Positions 1 through 64,000 of a DNA stretch of 64,000 bases are shown piece by piece. Source of the DNA: Oikopleura dioica (taxonomy: Eukaryota > Animalia > Chordata); NCBI GenBank assembly GCA_907165135.1, contig OU015567.1, positions 5,270,001 through 5,334,000 on the forward strand, in the 5' to 3' direction. Position 1 is the first letter of the stretch, and every line of letters starts with the position of its first letter. The notes below the pieces were generated by a model. That model saw only the letters and a list, made by a program, of their open reading frames with translations. It searched no databases and was not told the origin of the DNA. Both the position numbers and the translations under genes were made by a program.

Positions 1-34
1 TAGAAAACAAAGAATGGCCATGAATTCTTCCTAG

Positions 35-1482
35 AATGGATTTCACCTGGCGAGACGATTTTCTTCACTGGAGACCGAGTTTGAACAACAATATCACGCA
101 CGTGATCATTGCTCCTGACCGAATCTGGAAACCCGATGTTGTTCTGATGGAGAGTCTATCAGACGACTTCGACAGCAAGTATCAGGCGGGTATTACAGTC
201 AACTACGATGGCACATGCAACTGGATCACTCCAATCAATTTCGAGGCTGGCTGCGTTTTTGACATGACCTTCTTTCCTTACGACACTCAAGCCTGTCCCT
301 TGACTTTTGGTCCTTGGACGTATTCAAGCAGAGACATTGCTTTCCAGCTCAAAACCGCGACGAATAATATAACTGGTCCAGGCCAGACGGGGCAAATTCT
401 CGACAGTAAGGATTCTTTTTGATTTTATCAAGTGGAGTTACAGTAATTAGATCCGATGAAACCAAACTCGACGGAATGGAATATCCTTAGTACTGATGGA
501 ATCATGAGAGAAACAAAGTATCCCTGCTGCGTAGAAAAATATCCAGGCAAAGTTGAAAAAATTGAAGATAAATGTCCCTATGTTTAATGTTTAACTTTGT
601 CAAAAGACATCACATACGAAATCGTCTTCAAGCGATACACCCTCTTGCCAACACTCTCCATCGTCGTCCCCTGCATTCTGACAGTAATTCTCATCATTCT
701 CGGTTTTTTCATGCCCCCAGATGCTGGCGAAAAAGTCGGCCTAAGTAAGTAATCAAACATTCTCAGTCAATCGAACAAGCTCCAACGATATTTTTGTATT
801 TAGACATCACGATTCTCCTCGCTCTCGTCGTTTTTATGGACCAGTTGACTCAGCAAATTCCCCCTATGCCCGCTAAAACACCACTTATCGGGCAGTTTTT
901 CGTCGCATCTCTCGTTCTCGTTGCATGTTCTCTCATTTCGACAATCTTCTGTCTTCGACTACATCATACAACTGGAGAAGAAGCGAAGAGAATGCCAAAA
1001 TGGCCAACGGATTTTCAAATATCTTAATTTTCTTATGATAGAATTAGCTCATTGTTTGTTAAATCCGTTGAAGATTCGATGCGTTTTCATCGATTTCTTG
1101 CCCAAGATCCTCTTTACCATGGGCCCACCCCCAGATCGGCCGCAAGAAAAAACGGACGAAGAAGCAGCTGCCGAGGCGGAAGAAATCAACGATGTTCTCG
1201 ACGAAGTGAAAAGCACCACTGAACGTCTTCTGAAAGAGATTCTTGAAGGTAGAGCTGAAATTTTCGAGCGTTCGATTCACGATCATTTTAGAAATCGTTT
1301 GCATCAACAAAGCGACTCACGAGGGAGATCTTGGCGCAGCGTACGAAGAAGAGTGGAAATACGCAGCGACTGTTTTTGACCGGACAATGGCGTATTTTTA
1401 CATTTTAGCAATCATTATCTTGCTTATCAGCACTTTATTCACTCGTTTCTGGTTGGATACGAGCCCTGTCACGTCTGTATAG
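35..1482 (+). CDS. Nicotinic acetylcholine receptor alpha subunit (Cys-loop ligand-gated channel), 5' end outside window
   Basis: Spliced exons give WKPDVVL, Cys-loop CVFDMTFFPYDTQAC, loop B GPWTY, loop C KYPCCVEKYPD with vicinal Cys, TM1 to PPDAGEKVGL, TM2-TM3 ITILLALVVF...TPLIGQFF, and TM4 EEWKYAATVFDR. Stop at 1480-1482, AATAAA about 1494. Confidence 0.95.
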
Positions 1483-2284
1483 AAAACTTATTGAATAAAT
1501 GAGATGGACTAGGAAAAATGATTTCTGAAAGCAGGAGAAAAGAAGGGGTTAAGCGCTGTCATCGAAAATAAACTGCACTAGACTTGGCGCCGAAACGCAC
1601 AAAAATGCACCGCGCGTTCGGTCTAGTAACCGGAGATTACCCCTTGACTTTGAAATCAAAAGATCGTCTTCTGCTGATCCTTGCATAAAAATCGACAACA
1701 AATTCGTTTCTGTTTAGACGACATTTTTATTATCTAAGGTACTTGAGATAAGCTACTTAGCTGACAAAGTTTAATTTGTGGTGCTTGTTCGATATGTTAT
1801 GGATGGTAGCAGAGCTCAACTTTTTAGATGTATAATACGGCCTATTAATTTCGCTCTCTAAATATCTGTCTTCTTGAAATAATGCTGTCTCCGTCAAATT
1901 TCATTCCGAGAATATAATATAATATACGGTATAAAAGAATGTATAATATTATATAAATGATATTATTATATTATATGATGAATTATATATTTAATTTTTT
2001 ATTATATAATTATTTTCGCCTTCGACTTTATGATTTAGCAACACTGATTGGATAACCAGCACTTGATTGTGGTGCTTATAGAGCATTTTCCAAAGTAAAG
2101 AGGATTACTTTCCTGCGCGAAACTTTCCATAGAACTAGACAGCACCAGCCAAGGTGCTCTCGTGCACCACCGCCAAGTTCGGTAGCATAAAAACCGCGAT
2201 GCAGCATGCTCCGGGTGTAGTACTCGTCTAGAGAAATTACCTTTTTTCTTGTTGGGCTCTGAAAGAACCAACAACAAAAACGCG

Positions 2285-4712
2285 ATGAAGCTGAATTTGG
2301 CTATTCTCTCCTTGAGCGAGGCCGGTCACTGGTCTCGATTCAGGGGCATGGGTTATCAGGTAAAGTTGCCAAGAGAAAAATAAAAAATTTAATTAAAATT
2401 TTTAGGTTCAAACTACCTCCGATGCGAATAAACTCCGAATCAATCGTGAGCTCTCGTACGAGAGAGGCAACGGATTCGGGTTCACCACAGCTTGTTCTGC
2501 CACCGACATCGCTAACAAAAAGCTCTCCAGCTCCTTGATCGGTCCTGAATCTATCGTCGGCGCAGTCAACTTCCAGGTAACCAACCTCGACGTTGCCGAC
2601 AGCTTTTGCTACGGAAAGAAAGATGACCAATTGCTGGACGTGTCGAAGTACACCTCCGGCTTCACCATCAACTCCTTCTTCAACACCGCGACAAACACCT
2701 TCTTTGGATCGACCAGCTATCCCTTCCAACCGAACGGCTCTAAAACCGCCGTCGCAAGCAATCAGATGAAGTACACCGCCATCGTTACCGATCCAAAGAA
2801 CAGCTCTCCATCTTTTAACGCTCCACCAGCCTGGTTCGTCAACCCTCAGCTTACAAGCTGCACGACTGGTTACTACCAACATTTGAACCTTCTGCCACTC
2901 GACCCCGAAGGCAACAAAGTCTCATGCAGATGGTCTACGTTTGCCGAGGCCGGTACTTTCTCACTCTACAGCGGCACCACCTTCATCGGCGGCAAGGATA
3001 TCTACCTCGAGCCAAACAACTGCGTTATCCGCTATTACCCTAGACAGGACACTTACAAGAAGAACCACTTCATCGCAATCCAGGTCGAGGACTTTGACTC
3101 TAGTGGCAAACGACTTCACTCGATGCCCGTCATCTTCCAGATCATCAAGAGAAATGCCTCTTGGAGCTACAGCTACAAAAGCGGTGACAACTCGACCGAA
3201 ATCGAAGATGAGCTCGTAGCCAGCGAAGAAGAGTTGAATCACAGCGATAGTGAAGAGGTCAACGAAGCTGTCCAGTTCATCCCTGAAGCCAAGCACATGA
3301 CTTACGACTTCTACAACAACTTGCCTGAAAACGAGAACTACATCACCGAAGAGGACAACTCGATTACCACTGTTTCCGAGTACCAAGAACCGAACTTGGA
3401 GGAAATCGAAGCCGCCGCTGCTCTTGAAGATCCCGTATTCGAGGCACCCGCTGGTGATTTCGATCTTGCGAGCTCTACTCCTTCTCTCTGCTCATATTTC
3501 CCATTTGTTGCGTACACTGGTTCCTACATCACCGATGTGACGGTCACTTCATCGAAGCAAGTCATCAAATTCTACATTCGAGAGGGCGCCCACACGAGCA
3601 AGGGAACTTTCATTAGCAAGTTGCCACGAAGACATGTTTATGGTCCTGACGGGCTCAAATGCGGTACTCCAAATACTTCCGGATACTCTCTTTGCGAATG
3701 GACGCCAAACAAGACCCAGCTCGACCAATACGTTCACTCAGTTAGCTGGTACGGAATGGATGCGACCGGTCGATACACTCGCTATTACACCAGACATTTC
3801 CGACTCAAGGATGCCACTACAGTCGAAGTTGCTTGCTCTGCCACCTCTGCCACAATCACCGCCGGCGTCGGCTCGTTCCTCCCCAACCTCTCCTCTTCTT
3901 ACTTCAGCAAGACCGTCCTCAACATCGGAACCTGCAAGTACACCTTCCCAAGCAGCGGTACCCAAACTCGCTCGATCAGTCTCGCTTCCTGCGGCGGCAA
4001 GTGGTCTCAGGGATCCAAGATCGCCGTCGAATGGGACGTCTCTGCAACTGATCCAACCACCGGAACCATCACCGCCAGCAGAGTGTTCAAGTTCAAAGCC
4101 AAGTGCGAATATGCCAGCCAAGTCAACATGATGAGCAGCGCTTTCAACGTCAAATACGGTGTCACCACAACTCAAATTTCCGGCTCTTCCACGGTAAAAC
4201 AAGCTCTTTAAACACTGGTTAACATTTTTTAAGCTCGATTCTCTCTTCTCACTTAGTCTCAAGGGACCTTCCTCTACCATCACTATTGGTAAGTCATCGC
4301 TCATAATCACGTGTCGTAACGAACATCTTAGGTGACAAACTCACTGGTACCGTCACATCCACCTTCGCCCCATCCGTCCCATACGATTACCAGGTAAACA
4401 ATATCTTCTTTCTACCAGTTTTTGATGATTTCTTAGATCGCCGCCTGCACCGTCTACGACAAGTCCACCAAGACCGGCAAGAAGTACACCGTCCTCGCCA
4501 ATCAGTGCGCTCCCCAAGCCGCCGTCGCCTTCGATAACAGCAAGATTTCCGGCACCAGAACCGCTCCACCAAGCTTCAGCTTCACCAGTTTCACCTTTGG
4601 CCCAAGCGACATGAATCTCTACATGGAGTGCGCCGTCAACGTCTGCCTCCGAGATCCAACCTCCAAGAAGCTGCTCAGCTCCACTTGTCTCAAGACCTGC
4701 TCCGGCAAATAA
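2285..4712 (+). CDS. Secreted protein with N-terminal Cys-containing domain, acidic linker and C-terminal ZP domain (oikosin/house-protein candidate)
   Basis: Signal-like start MKLNLAILSLSEAG. GT-AG introns near 2360-2405, 4193-4232, 4290-4331 and 4395-4437 keep the frame. The C-terminal half has a ZP-like Cys pattern (VACSAT...KAKCEY; ACTVYD...NQC...FSFTSFTF...LYMECAVNVC). No TM helix before the stop. Confidence 0.75.
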
Positions 4713-5207
4713 ACAAACGATTGAAGATTTCATCAAAAAAAAAAAATAAAAAAATTCCGCCCATTGACGAATTTCCGATCCTTTTTTATTCAAAACCCAT
4801 TCTGTAAAAAAAAAATGATTATTTTCAAAAAAATTATTTCCGCCTTCAATAAATTCTCCTCTTAGTCCAACTTTTTCTTGTGAAATCAAAGCTACCGGCT
4901 TATGTAACCTTTTTCAAAGTAAAGAGCATTATCCTCTCGAAATTTTCTTGCGAACTAAACTGCACCAGCCTCGGTGCTCTCGTGCACCACCAACGAACTT
5001 CACCACCCAAGAAACTGCAACTAAGCAAAACTCGTTTTCGATTCTTTTCCCCTCTTCTCTCTTCTTCTTTTTCACTTCCAGGGCAATAATTATGCGATCA
5101 AAATTGCTATTCTTTTGAAGCGTCATAAAAGCGCAGTTTTATGAACCATGCAACTTTGGATTTGCAGATCGGATGCAGCCGAAACAGTTCAAAATTTACT
5201 CAGAAGC

Positions 5208-6549
5208 ATGAATATTTTATTAATCTTTTTTCTCGAACAGGAATCGATCTTTGAATAAGAGAAAGGGTTTAATAAGGAAAAAGAAGGATCCATTTAAAGA
5301 TTTTGGCTCAAAATGGGCGGGTGAAAAGATCAGCCACGATAAATTGCGACATTGTAAATGTCGATTGCACTTTCTTAACGATGGCGATTACTTTGAATGA
5401 AACATGCAGGGCAATGGAATACCCGGCCGTTCCGAGGTCCGGAGCGGGTTTGTACGTCACGAAGTCGAGGGATTTGAAAAAAGACTCGATTCTCGAAGGT
5501 ACGAAATACCAGCTTCATGCTGAAGATTCCGATTCGTATTCTAGAGCTCAGAGACAACTGTACATTTCCACTTGTTCCCGCCAACGGAACTGCTCCTGGC
5601 CTGCCGGCCATTGTTGCCTGTACTGAAGAAATCCCGGTAAGTTTCTTTCTGAAATATTTTTCCTTAAAAATTCTTGTCATTTTTGAAAGGATTCTTCATT
5701 TGTCAGAACATCCGCTTGGCTTCAATTTTCTCCGGTAAATGTCAATTTTGAAATCAAATTGATGGAACCGGTCGAACTCGAGTGCTACTACAACAAAACC
5801 CTGAACCTGGACAACGAGCGGATCGAAATCAGCGACCCAGTCGTCTCCGCCGTCAAGGAAGAATTACAAGCGGCGGAGATAATTAACAACCTTGGCCTGT
5901 CACTCGTGACTAGTGACGACCGTGATGAGCGGGAATACGATGATGGCAAAATGAGCGAAAAGAGCTTTTTTCTCGGCGACACGATTACCGTCTCGGTTCA
6001 GATGCAGAAACCAAATGATTTTTACTGGTAAACTGCGTAGAGGACTTTTTTCTTAAGGGCGTCAACATCGATTTCGCCCTTCTTAGACTCAACTTTTAAG
6101 GGTATATTTGAAAGAATGTGACATCAAAAGTGGACAGAAAAGCCTCAATATTTTCAACAACTTCTGCCCAAGCAAAGAATTCAAGTAAGATTAACCTTTC
6201 TTCTGAAATCATACTGTAATTCTAGAGACATTCTCTCGATAAAACGAAAATCTTTCACTTCCTTCTCCTTCATCCTCTTCAAGCTGGATGATGTTCCATC
6301 GTTGGAGGTCAAATGCAATCTCGCTGTTCTGGTAAAAATCAAAAGGCGATGACTGTAATCATCTTTCTTTTCAAGACGATCGTAGATCCTATGCCGCCGA
6401 GATGCGAAGAATCAGCTGGAGACTCGATGTATGAAGGATTTTATGATTATTTCAACGAGACCGATTACTATGCTAACTACTCCAATTCCTCAAATTCGTC
6501 GAATTCGGAAGTAGAGAAGAGTTTGAACTCCTTGTCTCGTAAGTTCTAG
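5208..6549 (+). CDS. Secreted ZP-domain protein
   Basis: ATG 5208; a GA-AG intron at 5241-5299 joins MNILLIFFLEQ to ILAQNGRVKRS (signal peptide plus furin-like RVKR). ZP-N-like VDCTFLTMAITLNETC and ELECYY; ZP-C-like FFLGDTITVSVQ, KECDIK...NFCP, FSFILFK...EVKCNL. Confidence 0.7.
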
Positions 6550-7656
6550 ACCTTTTTCTTGCATATAAAATCATTCTTTTTAGTCCAATCTTCCATTCAA
6601 ATTCTACCTCATCAAAATTTGATCGCCTCCGGGAAACGAACTTGTCTTAGTTTTAGTCTTCAAGTCACTGTTTTCTGCCTTTCAGTAGCTTTATCCCTGT
6701 TTTAATAAACATTTTTTTTTTGATCTTGCTCAAGAGCATGAAAAAATGAATGAACTTGAACGACTCAGTCTGTGTGAAAAAAAGAAAGGTCTTGTGAAAG
6801 AAACCGGGCGCTTTCATCATTTTGAAAGATCGACATGTATCGATTGCTATCGCGATTCACAGGGTCAAATACAGGCACGCTGCTCCTTCCCGGAAGTGAC
6901 ACGCGGTAATGACTTTGGTTAAAAAGAGGGTCAGTTGCAGGTTTTTTCTTTTTCGAAATCGATCCACGATTCCATGGGAAGGACTCTTTTCAGGATGATA
7001 TTTTCGGGTTGAATATTCAAGCGGTTCTAAGATCGAGACACCCTTATTTTGGCCGAAGAAATCATGGGCATTTTTGAAAGAGGGTTGAAAAATGATCATG
7101 GCATTTGTTTATTAGGTCTGAAAATAAGCGTTCCGGAGCGCAATCGTTGTTTTACGAACGGTGAAAATTTTGATTTATTGCACGATCCCGGAAGTCCCTA
7201 AATAGGTCCGAGGCAGAAGAAACGTCTGACAGTAATTGGGACAGAAAAATAACCGTCGTCGTCATCGAAATTTTCAAATCAAGCCTTCGAAGCTTATTTC
7301 TACAGTAGAACAATTTGTTATATTTATAAGTTGACAACAATTTTTTCTAGTGAAAAGGTACCAAGAAACCATAATAATGGAAGTAAATAAATTGGTTTAT
7401 TTCTTTCTTGTAATGCAAAGCTGATAGCAAAAGTAAATTGTTCCAGTGAAGAAAAAGTGTGATAATATCTATTCTTCAATAAGCATGAATATTACAAGAA
7501 ATATCCTGTAAAAATGCTCCAAAAAGACAAAGAGTTTATTAAAATCATTTCGTAAATATCAAACGAGTATAATCAGCCCCGATATGCATCGCTTATTATG
7601 GATATCCTCGATCAGCGCTCTTCATTTTCCGAGCGTGGCGCTCTTCCGCCTCACCC

Positions 7657-7664
7657 TATAAAAT
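7657..7664 (+). promoter_or_regulatory. Possible TATA box
   Basis: CTATAAAA about 40 bp upstream of the ATG at 7703. Sequence match only. Confidence 0.35.
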
Positions 7665-7702
7665 CCCTTCCCCCAACCCTCCATATCCAGAAATAACTAA
7701 AA

Positions 7703-8026
7703 ATGTGCACAATCGCCTATTCCAACTCCATTTTCCATCAAAACCAACTGACTCCTGCCTACTCTCGCCGAGCTACAGTCAAAAAACTCCGCCCTCTCTC
7801 TTCAACTCTCATTTTCGAGCAACCAGAAATCAAGGAAGATAACAAATTTCACGATGAAAATGATGCTGATCTTTTCGATGTCGAGACCGACTGGATAAGC
7901 CATGCAAAATGGGAAGAAGCTAAAGCCGGGCTCAAGAAACATGTCTGTCTTTCCTGTGGCAAGAGATTTTCGAACAAAACGATGAAGAGAATTCACGGGG
8001 TTTTGAAGCACAAATCTTCTCTGTAA
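7703..8026 (+). CDS. Small intronless protein with one C-terminal C2H2 zinc finger
   Basis: 107-aa ORF ending HVCLSCGKRFSNKTMKRIHGVLKH (C-x2-C-x12-H-x4-H); AATAAA about 8055. Confidence 0.7.
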   Translation: MCTIAYSNSIFHQNQLTPAYSRRATVKKLRPLSSTLIFEQPEIKEDNKFHDENDADLFDVETDWISHAKWEEAKAGLKKHVCLSCGKRFSNKTMKRIHGVLKHKSSL

Positions 8027-8078
8027 CAATGCTGTTTGTATTTCTGTGTATTTGAATAAATGATAGTTTTTTCATAAA

Positions 8079-11000
8079 TTATGTTTTTGCCCTCTTCTCC
8101 CAATTTTCTAAATTCTTCTTTAGATGCCCCCTCCAAGTTCGCTCAAAGCAGCCTGCTTTGTTTTTGAAAATCTTTCTTTGCGATGAAACATCTTGAGCGT
8201 CGGCGATATCGGTTGTTATTTGCCGTTTGATTCTGATACTCCCGCGATTTTGGGAATTTTGACGGACGAAACGGCTCCGCGTCACGTGACCGCTGACGTT
8301 TGGGTTCGAAGTTCGGCGATTTCTGTTAAAAGTTTCTTCAAAAAGGGATATTTTCTGAGGCTTTTCCGTTGATTCTGCCCAATTTACCTCCTTATCCCAC
8401 CTTTTGCCACCTTGTGCCGGTATACGCTGACCATCTTCGGTCTAAGCGGCACTAGGAGGCGCAAACCGACCCAAAGCGGCACAAACCGGCTCTTTGCGGC
8501 ACTTTGAGGCGCAAAACAGCCCTAAGTGGCACAAGGAGGCAAAAACTGGCTCTAAGCGGCACTAGGAGTCACAGGACGGCCGTAAGCGGCACAAGGCGGC
8601 TCTAGAAGGCACAATGAGGTACCCTCGCAAGCTTCCTCAATCGTATCCTTTCCTGGTCGTAATGAATCACCAGTGCCATTTTCAGATGGTTCCAATAAAA
8701 TGCCATTTTCGTCAAAAAGACACTCATTAGCTGCCTTGAAAAATTCCGTCAGCGCGGAAAAAGTCGGCTCGATAATGTATTTATTAAAACCTAAAATGTT
8801 CATGAGCATATTTTTGATAAACTTTTCTTACTTATTTGGCTATTTGGAATATGCAGCGTATTTCTATCGCAAAGAGGAGAAATCGGAAAACCAGATTTAG
8901 CTTCTTGGTCGCCTTGGAGGAAGAATTCTTCGAAGAGGAATTCGACCATCTTTTCATGATGCTTCCAGGGTCGGAGAGAGTGGGAAATGTCGGCAGAGTG
9001 GAGCATGAAACCAAGGACGGTTGTAGTGTCAGCAAAGGAAGGAGAACTCTTGGCGTCGGAGAGGTAGAACAAGTGCTCGTTGTGGAAAACCATGTCCGTT
9101 GCGAGAACCATATCTAGACACCATAAACTCCAGTCCTTGACTGTTACTTACCGATAACGATATTTCTGAAGTTGAAAAATTGCTCATCATTCAGCCCAGC
9201 TAGAATATTACACTCATCTTTTGCACAAATTCCGAATCCAGTTGTTAGATGAAAGTTTTCAAGCACTTTTTAAGGTCATCAGAATTAAAGGTCGCGTAAA
9301 AAAATCGAGAAGACCGCTTTCCTGATCTATCATTATATAAATTCGCCAGGTTGCTTTTTGTCATAATATGAAAATTATTCGTCGTCCCCGTGTGACTGAC
9401 ATCATGAATTGCAGCGGCGAATAATGCGGCAAAAAGTTCGACATTGTCTAACCAAACTTGGGCGCCGTTCAGTTCGATTATCGAAAATAGGGCCTGCGTT
9501 ACGTCTGCCGCGTGGATATCGTTGTGGTAAGGGTTTTTGTTGGATAAATACAGCTCCTTAAAAAGGGAATAAGATGAGACAAGCCTTAAGGGTGTCACTA
9601 TCTCAAATCAACGAAGAAGGTTCTTTACTACTAGGGTCGGCACCGACCACCATTTTCCCAGGTCGGGTTGGTCGGTCTCCCAGAAATTGGCGAAATCCGT
9701 GGTCGCTTTGGTTGGTCGGGTCGCCTTATTTTTTGGTCGGTTTTTGGTCGGGTCGGGTCGGTTTTAAGGATATAGCCTTGAATATTGAACTTTCGTAGCG
9801 CCGAATCCCTGTTACGAATTCTTTCATTTTTCGAAGGAACCCTACCTAAAATCTAGCGTAGATTTCGAAAATTCCCTTATTTTTAGTACTTTCTATAGTC
9901 TTTATACCTTAAAATCGACTTCAAAATAAAACAGACCATTGTTCTCTAAAAATTCCCATTAAAAAGGTAAATCTGGATTGATGATATGAAAGATTGAAGC
10001 CTTCTCTCCAACCTAGCGGAGGATTTTGTAAAAATATTAAAAATTACGGCTTCTACTGATGGGGTGTTTGATAGCGAAATTTCGGGAGACGGTCGGTTAC
10101 AATACCAATTGGTATTGGAATACCAATTTTGGTATTCCAATACCAAAGTCGGCAGAAAATGCCAATTTTTCAAAGTTAAAAGTCGGTCGTGCGCTTCGCG
10201 CCTGTATTATACGATACTTTAGAAGTGTTTTTAATAATTTCTCGGGCAAAAAATCCAAATTGTCTAAAAAATTTGGTATCGGAATACCAAATTTTGGTAT
10301 TGGAATACCAAAAAAGCTTTGGTATTGTAACCGACCGTTCCCGGAAATTTCCATCAGAGCGCTGTGGCGAATCGGAGTGCCTATCTCAAACGGGCCTGAA
10401 ATAGGCTAGTGAGGCCAGTTACCACACATTTTCTTGGTCGGCGCTCCGATTCGTCAGATGTTGGAAAAACGGGTTACGTGAATCTTATGGAAAATTCGAG
10501 AAAAATTAAACGGACGAATCAGAGCACCCGTCATTGGGATGTCTGGTTACTAGCCTTACAAGTCCAACCCAGGCTCCGATGAGAATTTTTCCGCTATCCA
10601 ACACCCCATCGGTAGTAACTGGTTTATGATTGTACTTCGAAATGGAGAGTGGCGCGTGCAGCCAATTAGAGCGAGGGGAGAATCCTAGTTACATTTCGTC
10701 CAAGCTGTCGACAAAATTTCTCGTGTAAAATAGGATGAGCGATGGGCTGAGTGAGATTTTCCCCTCGCTCTCATTGGCTGCACGCGCCACTCTCCTTTTC
10801 GAAGTACAATCATAAACCAGTTACTAGAAGCCGTAATTTTTAATATTTTTACAAAATCCTCCGCTAGATTGGAGAGAACGCTTCAATCTTTCATATCATC
10901 AATCCAGGTTTACCTTTTTAATGGAAATTTTCAGAGAACGACGGTCTGTTTTATTTTGAAGTCAATTTTTAGGTATAAACACTATCGAAAGTACTAAAAA

Positions 11001-13540
11001 TAAGGGAATTTTCGAAATCTACGCTGGATTTTAGGTAGGGTTTCTTTGAAAAATGAATAAATTCGTAACAGGGATTCGGCGCTACGAAAGTTCAATATTC
11101 AAGGCTATATCCTTAAGGCAATAAAAAATGATTTTTCTGAATGATCTCTGATTCATCAGTAAAAGTTTCAGAATTGATAATTTTGGTCGGTGGTCGGTGC
11201 CGACCCTAGCGTAAATTACTAACCACTCTCGAACTCGACAAAAAATTTCGACAAATTTTGAAAGAAAATTTTCAACGAATCAGAAGTCTGGATTCGGCTG
11301 ACCGGCCAGTCAGTTGTCGACTAGCCGCCTACGCAAAATTTGTCAAAATTTTTTGTCGGTTCCTGACGCCACACTCTTAAAATTCGAGAAAAAATCAAAT
11401 AAGGGTGTCACTATCTTAAATAAACGAAGAGAATCTTCTTCGCTAACCTCTAATCTCGCGGCGAAATTCATGACAACAGGACCCTTTATCTTGAAATCGC
11501 CCAAAAGGTCGAAGGAAGCCAAGGACTGGTAAAGAATGTATCTCAGCGGCCTATTTCCAGTCAGTTTCCCGAATTCGAAAATGTCAAAGTTCCAGGACGC
11601 GATTTCCTGCAGCTGGCGTTTTATGTCGTCCGTGAATCCCGCGAGGTCGTTTTTGCCGATTGTGAGTTTTTCCATTCGAATTGCGGCGCTGATTCCCGCG
11701 ACGATTCCTTTTAGCCCTTTTCGGCGAGACTCCCCTTAACAAAAATTAAGGGAAGAAAACGGGAAAAAGGAGCGGTTACCGACAGATCTGGTTGAAGATT
11801 TGGGAGGAGTAAAAGTCGACATGAGCCATTGCCGAACTTCTTTTGGAACTGTCGAGTCAATTTTGACCAGATCATTTTTGATGGGCGAACCTCTCAGAGA
11901 TGTTTTGAGAAGCTAGGAAAAGACTTGAAATCAAGGAGGAAAGAAATGAGGCACCTGAACCGCAAGTTTTGTTGGACCGATGAGTTCTTCAACTGTTACG
12001 TTTTTCTCGGCTTCGTGTCTATCAATTAGAGTTTCGAGGCTAAAGAATTGATATTATCAAGGAGACACCCTTATTTATTAAAAATTTTCAAATGAAACAC
12101 TTTTACCAAATTTTTGGTCACATTTGCCCGCTCAAATTCTAATTCCGGCTCAGGGCCAATCAGATTTCAGAAAAAAAAAACAAAATAATTTTTCCCATTT
12201 TTCGTCATTTTGGGCCAAAATTTGACCAAAAATTTTTGTTAAAATTATCGCATTTTCTTTCGATCAATCTCTTCAATCGATCAGCTCACTCAATGATTAA
12301 GGGTCTACTTAACAATTCAGCCAGATTTTCGTTGACTTTTTCCGCCTCCGAGGTCATTCGGGGTCACTTTTTTCTTTCTCTTTTTTTCTCCAAAAATGTT
12401 TGTCTGGTCCAAAAAATGACAGATTCGACGTGATTCTGGTCGATCTTTGGAGTGGAATCAGCACAAGTGTTATTATAAATATTGAATTTTTGCTTCTTAA
12501 AAAATCATCCACGAACAAAAACGTAGATAGAGCGTCTTGATTCGGGCGTTTTCTCCTTGCAATTTGGCTAATTGCTAAAAGCGTGAGTCTCTTTCGCCGG
12601 CTGAAACTGGGCTTCTGGGTCTGAAGGTCTTTTGGGATTTCAAGAAAGAAAAAAAGAAGGACAAGAACACAGACAATCTCCTCATTGACTTTTAGACGGA
12701 TTCTTTATTTTTATGAAGAAAAGAGACTATCAAAACGTCAAAAAAGACGAGACGGGGAAAGATTGTAATAGGATTATTCGGAGAAATGGGCTGAATTGAG
12801 TCTGCTAAACATGCAGCTGAATTTATAGTCTACTAAAGGGACAGACATTCTTATTTTCGAGCAAATACGGTTGAAATGCTCGTGGCTGGGCTTGACAATC
12901 CAGAGTTGCAACTTGCAAGTTTTGCTTTATTTTTGCTGAGCTGAGCTGACCTGATAAAAAAATCTTTGAGCTGAGCTGGCCTATTACAGAGGTCACTGAG
13001 CTGATCTGAGCAGACCTTTATTTTAAGGTAGTTGAGCTGGGCTGAGCTGAGCAGAGCTTAATTAGAGCTGAGCTGGTTGAGCTGAGCTGAGCCATTTTTT
13101 ATTGTGTTTTTAATTGTAAAATTGTGTAATGATCATTGAGCTGAGCTGAGCTAAGTGATAATTGTCTGAGCTGAGCAACTTCGAAAATACTTAAGCTAAG
13201 CTGAGCAGATCAGATCATTTTCAGGAATCACCGTCGGCTCAGCTAGCTCAGCTCAGCAAATTTGCAGCTCTGCGACAATTTGTGAAGAAAACCTGAGTCA
13301 GTATCCCTCGATAGTTTTGAGAGCTCTCTCAGGACCCTGACTCAGTTGTTTTACAGTTTACTGTAACAGTTTGCTAAGTCAGGATTGTCGATGACTTACC
13401 GTTTGGCAACCTGGCTCAACTGCGTCTTCCTGAATCTGTCTCTCGGCCGCAGCCCCAAAATCCACAGTGCTCTTTCTTTCGAGCTCATATTTTCAGCCTT
13501 CTGCTCTTCGGAGTAAAGCATTTTCTTAATTCGATCGAGC
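8079..13540 (-). CDS. PDE1: Ca2+/calmodulin-dependent cyclic nucleotide phosphodiesterase 1
   Basis: Exons encode VPKEVRQWLMSTFT, IASWNFDIFE, NPYHNDIHAADVTQ, IHDVSHTGTTNNFHI...LYNDRS, LATDM, LHSADISH, EEFFLQGDQE..SPLCDR and IIEPTF. HTGTTNNFHI and the EVRxWLxSTFT segment are PDE1-type. The first exon is uncertain. Confidence 0.9.
8440..8612. repeat. Irregular minisatellite with AAGCGGCAC core in a PDE1 intron
   Basis: About seven units of 20-31 bp, each with AAGCGGCAC or a close variant. Confidence 0.75.
9764..11116. mobile_element. Foldback MITE flanked by TTAA with GG termini (Kolobok-like)
   Basis: TTAA-GGATATAGCCTTG...CAAGGCTATATCC-TTAA. Arms 9768-10055 plus 10615-10684 pair with about 10753-11112. 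Confidence 0.8.
10056..10612. mobile_element. TA-flanked MITE (Tc1/mariner-like TSD) inserted in the left arm of the TTAA element
   Basis: TA at 10054-55 and 10613-14; termini CTGATGGGGTG / CACCCCATCGG; internal inverted repeat 10077-10108 versus 10320-10351 and AATACCAA/TTGGTATT arrays. Confidence 0.75.
11237..11365. mobile_element. Dispersed ~120-bp repeat family A (CCAATCAGAAGCC core, AAAAATTTCGACAAATT inverted ends)
   Basis: Related copies at about 34895-34980, 50278-50375, 53500-53632, 59462-59600, 63055-63200 and 63822-63945, mostly intronic. Confidence 0.8.
12901..13272. mobile_element. hAT-like MITE with (GAGCT)n arrays
   Basis: Termini CAGAGTTGCAA / TTGCAGCTCTG; flanks TGACAATC / CGACAATT (6 of 8 match); a related copy lies at 35520-36080. 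Confidence 0.8.
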
Positions 13541-13818
13541 TAACATGATTATATATAGGACTCTGGCCTTTCAGTTTTCTGTCGCACCGAGTCACTCATC
13601 CTTCAAATTCGGACAATCGAGGGTTTTTTCTTCGAAATACAAATTCTTAAAAAAAGATCTTCACTTGTTTATTTTTGTTTACTTTTTCTTATCCAATCGA
13701 CTTTATGTCAAATTGAAGTAAATTTTTAAGGGGCTCACTATATTAATTTTTTATCTATTCAATACCAGAAAATATGATTTTGTCAACCCTCTTACTTTCC
13801 CTTCCCCTTTTCTCTTTG

Positions 13819-16134
13819 CTATTTTCTCAGAATAATAGATGCAAATGAATTAACAAAATTATATACGGACCAAAAATAAGCTCCCTTGGATTTATTGAAT
13901 TTAGGGATTGCTCTGAGTTGAGTCCAGTTCTTGGCGATTTTCACTGCTTTTCTATTTCTCTCTTTTTTCAGATTCTCAAATATAATTTTTAAACTAACCT
14001 TCAATAAAAGAGCCGCGGCGATTAACAGCTTCGCAGACGGAGAAAAGAAGAAATTGGCGATTAGCGATAGATTTGAAAAACTGTCCGATATTCTCTTCGG
14101 TGGAATTATTAAACGCCCTTCGATAGGAGTTAGATACTGACAGATATTTTTCGAGTGACAATTGTCAAAATTTGATGCGTGTTTGAAGATTTAATCACCT
14201 GCTCTTACAGAGTTCTTTCTCTGTGAAATTGCTATTTTAGTATTTGCCCTTGCGGCGAACTTCATAAATGGCTGAGAGGTCAGAATTCAGTTATTCTTTT
14301 TTGAGGGCAAAGAGTTTTTTGAAGGCATCTTCGTTGGCAAGATGTTCAAAAATCTGGTTTTCTTATCGCCCTCAAGCAGAACATTGCCAGCTGCAGAAGA
14401 CTGTATAAAGCCAAGGAAATGGTCCTTATGATAACACAAAATGAAAAGTCAGAAACCTTCTTAGTTTACTTAAAATTCTCGCTGCTGAAATCATAAATAA
14501 AAAGCCTATTTCTTAAAATTTTACTTCAGAATTAAAAAGAACATTTATCTTAGGCGTACATATCCATACAAGCATCTATCTCCTCCATCATTCTTATCGA
14601 TGATCCTTATTTAGTTGTTACTACGAGCATTATCGAGATTGGAATCGCCCACCGAAGGGAGGCTTCTTTCCAGGCTTCAGTCCTCAATTTCCCGTTCAAG
14701 GAGCTAAACCAGAATGGAAGCCGGTTTATGCTCCCCATGCGAAAGACGACTGCGAGAACGAGAAGGACATAAAGCCGGAAGAAGAGGGAATCCAGTTTCA
14801 AGCGAAAATCGAGCAAGAAGAAGCGATTCAAAAATTCAACTACCAGCGTCGACGAAATCACGTGAGTTTTCAGCGGCGTTTTCGATCATCATTGGTGATG
14901 TTTTTTTTTTAAGAAAATCGTTCGATGCGTGATCATGGCGGCCATGTCGATCGGATTCGGATTTGGAATCTTTTTCGTGCTCCTCCGACTCTTCCGAGCT
15001 CGGCGGCGACGAAGAGCTCTTCTTGTGGCTGCCGAAGTTGCTGATAAGACTGAAAAGCAGCCACTCATCATCGCATAAATCAACCCTTTCCGTTTCTTTA
15101 TTTTCTTTTGCATGCTTCAATAAAATCTCTCCTAGTTTCACACCATTTGAAATTGGTGAGATCCAGTATCTTAGTCGCGATTTTGACTTTGGGTTATGGA
15201 ATCAAGGAAGATGACACGCACGACGCAGGTAAGAGGCGTCTATTTTGGAAAAAAGCAATGATTTTTAACGGCTCAATGTTTCTCCTTGTTTTTGTTAATA
15301 AAGGCTTGTCTATTTATGTCGATTTCTATTGCCCATAATTTTGACCCGTTTTTCTCATAACAAAATGTCTATATTTAGTGAATTTATTCGTAGCATCTAA
15401 ACGGAAAAATTGTTTTGTATAATTGGTTTATACGCAATAATCAGCATTGACTTCGAGAAGAACAGGTTCTAGATTTAATGCAGAAGCAGTAATTCCGATG
15501 AAAACGTTTTTAACCAACCGATTTTCTTTGAAATCGAGTCGTTGAATTGGAGTTCGAAGGCCAGAGACGAGGAAAATCGAGTTTTGAATCCTTATTGAGG
15601 ACCCATATAAGTCACGCTTAATCAAACTCTTTTTTAATAAAAATATTTCAACTTACGTAAATTAGGTCGGTTATATAATTCCAAACGTTGTTTTTAAGAC
15701 GCCACACTTGTTTAGAAAATTTTAAATCTAATATTGAAACCCCTCCGGCGAGCAAAAGACCTCCGCCAGGAAGGCCATTCAAATAATAACCACCTAAACC
15801 ACTTAAAAGATTTGCATAACGAAATATTCTTTAAAAGATACCTTATAGGGAAATCCGCTAACGTCGTCCACCCAGAAGGACCCAGAGTCTCCGTTTTATT
15901 TGTTGGTTCAAAAAAGCCAGTATCATAATTTCCAACAACTGTTGGATTTCCTTTGTTAAGCCAGAGTTCTAGATCTGATGAACAAGGATAGGATGCCCGG
16001 TCATCAAGGGGGTAGTCCTCGGTTTTGAGAAAATCGGGATTTTCAAATTTTCTTTCCAGATTCTGAAAGCTCGTCTGAAGAGCTACAAACTTCGTACTGA
16101 TCATTTTTCTCAAATGTGAGAGGAAAGCTTCCAA
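13819..16134 (-). CDS. Uncharacterised multi-exon probable membrane protein
   Basis: Same-strand open segments separated by short intron-like gaps (15712-16134, 15428-15625, 14836-15141, 14607-14861, about 13819-14140), with hydrophobic stretches such as LFFRLYVLLVLAVVF and WAIPISIMLVV. No family motif recognised. Confidence 0.4.
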
Positions 16135-16599
16135 AATTTCGCTTGAAAAGCGAGATTTTGATGAAAAATTTGGAAAATTTTAAATTTTTTGGCTTTTTAA
16201 TCCAAAGTTAGAGTGTTATTTTGATTTTTGACGGTCTTCAGATCACGAAAATGACCATCCTTAATGGAGGACTCTACTGAAGCTTAACATCATCTGTCAG
16301 ATTGTCCACTTTGGACATTGACCATGTTACATGGTCCATGTTCAAAGGCTTGAAAATTACAAGTTGTTAATCCCCGTAATCATGGTCAGGTCCTCGATGT
16401 CATTGGTCTCAAATACAATGAGCTCTTCGCTGATGGCCTCGATTAGATATCTATTTATAGAAATTCTTCAAGTGAAGGCCACAAATGGCCATAAGAAGAC
16501 TTATTACTTCCTAGTTTTTCGATAAATTATTTTTTTCGAAAGTTTTAAAAGTAAAAATTTATCGGGAAAAAGCGCTGACCGATGAGTGTTAAAAATATT

Positions 16600-19500
16600 T
16601 ACACCTTCATATTTTCTTGCTTAGCTCTCATTGAAATAAGTATTTAGGACTCTGTGTAAAAGGCAAGTTGTGTTGACTGATGTGAAAATTTGGTTGAGAA
16701 AGTAGGAACAATTGTTTTTGTGTCGAAAATCTCGCATTCTGTCCCTTTATAGGGAAAGCAAAGTAATGCTTTGGAACCACCGTCGATCGAAAGCGCAGCA
16801 CCCTTTTCACCGATTGGGTTGATTAATCGTGTTTTCTGTTCTTCCCACAAGCAACCTCTCAGTTTCGCAATCTTAATTTTATTTCTTTCAATGTTGTTTA
16901 TACTTCATACTTTGTGTTCACCGAATTTACCACCAAAAATAAAGAGCTCATCTTTTATTAACGCATGTCTGACCGACTCAAGATAGTCATTTGTCGGTGC
17001 CTTATTAACTGCTGGTTTCTTAATTGATCCATCTAAAGAAATCGAGAAGGCGGTTTGCAAGTCTGTGCTCATAACCAACAGTCTTGTTTGGTCGAACTTG
17101 GAGGAGTAAATGAAGTTTTTCAGTTTCGTGTGCCGGTCAAACTTAAAAATTCGAATTCTTTTGTTTTTTATATTTTTCAGGCCGCGCATAATGATTTCTT
17201 TTTGATTTTTCTTATTATTCTTTTTGAATTCATTAAATTGTACTTGTTCAATAAATTGTACTGGAGTCAGAAAAATCTGCAGCGCTTTTGTCATTTTGAA
17301 GCGCATTTGAAGTAGGTAATTCCTATTTAAGGCGCGCTTATTCTATTATTATTCAATAAAGTTATTATTGAACTCTTTCTGAATAATTCTTAAATATGAT
17401 GATTGCGTTGAATAAGATGAGTCGAAATCAAATGTCAATTTTTTCGTATTGTCGACATGAGTCTTTAAAAGAATGCGCCCATGAAAATACTCTGAATCGA
17501 TCCAAAGAGAGTTATTTTTATATACACCAAAGGTCAAGAGATTAGTTTCGTCGTAAAACTTTAACTCAAGAATTTTTTTCTCATTAAAATCAATTGATTT
17601 TTCTTTGAATTCTATGTCAAGCTGTAAGCGTTCTTTTTTAATTAATTTCATCTCGATAGTTGAAATATGTTTTAATTCTCCAAGCGAACTAAAATGATAG
17701 TCTGGAATGATGGTTGTCGAATACGTTTTGACCGGGAATGCCGGCTGGGCAATAGCATTTTTCGAAAACCCGGGAAAGATATCGTCGTGGAATGCAAAAT
17801 ATGGATTGCTTTGCAGGAGCATATTCTGCTGCGGCTGCTGGAGGACGAATTCAAGCTCGATTGAGTCTTTCAAGGAATTTTTTAAATAGATAAATATGAG
17901 CCAAGTGAAAACACACAATTTTTTAAAACAACGGTTAAGAAGAGACTGCCCTTAGTTAGCCCCGAGTTAGTAACAAGTAGGATTACATATTAATTATTCC
18001 TTCCGAAATCATAGTCAACTCGAAATGTGAGATCAAAGACGTAATTTTGAATATAGATTTTTTCGTCGTTGATGATTCCATTCGCGAAGTATTCGCATTC
18101 GTCTTTGTTGACTCCAACCAAATCAGTATAGAGAGGATCATTTTGAGAAAACAGCTTTGAATAACAAATAGAAGGTTTTTTGTATTTATCCAAAGAACCA
18201 ATCCATTCGCTCCCCAGGGTCAGAAATTTACCATCTGCTTCTAGCAGTACTGAGTACAGTGTGTTCGACAGAATAATACTTCTTGCTACAATTATTAAAA
18301 GAAGTCTCCCCAAATCGATCTTTATTGAGTCAAAAGGGTCAATTTTCTAAATATCTCCAAGAATATTACTTTTAACTCATTCCAATGGAACCACGTGAAC
18401 AAGATCAAGGTCACTTATCTCTGCTGGAACTCGCAAATCGCTTTTTTTCCAGCCCTTTTCCAATTCTTCATCCCTTCTTATACTGTTCAGAGCAGTTGTT
18501 TTTGACAATTTTATGTAATGGTCTCCTAGCTTGACGCTCATCAGATAAAATACTCCCTTGAAGCTGAGCGAAGATACTTTGGCATTGAAATGGTTGCTCG
18601 CGATGAAGCCCTGTGCTTCTTCGAAACGGTTCAAGTTGTAATCTGGAGCGTAATAGAAGCATTTATCTTCTCTACCTGTTGGGCGGCTTTGTTGGATCAA
18701 AATTTTATTCAGGTATTTAATGTAAACTGTATTAAGATATAAATATGTTCCGACCTTTCCAGATAACAACGACTGAAAACACTCGTCTGTCCTTCTCTTT
18801 GTTGCGAATCTCAATTTGATGAGTTCCGATGGATGATCCAAAATGAAAAACGAAGAAGCCACTTTGGTATTTCATTGAAAGTTTTTCTTCAATTTGAGTA
18901 AACTTACATTCTTTTGTGTCGATTTGGAACAAGATCAGATGAATCCCCAGTTTCCTTGATTTTCATCATGTTTCCGATTGCATCAACCAAGTAATGCTCG
19001 CCATTCAAGAAAGTGCAACCGGTTGACTTTCACGGTTTTTTTCAATGATAGTTTCGATTTCGCTTAAGGACCCCCCCTGTCAGCTTTTTCGTCCGAAAAA
19101 TGGAAATTTTGAAAACACCATATTTTTAGTTCTTCATGCGTCATCAGGTTAAACTTGATGCAAAAACTCGATGAGAGAAATTTTTGACCAAGAAAAATCA
19201 ATATTTTTGCCAAAATTAGGGCGAATTCGTCGAAATTTTTGACGAAATGCCCAATTTTCAAATGCGATTTTTGGGGCAAAGGAGTCGAGATAGACCCCCA
19301 AAAAATAAAGCCTCAAAATCGTTTTTTGACCCGTAGAATCCATTTCCGGGGTCCGAATTTTGTTATTCCGAAATTTGATTTTTGAAAAAAGCTGACGAGG
19401 GGGGGCCCATAATTATTGCAATTAATTAAAACGTTCATGAGAAAAAAGTCTTTGGCTTGCTTTTGAAAGTGTTATAACTTTGGTTGTGATAAGAGATCCG

Positions 19501-21730
19501 TTATTCGGTTTGAGATTAGAAAACATAATAGGAAACTTTTTGAAATCCGCTTTGCGATCGACTAAACCAATTTTTTTGATTCTTCTCGTAATAAATTCAA
19601 CACCTAGATTCATTTCCAAAGGAATCTTTGGGACTAAAAATTGATCAAAACTTTTCTAAAAATCTAACATCTAGTAAATATCTCGCGTTTTGATTTCATC
19701 AATTTTCCTTCAATGCTTTTCCCCTTCTTCAAATTCCAGACAGGGACAACCGTTTGTTCATTTTCAACTTTCTCGCACTGATAATAAAGACAAGGACATC
19801 CTGCTTTGCAGTATTTCTCAAAAGGACAAATTTCACCAGCAAAGTCATGTGTTCTCGTCAAGCCAAAGCAGATATTTTCGCAGGAATTGAAATTCGTCTT
19901 CCTTGTTGACTGCAGGACGAGTGACTGAGAACAGAGATGACGGCAAATATATTGGTCTTTCAGATGGTTTTCTTAGCATCAGAGTTCCAAATTCACCCTT
20001 TCACTTTCACCCAAGGGTGAGGTGAAAATTTTTCACCCAAACCTCACCTTTGGATGAACTAAGGTGAAAGCCAATTTTCAAAAAAATTAGGTGAGGTGAG
20101 GTGAGGTGAACATTGTTCACCTAATTTTACCTAAAGGTGAAGTTGTCTGAAAGTCGATTTTGAAAAATTTTAGGTGAGGTGAAGTGAGGTGAAAAATTTT
20201 CACCTATTAGTAGGGGAAATCACTAATAATTCTACTTTTTTTCTGGGCTTAGTAGGGTGGGAATATAATACAGTTTTAGAAAGCCCAGGAGCTGGTGATC
20301 ATTTTCACTATTGAAAGTAGGGGGTGATTTTGTACCCTGAGGGCATTTAGGTACCTCGGAAGTCCGAAAATCTGGCCAATTTCAGAAATGGGAATTTTTG
20401 AAGCCCTAACTAAGCCTTTGAAGGGCTGCCTACTACCCTAGATTGTAGTCCAGGCTCTAGCGGTCATTTTGAGCTCAAGAAAACCTGGGAGGGGGGTGGG
20501 TCTGGTGGGAGCTAGAGGCTCTTGAAGTTGGGGAACTCCACAGGAATTGAGTACTTTTTTCCAAAAAGTACATGATTTCTGTCACAAATGTCTAACAAAG
20601 ACTATTAATAAATCTTTATTGATTTAAAAATGTTAAAGATGTCATTTGGGGTCATTTGAGGTCAGATCGGGTCACTTATCGGAATTTTCTGAATTTTTCA
20701 TAATTCTTGACCAAGAGTGACCTCAGATAACCTCAAATGACATCTTTAACATTTTTAAATCAATAAAGATTTATTAATAGTCTTTGTTAGACATTTGTGA
20801 CAGAAATCATGTACTTTTTGGAAAAAAGTACTCAATTCCTGTGGAGTTCCCCAACTTCAAGAGCCTCTAGCTCCCACCAGACCCACCCCCCTCCCAGGTT
20901 TTCTTGAGCTCAAAATGACCGCTAGAGCCTGGACTACAATCTAGGGTAGTAGGCAGCCCTTCAAAGGCTTAGTTAGGGCTTCAAAAATTCCCATTTCTGA
21001 AATTGGCCAGATTTTCGGACTTCCGAGGTACCTAAATGCCCTCAGGGTACAAAATCACCCCCTACTTTCAATAGTGAAAATGATCACCAGCTCCTGGGCT
21101 TTCTAAAACTGTATTATATGCCCATCCTACTTAGCCCAGAAAAAAGTCGAATTATTAGTGATTTCCCCTACCTATTAGGAAATTAAATTTCACCTAAAGG
21201 TGAACTTGGGTGAAAGCCGATTTTCGAAAATTTTAGGTGAGGTGAGGTCAGGTGAAGATTTTTCACCTTCACCCACCCTCACCTTGGTGAATCTTGGGTG
21301 AGGTGAATTTGGAACTCTGCTTGGCATTATTTCATGATATGATATAAAATATATGAGAACCATGGCATAGAATTGTTGTTTCTTGCATCGTCGTTTGTTT
21401 ATGAGATTTTCTGTGTCAGAAAATTCGATTTGCGCGACTTGTTCTCTTGTCGGTTGTTTAATTCCAACTGGTTGATCAAATTCCCTTGTTCTTATACAGT
21501 CATGAAGAAGATGTGCACAGTAATCCATGTCAGTAGTAAGCGTGCATTTCTTGAAACCGACTTGACAAACATTGGTCAAGTAAGTTGGTTGAACTCGAGC
21601 TGCAAGCATCGAATAATAATTCGCTGGGAATATGGTATTTAAGATTTTATACACTTGCGATTTTACTTATTGCGACGACGGTTCCCCAGAATATGCATCC
21701 AAGCAACATGTAAACAGAGAATTGTCGCAT
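16600..21730 (-). CDS. Secreted Cys-rich / kelch-like family protein, paralogue A
   Basis: Signal peptide MRQFSVYMLLGCIFWGTVVAI (ATG 21730); Cys motifs TYLTNVC...YCAHLLHDC and AGEICPFEKYCKAGCPCLYYQCEK; a middle domain clearly similar to 55299-56438; kelch-like ELFIFGG and LLCFPY...CEIFD. The 3' end is approximate. Confidence 0.7.
19064..19412. mobile_element. Degenerate TTAA-flanked MITE (Kolobok-like) in an intron
   Basis: TTAAGGACCCCCCCTGTCAGCTTTTTC at the left end; GAAAAAAGCTGACGAGGGGGGGCCCATAA at the right end. Confidence 0.6.
19980..21319. mobile_element. hAT-like MITE with (GGTGA)n arrays, host of a nested insertion
   Basis: TIR CAGAGTTCCAAATTCACC / GGTGAATTTGGAACTCTG; flanks CTTAGCAT / CTTGGCAT (7 of 8 match). 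Confidence 0.85.
20211..21170. mobile_element. 960-bp foldback hAT-like MITE
   Basis: TAGGGGAAATCAC...GTGATTTCCCCTA with a perfect 8-bp TSD CCTATTAG (20203-10 and 21171-78). Arms of about 450 bp are near-perfect reverse complements around a spacer of about 60 bp. Confidence 0.92.
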
Positions 21731-21799
21731 TGTTGAGTTGCCACTGCAAATGATTGAATAAATCAAACATTTGAATTTAATCGGGAGTTTCGACATTAC

Positions 21800-22381
21800 T
21801 TACTGGAGTGAGAAGCGTTTATTCGATTTCCAGAAATTGTCTTTTTCGAACTCGTCTGAGAAAAAACCCGTGAATCGTTCTGGAATTTCCCGCGCTGGAG
21901 TCTTGGTCTTTTTTCGATGAATTCGCTCCATCACTTTCACAAGCTCCATTCTTTTTTCATCTCTCGCATTATCGAACCCCTTTGCGACTCTCTCTCTGAA
22001 TCTATCTACCTTCCGTAAAGACCTCTGAAGAAGTCCTTCGTTTCCTCCGTCGTCCTCAATTTCCCTAGCTTCATTAAAACCCTCCACGAATTTTCTCGCC
22101 TTTTGGTTTGCGGTTTGAACCCTTTTCACAGGCTTGATTTTTCTCAGCTTTGGCATTAAAATTCCTCCACCGAGCTCGAGCAGTGTTTTCTTCACCTTGT
22201 TCGGAAAAAGCACGATGCCGTCGATTGTTTTCATCACTGTCCCTGTACAATGGCATTCCAAGCACTTGACATTTGCCAATTCGTTCAATTTTTTCTTTTT
22301 CTGTGGCAACTCGTTTCTTACAGATTCATTCGGAGCACCATCATTACTCTCTTCCTCGATACTCGATCGCATTAAAAGCAA
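21800..22381 (-). CDS. Uncharacterised basic/charged protein
   Basis: 193-aa open frame with protein-like composition and a CLECHC motif; a short upstream exon is possible. Confidence 0.45.
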   Translation of the reverse strand: MLLMRSSIEEESNDGAPNESVRNELPQKKKKLNELANVKCLECHCTGTVMKTIDGIVLFPNKVKKTLLELGGGILMPKLRKIKPVKRVQTANQKARKFVEGFNEAREIEDDGGNEGLLQRSLRKVDRFRERVAKGFDNARDEKRMELVKVMERIHRKKTKTPAREIPERFTGFFSDEFEKDNFWKSNKRFSLQ

Positions 22382-23649
22382 AAATCAAAATCTTCTATGG
22401 AACCGAAAAAAAATCAACTCCTGCCGCTTGTTGAATGCTCTGTTCGAGATCTTTGGAAGAGCTCCTCTTGTTAGTGTTCTCATAAAAGGCCGCCTCGGAA
22501 GGAATTTCCAAATCTGTCGGGATTATTTTTGCTCTTTCAATCTTCTCTCAATCTTTCCCTCCCAAGGCGGTTAGCCGAATCTTTTTGGAAAGATATTTTT
22601 CCTTCAAGTTGTTTCAAGAATACGGCCCAGTTTTGGGCTCCAAAAATTGACTTTACTAAAATTCAACTTAGTCAAATTACTCAACAGCGATCACCACCGC
22701 GCTACATGATGATAATATTAAATAAACTAAAATGTTCGAATAAATGATAGTCTTATGGTCTCTGAGATTTCGGAAATTTTCTTGATTTCGATCGGGGCTG
22801 AAATTTTTAAGAAGGTAGCAGGGGTCAACCTTCTTCCTTTTCAGAAAAGAATTGGTAAGAATTGAAGAATACGGCCCAATTCTGGGCTCCAAAAAGTAAA
22901 TTCACACACATCAGTGAACTGACTGAACTTTGTCAAGTTCCTCACTTAAGTCACAGTAAAGTTACGAGTGCGATCATTATCGAAGCTAACGAAGGATAGG
23001 AAGAATAATTCATAAAAATCCAAAAAATAGTCGTTTTATGGTCTTTGAAATTGAAAAAATTTTCTTGATTTTCGGCTTGATTTTTGTAAAAATCCTTTGA
23101 AATGTTGAAAATTCTAGATTTTTTCATCATTTTTTCATCGATTCGTGTTTCAAGTCAATATCATTTTTATTAAAAGAAAAGAAAAGCAGCGCAGAAATTG
23201 AGAGATTCAACAAATGCAGCATCTTCGCCTTTTTCTTTGATTAGAAATATGCACTATTTACAGGCATGCGCAGTCTGTCACTTACGGTAAAAAGTCTGTA
23301 AAAAGAAGCAAAACACATGATATATGGCAAGAAATCAGTGTGGAATAATACAAATGTGAAAAAAATAAAAATAGATAAATGAAAGTGTGAATTTCTGATC
23401 CAACAGGGCTTTTTTGGAATTATTTTTAGGATTTTCTTGGAATTCGTTTTCGATTTTCAGGAAGATGTTTCTGATGTAGGTATTGCTTGGTTTAGACGTT
23501 GGGAGACAAGGAAGAATCTCGTTGAGAATAGAGGTTACAGGGAGATTTGCTCGGATTGAGGAAGACCTTATTTTGGCTTTCAGACATTTTTCGTTTTCGG
23601 CTCAAAATTCTTAATTTTCAAGTATGAAGTTTGAGTTCAAAAAGTTTTT

Positions 23650-25391
23650 TTATCTCAAAATATCTGAAAAAGCCATTCCTTCAGAGCCGGAAACAGAGGA
23701 AAGCGTCTCAAGAGTGATCGAACCCATCGAGTTCGAGCCCTTTCTCGACGATTCCTCCTTCCAGGGCAGCGCTTTCTCGTCGTAAATCTGCACGTCGCCA
23801 CCGCCGGCAATGTGATTGATGTTGTCAAAAGTGCCGCATTTGGACTTTGCCACTACGGTCAGCTTTTCATCGTAAATCTAAACCGATAAACACCAAAAAA
23901 TGATGAAAAAACTCACCTTGACATCGCCACCTCCAGCGACATGGCCGACATTATCGAATGTCCCGCATCTTGATTTGACTCCGCTCCAGTCCGATCGCCG
24001 AGACTTGATTTTGACATTGCCTCCTTTTGGCGTGTGCTTCGCGTTATCCATGCTCCCGCATTTTGATTTGACATTGGTGAGATCGAGCTTCTGAGTCGCG
24101 ATTTTTACCTTTCCGCCTCCTAGAAAAAAATGGTAAGAAAATCGGCGTCGGGAATCAAGGAAGAAAGAGGAAACGTACGAGGCTGGTGAGAGGCGTTTTG
24201 CAAGCTGCCTATTCTGGAAGAAGCAACGATTTTTAACGGCTCATGGAGAATTTTCTTAGTACCGCCGGCTTTTGAAAGAGTTTAAAATTTGTTTTGCAAA
24301 GCGAAAGGTTAATTTGAGCGAATCAAATGAAGATGAGGATATTTAACGTTTTCTGATTGGTTAATATGAAGAATGGCCGCATCTGATTGGCTGACTAGCC
24401 TCTCAAAGCGCTGAGACTCGTAGGGTGGAATGAGATGAGTTCAACTAACCTGGAGTGTGATTTTTGTTGTCCAAGCTTCCAATTTTCGATTTCGCTTCAA
24501 TCTTGATCTTCTGCGACTGAATCTTGACCTTGCCGCCGCCAGGAGTGTGAGTGACATTGTTCATGCTGCCGACTTTTGACTGGACACCAGCCACGCTCAA
24601 TCTGAAAGCGAAAATGAACGTCATTGAATTAGTGATCAAACTTGAACTTGAACTAAGCCCAACTCGATTCTGCTAATTGTTGATGGCATAATAAATTAGC
24701 GAGCTCTGTAGGCCTCATTTGGCGCGGGTCAATTAATTACCTTTTGGACTCGATCTTGACTTTTCCGCCGCCAGGTGTGTGTGCTGCGTTTGCCAGACTA
24801 CCACAGCGAGACTGAAAATGGGGAGTTAAATGAAGAATATCTATCTCTTAAAACAAGGGAAATATCAACAGTTATCATCTTGAAAATCTCGAATCATGTT
24901 TCCATGGTTACAAACTTGACTGAACTTGTCTTTTATCAGAACTCAGAAACCTGTCTTTTCCTGAGTCAGGGGGTAGACACAGTTCTACTGAAGAGCCGCG
25001 TAGCGGCTTTTTTTAAAGAAGCCGCTTAGCGGCTTTGCTAGAATATAAATACAGATTGAAAGAGTTTTTTGGCGAAGCCGCTACGCGGCTTCGTTTTTTA
25101 AAAAGCCGCTACGCGGCTCTTCCTAGAAGAAAAGTTTTCAAGATGTTGTCTTACCTGGACATTTGCGAAGCTTTTTCTTCTCGATTCAATTTTGACATTT
25201 CCTCCTCCTGGTTTGTGGGAAATGTTGTTGAGCGAGCCAATTTTGGATCTGATCGGTCCAGATCTAGACGTCGTCGAGCCCGATCGGACGGACATGGAAT
25301 CGTTGGACGGATCGTTTGTGGAGATGGAAGATTGCGGGATCATCGACTTTCTCTTCTCCATGCGCAGCATTGCGGATCGATTCATTTTCAA
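23650..25391 (-). CDS. Tau/MAP2/MAP4-family microtubule-associated protein, repeat region (further 5' exons likely up to about 27140)
   Basis: Six GT-AG-joined exons encode eight repeats of S[KR]xG[ST]xxNxxHxxxGG, preceded by a Ser/Arg-rich segment. Confidence 0.92.
24941..25110. mobile_element. Repeat family B: ACCTGAGTCAGG-type ends with internal AAGCCGC-N3-GCGGCTT palindromes
   Basis: Further copies at 51921-52088, 54290-54502 and 58404-58735, a minimal copy at 13288-13350, and single ends at 50382-50412 and 63960-64000. Confidence 0.85.
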
Positions 25392-27236
25392 AGTGCCCTG
25401 CGAGTCATGGTTGCGAATGGGACGAGATACGAGTTAATTCATTTTTCATGAATTGACCGTAAGGGATTATGGCGGCCGAAATGGCGGGTCGATAAGTCAA
25501 AAATCTGACGATTCTGCCTTAAAAAAGCCGCACGCGGCTTGAAATTTTCACAATTTCGAGCCGTTTTTCCCTGGAAATTTAGCGCTAGAATCAATGATTC
25601 GCAACCACTTTCCTTGGCTGATTGAGATCTCGTCGTCGGTCCACTGGATGAGCTTTTCAGCGACGGGATAGATTGATTTTCTTTTTCCGCGTATCCTTCT
25701 GCGATTTTCAGTTTCTCGAATTCCTAAACCAGATTTAATTGATTTCTCTTCTCGCCTCTTTTTTCAACTCATCTAAGGCCCCGGTTGAGTCATGGAAGTC
25801 GTTAAATTAATTACTTTTATAAACAATAAAGACCATTTTTTCTTTTGAGTAAAAACTGAAATCAACAAGGACTTTGACAGATTTCGTACCTCTTCGAAGT
25901 TCATTCTCTTCCTTCCTCCCCTTTTTTCTCTTTTAAAAACGAAGGAGAAGGTCAATAGCTCGGCTAATTGAAAAACCTTTCTCTAGCGATTTATTGTTAC
26001 ATCCCGGGCTGTAAATCAACAGCTCCCTTCTTTTTTCTCCCCTGAGAGTCCTGCTCTGAGGAGAAAAATAAAGCGTTTTCGTTTTGCGCTGGATTCGCTA
26101 ATGAGCCCTGGCAGAATGCTCTCAAGATGTTGACTTTCAGAATCTCCAATTAAGAATAGTCAGCAGAAATAAGTTCTTTATTTTTTGGCCAGATCGGTCG
26201 TTAAATTCAGGAACAAAAGGGCAAAAAATAAATGAAGCTAAAGATTACTCTGAAATTGAAAAAGCTTGGATAATCTGGATGAGCTCAAATTGATAAAAAA
26301 ATGAACCGACATTCTGAAGAAGAAGGTCTTAAAAAAGAATTTTCTTTGAAAATTAAGATGCTGACACCCTTAATTTATAAAATTTAAAATATCAAAGAGG
26401 GCGCCTTAAATTTTATAAAATTAATAAAAATCTTATAAATTTCCTCGTATTTTTTAAGGATTAAAAATTCTAGAATCTTGCTTGTTACAAATTTTCATGC
26501 AAAATAAGGGTCTCTCTTCGTTAATTCTTTAAAAAAGAAAATCTTTTTTTCAATTTGACTTACCGCTTCAAACTGCGAAGGTTCAAGTCCTTTGATGTAG
26601 CTTTCCACCTTCTCCATTCTCGATTGTTGCTTCTTCATTTCTTTTATCAGGGCTTGTTAAATTAATAAAAAACGATCTCTGAAAGACTGCTATTTTTCGC
26701 GCGGCGATATCGGGTTCAGGTTGCCCAAGGCGCTCTCCGACGCCCTGTTTTCTTTTTATACTGTTACGCAAGAGCAGCGCTCAGAGGAATTTACACGAAA
26801 AGGAGGCGATTTTATTGGGTGGCAAAAGCGCGCCAGATTTGAATGAGCGTAAAGAGCGCGAAACGAAAGAATGCGGGAATGCTAGGGGCGGTAGAGGGAA
26901 GAGGAGTCAGGTGACTCGGTGGGAGAGGAGGAGGCCAGCTGGGAGGAGGGAAGGAATTTACAGGGAGCTTTAGCGGGGGATCAAGGTGCATTGACAGATG
27001 GTATCTTGCCTTTTCCAAGTTCTTGAGAATTTTTATTGAAAAATAATGGAAAAATAACAATTTCGTCATAGATTTCACAAAAAAAGCTTTGATATATATC
27101 AATACTTATAAAAATTATGCTTAAAATATGCTTACCTTTTGGTAAAAAGCTTTGGTTTTTGAGCCTTTCCTTTAGTTTTATCGAGTTGCCAGAGATCGAA
27201 AACCGAAAAATAATCTAAAAGCCCCATCTTTTCAGA

Positions 27237-27638
27237 ATGCTTTCCTTCAAAACAACAACCCTTCCCTCCATCCTAGTTCTAGAACTGTGGAAGCGCTGTG
27301 TTATATGCTGGTGAAACTGAAATCAATCGAAATCATTTCGAAAAGAACTTGGTGAGGCGTAAAATCGCTTTCCTTCCATAGTTCTGCGCATTTGTCAATT
27401 TCTCGCCAATACGGTGCTCAGTTGGATATCGGCGGCGCTTGGATTGATAAATTATGAAAATCGGCTTGTCCAATATGCTCGAATTATCGAAAAACTTGAC
27501 AATCATGAAATCAATGAAGACTATTATCGCTTCATCGCCTCTTTATTGGACAAATACGGGAGTCAGCTTCTTCCAGAAGATTTTTATGTACAAAGACCGC
27601 AACTGTCCTTACCTGTATTTACTCTTCTGAAATTCTAA
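27237..27638 (+). CDS. Small uncharacterised gene directly upstream of ferroportin
   Basis: Short exon ending at a GT donor near 27354 and an open last exon 27414-27638; AATAAA at 27760-27765. Confidence 0.35.
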
Positions 27639-27793
27639 GTAAACAAAGTCCCACTTATAAATAAGTACCTCTCGTGCAAATTTTTTTTCTCACAAGAAGG
27701 CATGGTTTTTTAATGATTTTTTTCTAAGATAAAATGAGAAATAACTGAATATAGAGAGAAATAAAAAAAAAACCATGAGAAGATTGCCTTGAA

Positions 27794-27824
27794 CAAGAAT
27801 CTACACCAGAGCGTGTAATTCTTG
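27794..27824 (+). promoter_or_regulatory. Iron-responsive element (IRE) in the ferroportin 5' UTR
   Basis: CAAGAAT-C-TACAC-CAGAGC-GTGTA-ATTCTTG: 7-bp lower stem, unpaired C, 5-bp upper stem and a CAGWGH-type hexaloop, ending 2 nt before the ATG. Confidence 0.88.
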
Positions 27825-27826
27825 CC

Positions 27827-29623
27827 ATGGCAAATCGAAAAGATTCCAAAGTCGAGCCTGATTCAAATGGCGAGCACAGCCCCGAGGGCGAGGCAAATCG
27901 AAAGCGAGCGCAGCGGCTGATTCTGCTGGAGCACCTGTGCAATACATTAGCCGATCGAATGTGGCTCTACGCAGCGGGACTGCTCCTCATCGATACGATA
28001 GCTAAATTGGACGCGAATGTCTCCAGCATCATGACTGCCTCGCTTTACGGCGTCGTCCTTGCCTCGGTCAAGATTTTGTTTGCCCCGTTTATTGGATCGC
28101 TGATTGAATCCAGCAGACGTCTTCATGGGGCGATGACGAGTTTGATCTTTCAAAACACAACTGGTAAGTCTTGAAACCATCCAAATCATCATTTTTTGAA
28201 TTTCAAGTTGCTTTATCCTGCCTGACAATGTTTTGGATCATTTACTCTGATAATGTCGAAATTTCACCTTGGGTAAATAGTATTACCGATGCATTGCCAA
28301 ATTCTAGCAATGACAATTTGATTCAATGACAGGTTGATTTTAGGCTGTGTTCGCCATTGTAACGACATTTTCTTGCTTCGCTATTTTGGCATCTGTTGGT
28401 CTTCAAAATGCTATCAGGGGAGAGCTCTCAAACCTTTGGAAATAGCCAAAGTCAAGCGCTGAGAATTCGATAAAGTCGAGATTGGGTTGTAGAAATCACG
28501 ACGAAAGAAGAACTCACGACGATGAATGCCTGGATGAGATCCATCGGTTAGTTTCGGTTAGTCCTTGTTGATTTCCACTTCTTCTTCTAGATCAAGCGAC
28601 AATGGTCCTTTCTACCGCCCTCTCCGGCTTCTCCATTTCCTTCGATCAAGCTTGGGGAGCCGTAGCTGTCGCAAGCTTCAACATTCTCGCCATGATCATT
28701 CAAGCCATCTGCCTCGTAAAAACTCACAAGCTTATTCCTGCCCTTTCGGAGAAACGAAAAGCAAAGAAGGAAGCGTTAGAGTCAGACTCAGATTCTTGCG
28801 GAGGAAAAATAAAGAAAATCAAAGAAGCGTTCAAAACTTTTTTCGGCGGCTGGGTTCTTTTATTCACATCCAAAGTGGCCATCCCTGGTTTGGCTCTGGC
28901 AACGCTTTACGTCAACATCCTCGGCTTGAGCTTCCCCCTTCAAGGCTACGGTCGAGAAAACTGTCTTTCCGAAGCGACAATTTCCATCATCTACATTGGG
29001 AGCGCCGTATCTGGTTTCCTAGCGCCCATTTCTTTCCCGTTTTTGAAACGAACTCTTGGATTACTCGGAACTGCCTGTGCTGGGGCGATTTGGCAGTTGA
29101 TATTTGTTGGATTGGGAATTTATGGACTGTTTGCCCAAGGATCGCCCTACTTTCTTGCGAATGAGAATGAGTGCCTCGATGATTTAGTCACTGATGAAGA
29201 AATCTTCTCTTCTTATTGGATCCGCTGTCCTCCTGGAGTCAATCTTCCCGAATCATTCATCTCAATTGGAGTGATATTTTCATCGGCAGTCGCTCAGCGC
29301 TGGGGCCTGTGGATCTTCGACATGTCAGTGACTCAAATGTTTCAAGAAAATGTCGATGCGGAGAAGCGGAATCGAACATCGGCGGGGCATTACAGCTTGT
29401 GCTCGGTTTTTGAGTTCTCGATGTATGGATTGGCCTTGGCTTGGGGATCGTCCTGCCTTTTCGGCAACGCGATCTTAGTTTCTTCAGGTATTGTAACTGA
29501 TAACGCGCAGTGAGAATTCCGAAAAATCTAGGGCTCGTGGTTTGCGGATACTCAATGTTTCTGATCTGGGCGCTTTTGACATCAAGGAAGAAAACAAAAC
29601 AGTTTCAATTTACTGAATTTTAA
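27827..29623 (+). CDS. SLC40A1: Ferroportin (iron exporter, SLC40 family)
   Basis: LADRMWLYA, LYGVV...FIGSLIE, RDWVV...MNAWMRSIDQ, LYVNILGLSFPLQGY and RWGLWIFDMSVTQMFQENV match recalled ferroportin motifs (GDRMWHF, RDWIVV..MNATIRRIDQ, RIGLWSFDLTVTQLLQENV). Confidence 0.92.
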
Positions 29624-29759
29624 ACCTCGCTGACGGGTTTTCTTTCAATAAATAAAATTTGATCGACCATTTAGTTCTCTTGAAAACAATCGGTTTAATT
29701 GAACGCATCTGAAAATCATGAAACAAGAAATCAAGCTCTTTGATCGCTATTTTCTGGTT

Positions 29760-32135
29760 CTTCTGACGTTGTCGTTTGTTTCATCTTTATTTGAGTGCAT
29801 TGATAGGGTAACTATCATCATAAAAAACAATTATAAATGATGATGATAAAGAAATGAAATCATACCTGCATTGAAAGCGTGAAAGCAGCAACAAATAAAA
29901 GAACAAAATTCAAAATAAAAAGAATAGTTTTTGTCGCAATAAAATCTGCATAATCTTTCATGGTTGGACGTCGTTGGGTTTCGTTCGATGAAAAAGATAT
30001 ACCGGTATCAATCGTTTCATTTTCAAAAATATCATAGTAGTTGTAATTAAAATCAAGATAACTTGAAGAAACTGCTTTTGTTTGGGATAGAATATTTCCA
30101 AATTTTCTTCCAAAGTCAATCACGTCGCTCACCATGAAAACAAAAAGAAAAGGGATGAAGATCGATGTCTAGTTCTTTCGTTTTTAAAATCATCATTATT
30201 TAAATTTACCGAGATTTGGTAGGGCACTTTTTAAACGGCTGATTCTTCTTGACTTATTGATTTAAAAATTCTTGTTCCAAAAGCAGCCGAAGAAATTCCA
30301 GTTGCAGCAGCGGCAATGTTCAGAACAACTACCGTGACCGTAAGTCCAAAGACAAGAACAGCTCCCAACCAATATGTAACAATGACAGCTTAATTATATG
30401 TTGATTCAAATTCTCAGGGTTGATTGGTCAAAAACCTGAAAGAAGAGCCCAATTGGCGATAATCATCTTGCGAAATTTACCAATTCTCTTAATACTCCCT
30501 TTATGTTGAATCGAACATTTTAAAATAACCTTTATCCAGTCTTCATTAGGTAGATCTTCTATATTCTCACTCATTTTAAGGTTAAATTCTGAAAAAGAAA
30601 ATACAAATGAACAAAGTCGATTAGAAGCTTAGTCTTTTTTTTTTCAAATTAATTCAAGCATAAAATAATTGTCAACTTTTAAAAGAAAATAATACAAAAA
30701 AAAAATCCTAGGAAAAAGATATTTAACCTCTTCCTTGCTTTCACGTTCATCAACTCAAATATCGCGTTTTTCAGAGAGCGAAAAACTTCGAAAACTACTA
30801 CCAACAAATTCCTCTATACGCCGATGATTAGTGAGGGCTTTGTCTGATTATTTATTGTTCGGTAAAGGAGCAAAAGAAAGACGGTTTTTAGCAATCAGTC
30901 TATACTGTGACTGATACAGTGCGTTTCTTGTTGTTGTAGCAACAGCAACCGGCCTGAAAATGTATTTTCTGCGTGTAGAAAAGTTCATACCTGGATACAC
31001 ATTGTCACCGAGGCTCAAATGAAAAGGACGAGGTTTACCATAACCAAAGTGAGTTTTATTGCGAAGAAGCGTTGAAGGACGCCACCACCCCCGAGTGCGA
31101 GACCAATTATTGCAACAAAAATGATATATCCATCAAAGACAATGCTTCCAAAGAGAAGAAAGATGAAGATCGCAGTCTTACACCGTTTAAGAGTCGCGTT
31201 TTTACTTCTATATTCTCTTACCAAAATCTTGAAGACAAGTTGTTTTTGAGCCAAAACTTGTTCACTTGCATTTGAGTGCGACTCGAATTTAATAATTTTT
31301 CTCCCAAAAAATGCAGAAAACAAACCACTAAGAGCAGTTACGATGTCCGGAATCATCAACGTCGGAGCCAGTTCAGAAAGATGAGTTGAATCTACTGACA
31401 GATACACTGACAAAATAAGAGTTGCTTAATTGATCTTTAATACGATTAGTTTTTTATTAACCAAAAACCTAGGATAAAGAGAGATTCGGCGATAATAATT
31501 CGCCGAAAATGAGACATCTTTTTTTTATCTGTATTTGGTGATTCTCTGGAATAATGAACTCAAAGTCACAGGCAGTCAATAATTACGTGAAGGCTAACGA
31601 AAGATGATACCGTGCCGAACAAAGCCTTTCGGTGTAGGAGATATCTAGGAAAGCTTCTTTTCAAGCCTTATGAATCGTGCCATCAATTTGAACACACAAA
31701 TGAATCTCTGGAGAAAAAAATTCCGTTCTCCAGCAAAAAACTAACTCTGCCACGACAAATGATTTGCTCTTCCTTGTTTTCAAGTTCATCAAATAAAAAA
31801 AATCGCGCTTTTCATCTGACCAAAGAGCGTAAATCTTCGATAACTACCACCAACTCTTCGAATTCTCCGATGATTAGCGAGGGTATTGTCTGATAATTTA
31901 TTGTTCGGTAAAGGAGCAAAAGGTCACCTCGCGCTTGATAATAACAACTTAGTATTTTGTCCCTTGCGTTTTTAGTACCACTAAATCGGAGATCCGCTGA
32001 CCAGAGATTTAAAAACTCTCCCAAAAAAACCAGCTGAGAAAAAAGCGTCTTCTTTGTCAAATAAAGAAAACTATTCCCAAACTTCCGGAAGTTTGACTTG
32101 CCAAATCTATCAACAAATTTGCCCTGGATCATCAT
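29760..32135 (-). CDS. Multi-pass membrane protein, possibly MFS-like and possibly partly decayed
   Basis: Hydrophobic segments at 31015-31413 and 29860-30135, and GKFVDRFG resembling MFS motif A. A continuous reading frame could not be assembled. Confidence 0.35.
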
Positions 32136-32320
32136 AAAAAAATTCCTGAAAGAAATTCACCCTAATTCCCTCAAAAAGACATTTTTCAAAGTTTTTTTCG
32201 GAAATTTTTTGTCCAAAAATGAACTGAAAACTGGAAAATGATGAATTTCGCCGCGGAGATTTCGGAGTCTTGTTTGCTTGGGATTATTCATTAACGAGAA
32301 AAAAGCCCAGTTTCTGAAAC

Positions 32321-35300
32321 ATGAATCCTAGGTCAGTCCAAAAGTGAGAAGAAAAATTGAATCAATTCAAAAAATTTTTTATTTGAAACTTTATTTAAAA
32401 TTGAATAATCATAAAATAACAAATCAAAAGGCGCCAGAGCTCTGCTATTTACGGAATACGCTCGGGAACGGGTACACCTTCACACAAAAAAGAGAGAAAC
32501 AGCGAATTGAATCAATATGTAGACACGAATAATAAGACTCGTCGGAATTAGAGATTTTAATTTGATTGAATAGAGGTCACCCGAAAGAAGGGAGCGTCAA
32601 GGAACGCCTGGAGAAATTTCAACAACAGGTAATTTTAACATGCTTTCAAAAAAAGGGTTAGGGTTAAGTTTAACCTCAGAATTTTCCTTGAAACTAAAGA
32701 AGTACCACCCTTATTTTGTTTAATTAGAATAGTTTCAAATTGAAGGCCCGAATTTTCAAAAAAAAAAAAATGTTTCGCAAAATTATTCATTTATGAATTT
32801 TAAGCAGGAAGATTAAGGGTATCACTATGTTAAATAATATATTATGTATTAATAATTCCGGATAACCTAACCCTAGCGATTAAGTTCGTTGATTTAACAC
32901 AGTGATACCCTTAATTTTCTTGCTTGAAATTCATAAATTTATAATTTTGTGAAAACTTTTTTTTTGAAAATTTTGACCTCGAATTTGAAACTATTCTCCT
33001 CGTTAAACACAATAAGGGTGTCACTACCTTATTTTTTTCCAAAGAAAATTCAGAGGAAATAGAAAGCGGATTTTATTGTGACCCTGGTATGTTTTTGATA
33101 CGAGCCGAATATCAAGCATAAATCGTAAATTTGCAACTGCGTAAAAGACTCGCTGAAATCAGCAGGGCCTGGCAAATACAGATTCACTGCGTTTTAAATA
33201 TTGGCTCATGTTCTTCACCTGCGCACTCTTGAGAATTAAACCACTTCTTTACGCAGCCACATAAATTCCAGCGAAAATCTTGGTTTGATAAAGTCACGTG
33301 ACCTTTTATTCCAAAAAAATGCTTTTCCTAAAAAGCTGGTTCAATTGACTAAAATTAAAGGAAATCACTGTATATCAGTATATGCGTGTTTTAAATCCAG
33401 TACGATGGGCAGATCAGCTATTGATCGGGCCTGTTTTATAATGTTAAACTTGAAATGGCCTTCAGATCGATGGCAATCAGAATGTAAGAGCAAATTCGCG
33501 AAATTCAATGGTCCTTGAGTTTACGAAAAATCGATTTGGTTCAAGGAATCAGGTTTTTTTCTTAAAAAAAATTGCCGAAAATTTCCATTTTTTTTTTTTG
33601 TTTTCAAAACCGAAAAAAAAGGAGAAGACCGAGAAATGATGAAGATGATGAAATGTCAAGAGAAGATGAAGGAATTGGTCGAAGAATAAATTAAATATTA
33701 AATTTTTTTAATAAATTTTCATACATTTTTTTCTCTCTAAGAGGTCGAATTATATTTATGCATAATTCGCGGTTTCCGTCGGAAAAACGCATGACTGCTC
33801 CAGTAAATCATAATTTTATGAATCATCATCTGCTTCATAAAATACATTTTCCCTCGACCAGGAAAAAGAGCGGGCAAGAATCGTCATTGAAGGCCGAGGC
33901 CGTCGAAATTCCTCAGTCCCCGGATCAGGTAAATTTTTTCGAAGAAAAAAGGGCGAGAGAGATTTCAGAAGCATCGAGTTCCTCCAACTTCCGATCAGTT
34001 TTGCCAGCAGCAATCGACGAAGAATCGGCTCAGCCCGTGACGAGCTCGAGCTCCTCCTTGTCTTCGTCCAAGTCCAGCCAAATCAATCGCTCCAGGCAAG
34101 TGAGTGAGCAAAAATCCGAGTCCAACGACAGTAGCGAGACTGAAGATACAGAAGAAACGGTCAAGGAGCCGGACCAAATGGTTCGTCAAAAAAAAATGTT
34201 CGTCTAATATTTTGTCATTAGAAAGATGATGATTTGGACTCGCTAATTTCATCGCTGGGTTCATTTTCAGGGATAAGACGAAGACCGGTCAGAACGAAAT
34301 TGGTGAAACCAGAACCAGAAATTCTAGGGCCGGGTTCACATAACATAATATAACTTCGAGAAATGACGTAGCTTGTGTATAATTTTTGATTACTTCATAC
34401 TTTTTTTTTGCGAAAGCTATCTTCGATCCCCACGAGACGCGGGATTAAATATAAACTCGCAGGAGTATTGCAAAACTCGAGTAGTTGCCCCTAAATTAGT
34501 TCAGTAGAGATGAGCACCGCATGTTTACCCGAAGTAAAAGAGACTGTTATCGTCGAAAAGGTCTACCAAACTCCTTCCGTTGTGCAAAAGGTAACGATTG
34601 ATTTAAAAGCACTGAACTTTTTTACTTTGAAAATTGCTCGTAAAAAAGCTTTAACGATGCAAAATCAAAGTCACTTTGAAAAGTTTTCATGCATGTCATT
34701 TTTTCAGATCAGCGAGAGAAGGAGACAAGGCGATCGCAACATTACGGGGATTTCTGACGGTAAGAATCGAGTTACTGTATTGATAGGTTCTAAGGAAATT
34801 TAGATACAGGGTATAATGGCTCGAGACCAAACTCCCAGCCGAATTTTCAAAGTGATTCTACAGATGATGGGTCTAGTTCGGACTGCTCTCTTCAGGAAAA
34901 GGACCAATCAGAAGCCTCTTTTTGGCTGGGCGACAAATCAGAAGCCGCCCACGCAAATTTCGTCGGAGCCATTTTGTCGCTTCTTATTGATCCTTGTCAA
35001 AAGATAGCAGATGAGCGAGAGTCAATATCGTCCGCTGGAACCTTTTTATACGAAGACCCTCTCTCCAAACCCTCCGTTGCCTCCCTCCCTCCTCTCCCCG
35101 TCGGTCCGTCCGGTCGTCGGGCCAGAGGGAAGCAATGGAGCTCCGAGCCAAATCCTGATTCCATCCTGGAAACCATCAACCCCTCCACTTATCGTTCCTC
35201 TTCGAACGACTCCGTCAGTTCAGAAAAGAACCCAAACGAACCGAGAAGTAAAAGAAAAGGCTACGCAATTAGGCCGAGACCGGACGAACTCGATCTTGCC

Positions 35301-38300
35301 CGACCTTCAACGCTTTCAAAAGAGAGTCAAAATCGAATTGCGATCCTGCGCGAGGTCGTTGACACGGAGCAAAATTACGTCAAGTACTTGAGAATCCTCC
35401 TAGATAGATTTATCAAGCCGCTCAAGAGACAAAGACTGTGTACTCAGCAGGAGATTTCGCAGATTTTTTGCAACATTGATGAAATTTACACAGGCAAGAA
35501 ATTCCCTCCCTCTCTCCCCCTGAGTTGCTAATTTGTTCAGCTGAGTGAGCTGAGCTTGCAGAGTGAGCTGAGCAGTCGAGTGATTTTCGAAAATGATCTG
35601 ATCTGCTCAGCTCAGACAATTATCACTCAGCTCAGCTCAGCTCAGCTCTAATTAGGGTCTGCTTAGCTCAGCTCAGCTCAACTTCCTAAAAAAATGATCT
35701 GCTCAGCTCAGCTCGATTAATTTCGAACATGATCAGTTCTGTTCAGCTCAGACAAGTATCACTCAGCTCAGCTCAGCTCAGCTAGGCTCTCATTAGGGTC
35801 TGCTCAGCTCAGCTCAGCTCAAACTCCTAAAAAAGATCTGCTCAGCTCAGCTCAACTGTTTTCGAACATGATCAGTTCTGCTCAGCTCAGCTCAGACAAG
35901 TATCACTCAGCTCAGCTCAGCTCTAATGAGGGTCTGCTCAGCTCAGCTCAACTTCCTAAAAAAAAGATCTGCTCAGCTCGGCTCAGCTCAATGACCTCTG
36001 AAAAAGGGCAGCTCAGCTGAGATAATTTCTCACGCAGATCAGCTCAGCTCAGCGAAAATATAGCAAAATTTGCAACTCTACTCTCCCCTTTTTTTATATT
36101 TTGTTTTTTTTTCAGAACACAGTGGTTTCGTCAAGAAGCTCGAAGAAATACAGTCATTCATCGAGCATCAAGATAATGCCTCGATCGGAGACGTAATCTA
36201 CTCCTTCGCGCAACGAACGAGTCTTCATCAAGGAACTTGGCCTTTTCTGATTAAAAAAAACTCCTGAAAATATTGAATAGCCGGGCACAAGCGTACATAA
36301 AGTTCATGACGAACTATGCTTCCAACGAAAGTGGCTGGAAAGATGTTGCTTCGAGACAAGCTGTTGATGATTTTCTCACGGAGGAATACGCGAATCTCAG
36401 TCGGGAAACGCCGCCAATGAAGCAGAGGGTGGAGGATATGCTAGGAACGATTCGGGATCGATTCTACAAGTACAAGATGTTCACCGAGCGGCTCGTCAAG
36501 GAACAGATTTTGAAAAACCCATTGACCAATCAAAAGCGCTTACAGAACATTTCGACCAATAAAATGGCGCCATTCAAAAATCTCTTAAAAGGACACGCCA
36601 GAGTATCACGACGACCACAAGGAAATTCTCAAGGCCGAACGCGAAATCGGTGTTATCCTGACCCGTCTCGATCGCGAAGTAAAAATCGCCCAGAAAACTG
36701 CACGAAATCTCATCCTTGTTTCCCTGATCGAAAAGGCATTCGAAGATGACTTTTCGACATCTGGAATCAACGTAATTCTGGCTCGTAGAGCTTCGTGAAA
36801 ATCCAATTTTAGGAAGAAACGAGAAATTTGAAGTACTTGTGCTACGATCCAATTACGATTCAAACTTCGAAAAATAAGGGGGTTTACTACTTGTGGCTTT
36901 TCAATAATATGCTCGTGATATCTCAGGTTTATGAACCATAAAATGCTAATTCTCATTTTAATTTAGATGTCAACAAAGCAGTCAAAGCTTAAAGTTCCTC
37001 CAGAAGTTCAACAAGAGTTCCCAGAAGTCGATTTGTCGCACAAATATAAGGGCAATAATTATTTTCTCCTACAAGGTATGAGTTAGTATAATTTACGTTC
37101 TCGGAAAAGAGAATTTATGAGGATTCTGATACTGATGGTATTTAGTTTCTGAATATCATTTTGTCGATTCATGTCAATTTCGCATTCAGCATATTTTCCC
37201 TTCTGAATTTGATTTATGGTGTTCAGATACCTCCCTAAAAGAAGCCTCCCAATCCCAAGATACCGACGATAAACTCGACCGAGCTCGAAAAGAAATAGAA
37301 ATCCTCGACAATGCCATCGACATACTTGACAAAGCGACCCGCTCAGAAATCCTCAACAAACGACTGGAACTCGAAAAATTGAAAAAAGACTTGGACAAGG
37401 AATTCCGCGATCTTTCGATACAGCACAATACTTCACTGGAGATTGAAGGTAAGGAATTGACGATAAGGTACTGATAAATAATCCCAGTAAGAGCTAATAA
37501 GCTCCCAGATTAGGGGGTATTTGAGAAGACGGCTGATAAAGTCAATCAAATTGGAACTTTTATTGATAGATTTTTTGTCACATGACTTGGTGGAGGAACT
37601 ACGTCCTTAAGCGGCTAGTGCTTAATTTTATCAGCTCCGAGAAAAAATTTATTTCCTCGATCTTTCCAAAGCCAGTTATATTTATGGTCTTTAGTGAACA
37701 CCGCGACAAACGGCCTGGAAACTATCCCGATCGAATTCCAATCCCTCGATCCTCAAAAACGCTACGACTTTAAAAAGCTCTTCGACGCAGCCAAGAAAGA
37801 ATCCATCGGTTGCCGCAGCGCTGGGCCAAGGATGAGCCACTGTCTTCCGCTGCAAAAGTCGAGGAATGGTCAAGACCCGAGCGCGGCAATTTCGGTGAAT
37901 GGAAAGCTCTGGGTGCTCTCGACTTCGGAAAGACAGAATAGTCAGATTTGCATTTTGAATGAATCCAAAGAAAGTTCGCCGCATTACGAGGTAAAAAAAT
38001 GAAATCAAGGAAGAGTCTTCATTATTTCTAGATTTGCGATGCTCAAGTCAACACAATGTGTCACGTGACTTCATCGAGCCGGGTCCGCGACCGTCGATTC
38101 CGAGAGCTAGAAAGCCGGGCGTACAGAGACGACTCGGATTCGGACGAAAGTGATTGCGGAATTCCACTTTCCCTCGCTGGCGGGGGACAGTTTGTTCCAG
38201 ACGATTGCGTGTGGCTCGGAACGGACGATAATCGAGTCCTGATCTTTGAAACGGAAGAAGATGCGAAAAAGAAGACGCCGCGAGCGACGATTAAACTCGA

Positions 38301-39692
38301 TGCTCCTGTACTCTGCATTTTGGTTCACGAGGAGCACGTGATCATTTCCATTGGAACGACGGATAGTTCCGCCGCTCTCTGCATCTTTAGCCGTGTTTCT
38401 GCTGGTTGGAAGATTGATGAATGGAGGACGCTTTCCGTGGCGAAGGATCTTTGCGATGGGGAGAGGAAAGAGGAGTTTTTGAATATGCTCTATTCGGGTT
38501 TTAGCAAGATGATCATCGTTGAAGGTACAAAAAGCTATTTTGATGGCCCAATCAATCATGATGGGCCCTCTTGGCGGGATATTGTTAATTTATAATTAAA
38601 TTCAAACTTTATTATTCATTTTTTTTATAAAAAACGAAAAGAAAAAAATTATTTATGGTTTTTGTTGAAGAAATATTTTAGGAGTGGACGGCTTCAAAAA
38701 TGAAATCTGGGCTGCATCTGGCCCTTTCATTTTTATCCTGGACAGCGAGAACAATTACAAAATCCGGAAGGTATTCGATGCGAAGAAGAGCGAGACGCCC
38801 GGAAGCAGGCCACTTCAGGTAACTGTCCGCTGGGGGAATATCGTGTCGCCAATCCGTTTGTCTTCAGATCACGGCGATGGCATCCAGCCACGGCACTGTG
38901 TACATTGCTGTCGACGAAAAGTGCAAACTGTTCGTTCTCGAAGCTGGAACTCGCGCAGCTGTGAGTTTTTACTGCTCATTTCGGGCAATGAAAGGATTAT
39001 TTTTAGCTCGATCCAATTGACCTAGATAGTCACGTGAATAGACAATTAAACGCCTTTTCCACCGGCAAAGACGATATAATCAGGCAACACAAGAAAAATA
39101 GACTCAGGATTATGTGCTTATTGATGACGCAGAATTATCTTTGGGTGGGAACTTCTGCTGGAGTTGTCCTAAACATCGGTAAGTTAAAAAAACTTCAGGG
39201 TCAAATTGATGGATTTGTTTCAGAAATTCATGCTGGAAGAGCTGCGACTCATAATAATCAACAATTGATTCAAGCACTTTCGCATGGGCATACAGGAAGA
39301 GTTTTGGTTCTAGCGGCGCTGGAAGTTGACAAGTCAAAGATGAGAATGACTCATGAAAATAGAAGGCGGATGAGTGCGACGGCGACGCAAAAGAAGGTTT
39401 ATTTGGTCTCGGCTGGAGAAGGGTAAGTTCATACCCCGGCTGGTAGTTTGAAATGATTAGTCCTTGTAATTAGTCCTATGACTATGCCTAACACCTTAAA
39501 TAATCGTCTTATTTCACATCTTGAAATGCCGATTTACAAAGTAAAACATAGTATAAATACACAGCATTACAACCTCCTCTTATGGTTTTTCCAAAGATGA
39601 TTTCTAGACTCGAAAACTTCACCCAAAACTCCTGCGATGCAATTGGTAAACACGATGCAACTCAACACCTAATCTACTGGAGATGTCGATAG
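32321..39692 (+). CDS. ARHGEF17: Rho guanine nucleotide exchange factor, ARHGEF17/ARHGEF10-like
   Basis: DH domain (ILREVVDTEQNYVKYL; RLVKDTPEYHDDH), coiled coil, and a beta-propeller tail with VWLGTDD, LWVGTSAGVVL, HGHTGRV and GLENFTQ...KHDATQHLIYW*. Confidence 0.88.
32666..33058. mobile_element. Foldback MITE containing the TAAGGGT(G/A)TCACTA motif (family E)
   Basis: Arms at about 32666-32835 and 32890-33058 are imperfect reverse complements. A related inverted pair lies at 26340-26540, and motif remnants at about 7036, 9586, 11400, 12060 and 63238. Confidence 0.7.
35520..36080. mobile_element. hAT-like (GAGCT)n MITE in an ARHGEF17 intron
   Basis: Perfect 8-bp TSD CTCTCCCC (35512-19 and 36081-88); termini CTGAGTTGC / GCAACTCTA; internal tandem sub-repeats. 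Confidence 0.88.
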
Positions 39693-39870
39693 TAGACCCC
39701 TTCTTTTCTCATCTTCAACCGAATTCCACTGTATCTTTTTGTAAATTTTGTATTCAACAAAACCTTTGCCTTATTAATGATTGTAATTGCTTTTATTTTT
39801 TACGCCTTGCTTCTTCAAAGTTTGAATAAAAGAGCTTGTAAATAACGATTTATTTGTGGTAACTTTGTGC

Positions 39871-41115
39871 TTAGCAGTTGAACCAGGCAACTTCCTTGAC
39901 GGGAGAATCTCGAGACGGGCGCCAGTAGTAAGCTTCGTTTTTGTTTTCTAGTGGGAGATAGGATGAAGAAAGGGGATTGTTAGGCTGACCTTTGTCTGGA
40001 AAGTATGGAACTCCGTCGCATTCCAAGTAAAGGGGCATTCCTTTGAGTGGATTTTCGGTTGGAGCTTCGCCTGAAAAGAGATAAAATCTGCCATTTTGAG
40101 GGAGAAAAACCTTCGATTGAAACAACAGTCCCATCCAAATCGGAAAACTCGAAGTCCTTGACCGGAACTCGAGTCGTAACTGGATGCTTTCCATGCTTGT
40201 TTAGCTTCTTTTGGGCCTTTTTCGCCTTCTTTCCAGCTTTCTTTTCGTTTTTCTCGGCTTTTTTCTTCGACTTTTTCAACGCTTTTGCAGGATTTTTAGG
40301 AGCTCCGCCTTTTCTGGCGCCAAGCCCAGCTTCCGATCTGAAAAAACAGCTCAAAAAACGATTCTAGCGGCGAAATTACCGCGCTGCTTTATTCTTCTTC
40401 TTTTCCTCTTTTTTCTGTTTTTTCAAGTCGATCTGGCAGTTGATCTCTGCATTGTTGAAAGCATGTGTGAGCGCAAATTTGTAGTCCAGCTGAGCTTTGA
40501 GTTCTTTTCTCAAAATGTCTTCGGAGCATTTTGCTGATGATCCAGTTCCAAGAGGAACGCAGGAGATCGAAAGCTTGGCGTTTGTCACTTCGAATTCATC
40601 GGTCTTATGGTCTCTAGAATTTTGAAATGATAATTAATCAAACAAGAGGGGCGACCTTGTTCATCCTCTTACTTCCTGCATGTGTAACCTTGTTCATTCC
40701 ACCTACGCAGTAGCTTTGATGAACAAGGCCACACATGCACAAAACCAAGGAGGAACAAAGTCACGCCCTTATATTACCTGTCGATCCATTTCTCTGCGAC
40801 GAGTGTTTCAATCCCGGCCATGCCAGTTCCATCAGCTTTGCCGCCCTGTTCCGGTTTACATTGAATCACATTGAAATTTGGCTCTGTCATCGAGTCCTCA
40901 CATCCAAGGAGAAATTCTCTCCCACCATCTTTGTTCTTGCTGTTTCTGACGATGGTCACATCATCCGCAAGAGCAAAAAGCACTGGAATATGCTCATCAA
41001 CACAAGTCAAGTCGCCGAAGGAGAAGGGAGGGACTTTCTCTTTCTTGTGCTTGTTTTTGTGCGCTTTTCCGGCCGCTGCAATACTGGCCAAAGCCAAGTG
41101 AGAAAAAAGCTTCAT
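39871..41115 (-). CDS. Secreted Lys-rich protein, long copy
   Basis: Signal MKLFSHLALASIAAA; Cys-containing domain; KKSKKKAEKNEKKAGKKAKK tract; C-terminal YLECDG...YYWRP...WFNC*; GT-AG introns keep the frame. Confidence 0.8.
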
Positions 41116-41370
41116 TCTTGAATCTCTCTTTTTGGGCTTCTTGACGTCCGATTTCGTGAACGGATTAAACGGATAATGAATAAACAACGATGTCGGAACA
41201 TGAAAATAATGCTGATTATCGTCTTATCGGAAAGGGGAATTAGAACCAGGACAAATAATAAAGTTTTTTATAACGAAAATAAAACCATTCTTTCCATAAA
41301 AAGCGATGGCAGTTTTGATGAGTCAAAAAGTCAGAACTTGAGCTTGAGTTTTGTCTCAGAGAGAAATAAA

Positions 41371-41530
41371 ATGACAAATTTCATATTTTTCTTTCTCTGC
41401 AGTTTCGCGTTAGCTACGAATGTAAGCTTTCTTAAATCGATATTACTCATCAAATTTTAGACAATATGCAGCAAAAATTTTTCATGCTCCAAATTTATCA
41501 ATGACCAGAAAAAAGTCAAAAACTGATTTC
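41371..41530 (+). pseudogene. Truncated 5' duplicate of the gene at 43143
   Basis: MTNFIFFFLCSFALATN, GTAAGC intron, then TICSKNFSCSKF parallel 43143-43270; homology then ends and a stop follows. Confidence 0.7.
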
Positions 41531-42128
41531 GGATGATAAACGCTAAACTATTTAGCCTAAATATTGTTTTTTCTGTTTGCTTTCCAGATGAAGATCATAT
41601 TTGATCATAAGAATGAAAAAAAAATATTTTATAACACTAATTTCGAGATAAACTTATCGGCCCGCTGCCGGGAAAAAGCTCGGGTACCGGTCAAAGGACG
41701 CCATATATGGAGTACCTCCTGTTATTACCCGGCGCCATATATGGCGCGTTGAGTTTTCGCGAGAATAAGGCTCCGCCAACTTTTTGGTCAGTCTGAAGCG
41801 GGTTAAAACCTCCTCCATTCGAAAGGCAAACGAAAAAAACTCTTCAAAGTGAATTTCAAATAAAATTTTTTTCTTCAACTTTCGGAGCTTAATGCGATTG
41901 AATGACCACTGATCCAAAATTGGAGTACCTTGACCGGCTAAGGTTAAGATGTCGATATCAGACCCCTTGCCTTCCACTGTATCCTTTTTTGTAAATTTTG
42001 TATTAAACAAAACTTTTGCCTTATAATTTATAAATGATCGTTGTTGCTTTTGTATTTTTACGCCTTCAAACTTCGTACTTCAAAGTTTCAATAGAAGAGC
42101 TTGTAAATACTGATTTATTATTTCTTGC

Positions 42129-42863
42129 TTAGCAGTTGAACAAGGCAACTTCTTTGACGGGAGAATCTCGGGAAGGACGCCAGTAGTATGCTTCGTTCTT
42201 GTTCTCTAGAGAGAGATAGGATCTAGGAAAGAGATATTGGCTAACCTTTGTCTGGGAAGTATGGTACTCCGTCGCATTCCAAGTAAAGAGGCATCCCTTT
42301 GAGTGGATTTTCGGTTGGAGTTTCGCCTGAAAAGAGATTAAATCTGTCATTTTGAGGGAGAATTACCTTCGATTGAGACAACATTCCCATCCAAATCGGA
42401 AAACTCGAAGTCCTTGACTGGAACTCGAGTCGTAACTGGATGCTTTCCATGCTTGTTCTGCTTCTTTTGGGCCTTTTTAACCTTCTTTCCAGCTTTCTTG
42501 TCGTTCTTCTCGGCCTTTTTCTTCGACTTCTTCAACGCTTTTTTGGGATTTTTAGAAGCTCCGCCATTTCTAGCGCCAAGTCCAGCTTCAGATCTAAAAA
42601 AATGATCAAAAGCGATTTTAGCGAGAAAATTACCGAGCTGCTTTGCTTTTCTTCTCTTCCGCCTTCTTTTGTTTCTTATAGTTAATTCGGCAGTTGATTT
42701 CTGCGTTGTTGGAAGTACGCCTCACCAGAATTCTGTAGTCGAGCTGAGCTATGAGTTCCTTTACCAAAACGACTTCGGAGCATTTTTCCGATGATCCAAG
42801 AGGATTGTGCGCTTTTCCAGCTGCTGCAATACTGGCCAGAGCCAGGTGAGAAAAAAGCTTCAT
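42129..42863 (-). CDS. Secreted Lys-rich protein, short copy lacking the first Cys domain
   Basis: Same signal peptide and C-terminus as 39871-41115, but GKAH joins directly to NPLGSSEKCSE in frame. Confidence 0.8.
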
Positions 42864-43142
42864 TCTTGAATCTCTCTTTTTGGGCCTCTTGACGTCCGAT
42901 TTCGTGAACGCTCAATGCTTCAAGTTGAAGCCTTCAACGATGTCGGAACATGAAAATTATGCTGATTATCGTCTTATCGGAGAGGGGAATTAGAACAAGA
43001 ACAAATAAGTTTTTACTACGAAAAAAGCATATTTCTATACAGAGAATTATTCTAGCAATGGGATTTTTGATGAGTCAAAAAGTGAAAACTTGAGCTTGAG
43101 TACAAAGATCAAGTTTAGTCTGAGACTCAGAGAGGAAAACAG

Positions 43143-44801
43143 ATGACCAAAATAATAGCTTTCTTTCTCGCCAGTTTTGCATTAGCTTCAAATGTAAGCT
43201 TTTTTCGATTGATCTTACTTATCAAATTTTAGACAATTTGCAGCAAAAATTTTTCATGCTCGAAATTTTGCTCGACCGGACATGGACTGAAAATCGCAGA
43301 AAGGGGCAAAATTTGCAGAGAAACTGCTGAAATGGACTTTGAAATTTGCACGATCGGTTGTGACTCTTTTTCTTGCGTTTCAAAGTGTAGAGATGAATTG
43401 GCTCATAGTTTGGAGACCTGCCCTTGTTCCCAAAAAGACCAGTTTGGTTCTGAAAATGAGGTCTTTCAGCGAGAGGATTGGCAAAATTTGATGAACGCAT
43501 TTCGAGACGACTTGAAATCGGAAAAAGAAAACCGAGAAGCAGCGGAGAGAGAGCTTGATGAATGTGTCCGGAATTGGAATTCTTCGAACTTTGAGCTTTA
43601 CCAACTCAAAAAGTCCTTGTTCGAACAAAATGCGAATCTATCAACTCTCATCGAAAAAAATGACGCTCTTCGGAAAGAGGAAGAAAGGTTGAAAACAAGA
43701 AGTTATCGACTTTGGCAAAAACTCGATAATCAAACTTCTTTTCTTCAAGACTGTCAGGATGGCTATTCTCTCGCTACAACCGAAAACCGGGCATTGGAGG
43801 AAGAAATTGACGCAATCAAAGCGAATTTGACAGATCTTCAGGAGAAATACCAAGTTGTCAAATCAGAGGAAGAAAGGCTAAAAACAAGGAGCTATCGTTT
43901 ATGGAAAAAACTCGATGAACAAACTGACGGTCAGTTCTTCCTCTATCTCATGATGATCCTTATTTAGATTTGGCAAAACTGGAGGTCATAAGGGAAGTTT
44001 ATGTCAATCTTACCTCAGAAAACGAACATCTGACTGAGCTCAATGAAAATCTGACTGAAATCAACAACGATCTGCAAAAAAATCTGTCCCTCCAACTGTC
44101 TGAAATCGACCTTTTCCGACTAGAAAACAAAAATTTAACGGAGCAAAATGAAGAGCTAGCTCAAAATGTTTCTATTATCGAAGCGCTCAAGAACGAAACA
44201 GAACTCCTCCGAGCAGAAGTTGAAAAAGTCAAGGAAAATCTCAAAAAAGTCCGCGCTGAAAAAGATGCCCAAAAATGCGAAGTGCTGGAACGATCTTCAA
44301 AGCCTCAAGTTCTTTCCATGAGTAGCAGAGAAGGCAACGGGCACTATCTCGACTACTGGGACTATCGGAGCAACATGTCTTATCAGCAGAAAGACAAAGT
44401 TCTTGAGCTCATTTCCCTTGGAGTCAAAAAGGTTAATATGAAGGTATATTTCCCTAACCGCCAAGAAAGGATTCATTTTGAAAGTTCATGAATTCGGATC
44501 ACTGGGAAATAGCGAATCATGGTTGGAAGATGAACTTTCATCGTGGCGGCTTTGGCAGACGAAAGACCTTCTATTTCTTCCTTGAGAAGAGTTACGGTAG
44601 GGCAGATTCTTCCAAGCTCTTTCGACATTTTTAGGTTCTACCCCTAGCTTTTACTGCGTAGCCCAGCATATCAACGACGACAACAAAGTGTTCAAAACTG
44701 ACCGAGTTCACAGCTGGGCCGAAGATGGCAAGCAGTTCATTAGTTTCAAGAAAGATAGCCGTTGGGATAAATCAGATATTCGCCTGAATTTGACTCTTTG
44801 A
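43143..44801 (+). CDS. Secreted Cys-rich plus coiled-coil protein with an aromatic-rich C-terminal domain
   Basis: Signal MTKIIAFFLASFALAS; CTIGCDSFSCVSKC...TCPC motif; coiled coil with EEERLKTRSYRLW twice; the last exons end RLNLTL*. Confidence 0.7.
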
Positions 44802-44857
44802 GACACGAGCTAAATATATTTAAACTTTTATTGGTTGTGATAAAAAAGGCAGGTTGG

Positions 44858-47856
44858 CTAAAAATTCTCTTGTTGATTTCCTTCTGCAGGTCGATAATTC
44901 TGTCCACCGATCCGAGCTCCACAGAAACAGTTCGCCTCGACGACTTTGAAATGTCAAAAAAAGAAGAAAAAGAGAAACAAAGTTAAAGTTTTCGACATTT
45001 TCCTACATTGCCGCAGTTTGCAACAAAATAAGGGTGGCCATTCGGGCAAGTGTACCAATGTCCTTGTCGCATTCCAGTCGCCTGTCTAGATTAAATCTAG
45101 TTTCGATCGTTACAGGAAAAGCTTACTGTAATACACCAGCAAGATCAGAAATCTCCTGTCGTGTAACAGGCTCAAAAGCTTTCGCTCGTTTCTGCTCACT
45201 TTCAAGCTGAGCATTCACACGGTCTTGATCTGCCTTGCGCTTTCCTCGAATTTCATCAGCTCGATCTCCAATCAACTGCTTTTCGAATTCCAATAGAAGT
45301 TGTTTCACTCATCATGGTCAGAAATTTTTTCAAACAAAATCTGCCTTTATAATTTTTGACGTTTCCTAATTGCTTTGTCTGGTCGGTATATTTTTCTTCT
45401 AGAGAAGTCGAAAAAGCGTAAAAATTTCCAAAAAGTTCAATCTTTCAAACGCTCATTTATGATTTCCTCGTTTAGATTCGTTTTTATAGAGCTTTTCCTT
45501 CAATAAAATATCTTCAATCGCATTCGTGTGAATCTCGCCAAGAACTCGAATCTCTCGACTTGCAAATTTGACGATGATCTCTTCCAGTGTTTGCAGAAAT
45601 ACTAGAATATCATCCTCGTACTCCAAATGTTCTCTTTCCAGTTCCCTCGAACGAATGTCTTCCAGCGACTTGTCGACCCTCTCCAAGTAGTCCAGCTGCA
45701 ACAAGATGATTCTAGCATCACTCGGTTGCAATTTTGTTCCGTTCACTCGTGCATAAATGCTGTCTTCATCAAGCTCAGTCGTGGCGAAAAACCTCTGCCG
45801 CTTGAGCTTCTCGAGAATCGACTGTTTCACTTCCTCGAAATTGACAGTCTTGGCCATTTCTTCCCTGTACTTGGCTTTGATATTCCCGTATTTTTTGTTC
45901 CAAGCGTTGAATTCTTTGTTGTACCGGAGGCAGCTGAGCATCGGGGTTTTGCATTTCGGGCAAGAGATCGCCTAGAAATGGGGATTATCCAACTTTTATC
46001 AAAGTTGGGTGTTTTCACCTTGAATTCACCAGTTCTGCATTCGTCCATAGTCGCTCGAACGTAATTGTCAAGAGCTTCAACTTCGATTCGATGACCACAG
46101 TCGGGGATGAAGACGTAATGAGATTCACCATCGTACTCTGAGATAAAAAAGAATGAAGAAAGAGAATAAGCACCCTTTCCTACCTTCTGAAATCATGATC
46201 GGATCGTAGAACATCTCCGAAACCTCCCTATTGCACCTCGCGCAGGATGCAGGAGAGTGCAGTTCCGCACAATCCGTATCATGCTGAACCAGCTCACATT
46301 TGTGCCCACAGCTTCTTCTTGCTTGGCAAGGAATCGACAGTCGTTGATGATTGCAATCTCCACTTGAGCAGACCTTTTTGCAGCCGCGTTCAGGGCATTG
46401 TTCCATGCACGGAACGCATTCTTCCCAGCAAGGATGGTCGCATTTCGAATGAGAGCAGCGCTTCGAACATTTTTGATCGCAAGGTGGGCAGACTTCGTGA
46501 CAGGGTTCTTGGCAAATGTGACCGCACATGAGCGTTCGACCGCATTTTTGAGAGCATTTTTCATGGAGCAAACCTTATTAACCGCGTTTGGGGCCGGTTT
46601 CCAACTCATCCATTACCTTTATTGCAAGTTCCGCAAGTTCCCCCGCAAGGATGCCCGCAGCTCAGGGTCTCTGCGCATTCCATAGTGCAGGATCCGCCAC
46701 AGGTTCCCGCATACATGGCTCCGCACTCGCGGCAGGGGTAGATTCCTGGTTCCACACAAGGTCCGCATTTTTCCGAGCAACGGTTTCGGCACTCGTGGCC
46801 GCAGGGCAGGTCGAGGGCGCAATCTTGGAAGCAGGTCTTCAGTGGGTTAAGGGTTCATTCGCTTTTTCAACGCTCAGAATGATCAAAAAACCCTTTCCTG
46901 ATTTTGGATATCTCCAGCAAAACCATAAGTTACATGTCCACAGTTGAGTTGAATCTGGTGCATCTGGCAGTTGCAAGGAGGACAGCTATTGTTGCATTCG
47001 CCACATTTTAGTTTGCAGGTTGATTTTCCGCAGTGACGGCAAGGTCGAGTGCAGGGTTTTTCGCATTTTCGGGAGTGCTGGGTATGATCGCCGCATTGGT
47101 TAGAGCATTGATGGCCGCAGGCGAGTTTTACATCGCATTTTCTAGTGCAGAAGCCAAGCTTAAATCATTCTAGTTAGGGGACATCTGGCTCCCTTTGAGC
47201 AAATACTTACAGAAGCACATTGATTTGTCCTCTTCCTACAGTTTCTGCAATCAAACAGCGTCGCATGGTCGCATAAACAATCCTCTGAGCATGGCCGGTT
47301 ACAAGCATGTCCGCAAATGAGCTCTTTTCCACATCGATCAGCACAGTGAGTTTCTTCAACCGGTTCGTAGCAGAGAGTCGTCTGCTTGTGGCCACAGGGC
47401 AGCATCTTTTGGATTGTATTGAAGCAGCGGTCGCAGGCGTCGGAGCAGAGTTTTTGGCAAGATTGCATTCCGCATCCAGAGCATTTTTGCTTGCATTCTA
47501 GTTTTACGTTTGATTCGGGTACAAAGATGGAAACTTACGCTCCATGCAGAGAGGATATTCATGGGTGAAATTCGGCGGATGATTTGGATAGGGACACTTG
47601 TGGCCACACATTAGCGCTCTAGAATTTCGAGTCAAAAAATGCCCTCTTGTTCACCCTCTAACTTCCCGCATGTATCCCCTTATTCAGCCAAGTAGAATAC
47701 TTTTTTTCGTGTTCTGCCTTTCATGGGTAAGGCTACGTGGCCTAAGGAAGAACAAGGGGATACCTGCAGGAAGTCAGAAGATAAACAAGAGGACCCGTTT
47801 TTAAAAATAACGACTTACCCTGAACAAGGCTGCTCAAATCCCATTCCAATTATCAT
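44858..47856 (-). CDS. ZNFX1-like protein: NF-X1-type zinc-finger array, RING-like domain, helical region and RZ finger; no helicase
   Basis: Repeated CGHxC...C units; SCARC...IPDCGHRIEVEALDNYV...SCPKCKTP..LRY; C-terminal GHWYTCPNGHPYFVANCG...ANCFCGARIGGQNY; stop at 44858-60, AATAAA at about 44826-31. Confidence 0.85.
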
Positions 47857-48155
47857 TTCCGCAAATTTTCTCTTCTTCTACTCTTCAATAAGCTCTTTTC
47901 ACAGTTGAAAACAAAAATTCTCCAGCGAAAATATGCAAAAATGAAATAAAAAGGAAAATATTCGCGTTTAAAATTCGCTATTTGCTGTTTCTGCTATCAA
48001 ATCGGACTGTTTTCCCTTTGATGAGTCACTGCGCGAAAAAAAGCTCGCACTCCTCCTTGATTTCAAATATCAGAAGGCTCCGATTTTAACCTTTATTAGT
48101 ACAGTAATATACAGATTCTCATAAAGACAGATTCTCTGATAATTTATTAAGCTTT

Positions 48156-51015
48156 TCATCTTCTTAGCAGCCATCTTTTTGCGTCAGAAAGTATCTTTAT
48201 ATACTCTAAAAACGATAGATGAAAATGACTTCTGCGGAGCAAAATCCTGACCTCAATATTTTTAGTGCTTAGTTTGTAGCGCAGAATCTAAGGAGTCGAA
48301 TGGTACAATTTTTATGTGTCCAAGCCACGAAGAATGTCAAATTCTAGCGCCTAAAGTACCTGAAAATGACAGGTCATGAAGCCCTGTATCTCCGAAAATT
48401 TTCGAATATACATATGGGTATCATTCGAAAGCCCAGCTGAAACTGTGTATGGGCACCTGGTGCGCAAGTTATGATTCTGAAAAAAAATTTCGATTGAAAA
48501 TTTTTTGTCTCAAAAAATATTTTTTCGCTTGGAATTTTCTCTTGCGCAGTGGGTGCCCATACACAGTTTGAGCTGAGCTTTTCAACGATATCAAAATCTC
48601 CATATAATTCTGAAAATTTTCGGAGATACAGGGCTTCATGACCATTTTTCAAAAGGGGGCCTTTATGACGTCATACGTGATGACTCAGACACTCAAAATT
48701 ATACCATTCGAATCCTTAGGCGTTGTTCTTTCGAATGAGCACAAGAAATATAGGGGCTAGAATTTTGCTCCGCAAAAGTCATTTTTAAGTATCAAACCAG
48801 CCTGGTCAAAAGTATATCTTGGTAAACCTCAAACCTTTTCTGAAACGAGTGTTCATCATCGCGTACACAATCGGATTGACGCAACTGTTGAGCCAGGTTA
48901 AATTGCTCGCCGCCATATGTAATCTTGGATCCAAACAGCCCTGGTTTCAAAATTAGAGTTATTTTTGATGATGGGAAGGACTACCTGTATCAAGTTTAAA
49001 ATGACAGACGGTAAGAAAAGCGAGATAAATATGGAGCAAATGGTGACCGAGCAAATGAGCAATTTTGTATCTGCTCGCTTTTTGTGACTATTGCGCGGGC
49101 CAGACGAAACTGGAGGAGTGAGGAGATGGGTTGATGAAGATTTTGCAACGGTGACGGTGGATTTTGAGGTATTTGGGAGGGTTATTGTTGATGCAGCCTG
49201 AAATAAGTTATGCTGCGGGCTTTACTACTGAAAAAATAAGAAAAAGAGGGTGGCCCCTTGTTCATCCTTGACTTCGTGCAAATGTGACCTTGTTCATCGT
49301 CTCACTTCCAACATTTGTTCACTCATTTGTTCGAAGAAAAATCTTCTGTATTTTCAAAATCACATTCGCAAGGCTATGTCATTCACAAGGCTACGTGGCC
49401 TAGCCTATGAACAAGGGCACACATGCATCAAGTAAGAAGATGAACAAGGTCACAAATTGCGACTCACAATTACACGAATTTAGGGATGAACATGGCCTTT
49501 TTTTAAAGACTCTATCTTACTTTTGAAAAGTTAGATGAGATATTTTCCGTGCTTAATTCGGGCGATGCCAGACAATCAGAAGCTGCCAGTAGTGTTTTTC
49601 CAGTAGCTGCTGAAGTGATTTTATTACCCCACTTTTTCAACCACAACCTTGATTCTTCTTTTAATACCTGAGTCGGCGTGTGAAACAGTTGATGTCGGAA
49701 ATTGACTGGAAGGTGGTTCACTTGAGGTTGTGATTTGCGGCTTGCTCTGCCGCGTAGAATTGGCAGATTTGATGCGGATTGTTCGCCTAAGTGTCGCGCG
49801 GATTCCCTTGAGTCGTTCACCGATGGTTTTTCGGCGAAATTCGGAAAAGACAGAATCTTCTGTGTCGTAAATACAGGGCTTCTTCGTCGCCTGCATACTT
49901 TGATAAGACCTATTTACGGGGAACTAGGGCACTTACGGTCGAATTAGCGGTCTTGTACGTCGCCATTTGTTCTTCCTGCTGCCGAACTTTGACGAAAATC
50001 GTCGAGTAGCAAATGACCATGAAGATCCAAGGAAGAAATTGGAAGAAAATCCGACAAAAGAGCATGTAGTCCAGCCACCAGATTGTCATTTCTGAGCGAA
50101 CGAAGGTGCTGAAAATGATGATTTTAATGATGATAGAGGGTTGGAAATACCAAAGAAATTGATCTTCATTCCAACTGACAATTGAATGACCGTTGTGTTT
50201 GAAAAGTACGGGGGACATGAATGCTGGAGCGATAAGCCAAGATAAAATCACCAAAATCGTCACCTAAATGAAGCGTTTGAAAAAAAATTTTCAACCAATC
50301 AGAAGCCTGAATTCGGCTTAACGGCCAATCAGCAGCTGAGTAGCCGACCACGCAAAATTTGTCGATATTTTTCTTTTTTAAGACCCTGAGTCAGGTTTTC
50401 TACACAGGTTTTCGAGTCGAAAATTCGACCCTTTTTCAAGAGTTTTCATGACTTACATTTCTTTTCGAAAAGAGCGTCACATACATATCGCGATGAATAA
50501 TGATAACAAATCGATTAAAAGTGATCGCCATCAGGCACACAATCGAAGTATAACCGCAGCAGAAGTAGACGAATGCTTGGAATGTGCAGCTTCGAATGGG
50601 CTTTTAGCGCGATTAATTTCTTAGAGCACTCATTCTGCGGTATTTTTATTGGCAGCGTCTATCCGCGGGTTCAAGCGAAGAAAAAAGCTATAGAAGTTGA
50701 TGAATCAACTCCATTAAAGCCGTTCCTGAAATGATCTGCTCCGAAGGGCCATTCTTTCTTCAAATAACCGGTCAAGTTGAACGGCATCATCAAGCTCGCC
50801 GTGACCAAATCGATGACAGAAAGATTGACAATGAAAACGTTGTAGGGCGTGTGCAGCGCTCGACATCTGTAGAAGGCCAAAATTGTCATTAAATTTCCGA
50901 TCGTTCCAACGACGATGTCAAAGGCGGCAATGGTGGATCCGAAGTAGCGGAACGACTCGATTGCTTCGCGGGAGACATTTGATATGCAGGGTTCTTCGAG
51001 GCTAGAAACAGTCAT
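48156..51015 (-). CDS. Class A GPCR, GPR84/Tre1-like, with a long third intracellular loop
   Basis: TM1 GTIGNLMTILAF, TM2 NLSVIDL, TM3 MAITFNRF and TM7 LHMAASNLTWLNSCVNPIVYAMMN, which is close to the recalled GPR84 HMLAANLTWLNGCINPVLYAAMN; last exon EYIKILSDAKRWLLRR*. Confidence 0.85.
48222..48786. mobile_element. Foldback element in the last GPCR intron
   Basis: Outer arms at about 48222-48315 and 48695-48786; inner arms at about 48375-48470 and 48541-48641. Confidence 0.7.
49250..49500. repeat. Repeat family D (CCTTGTTCATCC / GGATGAACAAGG, GCTACGTGGCCTA)
   Basis: Related intronic copies at about 40650-40735, 47640-47760 and 51025-51057. Confidence 0.65.
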
Positions 51016-52836
51016 TGATTGACAAGCCACGTGGCCTACAGGATGAACGAGGCCACAATTGGCTTCTTATTCCATCTTTTTTGATAGAAAGCGGACAAAA
51101 TTGCCGCTTTTTTAGTCAAAAATGATCAGAACTATCAAATTTTAGCATTTTTACGAAACGACTTGCGAAAATTTATTGAAAATTTTGGTCATTTTGACTC
51201 GAAAAACGACAAAATTGCCGATTTTATTTCAGAAAAATTTTCAAAATTGCCATATTTTGGTGAAAATGGTCGATTTTTCGGCCAAAAATACTGAAAATAT
51301 GGAAATTTTCTTCATTTTTGACACGAAAAAGTGTGATTTTTTTTTGTTTTTTTTTTTTGGTCTTAAGAATAATTTAAAAGCCTCATTCATCATTATTATT
51401 TTAAGATTTTTGCTTATAAAATATTAATATTTTTTCACTGAAAGCGCGAAAATATAATACCTGATGGATGAATTCATAACGGGTTCTCTTTCACTCTAAG
51501 CAGCATTTCGAGTCGTTTCACGTCTGAAAGAAAATTATGTGAATCGAACTGGCTGATTTGCGTTCGAGTGAGCCGGATGATCCTCTGCGGCTCATTCGAA
51601 TTTGGACAGACGCAGACTATAATTTTCGTTTTATAATCGCTCCATCTTCAAACATCTTTAAAAAGCTGCTTATATTTAAATATAAAGGAGAATATACTCA
51701 TAAGTGGAGCTTCTCAATTTGCTGGAAAATCGAAAGATAAAGTTAATTTTGGCGAAGAAAAAGAAGAAAATTGTCAATCAGAAATGGGGATTATCGTATT
51801 TAAATCAAGCATTTATGATGGTTTAGTTTATTCGACGGGGCATATTGATCACGTGTCTTAATTTTCGACTTGACAATGAAAATTTCTCCGCTTTTCGCGA
51901 ATTCTGCGATCGGCAGCCTGTTTAAAAACCTGAGTCAGGGATCTGAAAGAGCTTAAATAAAAAGCCGCAGAGCGGCTTTTATAAATTTTTAGCCGCAGAG
52001 CGGCTTCGCCAAAATATCAATGGCAATCCATTCTATATTCTTGCGAAGCCGCTCTTTATGACCCTGACTCAGGTTATTTTACACAGGGAAAAACACAGTC
52101 CTAGGGTTTTTATTTTATTTTCTATCAATTTGAGTATTTTCTCTTCATCTAGCAATATTTCTCTGTATAGAGGCATTTTTGAGAGGCATTTTCGGAGCAT
52201 TGACCATGCTCAATGCTGAGGAGTTTAATATTAAATTTTACAGTCTGGTCGACCTTTAGTCTCGAGCCGTTATTTCTGCGCTCTTCTCTCTCAGAATGAC
52301 GCTGTCTACGTAAACCCGGGTCAACTTAGCACGCCTCTCTCCCTCTTACTGAAAGAAAACAGCTCTTTATATAGCGTTGACTCTTTGACAAAGACCGATG
52401 CTCAGAATTTATCAAGAAAGAATAAACTCTGAAATAATAAAGGAAAAGAGAAGACGCGATGGCGGAGTTCAGAAAAGACTCAGATGTCATCTAATTATAA
52501 GATCGATTAGCCGATTTTCAAGAGAAACCCGTCCTTAGGGGCTCCCTCAGTTTAGTATAAATGATGAATTTTAAACTACGATCATTCAAAAAAAAAAAAG
52601 ATTTTTTAACAGGAGAAAAGGGGGTTTCCTCCTTATTTTCTCTAACAATTAAGATATCATCTTGCCGATAGATTTTTTCAACCCTTCTCTATTCAGCAGT
52701 TTATTCATATTTTACCTATAAAATCAGGTTTTCCCGGATTTTAGTTATAAAAATCCCGCTTCTCGTCGACCTCCCCCCTTAACTCTTGTTAGAAATGCAG
52801 TTTTTTTTCTAGAATTTTTGAAAAAAAGTGATAATG

Positions 52837-53301
52837 TTATAATTTAAATGAAAGATAAGAATTTTTCATTTGATACGCCGCTTGAAGACTCTTAAGTAAA
52901 ACATTCTGGACATTTATGCCGAAGACTCTCAATTTTATAAGAATTAAAATTTCAAGTAATAATAATAAATCTCTAATGAAAACCATCTTATCGGAAAAGC
53001 AAGATATTTTTGCCGCCCCGATATCTCTTGAGCGCCTCTCTTTTTTCCCGATTTTGAAAAAGTACTGATCTAATTTTCTGCCGATGAAAGTAGCCCGCGA
53101 CAGTTGAAGTGGTAAATTGGCCCGCAGTCGGAGAGCAGGAACGGAAGGGTCGCAGTCCCTGAGGAGCCACAAGCGTTTGAACGCCAAATTTGGACGCTTA
53201 TGCACATCATCTGACATATTTAATTGTGCAGAAGCTTCTGGGCAAATTGACAGAAGTGCAATTTTACGGTTCTCACTCGCTTGCGCTTTCCTGTCAATCA
53301 C
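52837..53301 (-). CDS. Uncharacterised ORF
   Basis: 154-aa open frame only; no motif recognised. Confidence 0.2.
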   Translation of the reverse strand: MIDRKAQASENRKIALLSICPEASAQLNMSDDVHKRPNLAFKRLWLLRDCDPSVPALRLRANLPLQLSRATFIGRKLDQYFFKIGKKERRSRDIGAAKISCFSDKMVFIRDLLLLLEILILIKLRVFGINVQNVLLKSLQAAYQMKNSYLSFKL

Positions 53302-53659
53302 CAGAAAAAACGGCAGTTGAACTTTTTGTCTTCAAAAAAAAAAAATTAGACTAGGGCTGTTTTTTATTTTCCGCCGAGCAGTAATTCATTGGTGTCAAGA
53401 AAAGAATCGGATTTGAGTAGAATCTTCTATGATATCCAATCGTCTCGACATCCACAACATCATCATTATCTTTATAGATGTTTATAAAAAAAAAGCTCTG
53501 GAAACGACGAAAAATTTCGAAAAAATTTGCGTTGGCGGCAACTCCGCTGCTGATTGGCCGGTGTGGAGAACCCGGGCTTCTGATTGGTTGAAAATTTCGA
53601 TGCAAAATTTGTCGAAATTGTTTTTGTCGATTCAAGGCACCTCCCCAAATAACTTCCAA

Positions 53660-56600
53660 AAAAATTAGTTCTCATGATAACTCATGATTAGCGTAAGAGC
53701 GCCAAAAACATCCATTCCTAATTTGATGCGTTGTATTTGCCGAGCAGAGCCTTCAGTTTCTCCCGGAAAAAGATAGATGCTTTCTTCGACAAACAAGGCT
53801 GATCCCAAGTAGCTGATCTAGTAAGACACACTTATTGATCAGGCGAAAGAAAAATGTGAAAACCTGTTTGAGAGATTTTTTCTTCTTCCATTTTCCGAAG
53901 ATATTCAAAACCCAGATGTCTTTCAAGCCCTTTTCATTCTTGAAATCGTAGCCTCCCAAAGTAGCGATCGCTCCTGACGGCAGCCCAACAGTCTGATGCT
54001 GCAAGATCCAGCTAAAACACATCATCGGGAGGAAAACATTGGGTCTTACATTGGATGGTTCGGAAGCGGCTCCCAGCCTTTTTCTGTCAATGTTTCCGAA
54101 AAAGCAAACCTCGAATAAGGGTAATCAAAGCCTCCGATCGCTGCTGGCTTTCCTTTATAAAAATCAAGTCCGCCATTCCAATGACCTTTTACCAAAGAAA
54201 AGGTCTTTTTGACAGTTTCGCCGTCGAAGATTTCGCATTTTTTCTCTGTTTTCGCATCAAAGCAAACAAGGGCTGAAAATTAATAGGGCTCAGAAACCTG
54301 AGTCAAAACTTGAGTCGTGTTCTGAAGAGCAAAAATGAAAAGCCGCGGAGTGGCTATTTTAAGAACGAAGCCGCGTAGCGGCTTCGCAACATGATAGTTT
54401 TAATATATTTCAAATATTGGCGAAGCCGCTTTGCGGCTTCGATTTTTAAAAAGCCGCTATGCGAGCTTTTTTCAGAACCTTACTCAGGTTTTTACACAGG
54501 TTGCCGAGCCAAGAATGATGCGATTTCTAGAGATGACTTTTACCTTCGGTTCCATCAGAGATAGATAGAGCTTTCCCGATGTAGTAGAAATTGTGGATGA
54601 GTTTTAATTCTAGTGTCTTAAACTGGCATTCTTCTAGCACCGAAATCTTCAAGAGGATAAATAAACAAGCGCTGATGATTGTTCTTACCCTGCGTTCATC
54701 CAAACCACCCCCAAAAAGATGCAATTGACCATTAACAAGAGCATAGATAGATTTATACGCATAGTTTGCCTTATTCTTATTGCTGGGTGAAATTTTTATG
54801 TTTTGATTTTTCGAACCATCTCCAAACAGAGCATAAGGCTGGGCAAACCGTTCTTCAGGAAAAATGACGAGAATCTGACTCGGTCGATTTTGGAAGAAAA
54901 ATATGTTTTTGATTTCTGTTTTGTCGTCGAATTTTAATAGTTTTATTCTTTTATCATCGATCGATCTCAAATCCTTCATCTTTTCCGATGCAAGAGTTGT
55001 TCCATTTTTCAAAATTTCCAAGAAAATTGATGATTTTTCCTGCACATCGAAGTTGATCTCGAGCGATGTCCATGCAAGATGATGGACAAAAACATGCTCG
55101 AGCACTAATGATCCTTCGAAAAAATCAGACTGAATCTTGATAGAGTTGTTTGCTAAAAGATGGAGGTCGAATATGCACTCTTCATTATTGTACGATCGAA
55201 ATTCCAGAATTTTCACGGAAGCATTGGCACTGCTCGTTTTCTTCTGAGGTTCAAAGGATTATCGAAAATGAGGCTCTTGTTTCACTAAGAACCTTCCTTT
55301 AGGTCAATGTTGAGCTTTCTTGTCTCGTTAAAATCAAGTTCAAACGACGAAATGTGACTAAATTCATTGAAAGATACAAAAGCCGGGTCCAAGTCTGAAT
55401 CTGGAACGATTGCCATTGGATAGGGTGGACTGAGGGTACTTGCTTTCGGGGGCTTTTCTCTCTATGCTCGAGAAAAAAATTTTTTTCTAGAGCCCGGCCT
55501 GATCGAGGAAATAGATCCTGCTGGGCAGCGTTTTTCGCGAAACCAGGAAAAACATCTTTATGAAACTCGAAGAAGGGATTGCTCGTCACGTGCATCTTCT
55601 CTCTCGATTTTCGCTGTTGAAAATCGACCTCGATTTGCTCGAAGTTGAAGAAGATCTCGAAAGTGGTATCAAAGACGACATTTTGGAGGTAAATTCGATC
55701 GTTGTTCAAAAAACCATTGATGAGGTATTCGCACTCGTCATTGTTAGTTCCGAATTCGTTGGTGAAAGCAAAATCTTTTGGCGCAAAAAGACCTGAGTAA
55801 CAGCGCGATTCTTCCTCGTATTTGACAAGCGAGCCGATCCACTCAGTCCCGATCGTGATGTACTTTCCTTCCTTTTCGAGCAGCAAGGAGTACTGCATGT
55901 TTGAAAGCACGATGCTTCTCGTGACAAGAACAAGAAGCAGCTTTCCAAGGTCGATCAAGGGAATCACGTGGACAGGATCAAAGTCTCTGAATTCCACTGG
56001 CAAAGCGATTTCATCCTTTCGCCAGCCTTTTTCGACCTCTTCTGATGCTCGAATTCTGTTCAAAGCGACCGTCTTTGAGGCCAAAATCCAGCCGTCGCCA
56101 AGCCTCATGCTCAGTAGATGAAAAACTCCGCCGAAGCTGATCGCAGAAGTCTTGGCATTGAAATGGTTGCTCGCGATGTATCCTTGGGCAGTTTCAAATC
56201 TGGCAAGATTGTAATCCGGCGCGTAGTAGTAACATTTGTCTTTTCTTTCAATCGGAGAGCAGATCGCAACGATCGAAAAGACCGTCGTTTCTTTTTCTTT
56301 ATTTCTGATGGTGATCTCGTGAGTCCCAATCGACGAGCCATAGTGAAAGACGAAATTACTAGCGAAGATTTTACCTTTTCGTCTGCGAAAAATCATACCT
56401 ATCAAAGCGGTTTTTAATGAAAAGCGAAGTGATGCCATTTTCCCGGACCCGCTTCATATTGCCTTTTCGATCCACCAAATAATGCTCACCATTTAGGAAC
56501 GTCGCGCCAATCGCCTTTTCATGTTTTTGAGACGGGATGAACTTAGGGTTAGGGTTAGGGGCTCAATCTCCGGTTTTCAAAAACATTCATAATGCGCAAA

Positions 56601-57437
56601 ATCGTCTTCTTGAGAAGCCATTATTTTGACAGCAGATTGCTCAGGCCGCGTGAGATCAAAAAATTCGAGTGGTATATTGTCGACGATTTCAGTGCTCTGA
56701 GAATCATTTCTGGCCAAGTCGAAGACAGGGATAAACTGCTGCTCGTCATTTAACTTTTCACAATTATAGAACGGGCACGGGCAGCCATTTATACAGTAAT
56801 TTTCTCCAGGACAAACTTCTCCAGCAAAATCAAAAGATCTAGTCAGCTCAAAGCAAATTGACTCGCATGGGGAAATTGGATTTGTCTTCGTTGATTTCAA
56901 AATGAGTGTATTTGAGCATAAATGGCGGCAGACTTTTGCATCGTAGAATTTTTTCTTTTTGCATCGTCTGAGATTCACTTCGTTTTCTTCTTCAGAAAAC
57001 ACCATTTTTTCGTTTTCTAGGGGCGGTATTTTGGCGACGGGCTGTGGGAGGATGAATTTTTTGGTTTCGAAGCATTTCTTCATCAAATGTCCGCAAATGT
57101 CCATTGATTCAAATCGAATGCAATTTTTATAGCTTCGATGGCATGTTGAAGTCAGATACGTCGTTTTGCCCTTCGATTTCTCGAGTGATTGAAAATTCGC
57201 TAAGACCATGATGGAAATCCAAAAAAGAGAGCCAAAAACTGTGTAGGTATACTTTTGCGGGTTCGTTGAAAATCCATGCTTTGCGATATTAACTGACCCA
57301 TTTACTTTTTTCTTGTATAATTTTTTGCTCAAATCTGCTTTTTGAGTATGAATGTTTCGAGAAGCCAACACCGACTCGGGAAAGAGGTAAGTTTTCTTGC
57401 CACTTCGTTTCAATATTCCAATGCATTGGCAATCCAA
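53660..57437 (-). CDS. Secreted Cys-rich / kelch-like family protein, paralogue B
   Basis: Hydrophobic VFGSLFWISIMVLA; TYLTSTC...ICGHLMKKC; AGEVCPGENYCINGCPCPFYNCEK; middle domain shared with paralogue A; kelch-like LVNGQLHLFGG, LVCF...CEIFDG and IATLGG. Both ends are approximate. Confidence 0.72.
56543..56560 (+). repeat. (TTAGGG)3 interstitial telomere-like tract
   Basis: Three perfect hexamers inside an intron. Confidence 0.6.
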
Positions 57438-57490
57438 ACACTAGAGAATGTGCAGTTTAGTATTACTAAGGCCCCGATTAAGGGGTAAAA

Positions 57491-57871
57491 TTAAGGGGGG
57501 GGGGGTCGACGAGAATTTTTTCCGGGGTGATCGTAATTTCGCTTATACCCATAGTCTGGATATGAATCATATATTTTTGGAATGTACAGATCCTCCCGAA
57601 TCTGTTGAGCCTAAAATCATTTGATAAAAATTAGATTTAGGGGGTGAAATGATTGAAATTGTAAAAAAATGACCATTTTTGGTGCCGAAAAAGGCCCTAC
57701 TTTGACGGGATTTTTGACCGATTTTTTCTGGCCAAAATTTTTTCTAGTTTTTGCCGGTTTATTTTTTCAATCCCTTTCTATTCACCAGTAAAATCAGATT
57801 TTGCCTTTTTAATCTGGTTTTCCCGCATTTTTGGTCACGGAAATCCCGATTCTCGTCGACCTCCCCCTTAA
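57491..57871. mobile_element. TTAA-flanked MITE (Kolobok-like)
   Basis: TTAA-G(n)TCGACGAGAA ... TTCTCGTCGACCTCCCCC-TTAA; a second right end lies at about 52720-52782. Confidence 0.75.
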
Positions 57872-58199
57872 GGGAGTCACGAAGAAAGAAACCTGTATTC
57901 TCTCTTGATAAAATTCTTCGGACGGTTCTCCCGTCTCTCTCATTTTTCCTCTTCAGTTTTTGTTTGACAACGCGAAAATAAAGGAAAGGCAAATGTCAAA
58001 AAGGAGTTTCCAAGGCTGACATTTTGACATTTATTTCTTTATGAGAGTAAAAATGGGACGTTTTACGTATTTTTTTTTGTTTGATGGTTTTTTTTTTGTT
58101 TTATTTTCTTTCGAATGAAATTTAAAATTTATTGTTCAAAGTATGAGGAACGAGTAGCGTGCGCAAAGATCATAAACAGCGAAAACATAAATAATCTTC

Positions 58200-59740
58200 T
58201 CGCAATCAATCACTTTTGAATCTTGTCACGAGGCAGGAAGGCAGGAAGAGGTAGCCCTGAACTTTTCCAACAGCAGCGTCTTCTTTCTTCAACTGATCAG
58301 CTTATGCTTTTGTTGAGTAATCGTCGTTGGGAGGATCCGAAATTTTCAAAAGTCACTCGTCCAGAATAATTACTAAAAAGGAATACTAAGGATTCTTCAT
58401 TTGCTCAGAAACCTGTGTTGGAGCCTGAGTCAGGGTCAAAAATGAACTTCAAGAAAAAGCCGCATAGCGTCTTTTATAAAAACGAAGCCGCGAAGCGGCT
58501 TTGCCAAAATTATCTTAATCAATTATTTTATAAAATAAATTTTTATTATATTTTTGGCAAAGCCGCTTCGCGGCTTCATTTTTATAAAAGCCGCTACGCG
58601 GCTTTTCATTGAAGCCATTATCAGACTCTTACTCAGGTTTCTGAGGTTCTTAATATAATTATTCGATAAATTTAATAATTTTTGCAAAGCCGCTTCGCGG
58701 CTTCGTATTAATAAAAGCCGCTACGCGGCTTTTTATTTTGAAATTTTAAATAATAAAAAAACCCTGTCTCAAATTCTGTTAATAGATTTGCGAGCCCAAA
58801 TATGAAAAAAACGGTTCTTAGCAAGGCAAAGTTCAAAAGGACTTAGTTCAAAATATTATTCAATATTTTCACGTTTGGAACAATTGGTTTTGTTATCCTC
58901 TTACTCTTTTGAGAGTCTTAGAGTGTTTTGGATACAGAACGGTTTACCTCTTGAGCGATTGTCGTCTTTGATAATTGAAATTGGCGCTGCTGGAGCAGCC
59001 AGAATTGATTTTATCCGTCGAAATGTCAAAGCCGGAAAGTCGTTCTAGCGATCGAAGCGATCGTTTTATCGAGCAAGGGGTCGTGTGCCTAGAAAAAATG
59101 GATTTTCGGATCGAGAAAAACGCATACTGAGATGGGTAAAGATGAGAAGTCGACTCAGAATCGACTGAATTTTCTTTCCGGAGCTGAGATCGTTTCCACC
59201 TGCCTCCGTTTCTTATTGCAATGGACGTTTTTCGATTGTGGTTGACTTGTTCTACGTTGTGGACAGATATCTGATTGGCGATTTGCAATCTAGAACTCTC
59301 ATGTTTGAACATAGAATAAGGGTATTTACTTGTAAAAGGCATCATCTCGGAGATCTTCGAAATTTTCTCTTGAAATCGGGATTTCGAACTTTTCTTTTTT
59401 CGAGCTAAAAATTTGCTTTCAAAATTGAATATAAACCCCCCTAATATTTTAAGGAGTCAGGAACTGACAAAAAATTTCGACAAATTTTACGTGGAAATTT
59501 TCAACCAATCAGAAGCCTTGATTTGGCAAACCAGCCAATCAGAAGCCGATAAGCCGCCCACGCAAAATTTATCGATTTTTTTGTCGGTTCCTGACGCCAC
59601 CCGCTTAATTTTAGTCCAAAAACTGACCTAAATATTTTTCGTATTCTTTTCCAAATTGACGATTTTTGACACTTATTTTCAGACTGTTCAAAATTTCTTA
59701 TATTTCTGCGAACCTCTGAATGCCGATCCATTTTTATGAA
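58200..59740 (-). CDS. Uncharacterised Ser/Arg-rich protein
   Basis: Probable ATG near 59730 (MDRHSEVRRN), open exon 58944-59345 ending at a GT donor; downstream exons uncertain. Confidence 0.35.
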
Positions 59741-59916
59741 AATAAGAAAATTGCAAAAAAAAAATTTAAATTCTAGTATTTCGTGTTTGCCTCGCTGGGC
59801 CACACTTCTTATGAGACGCCTCTTTTCGCATTTCCATTTTTTGGCAAGACAATTACTTTTATGGCCCGGATTCGCGCCTTGTTTTGGAGAAAATGTTTTA
59901 TTTTGCATTTTAATAG

Positions 59917-61069
59917 CTAAGACAATCTGGTGGAAATTGAGCAGGAAATATCTAGTTTGTCGATTTGGGAAGTCGAAGTCGTCATTCGAGGAAAACGGAG
60001 GGCATCGGTTCCGACCAGGGAGACGTGAAGGGCTGTTCCGGTCGTTGTCACTGCTCTAGAATGAAGATTGAAGGAAGGGATGGAGAGGGGACTGTACTTG
60101 TTGGTGAGAATGGTGAAGGAAGCGGAGTCGAGATTGAGGGTACAGTCGGTCAGGTCGACGAAGAAACTGTCCGAGGAATCGTGGGTCACCTTGACGTCCA
60201 TCATTTCTCCAAGACGGTCTCCACCTAGAGAAAAATCTTGAGAAAACTTAATATTTATTTTTCGATATTCAACCTCACAGTTTTGAATAAATTTGGATAC
60301 GGCCAAAAATCGTCAAGATAATTTTATTTTTACTTCAGCTTTATAAAATTTAGAGAAAATCCTAAAGAAATAAATAAAGCCAACTTTATGGTGTTTGTAT
60401 TTTTTTATACTTCAGATTACCTGTAACATTGAAAGAAAACACTGTATTGAAAGGAATTTCGCCCGTTGTCGTGACAGTCGAAATCGTCATCGCTAGAATA
60501 TTAGAATTATCATCAATTAGTGCCCTATCAGATCATCTTTTCCTTACCATCTTTGGTAACCGAAGACGAAGAAGTATACCCATCGAGGGAGACACTTTCG
60601 CAGGTGATTTCTTGAACATCTGAAAAAAATACTGTAGCGCCGTCGACTGTAGCTGCGTGTTGGACATATCCAGTGTAGTTCACTACATTTTAGCGTAAGA
60701 TATTAGAGAATGGATGAGTACCTGAGCTTCCACCAGAAGAAGTAAAGCAATCAGCGTATGGGACGTTCAAAGTGCTGTTTAGAACACAATTGGTCGGGAT
60801 GGACGCGGAGGAATCGAATTCTAGACAAAGATGAGGGTTAAGGGGAGGGTTGCTACTGTACCTTTTGTTTTAGCAATGTTTAGCCCGGTCAAATCGGTAC
60901 CAAAAGCCCTGTCTATCTCATTAAAGCAAGTGGTATTCAACGTCAAATCCGCCGTCGTCGAGTTGCAATTCACCTCAAACAACAAGCAGCTGTCCGCATA
61001 TGTCAGCGGAGCTACTGTAGTTGTTTGCCCAGCTACTGTCGTTGCTGAAAAAAGTAGAAGAAATAACAT
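59917..61069 (-). CDS. Secreted ZP-domain protein
   Basis: Signal MLFLLLFSATTVAG; EVNCNSTTADLTLNTTC, VPYADC, QEITCE, LGEMMDVKVT...FFVDLTDC, LRFPR...LDISCSI. Confidence 0.7.
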
Positions 61070-61561
61070 TCTCTCCTTGAATATCTCTACTTTCTTTTAC
61101 GAAATAAGGAGCAGAAAAGCAGTAAAAATGCTGATTTTATGAGCTCTTTCTAGCGGATGCATGGAGCATTGTTTCGTCAGAGAATTTAATTATAGAGCAT
61201 TTAAAACGATTCGGAAAAAAATCAGAGTTGACATTAATTTTCACTTAGAAACAAGGCTTTATCTCTGAAACTTCCGCTTGATAATTGTACAATTTTTAAT
61301 CCGACCAAATTTGCTTTGAGTATTTAAGTTTTTTAAATACTTTATTTATAAACTTTTTTTTCCGGAGTGGCAAGGATTGGTCCAATGCCGGGAAAGAAAT
61401 AACTCGTTAAACAAACTTTGTTATGCATATTATTACTTAAAGCTTAGCCCTTGAAATAAGCATAACTCGGAGTTTAGACCAAACAGGGACTTGCGTATAT
61501 AATCGTGAGCGCTTTGCTCTCTACCATCACATTTCAAAAAGGATATATTTTTTGAGAAAAA

Positions 61562-62614
61562 ATGAAAATTTCCGGCTTTTTGCTTTCTAGCGTTTCTTTT
61601 GCTCAAAGGTATGTCTTTAATTTACTCCTCAGAAGCTTTGATCATGACTCATGACTCAAGAGAGACGCTATCAAGCTCGACATAAAGATTAAGGGTATCA
61701 ACTTGGTATTGCGAAAGTCGAGAAAAAAGGACTTTTTTCTGGCAATTTTTCTAAATTTCGGAAAATTATTCTAGATTCTAGACTCAAAAATTTATTCAAA
61801 CAAAGCATAAGAGGATAGCCAAACCTCTCGAATATATAACTTATTTTAGGCATTCCTTTGACAACATATTTCTAAAAGTTGAAACCCCATCATCCCACGT
61901 ATCATAAACATTTCTCTAGAATAAACCTCCGAAACTTGACGGACAGCATCTCCCACTGGGACGACCTCATCGACGATACTCCAACCCAACACTGGTCAGA
62001 CCGACCAACTCAAGGCAGTGAGAGCTCTGAAGATCGCCCCATCGACAACCTCCAGCTCGGAAAAACAGAAGAAAGCGAGGAGAGACTGATCTTTCCCCTC
62101 TCAGAAGAAGATCAAGAAAAACGATATCTTTCGGATGTCGAGAAAAACACCTGTTTTGACTGCCGAGGAACAACCGCCATTGACTGCCTTCAATGGGGAA
62201 GAAAAGTCGACTGCTACGACCACGAGGTAGGCCAGAAAAAAGAGCCATCGAATCATCAACTTTCAGGTCTGCCAAGTAGTGGAACGAAGAAGAGGAGGAA
62301 AATCATACTTTATCGAGGCAAAATGCAAGCAAAAATTCGCCGCATGCCAAATCAACCAGCAACAAAACAACAAGACCCACGGAATCAATGAGCTGACAGA
62401 GTGCCACAATCAACAATTTGACCGTAAAGCCCCCTCTTTTTTTGCCGAAAATCTCAATTTTTTCTTAGTAAATGGAGCAGAGATCCCTTCAACTTGCCGG
62501 CAATGTGCTTCGGATGTTCGCACAATGACACAATTTATCGCGGAAATTTCTCGATTTGACGAATTTAACGGTTTGCCGGTCGAGAAATGGATGAAAAATC
62601 TTGACGAAAAATAA
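61562..62614 (+). CDS. Secreted protein with an acidic spacer and a Ly6/uPAR three-finger-like Cys domain
   Basis: Signal MKISGFLLSSVSFA; CFDCRG...DCLQWG..VDC...VCQVVERRRGG...CKQKFAC...STCRQC. Confidence 0.6.
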
Positions 62615-62779
62615 GCTCAATGCCTTTTTCAACCTTTTTTCTGTAAATAAAAGTCAAAGTTTTAAAAAAAATTGATGACTCTTTTTCATCCTCAGCTGAT
62701 AAGCCCGCCCTTGACTCATTTCATCCCTTTCTCTTCAAATTCTAGCGCGATTGAAAACACAAATCTAAGCACATGCCAT

Positions 62780-64000
62780 ATGGAGCAAATCGTAAATTTT
62801 CTAACAGACAAATCAGAGAATCCGAGCGAAAATGATATTTACGAAAATTTGGTGGATATTATGTTCCAAATGGACAGTGGATTTGGCCAGTGTGTGTTTT
62901 TGTTGGACAAGGGAAACTTTAATCTGTTTCTTAATAAGTTGAAGAGATATGTGGTTATTAACTCGATGAATTTTCTAAGGAAGGCCTCAAAAATTCAAAT
63001 CTTTACTGAAGAAATTACTTAATTGGGAAAAATCTCAAAAAAACTATGTTTATTTTGGGCAAAATCGACGAATAAAATCAGATAATTTTGATGAAATTTC
63101 GGTCAAATTTTAACCAATCAGATGGTCGCTTTTGGTCCGTGAGCCAATGAGATTCGAGAATATATTGACACAAAATTTCGGTCGATTTATTGTACTTTTT
63201 TTGCTTTTTCGAGCCAAAAAATTAGAAAACCGGTAAATAAGGGTCCTCCTTTTGACATGATATTTTCGCTCTAGAATTTTCGAGACCTTTTTGAAGAGAC
63301 GAAATTCCACTGATATCAAGCCTGGAAAAGGCCTCAATCGAAGACTGGCGAGCTATTTCAAATGTGGTCATTTTCTGCGCTGTTCAGCACTCCTCATGGT
63401 AAGCAATTCTAAAGATGCTCAAATCAAAAAATCTGTAGCCAACAATCGCTCATCGAGATCCTCCAAAAAATGCCGGAATCTCGCCAAAAAGAAATCATGG
63501 AAAAAATGAACACGCTCCGAAATCAACACTCGCTAAACGACGAACTAAGCGCGGAGATTTACAAACAGACCCAAAGAGCTGATCAATGCGAGCTGGAAAA
63601 TGAGCAGCTGAGGGAAGAAATAACGAGGTTGCGATCAAAAGCGGAGAATTTGAACAGAGAGAAGGCGTTTATCGCGGATTCTTGTGAGCAGACGGTTTTG
63701 GAGATTCGCTCGAAATTGGAGTCTGTGAGGGAAGAGCTGCTAAGGACGGAGCATCAGTTTGAGGAAGAAAGATTGATAAGGTAAGTTTTCACATGACATG
63801 GGGCCTTTTGAGGGGGTGGCAAAAAAAATTTCGACAAATTTTGCGTGGGCGGCTCCTTGGCTGCTGATTGGCCGGTGCCCCGAATCAAGGCTTCTGATTG
63901 GTTGAAAATTTTCACGAAAATTGTCGAAATTTTTTGTCCGTTCCCTCTTTTGAGGTCGGAAACCTGTGTAGAAAACCTGAGTCAGGTTTTAAAACAGGTT
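62780..64000 (+). CDS. HOOK/CCDC88-like protein (N-terminal HOOK domain plus coiled coil), 3' end outside window
   Basis: LVDIMFQMD; VVIFCAVQ...QSLIEILQKMPESRQKEIME resembles HOOK-domain LLLGCAVQC..FI..I..L....Q..IM; a long coiled coil follows. Confidence 0.6.

What the first reader, a model, noticed from the sequence alone, without database searches (positions are those of the whole stretch)
44858..47880. Helicase-less ZNFX1: a stand-alone NFX1-RING-RZ ubiquitin-ligase module
The protein follows the C-terminal half of ZNFX1 in order (NF-X1 fingers, the DCGH.IEV.ALD..CPKC RING-like region, helical region, RZ finger). It starts exactly where the UPF1-like helicase would end. An in-frame TAG precedes the ATG, and the GPCR stop and poly(A) signal lie only 200-300 bp upstream, leaving no room for helicase exons. 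ZNFX1 is an RNA-sensing antiviral and small-RNA-inheritance factor, and the RZ finger of RNF213 mediates ubiquitylation of bacterial LPS. A sensor-free ligase could be a decoy, an adaptor, half of a split gene or a new immune effector.
Basis: partly seen in the sequence, partly recalled or inferred. Interest (0 to 1): 0.75.

Follow-up and report, generated by a model that had tools for sequence, protein, structure and literature searches.

The report
Helicase-less ZNFX1 paralog in Oikopleura
Besides a normal ZNFX1 gene, the small marine chordate Oikopleura dioica keeps a second, strongly conserved gene that encodes only ZNFX1's zinc-finger stalk and ubiquitin-ligase end, so the RNA-sensing helicase of this antiviral enzyme is missing.

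Summary
On the minus strand at 44858-47856 lies a 12-exon gene whose 759-aa product starts a few residues before the first NF-X1 finger. It runs through nine CGH-type fingers, the Miz-like (RING/U-box-like) domain, a helical linker and an RZ finger.

- **No helicase nearby.** None is found in the 64-kb window or in 9 kb upstream of the Bergen ortholog.
- **Two loci only.** The genome (Oikopleura dioica, 64.3 Mb) has exactly two loci of this module: this gene, and one full-length ZNFX1 on contig C1. There is no helicase-only partner.
- **The gene is real.** Against an Atlantic-lineage ortholog, synonymous sites are saturated (pS 0.78) while pN is 0.15. All 87 cysteines, the start codon and a GA-AG intron are conserved. 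So is a unique ~50-nt upstream element, although the neighbouring GPCR is inverted between lineages.
- **Origin.** A tree and a shared CxC zinc site in the RZ finger point to a larvacean-lineage duplication.
- **Twist.** The RZ catalytic Cys is kept, but the general-base His is Tyr in both lineages.

Transcription and ligase activity are untested. This is a new architectural variant of a known family, of moderate interest.

The parts
47978..48028 (-). Conserved non-coding element about 125-175 nt upstream of the ATG. It starts with TGACTCATCAAAGGGAAAACA and is a candidate promoter or 5'-end element.
   Evidence: It is the only blastn match between 9.1 kb of Bergen upstream sequence and the window, at 90.6% over 32 nt. 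In the alignment of four sequences the block is conserved while its flanks are not. The 21-mer occurs exactly once in the 64-Mb genome. There is no upstream ATG between it and the start.
47878..47880 (-). In-frame TAG eight codons before the start codon.
   Evidence: The Atlantic ortholog also has an in-frame stop upstream of its ATG.
47819..47856 (-). Exon 1, with the start codon (residues 1-12).
   Evidence: Phase-consistent GT donor. The N-terminus is conserved in L004, L005 and L006, where the ATG sits one codon further upstream relative to the conserved peptide.
47539..47618 (-). Exon 2: first NF-X1-type finger (CGHKC...).
   Evidence: It corresponds to the first finger after the helicase in full-length relatives.
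47211..47497 (-). Exon 3: NF-X1 fingers.
46934..47158 (-). Exon 4: NF-X1 fingers.
   Evidence: The acceptor TTTAAG at 47159 restores the reading frame. It is 73% identical to the ortholog.
46617..46836 (-). Exon 5: NF-X1 fingers.
   Evidence: The intron that follows (46616-46574) is absent from the Atlantic ortholog.
46184..46573 (-). Exon 6: last NF-X1 fingers, the best-conserved part of the stalk.
   Evidence: phmmer gives 84% identity to the O. dioica Bergen cluster holding CBY09492.1, and 45% to the full-length paralog. In the own genome it hits only this locus and C1.
46019..46137 (-). [quoted passage not shown]
   Evidence: It matches the family consensus around D-C-G-H...E-V..L-D. This segment has the lowest non-synonymous divergence in the gene, pN 0.057.
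45498..45971 (-). Exon 8: second half of the Miz-like domain (CPKC, C457 and C460) and the helical region.
   Evidence: The AF2 model of the Atlantic ORF gives pLDDT 88-94 for the Miz halves, followed by long helices.
45442..45497 (-). GA-AG intron specific to this lineage; the sequence is contiguous in the Atlantic ortholog.
   Evidence: The coding similarity continues in another frame after 56 nt. GA-AG introns are frequent in O. dioica (PMC7072748).
45345..45441 (-). Exon 9: helical linker. I first took this for intron. Its 3' junction is uncertain by a few residues.
   Evidence: It is conserved as coding sequence with L006. Either a GC or a GA donor is possible.
45127..45307 (-). Exon 10: helical linker ending in the helix that precedes the RZ finger.
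   Evidence: 68% identical to the Atlantic lineage. The alignment of this helix to the ubiquitin-binding helix of relatives was made by eye.
45003..45085 (-). Exon 11: first half of the RZ finger (C717, H721, catalytic C728).
   Evidence: PF20173, E 1.5e-11, 44.1 bits against a cut-off of 27. The GA-AG donor is conserved in L006 and L007.
44858..44943 (-). Exon 12: second half of the RZ finger (C737, C739, and Y748 in place of the general-base His) plus the stop codon.
   Evidence: PF20173, E 3.1e-5. Splicing through the GA-AG intron restores the family spacing from the catalytic Cys to the next Cys. Tyr is also present in the Atlantic lineage.
44827..44832 (-). AATAAA poly(A) signal 26 nt after the stop codon.

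Best explanation
This is a real, independently transcribed gene of Oikopleura dioica. It arose in the larvacean lineage by duplication of the 3' part of ZNFX1 and has been kept since before the O. dioica cryptic species split.

[quoted passage not shown] That is the part of ZNFX1 that a 2025 preprint shows to be a two-site ubiquitin ligase. The armadillo domain and the RNA-gated SF1 helicase are missing.

Most likely mechanism (inferred, not shown): the Miz-like domain recruits a UBCH5-type E2 loaded with ubiquitin, and the protein works as an E3 ligase that RNA binding does not gate. The RZ cysteine (C728) may still take ubiquitin as a thioester, as in RBR-type relay. Because the general-base histidine is a tyrosine (Y748) in both lineages, ester-type ubiquitylation of hydroxyl groups (RNA, lipid A) is probably lost or changed, which would leave protein lysines as targets.

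Shown here: gene structure, architecture, absence of a helicase, conservation and origin. Inferred: transcription, ligase activity, E2 choice and substrate class.
For: - **Architecture and gene model:**
- **No helicase:** none in the window, and none in 9 kb upstream of the Bergen ortholog. The closest SF1 helicase matches on the same contig lie at 13.0 and 14.8 Mb.
- **Copy number:** exactly two loci carry the module or an RZ finger. The other is a full-length ZNFX1 at C1:8.262-8.269 Mb with AAA_11, AAA_12 and RZ.
- **Purifying selection:** over 743 codons, pS is 0.775 (saturated), pN is 0.15, identity is 76%, and 87 of 87 Cys are conserved.
- **Conserved gene features:** the start codon and the upstream stop, the GA-AG intron inside the RZ finger, and a unique upstream element are all conserved. 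Meanwhile the GPCR neighbour is upstream in tandem here and downstream and convergent in the Atlantic lineage.
- **Origin:** the helicase-less pair is sister to the Oikopleura full-length paralog, SH-aLRT 100. Independently of that tree, only the Oikopleura copies have C-x-C instead of C-x2-C in the RZ zinc site.
- **Functional frame:** the human C-terminal fragment is an active E3 with Miz and RZ sites. The zinc ligands, the nucleophile Cys and the general-base His are defined in bioRxiv 10.1101/2025.10.14.682297.
Against: - I could reach no transcript data, so expression, the 5' end and the three non-GT introns are inferred from conservation alone.
- No enzymatic test exists.
- The RZ finger is divergent: CGN instead of CGG after the nucleophile, C-x-C in the zinc site, and Tyr for His. 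It may therefore be catalytically dead.
- I could not map the human E2-contact residue F1575 or the 'linchpin' Q1623 onto this protein, because no human or solved ZNFX1 sequence was available.
- The fold search of the Miz region gave only weak RING/U-box matches, Z 2.7-3.7.
- The tree joins long branches.
Confidence: 0.6

Rival explanations
1. The protein is mainly a partner or regulator of full-length ZNFX1. It would join ZNFX1 assemblies through the zinc-finger stalk and offer its Miz or RZ site in trans, either boosting the ligase reaction or acting as a dominant-negative or decoy that RNA does not gate.
For: [quoted passage not shown] The genome keeps exactly one full-length copy and one truncated copy. 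The RZ finger has lost its general base, so on its own it may be incomplete.
Against: The armadillo domain that nucleates dimerisation in human ZNFX1 is absent. The two stalks are only about 35-38% identical and differ about twofold in finger number. There are no interaction data.
Confidence: 0.2
2. The protein is a non-catalytic zinc-finger scaffold or nucleic-acid binder, working more like the NFX1/NFXL1 transcription-factor relatives, with Miz and RZ retained only as structural zinc modules.
For: More than half of the protein is NF-X1 fingers. The RZ general base is lost.
Against: The Miz-like segment is the most constrained part of the gene, pN 0.057, and the RZ nucleophile Cys is kept in both lineages. 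The exon-by-exon Pfam scan found no R3H or PHD/RING domain of the NFX1 type. The closest relatives are ZNFX1 proteins, not NFX1.
Confidence: 0.12
3. It is an untranscribed relic or pseudogene of a partial duplication.
For: No transcript evidence was obtained. The reference Bergen annotation holds only a 210-aa mis-framed model.
Against: The reading frame is intact across 12 exons in two lineages whose synonymous sites are saturated. All 87 Cys are conserved, and lineage-specific introns are tolerated in frame. The start, the poly(A) signal and the upstream element are also conserved.
Confidence: 0.03
4. These are the 3' exons of a longer gene, or one half of a split gene whose helicase half lies elsewhere, or the apparent truncation is an assembly artefact.
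For: The in-frame TAG before the ATG could in principle also serve as a 3' splice site.
Against: No helicase similarity exists in the window or in 9 kb upstream in Bergen. The genome holds only one ZNFX1-type helicase. The same structure appears in four independent assemblies. The upstream neighbour differs between lineages while the ATG is conserved. The window contains no N.
Confidence: 0.03

Closest known systems
ZNFX1 (human; Naydenova et al., bioRxiv 10.1101/2025.10.14.682297), and the full-length O. dioica ZNFX1 at G000:C1:8.262-8.269 Mb
   Same: The order of modules after the helicase is the same: NF-X1 finger stalk, Miz-like C-x-H...C-P-x-C domain, helical bundle, then an RZ finger with zinc ligands and the nucleophile Cys at the family spacing. 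The window gene is 35-38% identical to ZNFX1 proteins over about 410-590 aa.
   Different: It has no armadillo domain and no SF1 helicase, so no RNA gate. It has about half as many CGH motifs as the O. dioica full-length copy, about 9 against about 19. The RZ general-base His is Tyr, and the CGG after the nucleophile is CGN or CGR.
C. elegans ZNFX-1
   Same: It is another natural ZNFX1 that lacks one of the family's modules (the preprint's statement).
   Different: According to the preprint the worm protein keeps the helicase and lacks the RZ domain. Here the helicase is lost and the RZ finger is kept. I did not examine the worm sequence.
RNF213 RZ finger
   Same: It shares the RZ-type zinc finger (PF20173) with a Cys nucleophile.
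   Different: There is no dynein-like AAA core and no canonical RING. The general-base His, linked in the preprint's discussion to hydroxyl (ester) ubiquitylation, is absent here.
NFX1 / NFXL1 / Drosophila shuttle craft
   Same: Arrays of NF-X1-type Cys/His fingers.
   Different: The exon scans found no R3H domain and no N-terminal PHD/RING. Miz-like and RZ domains are present, and the nearest relatives by phmmer are ZNFX1 proteins.
RBR-type E3 ligases (an analogy of mechanism only)
   Same: An E2-binding RING-like domain is combined with a second domain that carries a catalytic Cys. This is the preprint's own analogy for ZNFX1.
   Different: The folds and sequences are unrelated, and relay has not been shown for this protein.

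Membership tests
ZNFX1 (full architecture) | UPF1-like SF1 helicase (Pfam AAA_11 + AAA_12) N-terminal to the fingers | tested here: not met
   tblastn of the full-length paralog against the window gives no hit outside 44861-47504. There are none in 9 kb upstream in Bergen. The genome-wide AAA_11 and AAA_12 matches on C5 lie more than 7 Mb away.
ZNFX1 (C-terminal module) | Array of NF-X1-type zinc fingers directly after the helicase boundary | tested here: met
   There are nine CGH motifs in residues 17-376, and eight overlapping matches to the NF-X1 spacing pattern. The array is homologous to ZNFX1 stalks by phmmer and tblastn. Caveat: the exon-by-exon Pfam scan at E<=1 returned no finger family, and the ZNFX1 fragments scanned at E<=0.001 showed none either.
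ZNFX1 (C-terminal module) | [quoted passage not shown] C-x2-C) in the conserved D-C-x-H..E...L-D...C-P-x-C-K-T-P context | tested here: met
   C427, H429, C457 and C460 lie within the family consensus seen in about 60 relatives. This is the most constrained segment of the gene.
ZNFX1 (C-terminal module) | RING/U-box-like cross-brace fold of the Miz domain | tested here: inconclusive
   I made an AF2 model of the Atlantic ORF, which carries 12 intron-encoded residues. Both halves have pLDDT 88-94. Foldseek finds many RING domains, but only at E>=2. VIA-align gives Z 2.7-3.7 to RING and U-box chains.
ZNFX1 (C-terminal module) | E2-contact Phe (human F1575) and linchpin Gln (human Q1623) of the Miz domain | not testable with these tools
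   No human or solved ZNFX1 sequence was available to map the numbering.
RZ finger (PF20173) | Match to the family profile above the curated cut-off | tested here: met
   Exon 11 alone scores 44.1 bits against a cut-off of 27. Exon 12 scores 24 bits for profile positions 31-53. The own-genome scan gives 41.6 bits.
RZ finger (PF20173) | Zinc ligands C, H, C, C and the nucleophile Cys at the family spacing (human C1849, H1853, C1860, C1869, C1872) | tested here: met
   C717, H721, C728 (+11) and C737 (+20) fit the spacing. The last ligand is at +22 instead of +23 (C-x-C), as in the O. dioica full-length copy.
RZ finger (PF20173) | General-base histidine after I-G-G-x-x (human H1881) | tested here: not met
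   It is Tyr in the window (Y748) and in the Atlantic lineage. It is His in 44 of 47 relatives and in the C1 paralog.
RZ finger (PF20173) | Hydrophobic residue of the ubiquitin-binding helix before the finger (human I1835) | tested here: inconclusive
   Relatives have I, V or L at position -14 in 60 of about 66 sequences. In the window a Leu fits only after allowing a 4-residue insertion, and that alignment was made by eye.
NFX1 / NFXL1 transcription factors | R3H domain and N-terminal PHD/RING next to the fingers | tested here: not met
   No such family appears in the exon-by-exon Pfam scan at E<=1.
E3 ubiquitin ligase (activity) | E2-dependent ubiquitin transfer | not testable with these tools
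   This needs recombinant protein. Only the human C-terminal fragment has been assayed.

The most novel reading that the evidence does not exclude
O. dioica has turned the ZNFX1 ligase end into a free-standing immune or RNA-granule effector. It would either ubiquitylate targets without any RNA gate, or dock onto full-length ZNFX1 polymers as a trans-acting second catalytic subunit. In this reading the His-to-Tyr change in the RZ finger retunes the chemistry from hydroxyl (ester) targets to other acceptors. That would be a natural separation-of-function allele of a human immunodeficiency gene in a tractable chordate.
Probability: 0.2. Interest if true: 0.7.

Novelty: new variant of a known kind. 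Interest (0 to 1): 0.45.

Why it matters
ZNFX1 couples RNA sensing by a helicase to a two-site ubiquitin ligase, and how the two halves depend on each other is an open question (bioRxiv 10.1101/2025.10.14.682297). Here evolution has kept the ligase half alone, under strong constraint, next to an intact full-length copy. It has also changed the one RZ residue that the preprint links to ester-type ubiquitylation. This offers a natural test of what the ZNFX1 E3 module does without its sensor.

The case also corrects the record. The gene is present in the public O. dioica annotation only as a 210-aa mis-framed 'unnamed protein product'. The short RZ-only proteins I checked in other animals turned out to be partial or split gene models, or suspect ones.

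Tried and rejected
1. **My first exon 8-9 model was wrong.** It used one 159-nt GA-AG intron and gave 737 aa. Comparison with L006 showed conserved coding sequence inside that 'intron'. The revised model has 12 exons and 759 aa. The donor of the intron at 45344-45308 (GC or GA) stays unresolved.
2. **The Pfam scan of single exons found no NF-X1 finger family.** The two weak hits, Kazal_3 and DBL_C, are noise.
3. **PDB sequence searches** with exons 6 and 8 found no ZNFX1 entry, so human residue numbers could be mapped only by motif spacing.
4. **Helicase-less relatives elsewhere.**
   - Mid-length hits of the representative search mostly start inside AAA_12, so they are fragments.
   - P0051 (757 aa) starts at a splice acceptor on a 3-kb contig.
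   - Aromia P0052 has a same-strand AAA_11/AAA_12 gene model directly upstream, so it is a split model.
   - Phaedon P0173 spans 134 kb.
   - None of these is a convincing second case. My survey was small and does not show that the Oikopleura gene is unique.
5. **Looking up the L006 ORF** in other contigs gave nothing new. One metagenome scan supplied the missing 3' end as L007.
6. **Fold searches** of the Miz-plus-helical model were not significant.
7. **Literature searches** for ZNFX1 with Oikopleura, or for helicase-less paralogs, found nothing relevant.
8. **The operators' rule on human contigs did not apply.** The window is Oikopleura dioica, not human.
Full report
**What is there**

The window has no N. 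It is G000:C5:5270001-5334000 of a 64.28-Mb genome in 19 contigs. A multi-exon gene lies on the minus strand between 47856 and 44858.

My final model has 12 exons: 47856-47819, 47618-47539, 47497-47211, 47158-46934, 46836-46617, 46573-46184, 46137-46019, 45971-45498, 45441-45345, 45307-45127, 45085-45003 and 44943-44858. It gives one open frame of 759 codons. There are eight GT-AG introns of 41-200 nt, two GA-AG introns and one uncertain GC-AG intron. GA-AG introns are a known peculiarity of Oikopleura dioica (PMC7072748).

An AATAAA follows the stop codon by 26 nt.

**Organism**

phmmer of exon 6 against 1.84 billion representatives gave as best hit a cluster 84% identical to the query. It contains CBY09492.1 / E4XE89_OIKDI of O. 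dioica. The second hit is the O. dioica protein CBY37749.1. So the window is O. dioica of a lineage diverged from the Bergen reference. It is not human DNA.

**Architecture**

- **RZ finger.** Exons 11 and 12 carry it: PF20173, 44.1 bits on exon 11 alone against a cut-off of 27, and profile positions 31-53 on exon 12.
- **Finger stalk.** Residues 17-376 hold nine CGH motifs with NF-X1-type spacing.
- **N-terminus.** The first 40 residues correspond to the first finger after the helicase in full-length proteins. The protein therefore begins at the helicase/stalk boundary.

**No helicase**

- tblastn with every open piece of the full-length paralog hit the window only at 44861-47504.
- Pfam AAA_11 and AAA_12 searches of the whole genome found nothing on C5 closer than 13.0 Mb.
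- The genome has a complete ZNFX1 on C1, with AAA_11 at 8262845, AAA_12 at 8264303 and RZ at 8268740, all on one strand.
- Searches with exon 6, with exon 8 and with the RZ profile each found only these two loci.
- A search with the ZNFX1 helicase found no second ZNFX1-type helicase, only generic SF1 relatives at about 35% identity in one RecA lobe. A helicase-only partner therefore does not exist in this assembly.

**Is it a live gene?**

I recovered four related sequences:

- the Bergen locus, L004;
- two short contigs, L005 and L006;
- a JGI metagenome contig, L007, which supplies the 3' end that falls in an assembly gap in Bergen.

All four show the same truncated gene. The start codon lies at the corresponding point, with one extra codon before the conserved peptide, and an in-frame stop lies upstream.

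Over 743 aligned codons, synonymous differences are saturated (pS 0.775) while pN is 0.15. Amino-acid identity is 76%, and 87 of 87 cysteines are conserved. The Miz-like segment is the most constrained, with pN 0.057.

Two introns of the window copy are absent from the Atlantic copy (46616-46574 and 45497-45442). The GA-AG intron inside the RZ finger is shared. Splicing it as GA-AG restores exactly the family spacing between the nucleophile Cys and the next zinc Cys.

This pattern is not compatible with a pseudogene or an assembly artefact.

**Own promoter region**

The only nucleotide match between 9.1 kb upstream of the Bergen gene and the whole window is a block about 125-175 nt before the ATG. 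It is conserved in all four sequences while its flanks are not. Its 21-nt core occurs exactly once in the genome.

The neighbouring GPCR lies upstream on the same strand here. In the Atlantic lineage it lies downstream and convergent. A conserved start and upstream element in a changed neighbourhood argue for an autonomous 5' end and against splicing from exons beyond the GPCR.

The conserved GPCR coding sequence ends with the NPIVY exon, whose stop is near 48808, about 950 bp from the ATG. Only two AATAAA hexamers lie 236-292 bp upstream. Most of the spacer is a nested palindromic element at 48214-48793.

**Origin**

A maximum-likelihood tree was built on 433 columns of the stalk, Miz and helical region. 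It did not use the RZ finger. It places the two helicase-less sequences as sister to the O. dioica full-length paralog with SH-aLRT 100. Long branches meet there, so the tree alone is not safe.

There is independent support. The last zinc pair of the RZ finger is C-x-C in the window gene, its Atlantic ortholog and the C1 paralog, but C-x2-C in all other relatives listed. I therefore read the gene as a duplication of the 3' part of ZNFX1 within the larvacean lineage, older than the split of the O. dioica lineages compared. An intron lies at nearly the same place in the Miz domain of both paralogs, offset by about five residues. That fits a DNA-level duplication but does not prove one.

**The RZ finger has changed**

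The preprint names the human zinc ligands (C1849, H1853, C1869, C1872), the nucleophile C1860 and the general base H1881. Its discussion links the histidine to activation of substrate hydroxyl groups.

By spacing, the window protein keeps C717, H721, C728 (the nucleophile), C737 and C739. At the H1881 position it has Tyr (Y748; codon TAT at 44896-44894). The Atlantic ortholog also has Tyr, and the C1 paralog has His. Of 47 relatives, 44 have His; one full-length protein (P0006) also has Tyr. The CGG after the nucleophile is CGN or CGR in the two lineages. The hydrophobic residue of the ubiquitin-binding helix is probably a Leu, but that alignment needs a 4-residue insertion and was made by eye.

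**Mechanism, as far as it can be argued**

What is shown is the architecture. What follows rests on the human data.

- The Miz-like domain is the best-conserved part of the protein and is the likely E2-binding catalytic element.
- The RZ Cys may accept ubiquitin in an RBR-like relay. Without the general base, ester-type transfer is doubtful.
- Lacking the helicase 'plug' mechanism and the armadillo dimeriser, the protein cannot be gated by RNA in the way described for ZNFX1.
- It may act alone or in trans on ZNFX1 assemblies.

I give 0.6 to the stand-alone ligase reading, 0.2 to a partner or decoy role, 0.12 to a non-catalytic scaffold, and a few percent each to pseudogene and longer or split gene.

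**Structure**

Searches were made exon by exon, by reference. The joined model exists only inside local scripts, where it served for length, alignment to fetched loci and proteins, dN/dS and the tree.

As a substitute I folded the uninterrupted 261-aa ORF of L006, which reads through a 36-nt intron. Foldseek and VIA-align list many RING and U-box domains for residues 8-75, but below significance: E>=2 and Z 2.7-3.7. The fold test is inconclusive.

**Novelty**

No paper in the library links ZNFX1 with Oikopleura or describes a helicase-less paralog. The public Bergen annotation carries only a 210-aa model that skips an exon and runs out of frame.

I checked the RZ-only proteins of similar length in other animals. 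They were last-exon fragments, split models or suspect models. I cannot claim that the architecture is unique to larvaceans, since truncated paralogs could exist in the large invertebrate ZNFX1 expansions.

It is a new architectural variant of a known family rather than a new kind of system. It is moderately interesting to people working on ZNFX1 and RNF213, mainly as a natural separation of the ligase from the sensor with a changed RZ active site.

Noticed in passing
window 48214-48793: A nested palindromic element of about 580 bp fills most of the spacer between the GPCR stop and this gene. It has 99-nt outer arms that are 75% complementary and perfectly complementary inner arms of 32 nt. 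It looks like a MITE or foldback insertion.
   Followed up: partly
window 48809-51066 versus L004:12211-14490 and L007:845-2054: The neighbouring rhodopsin-type GPCR is upstream in tandem with the ZNFX1-like gene in this genome. In the Atlantic lineage it is downstream and convergent, so a local inversion separates the lineages while the two genes stay neighbours.
   Followed up: partly
window 46574-46616 and 45442-45497; L006:1942-1947 and 3001-3002: Two introns of the window gene are absent from the Atlantic ortholog, where the coding sequence is contiguous. One of them is GA-AG. This is intron gain or loss between O. dioica lineages within a single gene.
   Followed up: partly
L007:330-560: In the Atlantic lineage the intron inside the RZ finger holds a palindromic insert of about 200 nt that is absent from the 59-nt intron of the window copy.
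   Followed up: no
L004:10001-10822 (CBY09492.1, E4XE89_OIKDI): The public Bergen gene model of the ortholog is a 210-aa fragment that skips the Miz exon and ends out of frame. The 3' part of the gene falls in an assembly gap (N run at L004:10900-12054).
   Followed up: yes
G000:C1:8262581-8268960 (L003, L001): The full-length O. dioica ZNFX1 has about 19 CGH motifs in its stalk, roughly twice the number in the helicase-less copy. Its RZ finger sits in one exon and keeps the canonical CGG and His.
   Followed up: partly
protein P0006 (1860 aa, ENA): One full-length ZNFX1 relative from an unnamed source also has Tyr at the RZ general-base position, while its cluster mate P0157 has His. The His-to-Tyr change has therefore happened more than once.
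   Followed up: no
My own-genome search with exon 6 did not pick it up at E<=0.001, so it is not a close copy of this module.
   Followed up: no
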